DNA of 40,403 nt from NCBI RefSeq assembly GCF_006345805.1, contig NW_021835402.1, positions 1-40,403 of the forward strand. The letters are read 5' to 3'. Below, piece after piece: positions 1-40,403 of this stretch (positions are counted from its first letter, which is position 1; each line of letters starts with the position of its first letter). Origin of the DNA: Octopus sinensis. Lineage: Eukaryota. A program made the translations under genes and the position numbers. The notes below the pieces were generated by a model. It saw nothing but the letters and a program-made list of their open reading frames with translations. It was not told the DNA's origin and did not search any database.

Positions 1-310
1 CTTCCTTTCGGCCCATTGCCGGGAGAGATTGACCACTCTACTTATCTCGTTCCAGTTTTTTTCGGTTTGAAGGTCCGGACCAAACTAGACCCCGAGCAAC
101 GCGATCGGACCGTTGGTCCAGCGTCCCACGACGGAGGCGCCGCTGAACGGCATGGACTTGCTTCTCCAGGTGCCGAACCGCAAGCCCACCGACTTTTCCC
201 GGTTGATTTTCGCTCCTGTTACCGCTTTGTAGTCTTTCAGTGTTTCGCCGACCAGCTCGATGTGCTTCTGGCTAGACATTATGACGGTGACGTCGTCCGC
301 TCGTCCCGCA
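1..310 (-). mobile_element. 5'-truncated Tx1/L1-clade LINE RT fragment, homologous to ~11233-11559, with the YADD motif deleted
   Basis: Near-colinear with the RT region of the full element (GAKINREKSVGL, VVGRWT). It lacks 14 nt that encode part of SAYADD. Its 5' junction at 310 runs directly into GATAGATAG. The window starts inside the element. Confidence 0.92.
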
Positions 311-500
<190 letters not shown>

Positions 501-667
501 TTTAGATATATATGTGAGTGTATATATGTAGGTATGTATGTATATATGTATCTATGTCATTATTCGGTTATTTCAAGATTTCTTGCCAATAGAGAAAGAA
601 CCAGTTTCTAACCTAGATCCAAGGCTCCTTCATTGGAATTTCAAAATCAACAACAGAGTATTTTTAT

Positions 668-850
668 TTGTATGTATGTATGTATGTATGTATGTATGTA
701 GTATGTATGTATGTATGTATGTATGTATGCACGTATATGCATGCATGTATGTATGTATGTATGTATGTATGCATGCATGCATGTATGTATGTATGTATGT
801 ATGTATGTATGTATGTATATATGAATATATGTGCAAATTTGTATGTTTCA
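668..850. repeat. (TATG)n microsatellite
   Basis: Direct reading. Confidence 0.95.
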
Positions 851-1544
851 TGTATGTATTCTCATGCATATAGTTGCATATCTAGATATGCTAATATAAA
901 TTGAAATGATAAACTGGCGAAGCATTTGCCCGTTGTCAAACAGCAACCATACGGTTGCAGTCTTCTCCTCCATATCTTTAACACTGCTAGGCGGGTTAAT
1001 TCCCACTCTAAGGCAGAGTTCTCTTTTTAAGTTCCTCTCTGCCATGTCAAAAAAAGTTCAAAAGTAGTTCAAAAGACAGTGTGCCAAAAAAATTAAACCG
1101 AATAAAACTTATAACAAAATAAAGAAGAGGAAAGGAAACTGAAATTAAAGTAATGAAAAAAATGAATCAAAATTTAGAAAGAAAGAAAAAAAATAGAAGG
1201 GAAAAGTAAAAGAAAAACCTCACAAATAGCACAGACAGGGAATCCTTTGTATAATACTCCAAAAAGGTAATCCAAATGGCTTATTCTTGAAGTACTCCAG
1301 TTTGGAAGAATTGTACTTTTTCTGGCGAGATACGCCCACTAGAATTTACAAAAAGAATTTTCAAGCAAAAATTCTCAATTCACCGTTACGGTGATGAGAA
1401 CCCAGTATTTTGCTCGCTATAGGGAGCCATAATTGACAATTTTTCTTTTTCTTCTTTTTTCTATTCACGGAGCCAAAAAAACTCATATCTTGTCACTGTA
1501 ACAGTACAAACCAACTAGTGTTGCATTCTGGGTAACTGGAAGTA

Positions 1545-1581
1545 AGCAAGCTACTTACCACACAGCCACACCTACGCCTAT
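1545..1581 (-). mobile_element. SINE family B head fragment
   Basis: Reverse complement AGGCGTAGGTGTGGCTGTGTGGTAAGTAGCTTGCTTAC matches the head at 3583. Confidence 0.7.
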
Positions 1582-1584
1582 TTG

Positions 1585-2040
1585 TATATAATTTGCTTTT
1601 AATCAATGCTTCCTTGGTGCATTTTTGTGAACCTAATTTCCTGTTCGTATCAATTCTTTTACTGAATCCGTGTATTTTCAGTAACTGTGTTTCCAGTTGT
1701 TTATTACTGTTGCAGCATACAATTTCAGGCCATCCATAAACAAAAGCTGCATTGCTGTCTTTCCATAGCATTTATGTCCGACTTCGCTTTCGTTTAGCAT
1801 GGCAGTTGACAGTGTTAACGCCAGAAAGATTGAGAGTGAAGATGGAAAGTCTCTTTTGAAATATTCCATTCGTAATTAGTTTCAGATTCGTTTTCATAAT
1901 TCCCTCGTTTGTATCCACACAACAGCTGACCATTTATTAATAACGTTGTGCCTGATTATTATCGCTGCTACCTTACTACTAACTGTCCGCAGAATATGGT
2001 TAAAAGCTTTCCTAGTTGTCAACCTCTCTCACGTTAGAAC
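1585..2040 (-). mobile_element. Decayed R4/Dong-type RT fragment
   Basis: Frameshifted translation (LALTLSTAMLNESEVG...LLFMDGLKLYAA...KQLETQLLKIHGFSK...GSQKC) parallels GIFQGDSLSPLLFC...YMDDLKLFAKND...FGLDKC of the 31-33 kb element. Confidence 0.7.
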
Positions 2041-2698
2041 CTTCTTTCTCTTTCAAAATTTTTCAGTTACGTTTTTCTTTTTTTTTTCTGTTAAATCAGT
2101 GATATATCTTTACAACCATACGTGCTTCGTGTTCTTCTGGCACTGAGATTTTTCAGATAATCCTTTATCCTCCACGAAAATTATGGACATATTACTGCTC
2201 GCGCAACCTTTTGAATGATATTCCAACTTTCACGAAGAACGTAATGTTTTATTTTTTTTAATAGTATTGCCCACTTGATGATGAGCCACTTCCCATGTGG
2301 CATGTTTCTCGAGAAAGGTTGCCCGATATTACTGAAGTAAAAGGCTTTTATTCTTTGAAGGCAAACAGGTTAAGTATTTGTAGTTTCGAAGGGTTGTTCT
2401 TCTTCTTCTTCTTCTTCCAATCAGGACTCACGCCATTAGGCACAAAGAATAAACTCTAATTCGAGCCTACTCTAAGCTACTAAGAATGCGTGTGGCAACT
2501 TGAAGATCCACCCACCACACACGTTAGACTGCCGGTTGCACGGGCGCGAAAGCTACGTTGTTATCCTCATTCCGTAAACGGTGGCTTTTAACGGGTGGAG
2601 AGCTGAACCATCCTGGGGTACAGAGGTTTCGCAATCTAGACTAGGGTCTGAAAGTTTATCACACCATAGTAGGTTACACCATGGTTCCTCTGCTTTGT

Positions 2699-2795
2699 GG
2701 CAGAAGTAGGAAGAAAGAGTGAGAGAAAGTTGTGATGAAAGAGTACAGTGGGGTTCACCACCACCACCCCCGCCGGGTCCCCGTGCACTCTTAGG
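2699..2795 (-). mobile_element. SINE family D body fragment
   Basis: GAAGAAAGAGTGAGAGAAAGTTGTG.TGAAAGAGT is shared with 20158-20200. Confidence 0.7.
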
Positions 2796-2904
2796 GTTGT
2801 TGCTGCTTTTCTACCGAGAATTAAGACGATTTCTCTCTCAGTGAGCCTACCGAATGCTATTCTTTCAGATTATTAGCTAGAGTTTTTGCTGTAAGATAAC
2901 ATTA

Positions 2905-3387
2905 TTTTATTTGTTTCAGTCATTTGACTGCGGTCATGCTGGAGCACCGCCTTTAGTCGAATAAATCGACCCCAGGACTTATTCTTTGTAATCCAAGCCT
3001 AGTACTTATTCTATCGGTCCTTTTTGCAGAACCGCTAGGTTACGGGGACGTAAACACACCAACATCGATTGTCAAACGATGGTGGAGAACAAACACAAAC
3101 ACACAAACACACACACGCACACATACACACAAATACACATACACACAACAACATACATACATATAAAATATTATATATTATATATAATTCTTTTTATATA
3201 TATATATATAAGTATATTAATATATAATATATTATATATTATATATATAATATATATATAATATATATATATATATTATATATATATATATTATACATAT
3301 ATACGACAGGCTTCTTTCAGTTTCCGCCGACCAAATCAACTCACAAGGCCTTGGTCGCCCGAGGCTATAGTAGAAGACACTTGCCCA
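2905..3387 (-). mobile_element. SINE family B, headless, with internal TA/CA microsatellite
   Basis: Reverse complement of the 3583-3990 copy. Confidence 0.9.
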
Positions 3388-3582
3388 TTATTTTTCATTT
3401 TTTATTTTTATTTTTTTAAATTTTATTTTATTTATTTATGCTATATTATCTTTGCTTGGCATCTTTCGTTTGTTTCTAACGATTTCTCGATCTTTACCCA
3501 ACAAGTTATTCCATTTTTAAATTTCCACCGAATTTAGAATTTCCATTCCTACCGTTTTCTTTCACTAAATATAATATTATAT

Positions 3583-3990
3583 AGGTGCAAGAGTGACTTT
3601 GTGGTAAGTAGCTTGCTTACCGACCACAGGTTCTGGGTTCAGTCCCACTGCGTGGCACCTTGGGCAAGTGTCTTCTACTATAGCCTCGGGCCGACTAAAG
3701 CCTTGTGAGTGGATTTGGTAGACGGAAACTGAAAGAAGCCCGTCGTATATATATATATATATATATGTGTGTGTATATATGTGTGTGTGTGTATGTTTGT
3801 GTGTCTGTGTTTGTCCCCCCAACATCGCTTGACAACCGATGCTGGTGTGTTTACGTCCCGTTACTTAGGGATTTGGCAAAACGAATAAGTATTAGGTTCA
3901 CAAAGAATAAGTCCTGGGGCCGATTAGTTCGACTAAAAGGCGGTACTCCAGCATGGCCGCAGTCAAATGACTGAAACAAGTAAAAGAATA
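3583..3990 (+). mobile_element. SINE family B (tRNA-derived head, internal TA/TG tract)
   Basis: Box A-like (GTGACTTTGTGG) and box B-like (GGTTCAGTCCC) motifs. Body recurs at 2905, 4583, 6813 and 34615. Probably one of the described Octopus OK/OR families; assignment needs a SINEBase/Repbase comparison. Confidence 0.9.
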
Positions 3991-4013
3991 AAGAAAAAGA
4001 AAGAAAGTATACC

Positions 4014-4247
4014 TATTTTTTTACCACCCGCAAGGGGCTAAACACAGAGGGGGCAAACAAGGACAGACAAACGGATTAAGTCGATTATATCGACCCCAGT
4101 GCATAACTGGTATTTATTTAATCGACCCCGAAAGGATGAAAGGCAAAGTCGACCTCGGCGGAATTTGAACTCAGAACGTAGCGGCAGACGAAATACTGCT
4201 AAGCATTTCACCCGGCGTGCTAACGAGTCTGGCAGCTCACCGCCTTT
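4014..4247 (-). mobile_element. SINE family A (tRNA head, central block, Tx1-like tail) with 17-bp TSD
   Basis: AAGAAAGAAAGTATACC at 3997-4013 and 4252-4268. Box B GTTCAAATTCC. Confidence 0.92.
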
Positions 4248-4582
4248 AAGAAAGAAAGAAAGTATACCGTTTCGTCCACATTTTCGTTTATGTAGCTTTA
4301 GTATGCCGGACAAAATGCTTAGCGGTTGTTTTCGTTCTCACTTCAAATGCCGTCAACGTCGACTTTACCTTTCATCTTTTTCAGGGTCGATAATATAAAT
4401 ACCAGTAGAAAACTTGTGTCAATATAATTACCTCCCCTTAAAATTCCTGACCATGTGCCAAAATTAGAAAGTACCATTCTATCTATAATTTAGTATGTCT
4501 TTTCTTTGTTTTCTGATGTTCTACAAAAGAAATTCTAGGTTTACGTTCTCAGTTCTAATAATTTTTTCTTTGGGTCAGTATA

Positions 4583-4950
4583 TCTTTTACTCTTTTACTT
4601 TTTTACTTGTTTCAGTCATGTGACCTACGGCCATGCTGGAGCAACACCTTTAGTCGAGCAAATCGACCCCAGGTCTTATTCTATCGCTTTATTTTGCCGA
4701 ACCGCTAAGTTACGGGGACATAAACACACAAGCATCGGTTGTGAAGCGATGTTGGAGGAGGACAAACACAGACAAACAAACATATACACACACTCATATA
4801 TATACATATACATATATACGACGGGCTTCTTTCAGTTTCCGTCTACCAAATCCACTCACAAGGCTTTGGTCGGCCCGAATCTATAGAAGGCACTTGCCCA
4901 AAATGCCACGCAGTGGGACTGAACCCGGAACCATGTGCCTGGTAAGCAAG
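4583..4950 (-). mobile_element. SINE family B
   Basis: Reverse complement of 3583-3990. Confidence 0.9.
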
Positions 4951-4991
4951 GTGGTGGTGATGACGATGGTGATGATGACGACGATGATGAC

Positions 4992-5028
<37 letters not shown>

Positions 5029-5090
5029 GTGATGATGATGGCGATGGTGGTGGTGAGGGTGCTGGTGCTGGTAATATTGCTGCTGCTGTT
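4951..5090. repeat. (GAT)n/(GGT)n trinucleotide tract
   Basis: Direct reading. Confidence 0.9.
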
Positions 5091-5329
5091 TCTACAATGT
5101 TCCAAAGTTAGGTATTCTTCCCACGTTCATTTCAATTACTTAAACTTAATTTTTAAAAATCATTGTTTCTAAATATTCAACATTACACCTTACACAACAT
5201 ACATATGCATAAGTGTGTGCGGAGTGTACGCTTGCCCGTATGCATGTGTGTGTATGTGTATGAGTGTGTGTGCGTGTATATGTCAGAAACAAATGGAGAG
5301 AGAGAGATATAGATATATGCATACATAAT

Positions 5330-5550
5330 GCACAGAAATGATATACACACCCACCCATACATAAGTATATATATAAAATAATATATATATATCTATAAGT
5401 ATTATATATTTAAATATATATATAATGATATATATATATATGATAATATATATATATTTACATATATATATATATTTTATATATTTAATATATATATATG
5501 ATATAATCATATATATATATATATATATTTACATATATATATATATTTAT

Positions 5551-5581
<31 letters not shown>

Positions 5582-5600
5582 TATTATATATGATACATAT
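5330..5600. repeat. Degenerate (TA)n tract
   Basis: Direct reading. Confidence 0.9.
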
Positions 5601-5974
5601 ATAAGCGTGCATTCACGGTACAGACGCATTCTTTCGCATATTCATATGCATACATACACACACACACACACACATGAGAAACCTGCAACTCTGATACCCC
5701 TGCAGGTAGTTGTGGCTTTTGATGTGTTCGTATTATCACGGTTGCATTGGGTTACGTAACAACGGATTTTGTACAAAAGGCAAGAAATAGAAGCGGTGGT
5801 GAGTCTCCAAGAAACAACAGACCAAACCGATTCGTAATTCCGAGAAACACAATGGAACGGTGCTTCTTTGAAGGTTTGCAAACTATTTCATGGACCTTCC
5901 TGGAAGATATGACCAAATTCGCACCTGCATTTTGCGGTACGCACACATATATAAGCATACGTGGTTATGTGTAC

Positions 5975-6410
5975 CTGAATCTATATGCATGCGTGAATTA
6001 TACATATATATATATATATGTGTGTGTGTTGTATTTCTGTATTTATATGCATGCATGAATATATATATAATATATAAGATGTATATATATATATATATAT
6101 ATAATATATATATATGTTTGTGTGCGTGTGTGTATTTATGTATCTATATGTATGCGTGAATTATACATATATATTATATGTGCGTTTGTGGTGTATTGGT
6201 GTGTGTGTTTGTGTATATTTATGTATCTATATGTATGCCTGAATTATACATATATGTGTGTGTGCGTGTGTGCGTGTGTATGTGTATTTATGTTTCTATA
6301 TGTATGTATCTATGTATGTATATGCATGCATGATAGTAATGTGTGTGTGTGTACTTACGTATCTATATGTATGTATGCATGTATGTGTTGTATGCACGAA
6401 TTATAAATGT
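5975..6410 (+). repeat. Cryptic minisatellite with core GTATCTATATGTATGCGTGAATTATACATAT, about 4-5 degenerate units
   Basis: Core recurs near 5980, 6140, 6222 and 6358 inside TA/TG sequence. Confidence 0.65.
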
Positions 6411-6812
6411 GTGTGAGTATATATACGTATCAGTGTATGTGCGTGAATGTGTGTGTGTGTGAATGTATGCATTAATGTACACCAATATATGCATGTATAT
6501 ATGCTTGAATGCGACTTAGCGTGTAAGCATGTATTTCTCTAAATACCTATGTACATACGCACGCATGTATGAATGCGCATAAGGTGACGTACACATACAC
6601 ACACATGTGTGCTAAAATGCCATGCACTCCCCTACATGTGTGCAGGATTATCTACGTTCACACCTTTGTTTATGCACGAGTAGAACTCGTTCACATATAC
6701 AGAAATACCTGGAAGCATCTTGTACCAAAGTACAGAGGCCTGTCATTTTGTTAGTGACCCGCTTGGATTCTACGATGGAAAATCTTAATTAGACATCAAA
6801 GAGAAACATACT

Positions 6813-7193
6813 TACAGGAGTGGCTGTTCGGTTAGAAGATTGCTTCCCAACCACAAGATTCGGGGTTCAGTTCCACTGCGTGGCACCTTGGGCAATTTTC
6901 TTCTACTAAAGTCTTGTGAGTGGATTCGGTAGACGGAATCTGGAAGAAGCTCGTCATATATATTATATATATATATATTTGTGTCTGTTTGTGTGTGGGT
7001 GTGTCTGTGTCTATGTGTATGCCTATGTCTGTGTTTGTAACCCCGCCATCACTTGGCAACCGATGCTGGTGTCTTTATGTTCCCGTACCTTACTGGTTCG
7101 GAAAAAGAATAGTTACTGGGGTTGATTTCCTTGAATAACAACCTGATAATTAAGGTGGTGCTCTAGCATGGCCGCAGCCAAATGTCTGAAACA
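6813..7193 (+). mobile_element. SINE family B, diverged
   Basis: Head GGAGTGGCTGTTCGGTTAG...GGTTCAGTTCC and tail GCATGGCCGCAGCCAAATGTCTGAAACA. Confidence 0.85.
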
Positions 7194-7233
7194 ATGTTGA
7201 ATACACTGTATGAAAGAATACACTGTATGTATG

Positions 7234-7261
<28 letters not shown>

Positions 7262-7264
<3 letters not shown>

Positions 7265-7550
7265 TGCTCAAAAGATTACTGACAAATACAAATCTATATA
7301 CACCAACCACAAAACCAGCGGTTTACAAAAATGTGGACATCCAAACTGTGGAACATGCCCCAACATACTGGAAGGCTCGGAATTCCAATTCAAACAAGGA
7401 AAGAAGTTCACAATTAAGACCAACTTCACTCGTGCTTTGGAGAACTTTGTTTATGTTATAACGTGTTCATGTTGTGGACACATCCATATTGGACAGACTA
7501 GGATGTCCCTTAGACGAAGAATCACACTGCATAAGGAAGTAAATCATTGA
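7262..7550 (+). mobile_element. Penelope-like element GIY-YIG endonuclease fragment
   Basis: CGHPNCGTCPNI...FVYVITCSCCGHIHIGQTRMSLRRRITLH fits the PLE GIY-YIG pattern (VY.ITC..C...YIGQT...L..R...H). Confidence 0.85.
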
Positions 7551-8118
7551 ATAATATATAGTATATTGACTAGTTATTATTTTCTTCACGCTAGCCCACT
7601 TGGAGCAAAAAATTTCTAAATAATTTCTTACTACCCTGAAATTTATTAATAATGATTTTTTGGCTAATTTTGGAAGAAAATCAGCATTTTTTATATTTGC
7701 TGCTGATAAAAAAACTGCGCTTGTGCGGCGGGTTTGTAAAAATTATAACATGTAAGCACGTGGCATGTTCTGTATTGCCTCGTATTTATATATTAATCTT
7801 GGCTTTCCTGCTGATGATAGCTGCGCGTAGCAAATTATTTTATTTGGCGAAGATAGCTTGAAACCATGGTACAGGAAATAGATGGTAAATGTTTATATTT
7901 TTCATTCCCTTTTGAAATTACCCATAATAGTGGTTTGGATTTTAACTACTCCTTCTAGCGGATTAGATGTCCTATTATGGCCATATCTTATGTGTTTAAG
8001 TATACACTGTATTTATATGAATAATATATAGTCTATTGACTAGTTATTTTTCTTCAAGCTAGACCTCTGGTAGCAAAAAATTTCTAAATATTTTTTACTA
8101 ACCTGAAATTTATTAATA
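7548..8118 (+). mobile_element. PLE pseudo-LTR-like region with ~100-bp direct repeats (7548-7650 and 8018-8118), containing a hammerhead
   Basis: TGAATAATATATAGT.TATTGACTAGTTATT...CTGAAATTTATTAATA occurs twice, 470 bp apart. Confidence 0.7.
7804..7878 (+). ncRNA. Minimal type I hammerhead ribozyme (canonical core, weakened helix II)
   Basis: TTTCCTG / CTGATGA / TAGCT...AGCTT / GAAA / CCATGG / TA / CAGGAAA. Helix I is 7 bp perfect, helix III is palindromic (ACCATGGT), predicted cleavage after 7871, 10.1:11.1 is U-U. Confidence 0.8.
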
Positions 8119-8119
8119 T

Positions 8120-8355
8120 AGGTATAGATATTTATATATATATACATATATGTATATAAATATATATATATATACATATATATATACATATATATATAAT
8201 ATATCCATTATGTATGTGTATATATATCTGTGTATGTATATATATTTATGTATATAAACAAATGTATATGTTTATGTATATATATGTATGTCTATATGCA
8301 TGTCTACGCAAATATATATGTGCTTATATGTTGTTGCGTGTTTGCACTATATGTA

Positions 8356-8389
<34 letters not shown>

Positions 8390-8430
8390 AGTATATATGT
8401 GTGTATGTGTGTGTATGTGTACGTGTGCGT
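8120..8430. repeat. TA/TG microsatellite block
   Basis: Direct reading. Confidence 0.9.
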
Positions 8431-8439
8431 GGATTTGTG

Positions 8440-8700
8440 TACATTCATTTCTTATACATTCTTCATATGTACTTTTTCATTTTGGCTGTGTTTTTCGTTT
8501 TTCTTTTATATTTTATTCGTTCTCTCTTCTCGTTCGTTTTCACGTCAACCGTATTGTATGTTTTGTGTTCTTCAACTTGGAACAAGAAATACAATATTTT
8601 TCTTCATTTTAAACATTTATTTAGATTTTCAATTGCTGAGGAAACGATAGATATTCATTTCTGAATATTTATTTTTAAAATATTTTTCGAATATCTATTA
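8440..8700. repeat. Unclassified interspersed repeat, second copy at 18905-19130
   Basis: Shared CTTCAACTTG.AACAA.A...TTTCTTCATTTTAAACATT.ATTTAGATTT...GGAAACGATAGATATTC. Confidence 0.75.
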
Positions 8701-9618
8701 TGGAAACATATGTTCAAGGATTATTTAAATGAATATTCTATTATATGTTTTATTATTTTACTCATTCTATTTTTTTCGACTCGAATTGATTAACTAGGAA
8801 ATAAAATAGTTTTCTTTTTTTTCATAATTCACACCGTTTCCATCTTGAGTTCTAAGTTACAGCTAATTGTGCGTATCTTAAAACATTTTGATACATATTC
8901 CATCGAAAATTGAAATATATATATTCTCCCTCCTATTGAGTCCTAATGCTTTCCTCCGTATATCAAGGAGAAAAATTTTATAGGAATGTCTTTGAAGAAT
9001 ATACCGATACCTCGGAAGAAAGATTACTGGAATTTTATATTCAAAAACAAATCATTTTAATCGAAGAATTAGATAGCGTGTTTCTATTTTGATCGGAAAA
9101 TATGTTCTTAAAAATAAAAACAACGCCAACATGTAAGGATTTAAAACTTACGAGAACCCACTAGATAAACCCGATTCAGGATAATTCCTAACAGGATCTA
9201 TTTCAAGTGAGTAAAAACGTTGAATTTTTATAAATACAAGGGTGCTTCCCAAAAAGAACTTGCCAGTAAAATAAGGAATATAAAAAATGCAAATCTACGT
9301 TCTTTAGGATAAACCGGTAATTTATATAGCAAAATTGAACAAACATCTACTACGTTGACAATGAAAGAACTAAAATAAAGCTATGTAATTATATATTATA
9401 TATCAAATTAACTAATAATAAAAAATTCAAATTTATTGATAAATATGGATTAACGGATCGAAGAGAAACATTTCAACGTATATGTCCTGCATTCAGTTTG
9501 AAGGCTCGTAGACCGAACATATATATATACGTGTGTGTGTGTACATATATATACATATATCTATATACATATACATTCATATATATATACTTACACACAC
9601 ATATATATACAGAGGCAC

Positions 9619-9662
<44 letters not shown>

Positions 9663-9709
9663 GGATAGATGGATAGATGGATAGACGGATAGACATAGAT
9701 AGATAGATA

Positions 9710-9760
<51 letters not shown>
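9619..9760. repeat. (GATA)n tract at the 3' end of the Tx1 LINE
   Basis: Direct reading. Confidence 0.95.
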
Positions 9761-10258
9761 TGTTTCTTTATTAGCCACACAGGGCTGCACACAGATAGAA
9801 CAAATTACAAGGTAGAGCTTTTTTTTGAAGGTATTAAAAAAAAAAAAAAAAAAAAAAGGAAGGGGGAGGTTCGATCAAAAGGGATCGTAAAAGGAGAGAA
9901 AGAGGACAAAAATAAGGGGGGTTAAAAAAAAAAAAAAAAAAAAAAGGGGGGGAGAGGAAAAAATGATCAATAGGGATCGTTATCACAGAAATGTCAATAT
10001 GAAGTGTAAAGGGGAGGACAGGTGAGGTTTACCCGTGGAGAAAAGCCTGCGGAAAAGACCACGGTAACCTCGGTCAATGAAGTCACATTTTATATTTCTT
10101 TTTTTTTTTTTTTTTTGCAAATAAGCAACTCTCTGTTTTCGATTTCTGGGTTCATAGGACTATGCTCAAGGTGGCTTCGTCATTCATACGTGCCATTCTT
10201 GCTACATTCACCCATCTTTTTTTAAAACATTCGCTAGACAAAACTTGCCTCTCTACTC

Positions 10259-13200
10259 TCACTTTCTTTTCAAGTGGTACTTGAAGAAGTTGATGAGAGA
10301 TTGACCAGAGAGGAAAGTGTTTGTCTCCAATCCTTTCAGACGCGTCCACCAGATACATTCTTTCGCCATAGCCACAAGGATGATGAAAATAGCTCTTCCT
10401 TCCCGTTTGAAGGAAGGAGGCGTGACAATATTGACGATAGACTCAGCTGATAAACCGACTCGTCCCACACGTGACAGCAGTTGTTCGACATAAGCCCACA
10501 GGTCGGAAATTGTTGGACACTGAACGAGTGCGTGCAGAACGGTTTCGTCGCTCTGACCGCATCTCGGGCAGGTCGGCCCCGTGTTTCTCGAGCCGTGTCT
10601 GTAGAGCTTATCCCGAACGGGTAGCGCTTCTCGGTAGCACTGCCAGGCCAGGGATCTCTGGAAGTTGTCCATGGGCCCTGGCCCGAAAGTCGTCCCGAAC
10701 AGGCGGGTCAGGTACTCCTCGTCGACGTCCAGGTTCGCCCCGAGCTCGTCGTCGTACCTCCCCTCCACTAAACCCCTATAGAATGCTTTGGTTGTGTTGA
10801 AGTCACTTAAGGTCGACCCAGGACGGCAGAGTTGCTTGAGAGCAACGCGACACTCGCGGTGCCATTCGCCCTTCCTCGGCCTCTTTTGATCCACGACTGC
10901 AGTTCGGTCATGGAGACGAGCTGCGGGAAAGCGTGCCTCACAAACGGCGACCACACCTGTTCACCGTCGTCTACATAGAGCCAGAGATGTCGCAGTCTCA
11001 GCGCGTGTCTGCGCATCATCAACCACGGCATGCCCAGCCCTCCTTTTAACGGGTGTTGACAGCAAATGGATCGCCTGACCATCGGGACGCATCCTTTCCA
11101 CAAGAAGCGAAAGAGGATGCGTTGTAGTTTGGTGATGGTAGGGTCGGGACAAGGTACGACGGTCAGGCGGTGGTAGTAGATGACGGACGCGATGTACGTG
11201 TTCGCCACCTCCGCTCGACCTTTTAGGGACAGTTTCCTCTCGGCCCATTGCCGGGCGAGAGTGACCACCCTACTCGTTATCTCGTTCCAGTTCTTCTCCA
11301 CTTGGAGGTCCGGACCAAACCAGACCCCGAGCAACTCAACCGGGCCGTCGGTCCAGCGTCCCACGACGGAGGCGCTGGTGGACGGCATGGGCTTGCTTCT
11401 CCAGGTGCCTAGTCGCAAGCCCACTGACTTTTCCCGGTTGATTTTCGCTCCTGTCACCGCTTCGTAGTTTTTCAGTGTCTCGCCGACCAGCTCGATGTGC
11501 TCGTGGCTAGACACTATGACGGTGACGTCGTCCGCGTATGCAGACACGCTCGTCCCGCATCCCAATTCTCGCGGGATGCCCCTTAGAGTCGCCAGCTTCC
11601 GCAGTAGTGGCTCAAGAGTCAATACGTATAGAAGCGCCGAGAGGGGGCATCCCTGACGGACCGAACGTGCAATGTCGAAAGGTCTCGATAGATGTCCATT
11701 TACGCGAATTACCGAACGGATGCCTCTGTACAAGGCAGCTATCCAGCCGCGGAAGACGGGACCGAAACCAGCCGCTCTCAGGACTGCCTCCAAGTATCGA
11801 TGGTCTACCCTATCAAAGGCTTTTGATTGATCCAAGTTGATCAGGGCCCCACCCATGCCAGGTTCGTTAACTACCCTGTCTATGATGTAGCGCATCAGAT
11901 GGAGGTTGTCATGGATGGTCCGGCCTGGCACGGCGCATGTTTGCGCCTTGTCGACCAGTTTCTCGATGACAAGCGCCAACCTCTTGGCTAGCACCTTGGC
12001 CAAAATTTTCAAGTCTGCATTAAGCAGAGTGATGGGCCTAAAGTTATCTATTACATTTCCCTTGTTTAGATCTTTCTTCAGCAGTGTTACGGCTCCTCGG
12101 CTCACAAAACCAGGAATGCTCCCGTTTTGCTGCCAGTTGCAGTACACCGCCGCCAAGAGATCTCCAAACAAGTCTGGCATACAATTGTAAAGCTCGTAGG
12201 GTAGACCATCCAAACCCGGTGATTTGTCCCTCGAGCATTCTGCCATCGCTTCCCGCACTTCCGCCGCCGTGATGGCACCTTCGCAGCACCCTGCCTTCTT
12301 GTCGAGAGTCGTGGTAGGCTATGTAGGTAGGCACTGAAGTCCACCCTACGTTCTTGCCCTCCACTCGTTCCGAACAGTCGGGCAAAATGCTGCTGAAAGG
12401 CCTCACACATTTTACTTGGCTCGAGCAATTCGCGCCCCTGTTCATCTACCAGTGACCGAATGGTGGCTTTGTTGCCCTGTTGCGCCTCTGCCACCCGGGC
12501 CTCTCTCGCGGCTCCAACACCTTCGTTCCTTAGAGCACGCATCCTAGCTCTGACAGCACATCCTTCGTGTTTGGCGTTGAAGTGTTGGTCGAGGGCCAAC
12601 CTCGCCGCCAAAACGTCGGATGCGATGCCGCTTCTAATTGCCTCTTCTAGCTTCTTAACTAGCTCACCCTCTACTCTATTTCTATCTATGGCTAGTGCTT
12701 TGCTGTACCTAATCGCTTCTGCTTTTACTGCTCTCTTGAGGGCAAACCACCATTTGTTGTTGATGATGGCTCCCGTCAAAGCCCTCTTTACTAGTGTGCT
12801 AATCCGGTCTCTGAAAACTTGTCTCGATGGGAAAGACGCGTTTAGTTTCCAGTATCCGGGACCCTGCCTAAGTGTCTTACCTAAGTCTAGCGTACATGTC
12901 ACAAGTTTGTGATCCGTGTAGCTGACTATGTGGAATTGTGGACATCCTATGCTATCTCTATCTACTGTCCTACACAGTATCCTATCTAGATACGATCTCG
13001 ACGACCCGATGCGGTTGCTCCATGTCCACGTTGGCGCATTCGGGTGGTCTAGTCGAAACCTGTCAGACAGTTGAAAGCGTCTGAGCAGGTCTCTGAGGCA
13101 TTTGCATCCCCGTCTATTCCTATCTCTACCCACGTAGTCTACATGCGTGTCCAAGGTAGCATTCCAATCCCCCACTAAGAGTAAAGGACGAGACGTTCCC

Positions 13201-13589
13201 AAGAAAACTTCTAGACGTTGAAAGAAATCCGCCCGACCTGTTAAGGGCGGTGCGTAAACTGATACGAGCCGAAAAGCGCACCCATTGCTGCCGTCGACAT
13301 CCAGGACGACCAGTCTACCCTCCGGGTCTACGAATATTGTCCTTACATTGAGATCCAGACTCTTGTGAAAAAGTACCGCGGTGCCACTACCGCCCATTCT
13401 CGGCAGACAGGGGGAAAAATAAATGTTGAACTGTCCGCCAAACATGGTCTTTAGGGCCCGCGGATTGTGGAGTCTGGTCTCGCTTATGGCTATGATTTCT
13501 AACTTATGTGACTTTATGTCATTTAAGAGGTACCCTTGTTTCCAAGGGGACCCCAAGCCACGCGCATTTACACAACCAATCTTGATCAT
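10259..13589 (-). pseudogene. Tx1 ORF2: APE endonuclease, reverse transcriptase and C-terminal zinc knuckle; two apparent 1-nt frameshifts (~12300, ~10885)
   Basis: APE: CVNARG, ISETR, LLVGDWN, SYLDRI, TDH. RT: KSPGLDG, FRPITLLN, LDQSKAFDRV, VRQGCPLS, YADD. Knuckle: CPRCGQSDETVLHALVQC. Confidence 0.93.
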
Positions 13590-13619
13590 AGTTCTAATGA
13601 ATTAGAATACAGAGGGTTA

Positions 13620-15180
13620 CTTACTGCTCGAAAGTTTTTGCTTTCTCCTCCGTTGGTTTGTCCTCGAGAAGATCCCAGTACAGTTTCTTTGTGAGATATT
13701 TTTGGCATTTACCAACCGCACTGGGGAAAATGCCTTTGAGTGTGTGGTGCAGACTTTTGGAGATGTGTATTATTTTGATGTGGTCTGGTGGTGTTGTGTA
13801 TGGGTTGTTGTTTGTTTTTTGTCATCTTCTGTTATGTTTGTTTTTGATTGGATGTATTCCATCAAATTGTGTTTTTGGTGTCTATGGCTGTGAGCATGTT
13901 TGCTGTATATGTTTTTGTGGTGTTGGTGTGGCTGTTGTTTGCGTTGGGTTTGAAATGTCTTCGGGAGATGTATTTCCCCCTGCTTTGTTCGTGTTTGCAT
14001 TTGGTTTGGTTGTGTTTCTGCTCTTTATTTTCCTTCTTTTTGTAGCTATTTGCCATTCCTCACTGGTTTCGTCTTCCGACGAAATTTCTGAGGAATCAGA
14101 AGGGGGTAGGGTATGTTGTGGGCTTCTATGTATGTCTGTGTAAGTGGTTGTGTTGTTGTTTTCGTTGTGTTGGTTGTTGAGTGTTTGTGTGTGTTGAGTG
14201 CGGTATAAGGGATGGGGGATCAGTTTGTGTGTGTTTTCTTGTTTTTCTGTTCCTTTGGGTTTTGCTGTTGATGGTAGTGTTGGTATTTCCAGGTGTCGAG
14301 TGTTTTTGGTTGATGACGGATTAGCTTGGTGTGCTTCTCTTGTCGTCTTCTGTGTTGATGGTGGTGTGGGTAGTAGAGCTTTTTTCCGGAGTGCTTTGGT
14401 TGTGGTAGTGGTTGTTGTTGTTGCTCTTGGTGTGCAGTGGTTGGGCACGTCTTTTCAAGTGTGTTTCGCTTCCACACAAATAGCAGCGTGGTCGCCTGCC
14501 CTCTACCACTATATAGTTTGTAGCCTCCTGGCAGTTCTATAGCGGTGGGTATCTTCTCTCTTGCTGCTTCATCCAATTGAAGCAGGAATTCGATTGATTT
14601 GCCCACATAGTCTTTCTCTCCTAGAACCGCGATTTCCAGGATGTTTGTCTCTGACATTGTCTCTGACATTTCAAAGCAGATGGCAGAGACCACCCATTGT
14701 GTTTCGACATCAAATGGTATGTTTTTTATTTGGACTTTCGTGACCCTTTTGTTTAAATAGACTGGTATCATTACCAAGTCGTCCGAATGTAGCTCCAATG
14801 TGGAAAAACGTTTTGCTAAACTTTCGTTGAGGAAACGTACTTGGACTGTACAAATTTGTTTCCCCAACTGATATATTCCTTGGAGTCCCATACAGGACGA
14901 AGGCATTTATCGATTTTTTCCTGCGGTGCATTTTCTGTTCTTCTTGTTTTTTTGTTTATTACTTTATAAATTATTGTTTTTTTTTGCGTGTTTTCCACGA
15001 TGTGTTGTGGAATATGAAGGTGCAATTTGTCTCCTTCTTTGGAGAAGAGTGCCTTTGTGCGGTTTATCTCTTGTGTGGTGAATGTTACAATTGTTCTTTT
15101 TTTTGTTTTTTACGTCCGCAAAATTCGTTTTGAATTTGGCAGTAGAAGTGTGTAATTGTGGCAGTGTTAATTGAAGTCAT
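13620..15180 (-). pseudogene. Tx1 ORF1 (gag-like) with degenerate zinc knuckle and low-complexity T/P/N-rich C-terminal half; several frameshifts
   Basis: VTKVQIKNIPF (RRM-like) and RPRCYLCGSETHLK knuckle. Lies between the 5' UTR and ORF2. Confidence 0.75.
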
Positions 15181-15310
15181 GGTAGTGGGGTGTGTGGCGG
15201 TATTAGCAGCAGAAGGCTTGGATGTAGCATTTGACGTCGTAGTAGTGGTGTTGGTGTTGGCGGTGTTGTCTTTGGTAGGCGGCTTTGTGCCAATTTCGTT
15301 GTGTTGTAGT

Positions 15311-15326
15311 AGATAGATAGATAGAT

Positions 15327-15385
<59 letters not shown>
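15311..15385. repeat. (GATA)n tract at the Tx1 5' junction
   Basis: Direct reading. Confidence 0.95.
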
Positions 15386-15386
<1 letters not shown>

Positions 15387-15559
15387 CACATGTTTGTGTG
15401 CATGTACAGGGGAAGTCTATCGGTTTAAATGAAACGAAATTATTGTTTTCGAAATTTTTTTCTCTTTTATCAATTGACTTATTTTCCCATCTAAGTCAGA
15501 CATAGGCAGATTAAGTAAAAATAATTGACAGAATAAAAAATCAAATGAAAACATACCCT

Positions 15560-16390
15560 AAGCTTGTACTTTGGAAAAACACTGATGAAATATTGTATAA
15601 ACTTATAAATACAAAATATTAAATCTAATATTTATTTCCTCCAATTCAACATAGAAAGCTACTATTCATCAATTTCACCGATGCATGTTAAACGAAGCCC
15701 TGATTTTCGCAAGTAAAATTATTGATTTAAACAAGGATGAAATTAATGTCGTTCTTATTGCTAAAAAAAAACATCACTTCATTTTCAGAACGGTCTGTGG
15801 ATTAGAATTTGAATGGATTTATGTGATATTATTATAGGATTATCTCATTCTGCAGCGGTTACTGACCTGTTTGGAATATGCCTATTTTATCAAATCAAAG
15901 ATTCATTTAATGATATCGGAGGTAGTTTATATAGAGATGATGCTCTTTTAAATGTTTTTAATTATACCCCTCGGGAATTGAGTGACTCGACAAATAATTA
16001 CATAGTTCCTTTCGACTATATAACCTATCGATATCATTCAAAGGAAATATTTTAAATGTTAAATTACTGGATATTTGGATTTTTGGGCCATCCTTTTCAC
16101 AAACAGAACGAAAATCAGCAATATATCCATAAAGTTTCTAACCAGCCCAAAAGTACTATTAATGGATTATTAAGAAATATTTCAACTAAGATCTCTAGAC
16201 TTTCTGCAAATGAGCAGAAATCCCAGAGTAATGCTGGTTATTATAATAAGGTACTTAGATGCAGTGGCTTTAATGAATGTTTTAATATACACCAAATAAC
16301 ATGTATACAAACCAGGATAAACCAAACACAAATTGTAGAAATAATCGTTTAAAAACGATTATAATATTGAAACGAATAACTCTAATGGTA
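15560..16390 (+). mobile_element. Decayed Penelope-like RT and thumb
   Basis: QFNIESYYSSIS (motif A-like), NEALIFASKII, GGSLYRDDAL (YRDD at 15930-15941), PFHKQNENQQYIHKVSNQP...ISRLSANE...YYNKVLRCSGF. Confidence 0.8.
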
Positions 16391-16417
16391 GCAAAAACAA
16401 CAACAGTGTTGATTTTA

Positions 16418-16419
<2 letters not shown>

Positions 16420-16475
<56 letters not shown>

Positions 16476-16507
16476 TAATAATAATAATAATAATAATAAT
16501 GATGATG

Positions 16508-16553
<46 letters not shown>

Positions 16554-16600
16554 TGATGATGATGATGATGATGATGATAATAATAATAATAATAATAATA
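16420..16600. repeat. (AAT)n/(GAT)n microsatellite
   Basis: Direct reading. Confidence 0.95.
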
Positions 16601-16762
16601 CAACTACGAAAGCAGCAAAACTTCAGCACATTCCATTGTCAAGGAGGCTTGCAAATTTGCAAAGGAACTCGGCATTAATCTTGAATTAGATGAAGAACCT
16701 GAAACCACTTTCACCCAAAAAGCAAAACGGATCAAACAGACTGCATAAAAGAACGGGCAGAA
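16601..16762 (+). mobile_element. R4/Dong-type internal fragment (post-RT region)
   Basis: YESSKTSAHSIVKEACKF...ETTFTQKAKRIKQTA parallels HENKKASYSVTKQAKEY...ETSTEKARRMKTRA of the 31-33 kb element. The 5' junction is in (AAT)n. Confidence 0.65.
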
Positions 16763-17172
16763 ACAATACCACAGATTTACTTGTCAGTTGTTTGACCTTA
16801 ACCACTTGAGCATGTCCTTAGTGGCTGACGATATGTGCATCTCTAGGGATGAGTAAAAGTAGTGGGGGATCATCATAACCATGTGTTGAGAGGAATTCTT
16901 TGGGGTTTGAATTGTTCAACATTCTTAAACAGCCCATGTTCAGGGACCATCTGAACGGGATGGGCTACTCAACCAGACGAAAATTCTAACAGAGTTTTAC
17001 CTGCAAGGTTATGCGCTGTTTATCTTGATATGAAGTCACCATGTCAGGCACATATGGTTGTCATGCATGTGCCTGGTGTACCCTTATCAGACGGATAGCT
17101 GTGATGGGTTTACTTGGCTTCTTTTACTCCAGTGTCATTTTAATGGCATGCACTACTCTCTCACTTAATAAC
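16763..17172 (+). repeat. Unclassified interspersed repeat 'family C', 5'-truncated
   Basis: Reverse-complement match to 29808-30255 (e.g. AACCATGTGTTGAGAGGAATTCTTTGGGGT, CCTGCAAGGT.ATGCGCT.TTTATCTTGATATGA). Confidence 0.85.
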
Positions 17173-17289
17173 TATAGTGACCATACAATCGGACCTATAC
17201 TAATAAGGAATATTAAAAATTTATTCTGTGAACAACAAATATTGAAAGAATTGTAACTTGATATAAAATTCAAATCTGAACACAAATTA

Positions 17290-17485
17290 GAACTAATGAA
17301 CCGAGAATTTTGTTTAAAATACTTAGAAAAAATTTCGCACCGCATCATAAAAAACCGTCCGTCTATAATGATTATACCATAAAACATTCATATTCAGCCA
17401 CAGCTAATTAGCGCAAATTATTGCAACATCCATTTATCATAAAGTTAGAAGAGGATCAACAATAATAATATTTGCAACAATAACG

Positions 17486-17531
<46 letters not shown>

Positions 17532-17544
17532 CAACAACAACAAC

Positions 17545-17585
<41 letters not shown>

Positions 17586-17844
17586 TAATGGTATTTATTA
17601 TTAAAAATAGCAAATTTAACATTAACATTAATAGGAATGAGTATAACTGTAACTGTAGATGTAGTAACTAATGGCCACTTAAATGATATCACCTGAGTAA
17701 AAATGTAATTTATAGATACAATTCCACAAACCATAATATTATCAAGCAATGTATAAGATTTACATCAAATTCTTTGTAAACCAGATCTTCCTCACTTAAA
17801 TATTAATTTTTCAGTCATAAACTAAAACAGCCAACGATTCTTTC

Positions 17845-17891
<47 letters not shown>

Positions 17892-18110
17892 TATCTTATA
17901 TTCAAAGTTATCGATTGTAAAATTGATTGGGGCAATTTAAGTTTTGCAAAACGATACAGGGGAGAAGATGTGATTGCCGATTATGTTCACGTGGAGGATT
18001 TGAAATATTACTGGCTAAAATCTAACTCGTTGAATAAGAACGAGCGAACACTCAATTGCCACCATAAAAAAGGACATTTGAAAACTATAATGCGAAGCCA
18101 TAATAGGTTG
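17290..18110 (+). mobile_element. Continuation of the decayed PLE: linker and GIY-YIG endonuclease, broken by (AAT)n and (TA)n
   Basis: FKILRKNFAPHHK...TIKHSYSATAN (17300-17420); CNCRCSN*WPLK*YHLSKNVIYR...KQCIRFTSN...FSHKLKQPTILSGY (17650-17850); KIDWGNLSFAKRY...SLNKNE...NCHHKK (17920-18080). Confidence 0.65.
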
Positions 18111-18129
18111 TGGATTTTGTATCTATAAT

Positions 18130-18900
18130 TCTATGTCTATATGTATACATGTAACTCTATGCATGTGTGTGTATATGTACTTATATATCTATACCTTTAT
18201 ACAAAATATTGATATATAAGTACAAATACACACACATGCATATAGTCACATACATTCAAACGTACAAAAATCTAGATGTATATATGTATATATCAATGTA
18301 TATATCTGTGTATATATATATAGATATATATATATATATATATATATATACACGTTCGTGTGTACGAATGTATGGCATATGTAAGTGACTATATGCATGT
18401 GCGTAGATATGTCCTATATATATATATATAATATATCTTTATATATATATATATATGAATTTTTATATAAATGTATCGGAGGTTGTATGCCTCCGCGTAT
18501 GATTAACATGAGTAGGTATGTATATATGTTTGTGTATGTATATATGTACTTGTATACGCATGTGCATATGTATATCTATATATATATATATATATTATAT
18601 ATATATATATATATATATGCACGTAAATATATACATATATGTGTGTGTATATATATAATTATATCTATATGTTTGTATGTGTGTGTGTGTGCATATATGC
18701 TAGTTTTTCTGTCTGTGCATATGTATATGTATGTACATACGTGAGCATATGGATAGATGTATCTGTATAAACACATACATATCTGTATGTGTGTGTGTGT
18801 TTAGGTATATGCATCATTATATTTTAATATGTATGTGTTTATGTATTTGTAGATTTATATGTGTGTATGTGTGTGCGTGCGCGTGTGAGTATGAGTGTAC
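18130..18900. repeat. TA/TG low-complexity block
   Basis: Direct reading. Confidence 0.9.
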
Positions 18901-18904
18901 ACAT

Positions 18905-19130
18905 TAATTTATTGTACATTCTTCATCTTTCATGCTTTGTTTTGGCCGTCTTTATTGCTTTTTGATTCCATTTCATTCTTCCTAACCGTGTGGTTTGTGC
19001 TCTTCAACTTGTAACAACGAGCGCTATCTCTTTCTTCATTTTAAACATTCATTTAGATTTCATTTGCTTAGGAAACGATAGATATTCGTTTTTGAATATT
19101 TATTTTTCATTTAATATTTTTCGAATATTA
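18905..19130. repeat. Second copy of the unclassified repeat at 8440-8700
   Basis: See 8440-8700. Confidence 0.75.
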
Positions 19131-19149
19131 TTTATATATATGTATATAT

Positions 19150-19383
19150 ACCGGAGTAAACACATAAATGTGAAACAAGGTGGGAAAAAAGAGTACTCAA
19201 ATACCAGTGGTAGAGTAATATGCTTTATTCAAAAGCAGCAGAAAATTCAACAAAACCTGTTACTCTGAGTTTCACGTTCCCGTTCGTCGGACAGTTTTTG
19301 CTAGAAAAAAACTGTCCGACGAACGGGAACGTGAAACTCAGAGTAACAGGTTTTGTTGAATTGTCTGCTGCTTTTGAATAAAG
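19150..19383. mobile_element. Fold-back element: ~75-nt leader plus 77-bp inverted repeat (19223-19299 / 19307-19383), hammerhead-like fold in each arm
   Basis: One mismatch between arms and a 7-nt loop. The arm reads CTGT CCGACGA ACG GGAA CGT GAAA CTCAGAG TA ACAG. Confidence 0.8.
19309..19353 (+). ncRNA. Minimal type I hammerhead-like motif, U4C core variant (mirror copy on - strand in the left arm)
   Basis: Helix I AAACTGT/ACAG(G)TTT, core CCGACGA 19316-19322, helix II ACG/CGT, GAAA 19333-19336, helix III ACTC-A-GAGT, predicted cleavage after 19345. Confidence 0.65.
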
Positions 19384-19389
19384 TATATG

Positions 19390-19458
<69 letters not shown>

Positions 19459-19459
<1 letters not shown>

Positions 19460-19562
19460 GGCGCAGGCATGTCCGTGTGGTAAGAAGCTTGCTTTCCCAA
19501 CCACATAGTTCGGGGTTCAGTCCTACTGCGTGGCACCTTGGGCAAGGGTTTTCTACTATAGG
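19459..19562 (+). mobile_element. SINE family B head only
   Basis: GCGCAGGCATGTCCGTGTGGTAAGAAGCTTGC...GGTTCAGTCC...GGCACCTTGGGCAAG. Confidence 0.85.
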
Positions 19563-19564
19563 TT

Positions 19565-19790
19565 CTTATAAATTAACTCTGAAATCGGGTCCGATATGAT
19601 AATAACGGAATTTTTTAGTAATTTCCGTCGGCTTTCTTTGAGCCACGTGCTTGTAGTGATGAATTACATTGTTATGGGCGATATGTCTATTTTCAGCATA
19701 TTTGCCATTAGAATTTTTTTTTCTTTTGCCCTTGTTTATAAGTTGTTTATAAATTTAACCATTAAAGTTATTTTTTAATATGCTGGCCAT
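19565..19790 (+). mobile_element. PLE pLTR-like fragment homologous to 38495-38660, carrying only the 3' half of a hammerhead
   Basis: TTAACTCT GAAA TCGG GT CCGA TA...TAATAACG.ATTTTTT...TTTTCAGCATATTTGCCATTAGAATTTTT..CTTTTGCCCTT matches the 38.5-kb unit. Confidence 0.7.
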
Positions 19791-20029
19791 TGCTAGAATT
19801 ATTTTCGAAAATTTTATCCTATATTATATATATATATATACTATATATAATATATATATATTGTATTATTATGTATGTAATGTAAGTATGTATGCGCGAA
19901 TGTATGTATAGGTATAATAAATATGCGCGTACGAGGTACATAGCAGAGGTTTTTTGAAGAGAGGTAGTTGAGTCGTTTTTAGGAGAGGTAGTTATAACTG
20001 ACCCAATTTATAGTAATTTCTATATATCA

Positions 20030-20345
20030 TTACCACCGTGATCACCGTGACTGACCAGGCTATCAGATGTTACTACACATCGCTGATCACAATGCGCTTC
20101 GCATTGCTTTAGCCTTCAAATGACGCCACCCCGCTGGCTAAGCGAGCAGGCCAACAGAAGAAAGAGTGAGAGAAAGTTGTGGTGAAAGAGTGCAGCAGGG
20201 ATTGCCACCACCCTCTGTCGGAGACTCGTGGAGCTTTAGGTATTTTCGCTCAATAAACACTCACAACGCCCGGTGTGAGAATCGAAACAGCGATCCTACG
20301 ACCGCGTGTCCGCTGCCCTAACCACTGGGCCATTGCGCCTCCACT
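20030..20345 (-). mobile_element. tRNA-derived SINE family D
   Basis: Head GGAGGCGCAATGGCCCAGTGGTTAGGGC...GTTTCGATTCTC with box A and box B. Confidence 0.85.
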
Positions 20346-20354
20346 ATATATCAG

Positions 20355-20531
20355 ATTTCGTCTGCCGTTACGTTCTGAGTTCAAATTCCGCCGAGGTCGA
20401 TTTTGCCTTTCATCCTTTCGGGGTCGATAAATTAAGTACCAGTTACGCACTGGGCTCGATGTAATCGACTTGATCCGTTTGTCTGTCCTTGTTTGTCCCC
20501 TCTGTGTTTAGCCCCTTGTGGGTAGTAAAGA
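20355..20531 (+). mobile_element. SINE family A, 5'-truncated near ATTTCGTC
   Basis: Matches body and tail of 22038-22260. Confidence 0.9.
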
Positions 20532-20797
20532 ATTACACTATATATCATTACTATTCATCTAATTAGCTGACATGCCAACTTTTGTTATGAAGGAGGCGTC
20601 TGTAACAGCACTTTGAACACACCTTGCTAAACGCTGCTTGTTACAGTTTACTAGTTTGCAGAATGCAGTCGGGATGTAATGAAAATGTGGAACCTCGCTA
20701 TTCAAAAAAGTATTGAGTTAAACTGGACAAAAATGCTACATAAATTTATGAAATTCTGCTTCTTGCTTATCGATTAATTTGAATGAACCGAGAATCT

Positions 20798-20987
20798 GGT
20801 GTATAGGTATATGTGTATCTGTGTATGTATAAATGTATGCATATGCATGAGATGTGTATGTGCGAGTTTACATTTGTGTAAGTTAATTTCTGTAATGTGT
20901 ACGTGTGTATTCATCTGTATGGATACGTATGTGCACACATATATGCATATATATATGTGTGTGCCTATGTATGTGTGTATATATATA
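20798..20987 (+). repeat. Low-complexity block duplicated at 22500-22770
   Basis: Long identical runs such as TTTGTGTAAGTTAATTTCTGTAATGTGTACGTGTGTATTCATCTGTATGGATACGTATGTGCACACATATATGCATAT. Confidence 0.9.
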
Positions 20988-21143
20988 ATGGGTGCAAGTG
21001 GCCATGCAAAGCAAGTCCGTCGGGAAGATCATGATGATATCCTTTTCGAGTGCAATGATATCATCCACATCTGCAGATTACCTTTAGCCAGTCGGTCAAC
21101 AAAGAGTACTTTGTGGAGGTTTTGAGAGAATTTAAGGAGAGAT

Positions 21144-21443
21144 ATTTCGTTTTGGGATTTGGTTTGCAAGATTCTTTATTTGAGTTCGTGTGTTGAAGCA
21201 TATTCTGTTGTGTCTGGGGAGAGTCATTTTCTTTTTGTGCCTTATAATGTAACACACTCACCGGTAAAATTTCCCCCTTATTTCTTATTTTTATTTTCCT
21301 AAAATTTTCGTTGCGTCTTGTAACTAAGACTATTGAAAAGGTTGCAAGACGCAACGAAAATTTTAGGACAATAAAAAATTTTTTTTAAATAGAAATACAA
21401 GTGGAAATTTTACCGGTGAGTGTGTAACATTATAAGGAGAGAT
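21144..21443. mobile_element. 300-bp fold-back insertion (leader plus inverted repeat 21240-21324 / 21341-21437) with 11-bp target duplication
   Basis: TAAGGAGAGAT at 21133-21143 and 21433-21443. Removing the insert restores the mariner reading EFKERF*RIRPE. Confidence 0.8.
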
Positions 21444-21794
21444 TTTAACGCATAAGACCAGAGTTCTTCCACTCGGATCAGTAATACTTGCACCAGAACA
21501 ACACACCAGTCCAAATTCCAGCCTGGTAACCAATTATTTGACGGTGATGGCCATCAAAACTGCCCCCGCCCTCCCTATAGTTCAGACCTTGCTCCTTGCG
21601 ATTTTGGTTGTTCCCCGAGGGGAAGGGGAAGACGGAGAAGGATGTGATGGGGGTTCACTTTGGCAGACACCAATCGTGCCTTCATGAAGTAGATAGAATG
21701 CTACAGCTGGGGCATTGAAAATCAGAGTATCCTGCTTTGAAGGAAATTAGATTTTGGTACTTCTTTCAAATCAATAAATGTCCAAAAAACTACT

Positions 21795-21965
21795 GGGATG
21801 CGTGTGTGTGTGAGTGTGTGTGTGTGTGAGTGTGTGTGTGTGTGAGTGTGTGTGTGTGTGTGTGAGTGTGGTGTGTGTGTGTGAGTGTGTGGTGTTTGGA
21901 GTGTGTGTGTGTGTGAGTGTGTGTGTGTGTGAGTGTGTGTGTGTGTGAGTGTGTGTGTGTGCTTT
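21795..21965. repeat. (TG)n with interspersed AG
   Basis: Direct reading. Confidence 0.95.
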
Positions 21966-22037
21966 CGTTTATGTGTGTATGTGTGTATACAAACCTGTGC
22001 GTATGCATGTGTTTGTGTATATCTATATTTCCGTATA

Positions 22038-22443
22038 AGGCGGCGAGCTGGCAGAAACGGTAGCACGCCGGACGAAATGCGAAGCCGTATTTCGTCTGCC
22101 GTTACGTTCCGAGTTCAAATTCCGCCGAGGTCGACTTTGCCTTTCATCCTTTCGGGGTCGATAAATTAAGTACCAGTTACGCACTGGGGTCGATATAATC
22201 GACTTAATCCTTTTGTTTGTCCCCTCTATGTTTAGCCCCTTGTGGGTAGTAAGGAAATAGGTATTTCGTCTGTCTTTACGTTCCGAGTTCAAATTCCGCC
22301 GAGGTCGATTTTGCCTTTCATCCTTTCGGGGTCGATAAATTAAGTACCAGTTACGCACTGGTGTCGATGGAATCGACTTAATCGCTTTGTCTGTCCTTAT
22401 TTGTCCCCTCTGTGTTTGGCCCCTTGTGGGTAGTAAAGAAATA
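22038..22443 (+). mobile_element. SINE family A dimer (one head, two bodies) with 14-bp TSD
   Basis: TATATTTCCGTATA at 22024-22037 and 22444-22457. The second unit restarts at GGTATTTCGTC (~22260). Confidence 0.92.
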
Positions 22444-22753
22444 TATATTTCCGTATATGCTTGTATGTATGTATGTGTATATATGTAAACAATTTTGTTG
22501 GTGTATAGGTATATGTGTATCTGTGAATGTATAAATGTATGCATATACATGAGATGTGTATGTATGCCTCTATTTATATGTGTGTGTGTATGCATATTTG
22601 TGTATATGTTTGCGTGCATATCTGCATACAAATGTGTATGTGTGAGTTTATATTTGTGTAAGTTAATTTCTGTAATGTGTACGTGTGTATTCATCTGTAT
22701 GGATACGTATGTGCACACATATATGCATATATATATATATGTGTGTGCCTATG

Positions 22754-22798
<45 letters not shown>

Positions 22799-23114
22799 AT
22801 ATATATAAAATAAATTATATATATATATATATATATGCATGTATATGTATGTATATGTGTCTATATACGCACACACATGTTCATGGGGAGGGGCGTGTTA
22901 TATAATCCCAGAATCTTATCGGACAACAGAAAGCGAGACGGCGCGGTATTGCTATCTGTTGCAATGGTACTTAGAGGGCGCCATATTGTTTATTTGAAGA
23001 ACGTCAAGTAATAAGATTCTTGAGAGTTAGCGAAGATCTTCTTGGATTAAGGAACGAGGAGGAGCCCCTTGGCAATTAATTAAGGAACAGGACATTGCAG
23101 GCTTCCTCTTCGCG

Positions 23115-23315
23115 ACGCGTAAAGGCAGTCTTTCTCTCTTTCTCCCTCTCTCTCCCTCTTTCCTTCTCTCTCTCCCCCCTTCCACTCTTTCTCTCTGTTT
23201 CATTTTCTCTCTCTTTCTCTCTCTTTCTTTCTTTCTTTCTCTCTCTCTCACTTTCTCTCTCTTTCTTTCTCTCTCCTTCTCCTCTCTCTCTCTCTCTTTC
23301 TGTCTCTCACTCTCC
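23115..23315. repeat. (CT)n/(CTTT)n pyrimidine tract
   Basis: Direct reading. Confidence 0.9.
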
Positions 23316-23389
23316 ATGATCTTCATCTTCCATGTCTTGTTGACGTTGATGTTCTTCCTGTTGTTGAAGTGGTTATTATTAATGCCGTT

Positions 23390-23910
23390 GCTATCGATGA
23401 TGATGATGGTTATGATGACGACAACGACGACGATGATGATGATGATGATGATGATGAGGCGGAGGGGGAGGAGGAGCAGCTTACACAAGAAGAAAAAGTA
23501 GGTGATGATGATGATGACGACGACGACGACAATGGTGACGATGATGATGATGGTGATGATCAAGAGTATGATGATGATGTTGATGATGATTATGATGATG
23601 ATGATTATGACGACGACGATGATGATGAAGAGGAGGGGGGATGATGATGATGGTGATGATGATCATTAGGATGATGACGACGATGATGATGTTGTTATTG
23701 GTATTGCTGGGATCATCATTTCTGATGTTCTTGCTCTTGCTTTTGCTGCGCTTGTTGTCCTTCTAGTTCTTGCTGCTGCTGCTGCTGTTGCAGTTGTTGT
23801 TGTTGTTGTTGCTATGGCTGCTACTACAGCTTGCTGTTGTTCTTATCAGCAACAATATCATCATCATCATCATCAGTACTATTACCATCACCATCATCAT
23901 CATTATTATT
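23390..23910. repeat. Mosaic trinucleotide block (GAT/GAC/GAG/GTT/GCT/ATC)
   Basis: Direct reading. Confidence 0.9.
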
Positions 23911-24005
23911 TTAGATTTTGATCAATATCTGGCTTGGACAGGCGGTTGGGGTATTTTCCATGCAGGAGTTTACCTTCCCAGGTGTCTTCGATATTATTCA
24001 AGCAA
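23911..24005 (-). mobile_element. R4/Dong-type internal fragment flanked by (AAT)n
   Basis: NNIEDTWEGKLLHGKYPNRLSKPDID matches the W..K.LHGKYP motif of the 31-33 kb element. Confidence 0.7.
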
Positions 24006-24023
24006 ATTATTATTATTATTATT

Positions 24024-24083
<60 letters not shown>

Positions 24084-24474
24084 GTACATTCATATGTTGT
24101 ATGTGTGTGTGTGTGGGTATATATATACATATATGTACACACATACATATACATATACATATATATATATGTGTGTGTGGTGTGTGTATGTGTTGTGTGT
24201 GTATGTGTGTGTGTGTGTACACGACAAAATATTGCAAAGCTACGTGTACAAAGAAAAAATACATAGATTTACATACATACATACTATATAATATATATAT
24301 ATATATATGTTATAGATATATATATATATATATATATATACTATAAATATAGGCCATATATACATACATATATGTACATACATATATGCACATATATATA
24401 TGTATATATATATATATATTTATTTATTTAAATTTGTATTATATATATTCTTACGCTTGAATGTGTGTGTTTAG

Positions 24475-24511
24475 ATAGATAGACAGAAGTCAGACAGACA
24501 GACAGTAAGAG

Positions 24512-24605
<94 letters not shown>

Positions 24606-24700
24606 TTAAAAGAGAGGGAGAAAGAAAGAAAGACAGAAAGAAAGAGAGAAAGAAGGAAAGACTGAAAGAAAGAAAGAAAGAAAGAAAGAAAGAAAAAAGG
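24475..24700. repeat. (GATA)n followed by (GAAA)n
   Basis: Direct reading. Confidence 0.95.
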
Positions 24701-25052
24701 AAAGGTAAATAAACACAGGTAAGCTTGTGATATATATCTACACGGAGCACAAAAGGTACATTGCAGAATAATAGAAAAAAATTATCAAAAGAGAAATCAT
24801 GTAAATTTGTATCACAACAGCCGTTTCAGGACGGTAATAACTACAAGTACTAATCATATTCCTATGTAATATATGTATAATACCATCGATGTATGTCCTG
24901 CGATACGTCCCAATGAACATAAAATAAGTAATGGAATCGACGTCTTAGGCTAAAACCCTTCAATACCATTGCTCAGCATGACTGCAAAGCAACGACTGAA
25001 ATATAATAAAAGATAACAAATAAAATAGATTTATAGATAGATGGATAGATAA

Positions 25053-25123
<71 letters not shown>

Positions 25124-25500
25124 TGTTTCTTTATTAGCCACACAGGGCTGCACACAGATAGAACAAATTACAAGGTAGAGCTTTTCTTTTGGGGGTAAAA
25201 AAAGGAGAGTGGTGGTTTTCGATCAAAAGGGATCGTAAAAGGAAAGAAAAAGGACAAAGAAAGGGGAGGGGTTAAAAAAGGGGCGGGGGAGAAAAAAAAA
25301 GTGAATAATAGGGATCGTTATCACAGAAATGTCAATATGAAGTGTAAAGGGGAGGACAGGTGAGGTTTACCCGTGGAAAGAAAAGCCTACGGAAAAGACC
25401 ACGGTAACCTCGGTCAATAAAGTCACATGTTATATTTCTTTTTTTTTTTTTGCAAATAAGCAACTCTCTGTATTAATTTTTATGGTTCATAGAATCATAG
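25124..25500 (-). mobile_element. 5'-truncated Tx1 copy (3' UTR only) between two (GATA)n tracts
   Basis: Highly similar to 9761-10160. (GATA)n at 25025-25123 and from 25504. Confidence 0.92.
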
Positions 25501-25503
25501 TCA

Positions 25504-25512
25504 GATAGATAA

Positions 25513-25558
<46 letters not shown>

Positions 25559-25590
25559 TGATAGATAGATAGATAGATAGACAGATAGAC

Positions 25591-25623
<33 letters not shown>

Positions 25624-25627
25624 TAGA

Positions 25628-25662
<35 letters not shown>

Positions 25663-25727
25663 CAGGCAGGCAGACAGACACACATATAGATGGATAGATA
25701 AATAGATAGATAGATAGACAGACAGAC

Positions 25728-25802
<75 letters not shown>

Positions 25803-25827
25803 CAGACTGATAGATAGACAGACAGAC
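25504..25827. repeat. (GATA)n/(GACA)n tract
   Basis: Direct reading. Confidence 0.95.
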
Positions 25828-26053
25828 AAGGCGGCGAGCTGGCAGAAACGTTATCACGCCGGGCAAAATGCTTAGCGATATCTCGTCTGCCGCTACGTTC
25901 TGAGTTCAAATTCTGCCGAGGTCGACTTTGCGTTTCATCCTTTCGGAGTCGATTAAATAAGTTACGCACTGGGGTCGATATAATCGACTTAATCCGCTTT
26001 TCTATCCTTCTTTGCCCCCTCTATGTGTAGCCCCTTGTGGGTAGTAAAGAAAT
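25828..26053 (+). mobile_element. SINE family A, full length
   Basis: Head GGCGGCGAGCTGGCAGAAACG, box B GTTCAAATTC, tail GCCCCTTGTGGGTAGTAAAGAAATA. Confidence 0.92.
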
Positions 26054-26063
26054 AAGATAGATA

Positions 26064-26480
26064 AGTTTCTTTATTGGCCACACAGGGCTGCATACAGATG
26101 GGACAAATTACAAGGTAGAGCTTTTCTTTTGGGGGATGAAAAAAACAAAAAACAAAAAACAAAAGAAACAAAATAAATTGGCGTAGGTTTTCGATCAAAA
26201 TGGATCGTAAGAGGGAAAAAAGAAAGAAAAGGAAATAAAAGGGAAAAGAAACAAAAGGAAAGGAAAAGGAAAAAAGAAGAAAAAAGAGGAAAAAAGGGGA
26301 AGAGGAAAAAACGATCAATAGGGATCGTGTATCACAGTGTCATGATGTGAGGTGTAAAGGGGGAATCAGATAAGGTTTATCCGTGGGAAGAAAAGCCTAC
26401 GAAAAAGACCACGGTAACCTCGGTCAATATTGTTATATGTTACCACATTTGTTTGCAAGTGGGTAACCCTCTGTTTTCAA
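26064..26480 (-). mobile_element. 5'-truncated copy of a related Tx1 subfamily (3' UTR)
   Basis: GTTTCTTTATTGGCCACACAGGGCTGCA...AAAAGACCACGGTAACCTCGGTCAAT. (GATA)n follows at 26484. Confidence 0.88.
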
Positions 26481-26494
26481 GAAAGATAGATAAC

Positions 26495-26547
<53 letters not shown>

Positions 26548-26570
26548 TGGTGGATATACCTATATATATA

Positions 26571-26618
<48 letters not shown>

Positions 26619-27130
26619 CGCACATACACACACATGCTCATATACACACACACATGCACACACGCGATAATGTGTGCGAAATCACCAAATTCTCAGACAA
26701 GTACATATTGGAACAGATGGAAATTAATTAATCTAACTCTTCATTAACTCGTGACGATTAATTTTAGACGTCAACACATAAATTAAGCAACATAATAATT
26801 AGTTAAATTCGGACATTCATAACATAAACTATATAAGAGAATAAAATGTGAGAATGAGGTAAACTTTATAGGTACTTGGAGTCACAATGTTACATTTATA
26901 AATGATATTTTTAGTTAAGTATTCGAAAGGATACCGATGAGCTATATTACAATTGCAGTCATTTTTGTCAGAATATAAATTAGATAAAGTTCTGCCAAGT
27001 GAGGAAATATGTTACGTACAAGTTTAAATGTTGCACAAGGGAGTTTAACAGTGCCTGGCAGGAGGGGAAATAATCACTTAGCAGAGACAAACATAAAGAC
27101 AAGATATATATATATATATATATATATATA

Positions 27131-27552
27131 ACAAGCACTAGCTGTTAGTTAATATTCTGCTAATTTTTAGTATATTCTTAATATTGTTGCAGATAAAAAT
27201 ATGAGATACCGTAAAAGAAATGCATATTGGTATAATCCACTATGCAGTATAGAAGTTTGTAGATATATATATATATATAATATATATATATATCTACAAA
27301 CTTCTATACTGCATAGTGGATTATACCAATATGCATAAACTTCTATACTGCATAGTGGATTATACCAATATGCATTTCTTTTACGGTGTCTCATATTTTT
27401 ATCTGCAAATATATATATACCTACAAACTTCCATACTGCATAGTGGATTATACCAATATGCATTTCTTTTACGGTGTCTCATATTTTTATCTGCAACAAT
27501 ATTAAGAATATACTAAAAATTAGCAGAATATTAACTAACAGCTAGTGCTCGT
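27131..27552. repeat. Large palindrome centred on (TA)n, with partial triplication of the right arm
   Basis: Left arm 27131-27262, (TA)n centre 27263-27293, right-arm segments 27294-27336, 27337-27408 and 27421-27552. Confidence 0.9.
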
Positions 27553-27974
27553 TTTAATAAGAATGATCTTTAAAATCTTCATTAGGAGAAATATTTGATA
27601 ATCTACACAAAGTGTGTTTAACTAAATCATTAATAAAACATCGATGGTAATTGGAAAGCATATGTGCATATTTTAAAGGCTCATTAGTTTATCATGACAT
27701 GTAACCATAAAAATTCTAAAACTTTCTTAAATTCAAATCTTTGCATACGAATAACTAATTTATACATGAAGAATATTATCGTAATTTTCTTAATTCTACT
27801 ATATTATTAACATATTGTTATTTCTAACGGCATTTTATAATTTCATTATACAATTTTGTATTTGATTAATTGCATTCCCCTCTAAATTGTTGAGTGAATC
27901 TCTGTATGTTTACAGAGTTCTCTGAATGTCTATATATATATATATACATACATACATACATACACACACACACA

Positions 27975-28008
<34 letters not shown>

Positions 28009-28012
<4 letters not shown>

Positions 28013-28258
28013 TAATAGTTATCGCCATACTAATATGGCAGTCTATAAGTATAAGACTAAAGCTGTAGCTGATTAGCTCCAAGAGGCCATCGCCTCTAGC
28101 TAGCTATATGACACATGAACCTGCGTCCATTACAACCTTCGAACAGGTTCGTGTGTCATATTGTTAGCTAGAGGCGATGGCCTCTTGGAGCTAATCAGCG
28201 ACAGCTTTAGTCTTATACTTATAGACTGCCATACTAGTATGGCGATAACTATTAATAT
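28009..28258. repeat. Fold-back with ~115-bp arms and 20-nt loop
   Basis: Arms 28009-28123 and 28144-28258 differ at only a few positions. Confidence 0.9.
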
Positions 28259-28309
28259 CCAGTAACGCTGCCGTAATCTCCTTTAGAGAGACTTAGTAAT
28301 TTTAATATT

Positions 28310-28397
<88 letters not shown>

Positions 28398-28410
28398 GTA
28401 TGTATAAAGT
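28310..28410. repeat. (TA)n then (TATG)n
   Basis: Direct reading. Confidence 0.95.
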
Positions 28411-28453
28411 ATGAGTCTTCGATAGAGGATTATTTATATATGTTATAATTTAG

Positions 28454-28634
28454 AACAAACAGTAAAAAGGTTGTCATTGTAGTACTCGGAGCTTCGAATG
28501 TCGGAGCGAAGACCTACGATAGGTTCTCGTCGGTTATTAATGGGAACAGGAATAGCCGACGAGAATGTATCGTAGCTCTTTGCTCCGACATTCGAAACAC
28601 CGAGTACTACAATGACAACCTTTTACTGTTTGTT
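28454..28634. mobile_element. Fold-back with ~85-bp arms containing a hammerhead-like fold
   Basis: Arms 28454-28538 and 28551-28634, 12-nt loop. Confidence 0.8.
28553..28609 (+). ncRNA. Minimal hammerhead-like motif, U4C core variant
   Basis: TAG / CCGACGA (28556-28562) / GAATGT...ACATTC / GAAA (28594-28597) / CACCGAG (CTCCGAG in the left-arm copy) / TA / CTA. Confidence 0.55.
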
Positions 28635-28715
28635 ATGTATATATATAGGTTTTTAACTCTTGTTTCTAGCAATGTAGGTGATACTCTGCACCGTCAATCA
28701 CAAATAGTGACATCT

Positions 28716-28760
28716 GAAGGCTGCTATACGTAATATAAAATATGACGTATAGCAGCCTTC
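28716..28760. repeat. Short hairpin, 20-bp stem with one mismatch, 5-nt loop
   Basis: GAAGGCTGCTATACGTAATA TAAAA TATGACGTATAGCAGCCTTC. Confidence 0.85.
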
Positions 28761-28769
28761 GTTATTTTA

Positions 28770-28880
28770 CTGATATATATATATATGTATATATACATGT
28801 ATATATATATATATATATGAGTGATTGATTGATTGATTCTAGTTTCAGCTTATGAGCTGTGGCCATGCTGGGGCACCGCC

Positions 28881-28958
<78 letters not shown>

Positions 28959-29009
28959 TATGGAGATAGATAGATAGATTGATAGATAGATATGCATATA
29001 TATATATAC

Positions 29010-29068
<59 letters not shown>

Positions 29069-29135
29069 ATATTCACACACACACACACACACACACACCA
29101 CACACACACACACACACACTCACTCACACACACAC
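28770..29135. repeat. (TA)n/(CA)n block with a SINE B tail fragment at ~28840-28882 (-)
   Basis: Direct reading. AGTTTCAGCTTATGAGCTGTGGCCATGCTGGGGCACCGCC matches the family B tail. Confidence 0.85.
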
Positions 29136-29807
29136 GTGTGTTTGTTTGTACGAAAAAGCAGGAATCAGTACGTCTCCTTGGAGCTATTTGTATTTAATAA
29201 CAATTTGATTAAGCTTCATATTATTAAGAATTTTGTGGGTTTGTGGTGCGTCAGCATAATCCCCTTCAGACGCAAAGTGTTATATTACATGTAATAATAG
29301 GCTGAATTTTTTTATGGTCAGCAGGGTATACATACACCGCCATGCGCGTGCGCCGATTATAAGCTGCAGCCTATTTTAAACTTATGACAGTCACGCAAAC
29401 TCATTTGCTGCCTCAGACCTCGCGAACTAAAACAATCAACTCGGTTTCCACGGGATTAGTGTTGTTGTTGCTGTAATACAATATATTGCTAAATAACGCT
29501 TAACTGGCGCCAATATCTTGTCTGCGCTATCACGTGCAGTATCCAGCATAAAGAGCTGATATCGCTGACTTTTACCGCATACTGCAGAATACCGGTAATA
29601 TGACACCAACATACTGTCTACTTCACAACGTAGACCAACCAATTATGTAACTGACATCAGTATGCTGACCAAAAATAACCAGGTAACCTGAACTGAGAAA
29701 TGGGTATATGGGTTCTTTTCTCAAGAGGCCATTTTAAAATCCTTTTTAAATTCTTTCCTCTCCGTCTCCATAATTCTGATCATACAAACACGGAGAGGAA
29801 TCAAATG

Positions 29808-30600
29808 GTTATCATTATTATCATTGAGTGAAAGAGCAGTACTATCAAAGTGAAACGGGGGTAAAATTAATGAAACCCAATACACCAATCATGACCACCC
29901 GTCTCATAAGGGTACACCAGGAACAAGCATGACAACCATATGTGCGCGACATAGTGATCTCATATCAAGATAAATAGCGCATGACCTTGCAGGCAAGACC
30001 CAGTTAGAATTTTCTTCAGGTCGAGTACCCTGCCCGCTCAAAATATCCCTAAATAAGGGTTTTTTAAGAATGTTGAAAGAAACACCTATGTTTCCAGAGA
30101 TGAATTTTTCAGACCCCAAAGAATTCCTCTCAACACATGGTTATAATGCTACCCTACTACTTCAGCTCGGGACCAGAGATGCTCATATTGTCAGCCACCA
30201 AGAGGCATGCTCAACTAGTTACGGTCAAGCAAGTGACAAGCAAATGTGTGTTATTCTTTTCTACTCTATGCACAAGGCCTGAAATGTTTGGAGAGGTGGG
30301 GGCAGTCGATTAGATCGCCCTCAGTATGCAACTGGTATTTAATTTATCGACCCCGAAAGGATGAATGGCAAAGTTGACCTCGGCGGAATTTGAACTCGAA
30401 ACGTAAAGACAGACGAAATGACGCTAAGCATTTCCCACAGCATGCTAACGTTTCTGCCAGCTCGCCGCCTTAGCAAATCTGTGTTATTGAGCAGGATATT
30501 TGCTGTAGCTCATCTTTTATACCAAGACAAAACATCTACATGATAACACTTCCAGTCAGTTAAGATCAGAAGCCATGAGAGCGAGTGCCTGCTACTGCAT
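29808..30600 (-). repeat. Family C repeat (~600 bp) interrupted by a SINE A'
   Basis: Homologous to 16763-17172. Appears to continue at 30472-30600 beyond the SINE's TSD. Confidence 0.75.
30256..30471 (-). mobile_element. SINE family A' (A head and core, different tail) with 17-bp TSD
   Basis: AGCAAAT(G/C)TGTGTTATT at 30239-30255 and 30472-30488. Confidence 0.9.
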
Positions 30601-30604
30601 ATAA

Positions 30605-30762
30605 CCGTCTTTACGTTCTGTGTTCAAATGTCACCAGGGCTGACTTTGCCTCTCACCCTTTAGGGGTCAGAAAAATAAGTATCAGATGAATACTGAGGTC
30701 GAACTGGTCCCCTTCGCCGTATTTCCAGGTTTTGTATCTTTAGTAGAAAGGATTATTATTAT
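30605..30762 (+). mobile_element. Degenerate headless SINE A' ending in TAGTAGAAAGGATTATTAT
   Basis: Box B remnant GTTCAAATG, central block remnant and A' tail. Confidence 0.7.
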
Positions 30763-30980
30763 CGACTGAAAAAGATTGGTACAAATGTGACGGTAGAACA
30801 TCTACAAAAATCAACATCGCTTGGAACTGCATGAATTCTTTGCAGGGTTTGAGTCCTGAGCTTCTCAACCATTGTTGGGATTTTTCTTTGTCTATTTCTT
30901 TTGCATTTAGTTTAGTCCAGTATTTGCCATGAAGGGGCTTTTCTTGCCATCGTTTTATCATGTTCATTGCTGTTCTAGTT
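30763..30980. mobile_element. Chimeric inverted R4/Dong fragments flanked by a 23-bp direct repeat
   Basis: + strand LKKIGTNVTVEHLQKSTSLGTA*ILCRV is joined to - strand KRWQEKPLHGKYWTKL...QQWLRSSGLKP. TTAGTAGAAAGGATTATTATTAT at 30740-30762 and 30981-31003. Confidence 0.75.
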
Positions 30981-31035
30981 TTAGTAGAAAGGATTATTAT
31001 TATTATTATTATTATATTATTATTATTATTATTAT

Positions 31036-33003
31036 TCTATGTTTGACTTTTGCTTTATATTTGTACAAGTTGGCTCCAAGTCTCACCCAGAGACCTCAAG
31101 AGACAACAGTGTTGGAAGTTCATGTTGTTGTTATGCCTAGTGTGCCATATATTTGGGGGGTGGGAATGTTGTACTAATGAATGTCTTAAAAAAAAAAAAA
31201 GGTTTTTTTTTCCTTTTTTTTTTTAAACCGAAAATTATGTTTGTTTTAAACCTTGAGATTACATAGAGAGTATTTTGCGTAGGATATGAGCAGTTCCCAT
31301 GAGCACTATCTTTTGAACTTCTGCCATTTTTGGTTTCCTGGTATCTGAGTTAGGTAGCTATCAGCCCCTTTTGCTATCATTCCCAGGCACCTATGACAAC
31401 AGGTATTGTTTTAGTCTTCAGCTTCCACATTTTGCTGATTTCTATTTCAAGATCTTTATATTTGCTCAGTTTTTGGTAGGTCTTGACAGATACGTTTATA
31501 TCGATTGGGACAGTCATATCAATGAGGAGGCATGTTCTTTGTTTGAAGTTTTTCAATATGATGTCTGGCCTATTTGCATCTATCTTCCTGTCAGTTTGAA
31601 TGGTGAAGTTCCAGAGGAGTGAGATGTGGTCATTTTCAAGCACTGGGGGTGGTTTGTGTTCCCACCAGTTTTTTTCATGGGGCAAATCCAGGTTTTTACA
31701 GATTACCCAGTGAATATATTGTGCAGCTCTATCGTGCCTGTTGAGATACTCTGTGGGCGCTAGAAGACTGCACTTGGAGACCACATGGTCAATGGTTCAT
31801 TTTGTTGCTTGCATACACGACACGTTGGACTGCTTCTGATCTTTAATATGTTGGCCTGGTAGTTTCTTGTTGGTAGGCATTGATCTTGAGCTGCTATGAT
31901 AAACCCCTCTGTTTCAGATTTTAAGCCAGAGGCCATTAGCCATTGATGGGTCAGGGCTTTGTCGATATCTGCATTATTCGCTCTCTTTGGGTATTTGCCA
32001 TAGAGAGGTTTTTCTTGTCATTTATTATTCAGAATATCTAAGGCCGCAGTTTTGGCACGGGTTTTCATGCGCCTAGCTTTTTCTGTGCTTGTTTCTTGTA
32101 TATCTATCTCTAATTCCGAAATTGGTTGTATTCGGTATTCACTTAGATATTCCTTTGCCTGTTTTGTGACTGAGTATGATGCTTTCTTGTTTTCATGTTT
32201 TGAGACAAGTTTTAACATCCAGTCCTCAGAGTTTTTCAGGTAGGTGTCTAGGCCAATTGTAGCAATCTTCATTGTTATTGCCAGTTGCAAAAGACCACGG
32301 CCTCCCTCTTTTCTTGGCAGATAGAGTCGTTCTGTATCTGCCTTAGGGTGGTGCATTCTATGCATTGTTAACAGTTTCCTTATTTTTCTGTCGAGCTGAC
32401 ATATTTCAGTAATTGACCAGTTAACAATATTGAAACTGTAAGTCACGACTGGTATAGCTAATGCATTGATTGCTTCGATCCTGTTTCTTGCATTCAGCTC
32501 TGTCTTGAGTATTGCTCTCACTCTTCGATAGCATTCTCTCCTGATCCTTTCCTTCATCTCTGAATGCCTTATTCCGTTCCCTTCAATTACCCCTAGGTAC
32601 TTGTAGCTCTCCGCTGGGTCTAGTTCTTTTATGACATTCTGTTGGTCAAGGTTAACGTTAGATGTTTCTGTCATTTTTCCTTTGATAAAGGTAGCCTTTG
32701 CACATTTATCGAGGCCGAATTGCATTCTGATGTCGTCACTGAATTGTTTGACTATCGCTAGTAAGCCCTTGAGTTGTTGATCATTTTTTGCAAAAAGCTT
32801 TAAATCATCCATGTAAACGAGATGATTTATATTTTTATCAAACATTTTATACCCGTACTGCGCGTCATTGAGCAGCTTTGAGAGAGGTATTAAGGATAAA
32901 CAAAAGAGGAGTGGTGACAGTGAGTCACCCTGGAAAATGCCACACGAAATTTTTACATCACCAGCATTTAGGGATTCACTGTCACTGTTCAGAGTTAGTG
33001 TGG

Positions 33004-33005
<2 letters not shown>
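31036..33005 (-). mobile_element. 5'-truncated R4/Dong-clade non-LTR retrotransposon (RT + CCHC + restriction-like endonuclease) in (AAT)n
   Basis: GIFQGDSLSPLLFC, YMDDLKL, YKYLG, CRVC...HVVSKC, RHD, NRPDII...IDMTVP...KLSKYKDL, LMGTAHILRKIL*. One premature stop (~32018) and frameshifts (~31790, ~31385). (AAT)n on both sides. Confidence 0.9.
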
Positions 33006-33072
<67 letters not shown>

Positions 33073-33096
33073 TTATATATTTATTTGTTTATTATT

Positions 33097-33323
33097 AAGG
33101 TGAGGTGCTGGCAGAATCGTTAGCAAGCCGAGCGAAATGCTTAGCGATATATCTCATCCGTCTTCACGTTCTGAGTTCAAATTCCGCCGGGGTCGACTTT
33201 ACCCTTTCATCCTACTTAGATCGATATATAAAGTACCAGTGAAGTACTGGGGATGATGTAATCGACTAGTCCCCTCTCCCAAAATTCCAGGCCTTGTGCC
33301 TCTAGTAGAAAGGATTGTTATTA
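33097..33323 (+). mobile_element. SINE family A'
   Basis: Head AAGGTGAGGTGCTGGCAGAATCGTTAGC and tail GGCCTTGTGCCTCTAGTAGAAAGGATTGTTATTA. Confidence 0.9.
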
Positions 33324-33324
33324 A

Positions 33325-34330
33325 TATTATTTGATGAAATCTAACTGCTTATTTTGCTGAGTATGATGGAAAGTGTCAGCTGTCCGCAGCCAGCAGAGTA
33401 ACGTGACACTTGTTTACTGGTCATGCTTCAAGAACCCTGCAAAGAATTATTTGTCTGTCGTGTTTTCGCTTGCTGCTTGTCGTGCATTATTATGCATCCT
33501 TACGGTCTGGTTTTGTTGTTTTTTGTTTACATCGTTTTTGCTGAGAATGTTACGTTTGTCTTCGTGTTTTACTATTTCAGTGTTTATATTATTGGGCATT
33601 GTTGTGTGGCTTCTATCTACATTTTCCTGATGTATTTTTTTCTTTTAAATGTTCTATTTCTATTTCTGATATTTTTTGCGTTGAGAATATATCTTCGTAC
33701 GTTAGCTAGTTTATTAGGGTTCATTGCTATATCCAAGTCTTTATTTATGTTATTTTTCTTCCATATTTTATATGTATATTTTGTTGTGTTTTCGCTCTTT
33801 TGGTAGAGCACTGCTGTAAAGTAAGCGTGTATGATTGAAATGTATTCCTCACGTGTCCATTTATGCCTTTTTTGTTTTATTTACGGGACATGAGGAACAA
33901 CGTCCGGCCCATTATTTTGACGGCCGTCATTTTCGTAGAGTACCGGTCCGTTCATTTTTGTTGTTACGTTGTTTTGCACGTGTAGTTTTTCGTACTTTCT
34001 GTGTAACAGGTTCAAAGTACGCACTTCCCGAATGTTATTCATGGGTTGAATAATATCGGTGTTATTTAATTTCTTCGTATTTTTTGTACATGGCGTTTGG
34101 GGCCGGAGATGATCTGGTGTTGATGGATCGTAATGTATCAAGCATGTTTACATGTTGTGCTGGGCAAGAGGTGGAGATGATATCGAGTTAAAATACATAA
34201 TTTTGTTTGGAAAATAGTAATACATTTCAATGAGTATTACTTACTCGGATATATCCAATCCTTTGTCAGTTATTTTTTGGCTCCATGCGATGTCTTAGTT
34301 TCCGATGTTTGTGGATAGATTTCGGAGCAA
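33325..34330 (-). mobile_element. Internally deleted R4/Dong-like element: 5' UTR and N-terminus joined to the ORF end and 3' UTR
   Basis: KRHKWTREEYISIIHAYFTAVLY...NPNKLANVRRYI resembles R4/Dong N-termini (from recall). IILCRVLEA* near 33450 shares AATTCTTTGCAGGGTT with 30835-30850. AAT runs at both ends. Confidence 0.6.
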
Positions 34331-34349
34331 TTTTTATTATTATTATTAT

Positions 34350-34612
34350 ATATTTGACTTTTGCTTTGTATTTGTACAAGTTGAATCTAAGTCTCACCCA
34401 GAGACCTCAAGAGACAATAAGCTAGAAGTTCATGTTGGTGCTATGCCTAGGGTGTCATATATTTCGTTTTGCACTTAGTATTGTTCTGGAGAATGTTTCC
34501 GAAAACAAAAGAAAATTACGAGTTTTTTTTTTAATTTGAGATTGTATAGATAGTATTTTGCGTAGGATATGGACAGTTGCCATGAGCACCATCTTTTGAA
34601 TTTCTGTTATTA
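34350..34612 (-). mobile_element. R4/Dong 3' end (ORF terminus, 3' UTR, (AAT)n tail)
   Basis: QKMVLMATVHILRKILS. The 3' UTR is homologous to 31036-31260. Confidence 0.88.
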
Positions 34613-34614
34613 AG

Positions 34615-34868
34615 AAATCGACCCTAAAACTTATTCTTCGCAAGCCAAGTACTTCTGTCGGTATCTTTTGCCGAACCGCTTGGATACGGAGACGTAAATA
34701 CACCGACATCGGTTGTCAAGTGATGGTGGAAAGACACAGGTAGAAAGACAAGCACACATATGCATACCTACATGTAGGACAGGCTTCTTTCAGTTTCCTT
34801 TAACCAAATCCATTCACAAGGCTTTGGCCGGCCCGAGGCTATAGTAGAAGACAATTGCCCAAGGTGCC
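34615..34868 (-). mobile_element. SINE family B, partial
   Basis: Body match to 3583-3990. Confidence 0.85.
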
Positions 34869-34894
34869 TATATATGAGAGTGTGTGTGTGTGTG

Positions 34895-35288
34895 TTTCTA
34901 ATCTAGGCATAAGTCTCGAAAGTTTTGGGGAGAGAGCCAGTCGATTAGATCGACCCCAGTACTCAACAGGTACTTAATTTACCGATCCCGAAAGGATGAC
35001 AGGCAAAGTCGACATCGGCGGAATTTGAACTTAGAACGTAAAGACGGACAAAATACCTATTTCTTTATTTCCCACAAGGGGCTAAACACAGAGAGGACAA
35101 ACAAGGACAGACAAACGGATTAAGTCGATTATGTCGACCCCAGTGCGTAACTGGTACTTATTTAATCGACCCCGAAAGGATGAAAGGCAAAGTCGACCTC
35201 GGCGGAATTTGAACTCAGAACGTAGCGGCAGACGAAATACGGCTACGCATTTCGCCCGGCGTGCTAACGATTCTGCCAGCTCGCCGCG
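34895..35288 (-). mobile_element. Composite SINE: complete A unit (35058-35288) followed by a headless A' unit
   Basis: On the - strand the A tail ...AATAAAGAAATA is joined to GGTATTTTGTCCG, the same junction as at 22260, followed by an A'-type tail. Confidence 0.85.
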
Positions 35289-35329
35289 TTTGCATTTATG
35301 TATATATGTATGCATGAATGGTTGCGCGT

Positions 35330-35340
35330 ATATATATAAC

Positions 35341-35372
<32 letters not shown>

Positions 35373-35443
35373 TGTATGTATGTATGTATGTATGTATGTA
35401 TGTATGTATGTATGTATGTATGTATGTATGTATGTATGCATAT

Positions 35444-35525
<82 letters not shown>
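35330..35525. repeat. (TATG)n then (GATA)n
   Basis: Direct reading. Confidence 0.95.
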
Positions 35526-35526
<1 letters not shown>

Positions 35527-36308
35527 GTGAATATTCATGTAATGCTGACGCAACCAACACAAAATCAAGGGGAGGTAATCAGAACTTCTGCAATCAGTTT
35601 TTCTATAAATAATATAGACAAAGTTATTAACTATGGAGAATTGATAGAACAAATTGTTTATAAACACAATTTTTAGTTTAATAAATTTTGTTTGTTTACT
35701 CTGTTCATTATCCAGCCATTTATCCGTAGAAACAGTGAATTGCAATAATAAATGAAAGTTTTGATCAACATACATGTTTCCGTATTGATTATTTTTAATT
35801 ATAATCAAGACACTTAATAATGAAAGTTCTTTTCCTTATTGAAAGATTGATTTATTATTGGAATTATTGAAATCGGTAAGTCGGCCGAATCGTTAGCATG
35901 CAAGTATAAAGACTCCAAGTCACTGAAACTGCCATTTCAAGTTACCCCCGGTAATCTGAACTCGATTTCTAATTAACTCTGCTCTGTTCAAATTCCCCCC
36001 TTTTCGATTACACTAAATTGATAAATTCTGCCGCTTACAACACATAATATGTTCATGGCATTAATCACGTGTAACATTCAAGATCGTAAACTAATCTTAA
36101 AATTTGAAAGTATAAAAAAAATATTGGATTTATAAACATCCCCAAACATTTTTATGAGGCCCTTAAAAATAAAAGACTTTGAACATCAGAGATTATAGGT
36201 CTGAATTTTTTTTTTTAAATAAAACCATTACTATTTGATAAGTTAAAACTGTTATTTCAGTTGGAATTCATAAGATATAAAATTTAATTACAAATATATT
36301 TATAAATT

Positions 36309-36490
36309 TCAAATGCAATCGAAATATATATAATTCAAAACAAAATATATTAACGCACATACACTTCAAAATGCAAGCGAAATACCTTTATTATACAAAA
36401 CAAAATATATCAATACACTTTAAATGTGAACGAAATTCATTTTTATGTATAAAACAAAATATATCTATACATTTTAAATGTAAACGATTT
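36309..36490 (+). repeat. AT-rich minisatellite, ~50-55 bp unit, about 3.5 copies
   Basis: AAATG.AA.CGAAAT...AAAACAAAATATAT...ATACA.TT recurs. Confidence 0.75.
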
Positions 36491-36602
36491 GTATTTATAT
36501 AAGAAAATGTATATACAGTTACCAGTAGTTGTTATAAATATTAGCTACCGAAAAAGTGATGATGATAATGGATTCAAATTTTGGAGCGGACCAACCGGTA
36601 TT

Positions 36603-36921
36603 TGTGTGCGGGGGTTAGTGGTCAGGGTATTCGACTGGCGGTCGCGAGTTCAATTCCGGCGTCGTGTTGAACCCTTGAGCAAGACACTTTATTTCACGTT
36701 GTTCCAGGCCACTAAGCTGGCAAAAATGAGTTGCACCTATATTACAAAGGGTCAGCTTTGTCACATTCAGTGTCATGCTGTATCTCCCTGAGAACTACCT
36801 TAAGGGTACACGTGTCTGTGGAGTGCTCAGTCACTTGCACGTTAATTTCACGAGCAGGTTGTTGAGCAGGCTGTTCCGTTGATCGAATCAACTTGAACCT
36901 ACGTCGTCGTAACCGACGGAG
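36603..36921 (+). mobile_element. tRNA-derived SINE family E
   Basis: Box A-like GGTTAGTGGTCAGGG, box B GAGTTCAATTCC, then CCTTGAGCAAGACACTTTATTTCACGTTG typical of SINE bodies. Confidence 0.75.
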
Positions 36922-37091
36922 CGACAGCTTGTGTTCTGTTTGAAAATTGCTCAAATAATAAGCTGCCCTACAACTTGCACTTACGTCATCGTAATCGACT
37001 TGCACTTCTGAGGCGGAATTAACTGTCACAAATGTTTTATATGTGACCTTGCCATTAGCAACGCATGAATATATATACCACGTGATATATA

Positions 37092-37250
37092 GCGACCTCA
37101 GTGTTCTGATTGTACTTGTTTTACTGACCGCGGAAGGATGAAGGGCAAAGTCGGCTTCAGCGGAATTTGAACGCAGAACGTCAAGAAAGACGAAATGCCG
37201 CTCAGTATTTTGCCTGGCGTACTAACGATTAAACCAGTTCGCCGCCTTTA
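37092..37250 (-). mobile_element. SINE family A/A', degenerate
   Basis: Head and central block. Confidence 0.8.
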
Positions 37251-37257
37251 ACCGCCT

Positions 37258-37630
37258 TCTAATAATAATAATAATAATATAATAATGATAATAATGTTAT
37301 AATAATAAAAATAAAAATAATAATAATAATAATAATAATAATATGATAATAATGTTAATAATAATAATAATAATATATAATTAATAATAATAATAATAAT
37401 GATAATAATGTTAATAATAATAATAATAATATAATAAAAATAACAATAATAATAATAGCAATATAATAATAATAATAATAATAATAAATTAATAATAATA
37501 ATAATGATAATAATAATAATAATAATATAATATAATAATAATAATAATAATGATAATAAAAATATAAAATAATAATAATAGCATAATAATAATATAATAA
37601 TAATAATAATAATATAATAATGATGATAAT

Positions 37631-37670
<40 letters not shown>

Positions 37671-37710
37671 TAATAATAATAATGATAATAATAATAATAA
37701 TAGTAATAAT
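37258..37710. repeat. Long degenerate (AAT)n, expanded tail of the adjacent SINE A'
   Basis: Direct reading. Confidence 0.92.
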
Positions 37711-37901
37711 GGCTTTACTTTTTGGCACAAGGCCATCAGTTTTTTAGGGTTGGGGTACTCAACTGGTACTTATTTTATCGACCCAGAAAGGATGAAAGGT
37801 AAATTCGACTCCGGCGGTATTTGAACTCAGAACGTAAGGTCGGAAGAAATGCCGGTAAGCATTTATTCCGGAAAGGTAACAATTCTGCCAGCTCGCCGCC
37901 C
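37711..37901 (-). mobile_element. SINE family A'
   Basis: Head, central block and GGCCTTGTGCC tail. Confidence 0.85.
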
Positions 37902-37920
37902 TTATACTAATAATAATAAT

Positions 37921-38092
37921 AACCTTTGAATTAAAGGCACAAAGCCTGACATTTTAGGGGAGAGGACTAGTGGATTACATAGGTACTTAATTTACCGATC
38001 CCGAAAGGATGAAAGGCAATGTTGACCTCAGCAGAATTTGAACTCAGAGCATTTCGCCCGGTTCCCTGATGGTTTAGCCAGCTCATCGCCTT
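37921..38092 (-). mobile_element. SINE family A', internally deleted
   Basis: Head, central block and tail. Confidence 0.8.
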
Positions 38093-38112
38093 TCACCACC
38101 TTATAATAATAA

Positions 38113-38290
38113 TATTTCTATTATAGGCACAAGGCCTGAAAGTTGGTCGAGGGAGGAGCTAGTCGATTACATCACCCTCAGTGCGTAACTGGTACTTATC
38201 TCATCGACCCTGAAAGCATAAAAGGCAAAGTTGACTTCGGCGGGATTTGAACTCAGAACATAAAGGCTGACGAAATGCCGCTAAGCATTA
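38113..38290 (-). mobile_element. SINE family A', 5'-truncated
   Basis: Box B, central block and tail. Confidence 0.82.
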
Positions 38291-38292
38291 CA

Positions 38293-38347
<55 letters not shown>

Positions 38348-38466
38348 TATATATATCGACTAGAAATTTTTTCTATTTTGGATATATTTGGGGTACTTAG
38401 GTCTGCTCAGGACTTAGTGCTTGTTTTTTCCATGGGTATGAGTAAGTATTTCACTTATATCTCGCG

Positions 38467-38531
38467 TATTTGCCGCTGAAGAGGGGAAAATTTATATTAA
38501 TTAACCCCGAAATTGGACCAATACGGTAATA
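38467..38531 (+). ncRNA. Minimal type I hammerhead ribozyme with intact canonical core
   Basis: TATTTGCCG / CTGAAGA (38476-38482) / GGGG...CCCC / GAAA (38509-38512) / TTGGACCAA / TA / CGGTAATA. G10.1:C11.1, predicted cleavage after 38523. Confidence 0.85.
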
Positions 38532-38690
38532 ACGAATTTTTTTAAGAGATTTCTATCGGTTTGTTTTCGAGACGCATAAATTATAATGGTTATTGAAAAG
38601 TTTTGTCTTATTTTCGGCATATTTGGCATTAGAATTTTTCTTTTGCCCTTATCTTGTAAATTAAATACTATATATATATATATATCATAT

Positions 38691-38736
<46 letters not shown>

Positions 38737-38845
38737 ATTAAATATATATACTATTATATATATACTAATATATTATATATATATATATATATACATATAG
38801 AATCTTAATAACTAGTCTCTCTCTCTAAAGAGAACAGCGGCAGCG

Positions 38846-38855
38846 TTCCCGGGAA
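38846..38855. promoter_or_regulatory. Candidate STAT-binding palindrome TTCCCGGGAA (TTC-N4-GAA)
   Basis: Perfect palindrome in unique sequence ~280 bp upstream of the first in-frame SOCS ATG. Confidence 0.4.
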
Positions 38856-39135
38856 AGGCCACATTAATCATGCTGGAAAGAGCAAATCATTACTGTCCAC
38901 CATCGATCGCCCATTCGTCCATTTTTCTGCTGTGGCAGTGAACTGTCCTCGTCAGTATCGTTGAGCTCCACGAGCGACAAACTGCTACACTTTCGTTAAC
39001 TTCAGGCTCCTCGCAGTCATAGTAGTGAAACCGATCTTGTTGAAGCAGCATGCCCTATCTGACTTCCTACAGATTGAACAAACAAAAAACAACACATTTT
39101 GGCCCTCTTCGTGCCAACATTGCGGATACAAACAA

Positions 39136-40371
39136 ATGTCGGTATGGAAGCTGCTTCAGGCTCATGTTCAGGTATCGCCACCAAAGAACAGACACAAGAA
39201 ACCTTGGTCTATCAAATTTCGAGACAAACAATCTAAGCAGTCCCGCTACATGGGTTACTCACAACCCTGTGTCGGAACTTCTAGATGCTCAAACTTTTCC
39301 AGTTGTGAACACCAGCTGATACTGGCCACTTGTTCACAACGACCATCATCTTCCAACTTCATGTTGACTCCATCTTGCCAAATCTCCACAAACACTGTCT
39401 TGCGTTTACCGAAGAGTCGCCATCATCGGAAGCACCATTCAAAGAAAACTTTATTCAGTCCTGTCGACAAGCAGCACCATCGAATGTCAGCCAGGCAGTT
39501 TGCTGGATCTTTAAACAACATTAACAACACTTCGAGTTCAGTTGGCTGTTCCACTGATAACATCGGCACAACTTGTCATCAACAACAGCAACAGGAGGGT
39601 CAACAAACTAGTTCCAGAATTGCTGGAAGCCACGTAGATAGAAATACATTTTGTGCATGCCGCAATTTTCGGTCTGTTTCCACATTGGCACCTAACGACC
39701 AACTCTGCTCGTCGTTCCAGCAGAGCTGTTCTCTGCAGGCTAATCCCGGAAGCCACAGCCAGTTCTCTCTAGATTATTTCAACGACGACGACTTCAACGA
39801 TGCACCCATTCAGGATTACCCACCACACGAAGCTACCAACAGCGACAGCTACCAGCGTGTTCACAGTCGTGTCGAGTACACCCACTGTCTAGTGCCTGAC
39901 CTGCAGCAGATTGCCAACTGCAGTTTTTACTGGGGGGTTATGGATCGGTACGAAGCAGAGAACCTGCTTGACAACAAAGCCGAGGGAACATTTCTGTTGC
40001 GAGACAGTGCACAGGAGGATTTTCTTTTCTCCGTCAGTTTTCGGCGTTATGGAAGGTCTCTTCACGCACGCATTGAGCAGTGCAACCACAAGTTTAGTTT
40101 CGATTGCCATGACCCGGGCGTCTTTGCAGCTGGTACCGTCTGCCGCCTGATAGAACATTACAAAGACCCCAGCTGTTGCATGTTCTTCGAACCAATGCTT
40201 ACTCGACCCCTCACCAGAACTTATCCATTCTCCTTGCAGCATCTGTGCAGAGCTGCCATCTGTAGCTTTATCACTTACGACAAAGTGTCGGAGCTTCCCC
40301 TCCCACTAGCCTTAAAAGACTTCCTCAAGTATTATCATTACAAAATGAAGGTTACTGAAAAGCATTTCTAA
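39136..40371 (+). CDS. SOCS5: Suppressor of cytokine signalling 4/5-type protein (long disordered N-terminus, SH2 domain, SOCS box)
   Basis: [15 protein letters not shown]...[11 protein letters not shown]...[32 protein letters not shown]...CMFFEPML...[10 protein letters not shown]...[17 protein letters not shown] closely follows vertebrate SOCS4/5 and Drosophila Socs36E. SH2 starts ~39931. First in-frame ATG is 39136; the frame is open from 38965, and a possible acceptor AG at 39071-39072 means an upstream exon cannot be excluded. Confidence 0.93.
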
Positions 40372-40403
40372 TAGATCAGACATTTTAAACAGTCACAATT
40401 TCC

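Follow-up and report, generated by a model that had tools for sequence, protein, structure and literature searches.

Gene and repeat content of the contig

The stretch of DNA analysed here (the window) is the entire unplaced contig VCDQ01005021.1 (40,403 bp) of the Octopus sinensis assembly GCA_006345805.1. It ends in a SOCS5-like coding exon, upstream of which lie transposon remnants, TA microsatellites and hammerhead ribozyme motifs (Table 1). The gene model at 39136-40371 encodes 411 aa with an SH2 domain and a SOCS box, and over 97% of its length this ORF shows 100% identity to an O. sinensis SOCS5-like protein. The complete SOCS5-like gene, with a coding range of about 74 kb, is carried by a different contig (L001) of this assembly; syntenic chromosomal loci are found in O. 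vulgaris (L002) and O. bimaculoides (L004), and colinearity between L001 and L002 extends over the entire locus.

Among the transposons, a near-intact non-LTR (LINE) element, with no relation to the hammerhead units described below, occupies 10259-13589 on the minus strand; it comprises an Exo_endo_phos endonuclease ORF of 495 aa, an RVT_1 ORF of 483 aa and a zf-RVT tail. The only trace of a Penelope-like element (PLE) in the window is a GIY-YIG endonuclease remnant. An exhaustive HMMER search returned 727 homologues of the remnant, the long ones of about 745 aa with RVT_1 and, at the C terminus, a GIY-YIG domain, the architecture of PLEs; the remnant itself had no Pfam match, and the endonuclease fragment retrieved nothing in a word-indexed protein search. 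A search seeded with the best full-length relative yielded PLEs from bivalves and none from Octopus, so that the autonomous Octopus partner was not found. Exact look-ups of the transposon ORFs of the window, and of the small ORFs of the hammerhead-bearing unit (a), aimed at other assemblies of this DNA, gave no match in the collection searched, and the genomic site to which window 1-38800 truly belongs was not located. Upstream of the remnant, a full SINE copy (6815-7194) is followed by a TA tract and then by the remnant, and the Logan transcript contig L005 (62-523) carries remnant-like sequence after the last 30 nt of that SINE; the order of SINE and endonuclease therefore recurs.

Table 1. 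Positions of the features discussed in the text (window coordinates unless a locus is named)
Feature	Position	Strand	Basis or remark
PLE GIY-YIG endonuclease remnant, CX5CXXC linker	7263-7547	+	after a (TA)n tract
Motif (d)	7804-7878	+	second complete hammerhead in the window
tRNA-derived SINE head, 104 nt	19459-19562	+	fused directly to copy 2
Partial family copy 2, ~70% identical to unit (a)	19563-19735	+	blastn E=2.8e-12; nhmmer E=6e-10; alignment
(AT)31 microsatellite	38296-38356	.	TRF and sequence; 5' of unit (a)
Hammerhead-bearing unit (a), 312 bp, GC ~0.27	38357-38668	+	microsatellites on both sides
Helix I of motif (a), 5' strand	38465-38475	+	stem 38470-38475; outer extension 38465-38467
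Core box CUGAAGA (C3-A9)	38476-38482	+	sequence and descriptor scan
Helix II	38483-38508	+	fold prediction
GAAA box, helix III and A17	38509-38523	+	near-palindrome AUUGGACCAAU; sequence, scan and fold
Helix I of motif (a), 3' strand	38524-38534	+	stem 38524-38529; outer extension 38532-38534
(TA)67 imperfect microsatellite	38669-38799	.	TRF; 3' of unit (a)
Redundant copy of the last SOCS5-like coding exon	38800-40403	+	error-rich to 39200, then identical to the main locus
Motif (b)	L001 85618-85681 (O. sinensis); L002 79848-79911 (O. vulgaris)		scans
Unit (b), 477 bp, then (TA)n	L001 85324-85800; L002 79553-80029		sequence comparison
Motif (c)	L001 246-291; L002 3702-3747	-	textbook minimal PLE hammerhead

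A complete type I hammerhead in a non-coding unit

The motif at 38470-38529 on the plus strand, hereafter motif (a), was identified by descriptor scan and from the sequence as a complete type I hammerhead. It reads TTGCCG CTGAAGA GGGG-AAAATTTATATTAATTAA-CCCC GAAA TTGGACCAA TA CGGTAA, where AAAATTTATATTAATTAA is 18 nt long. All invariant hammerhead positions are present (C3 to A9, with N7 free; GAA at G12 to A14; A15.1:U16.1; H17), together with three helices, of which helix I is open-ended, and the G10.1:C11.1 pair at the base of helix II. The first-pass annotation had reported an intact canonical hammerhead on the sense strand, and every core position bears this out. The GAAA box begins at 38509 and ends at 38512, U16.1 corresponds to 38522 and A17 to 38523, which places the predicted scissile bond between 38523 and 38524, the position proposed earlier. 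Motif (a) was thereby confirmed as a real hammerhead ribozyme motif, with cleavage as a prediction.

Helix I comprises 6 bp, including one G-U pair, and beyond a 2x2 internal loop 3 further pairs are possible between the outer extensions. Helix II starts with GGGG/CCCC, continues through an AA/AA internal loop into AAUU/AAUU and ends in the hexaloop UAUAUU. Helix III consists of A-U, U-A, U-A and G-C pairs, with A15.1:U16.1 closing, and a GAC loop; the region as a whole (AUUGG-A-CCAAU) is a near-palindrome. The earlier suggestion of an intramolecular or intermolecular helix III agrees with the predicted folds, in which it appears either as 4 bp with the GAC triloop or as a near-palindromic dimer. 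In the monomer, the hammerhead fold was predicted at -15.0 kcal/mol against -16.0 kcal/mol for the minimum-energy fold and accounts for about 5% of the ensemble, and the folding energy of the motif is unremarkable (z = -1.39). The predicted minimum-energy fold of the homodimer is a double hammerhead at -42.5 kcal/mol, as against 2 x -16 kcal/mol for the monomers, with a 10-bp intermolecular helix III in the cofold. Natural type I hammerheads make loop-loop contacts at the sites where the internal loops of helices I and II of motif (a) are located. We speculate that these loops, which follow the 6 bp of helix I and the first 4 bp of helix II, might make such contacts.

The hammerhead lies in a unit (a) that sits exactly between (AT)31 and (TA)67, the former presumably being one half of a (TA)n insertion target. 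The motif is 113 nt from the 5' edge of the unit and 145 nt from its 3' edge, and the unit contains no ORF longer than 42 aa. It occurs in the window as a single unit, with no tandem array, no second flanking hammerhead and no PLE ORF next to 38357-38668. A 25-nt repeat with 76% match between its two ends was considered as a terminal direct repeat, a possible sign of a more-than-unit copy, and was rejected as too weak.

The rarity of the motif was assessed with a purpose-written descriptor scan at three stringencies, two of which demanded helix lengths of at least 5/3/3 and of 6/4/4, and with a null of 20 Mb of first-order Markov sequence of the window's dinucleotide content. Motif (a) was the sole match in the 40-kb window at each of the three stringencies. 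The null gave 0 matches in 20 Mb at both of the named settings, and the loosest descriptor gave 5 in 20 Mb, corresponding to 0.02 per window. A separate, tolerant descriptor, with a null rate of 0.03 per 100 kb, found 2 matches in the 40-kb window and one match each, to a third motif, in the O. sinensis and O. vulgaris loci; against so low a null rate, Octopus DNA is strongly enriched in hammerhead motifs. The Rfam hammerhead models gave no match to motif (a), neither at the gathering score nor, on 38300-38700 (401 nt), at E<=10. Motif (d), which is as complete as (a), was likewise missed, and long inserts in helix II are thus probably beyond the sensitivity of the models. The Rfam result therefore probably reflects the models and does not refute the motif.

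A second family copy fused to a SINE head

Unit (a) belongs to a repeat family, of which the window holds a second, partial copy (copy 2). Copy 2 begins inside helix II and thus contains only the 3' half of the hammerhead, retaining ..CTCT GAAA TCGGGTCCGA TA TGATAA and about 125 nt downstream. Both the GAAA box and the AUA site are kept, and pair 15.3/16.3 of helix III is C-G in copy 2 as against U-A in copy (a), a compensatory change; the comparison covers one homologue, with the 3' half of the motif, and shows this one change in helix III. Beyond the aligned part, non-repeat sequence continues to 19821, and (TA)n follows from 19822.

Immediately upstream, copy 2 is joined to a tRNA-derived SINE head that has 51 copies in the Octopus loci, whereas the tail attached here matches copy (a) only. 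The junction falls within helix II, and we saw a single fusion of this kind. The rest of the SINE, expected downstream of copy 2 in the case of a nested insertion, was looked for and is absent. The chimera at 19459-19821 could be a template-switch product or a SINE with a captured PLE-type tail. A broader possibility is that Octopus harbors families of (TA)n-targeting hammerhead elements whose 3' tail, beginning within the ribozyme, is open to capture by a tRNA-SINE head; we consider this a long shot. If it were true, PLE-type reverse transcriptase and GIY-YIG machinery would mobilise SINE-like elements in cephalopods, and hammerhead-tail modules would form part of the large SINE expansion in cephalopod genomes.

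Other hammerheads in Octopus DNA

Three further hammerheads, (b), (c) and (d), were detected in the window and the SOCS5-like loci. Motif (b), built on the same architecture as (a), has the CUGAAGA box, a 6-bp helix I, a long helix II, a near-palindromic helix III AUCACAGGUGAU and an AUA site. Its host unit (b) is present in O. sinensis and O. vulgaris; the corresponding site in O. bimaculoides (about L004 69664-69830) contains (AT)n and about 110 bp of unrelated sequence between flanks that are both conserved. Unit (b) is therefore a lineage-specific insertion at a TA microsatellite, and as a clean presence/absence case it shows that hammerhead units move into such microsatellites.

Motif (c), located in the region of the adjacent EML-like WD40 gene, has a bulged A after A9 and 6 bp in helix II; its helix III is A-CG-U in O. 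vulgaris, and in O. sinensis the CG has mutated to UG. The homology of O. bimaculoides ends before the motif, and its absence from the O. bimaculoides locus marks it as lineage-specific.

Motif (d) reads TTTCCTG CTGATGA ..AGCT..AGCT. GAAA CCATGG TA CAGGAAA; its helix I has 7 bp, and its helix III contains the palindrome ACCAUGGU. Its unit (d) is non-coding and about 470 bp long (7548-8018), and the first 105 bp recur at 8018-8122 with about 88% identity, giving a 1.2x head-to-tail repeat in a retrozyme- or pseudo-LTR-like arrangement. Unit (d) directly follows the PLE endonuclease remnant and precedes a TA-rich microsatellite. It is not the continuation of the remnant that it abuts, because the homologous copy in L005 diverges at 7538. 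Local alignment with shuffle tests revealed no similarity beyond chance among units (a), (b) and (d) outside the ribozyme core, and they are thus not one sequence family.

The SOCS5-like exon and the contig join

Comparison with the L001, L002 and L004 loci showed that the window matches them solely from 38851 to its end. Between 38800 and 39199 the differences from L001 per 100 bp number 36, 1, 9 and 6, and they then fall to 0 over the final 1,204 bp; 27 of the 52 differences are indels, and the contig ends 32 bp beyond the stop codon. In the real gene, the exon follows the splice acceptor ttttgatacag/GAAGC, and 30.7 kb upstream stands the coding exon before it (MQMCKNTAVAFF...). Neither the splice acceptor nor the upstream exon MQMCKNTAVAFF is present in the window, where (TA)67 stands instead. 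The N-terminal SOCS coding part is frameshifted in the window, and since these frameshifts destroy the real N-terminal part, the apparent start codon at 39136 is a truncation artefact. The error gradient looks like poor consensus at a false join and not like a diverged paralogue. The contact with the upstream 38.8 kb is most economically read as a false join or as a contig end left unpolished, which would make the closeness of hammerhead (a) to SOCS most likely an artefact of genome assembly. The NCBI-annotated 411-aa protein is likely a spurious paralogue in the public O. sinensis annotation. The SOCS exon of contig VCDQ01001861.1 is duplicated at the end of the window, and indel-type errors rise towards 38800.

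Alternative explanations

According to the first-pass annotation, the hammerhead lies about 600 bp before the SOCS start and, if the SOCS pre-mRNA starts upstream, in its last intron or 5' UTR, from where it could cut the nascent transcript or set an alternative 5' end and so regulate SOCS. The distance is right, since the motif is on the strand of the ORF and 613 nt upstream of the ATG, and its core is intact. The gene context is not supported, because agreement with the real locus starts only at 38851, behind the error gradient at the junction, and because the acceptor and upstream exons are missing and the N-terminal part is frameshifted. The 312-bp unit is moreover absent from the true SOCS5-like loci of all three Octopus species, the real loci have no hammerhead within the introns upstream of the coding exon, and the motif belongs to a repeat family; regulation of SOCS by motif (a) is accordingly highly improbable. 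Should the contig instead be correct, the exon would be a real and recent partial duplicate behind unrelated repeat-rich DNA, and the hammerhead would lie upstream of a truncated pseudogene or paralogue. The annotated 411-aa product and an ORF that is intact from 39136, with both SH2 domain and SOCS box, are as expected for such a duplicate; a final 1204 bp without a single difference from the main locus, the clustering of differences, about half of them indels, by the junction, the abrupt end of the contig just past the stop codon, and a protein cluster to which neither O. vulgaris nor O. bimaculoides contributes an equivalent 411-aa product make it very unlikely.

With regard to the motif itself, AT-rich repetitive DNA without ribozyme ancestry might match the hammerhead consensus by chance, which would accommodate the missing Rfam match and the unexceptional folding z-score; in addition, the window was chosen for containing the motif, and extrapolation from the null predicts a few loose-descriptor matches in a genome of about 2.7 Gb. 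This explanation is extremely improbable in view of the empty null at strict settings, the independent hammerheads (b), (c) and (d), whose number in the same ~220 kb of Octopus DNA greatly exceeds the null rate, the retention of GAAA, AUA site and compensated helix III in copy 2, and flanks typical of a mobile element. A closer relative of the preferred reading takes unit (a) for the 3' end (pseudo-LTR or 3' UTR) left by 5' truncation of an autonomous PLE, and not for a dedicated element that is retrozyme-like and non-autonomous. Truncation at the 5' end is frequent among PLE copies, which have the hammerhead near the 3' end (PMC4209133, PMC8557442); this agrees with the position of motif (a) relative to the two edges of its unit, with the further truncation of copy 2 inside the hammerhead and with an endonuclease remnant in the window that starts right after a (TA)n tract. 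No PLE found here, however, has sequence in common with unit (a). The bivalve PLE L010, with hammerheads in both ORF flanks (76-114 and 3857-3895), and the PLE relative L011, with one 54 nt past the ORF, carry compact minimal forms unlike (a), and the similarly built units (b) and (d) are non-coding, of 470-480 bp, and in the case of (d) arranged as a partial tandem. We therefore regard a truncated PLE as unlikely.

A probable small retroelement at a TA microsatellite

Motif (a) is quite probably the hammerhead of a small non-coding retroelement of the PLE or non-LTR retrozyme kind, inserted as a 312-bp unit into (TA)n; on this reading, its distance from the SOCS start codon says nothing about SOCS expression. 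The repeat family, the TA flanks and the presence/absence of unit (b) together point to a mobile element that targets TA microsatellites, and the PLE- or retrozyme-type origin put forward in the first-pass annotation fits this evidence: the family has a second copy, the unit is flanked by TA repeats and the like unit (b) was mobile. PLEs are represented in the window by the endonuclease remnant, and its relatives L010 and L011 carry hammerheads beside or shortly past the ORF, at the places known from the literature. As unit (a) is accompanied by neither a reverse transcriptase/endonuclease ORF nor a second hammerhead, its link to PLE machinery is circumstantial. In an active family, the sense-strand hammerhead would cut longer-than-unit or read-through transcripts at AUA/C (here between 38523 and 38524) and release unit-length RNA with 5'-OH and 2',3'-cyclic-phosphate ends, which a PLE-type reverse transcriptase with a GIY-YIG endonuclease may copy into nicked TA repeats. 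With its near-palindromic helix III, the ribozyme would act weakly as a monomer, through 4 bp and a triloop, or better as a dimer of two copies. The copy at 38357-38668 would cut only when transcribed through; being solitary, it is most likely an inert relic, that is, an ordinary transposon relic and not a gene switch.

Comparison with known hammerhead elements

The link between type I hammerheads and PLE- or retrozyme-type retroelements is already known, and motif (a) adds a cephalopod example. The units of animal non-LTR retrozymes are rich in AT, measure about 170-400 nt and bear type I hammerheads (PMC7229834); retrozymes derive from, or are related to, the pseudo-LTRs of PLEs and are commonly met as dispersed monomers (bioRxiv 10.64898/2026.07.22.740005). 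Unit (a) resembles them (PMC7229834; Li et al. 2026 preprint) in its sense-strand type I hammerhead, in size (312 nt), low GC and lack of coding capacity, in the 6-bp helix I, 4-bp proximal helix II and palindromic helix III, and in its occurrence as a dispersed monomer in a genome that also contains PLEs. It differs in being single, whereas retrozymes are recognised by two or more head-to-tail units, each with a hammerhead, and by linear and circular RNA of unit length, in the 18-nt distal extension of helix II, in a helix III of 4 bp and a triloop instead of the usual 1-2 bp, and in the insertion into (TA)n seen here, which is undescribed for retrozymes.

The type I hammerheads of PLE pseudo-LTRs have a palindromic helix III, act as dimers and occur in mostly solitary and highly variable copies (PMC4209133). 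Motif (a) shares with these minimal forms the G10.1:C11.1 pair and a palindromic 15.2-16.2/loop 3 suited to the dimer, and the solitary, dispersed copies and large variety of sequence within a genome are also alike (PMC4209133). The (TA)n flanks recall the target preference of the PLE clades Neptune and Naiad (PMC8557442). Recent PLE activity has been reported in O. vulgaris (PMC13282606), and Rfam hammerheads have been counted in the giant squid genome (PMC6962438). Unlike the minimal PLE hammerheads, motif (a) has no unpaired base between A9 and G10.1, a helix I of 6 instead of 4-5 bp, a helix III of 4 instead of 0-2 bp, and a helix II of 4 bp, internal loop and 4 bp in place of 6-8 bp, and its unit does not lie in a pseudo-LTR beside a reverse transcriptase/GIY-YIG ORF. 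Motif (c), in the neighbouring Octopus locus, does have the textbook form of the minimal PLE hammerhead, and it looks different from (a). With Rfam Hammerhead_1 (RF00163), motif (a) shares the catalytic core and type I topology, yet the model does not detect it. Since a form with a long helix II insert and a 4-bp palindromic helix III escapes Rfam, such motifs are probably undercounted in mollusc genomes.

Sm-alpha of Schistosoma and related SINE-like elements are short non-autonomous retroposons that carry a type I hammerhead, and the family copy fused to a tRNA-derived SINE head (19459-19735) may be comparable to them. Unlike Sm-alpha, copy 2 has no complete hammerhead left, the 5' half of its ribozyme having given way to the SINE head. 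This fusion and the targeting of TA repeats are the only points possibly worth a genome-wide follow-up.

For the conserved intronic and 3'-UTR hammerheads of amniotes, a role in mRNA processing has been proposed. The idea of SOCS regulation mirrors that role, but motif (a), which has their catalytic core and type I topology, is not conserved at the gene. As the pairing of ribozyme and SOCS rests on an unplaced, probably chimeric contig, it should not enter regulatory hypotheses. In O. sinensis and O. vulgaris, 1.74 kb separate the SOCS5-like stop codon from unit (b), which is situated downstream on the sense strand; if the 3' UTR of the gene extends that far, hammerhead (b), unlike (a), could fall inside the real SOCS mRNA.
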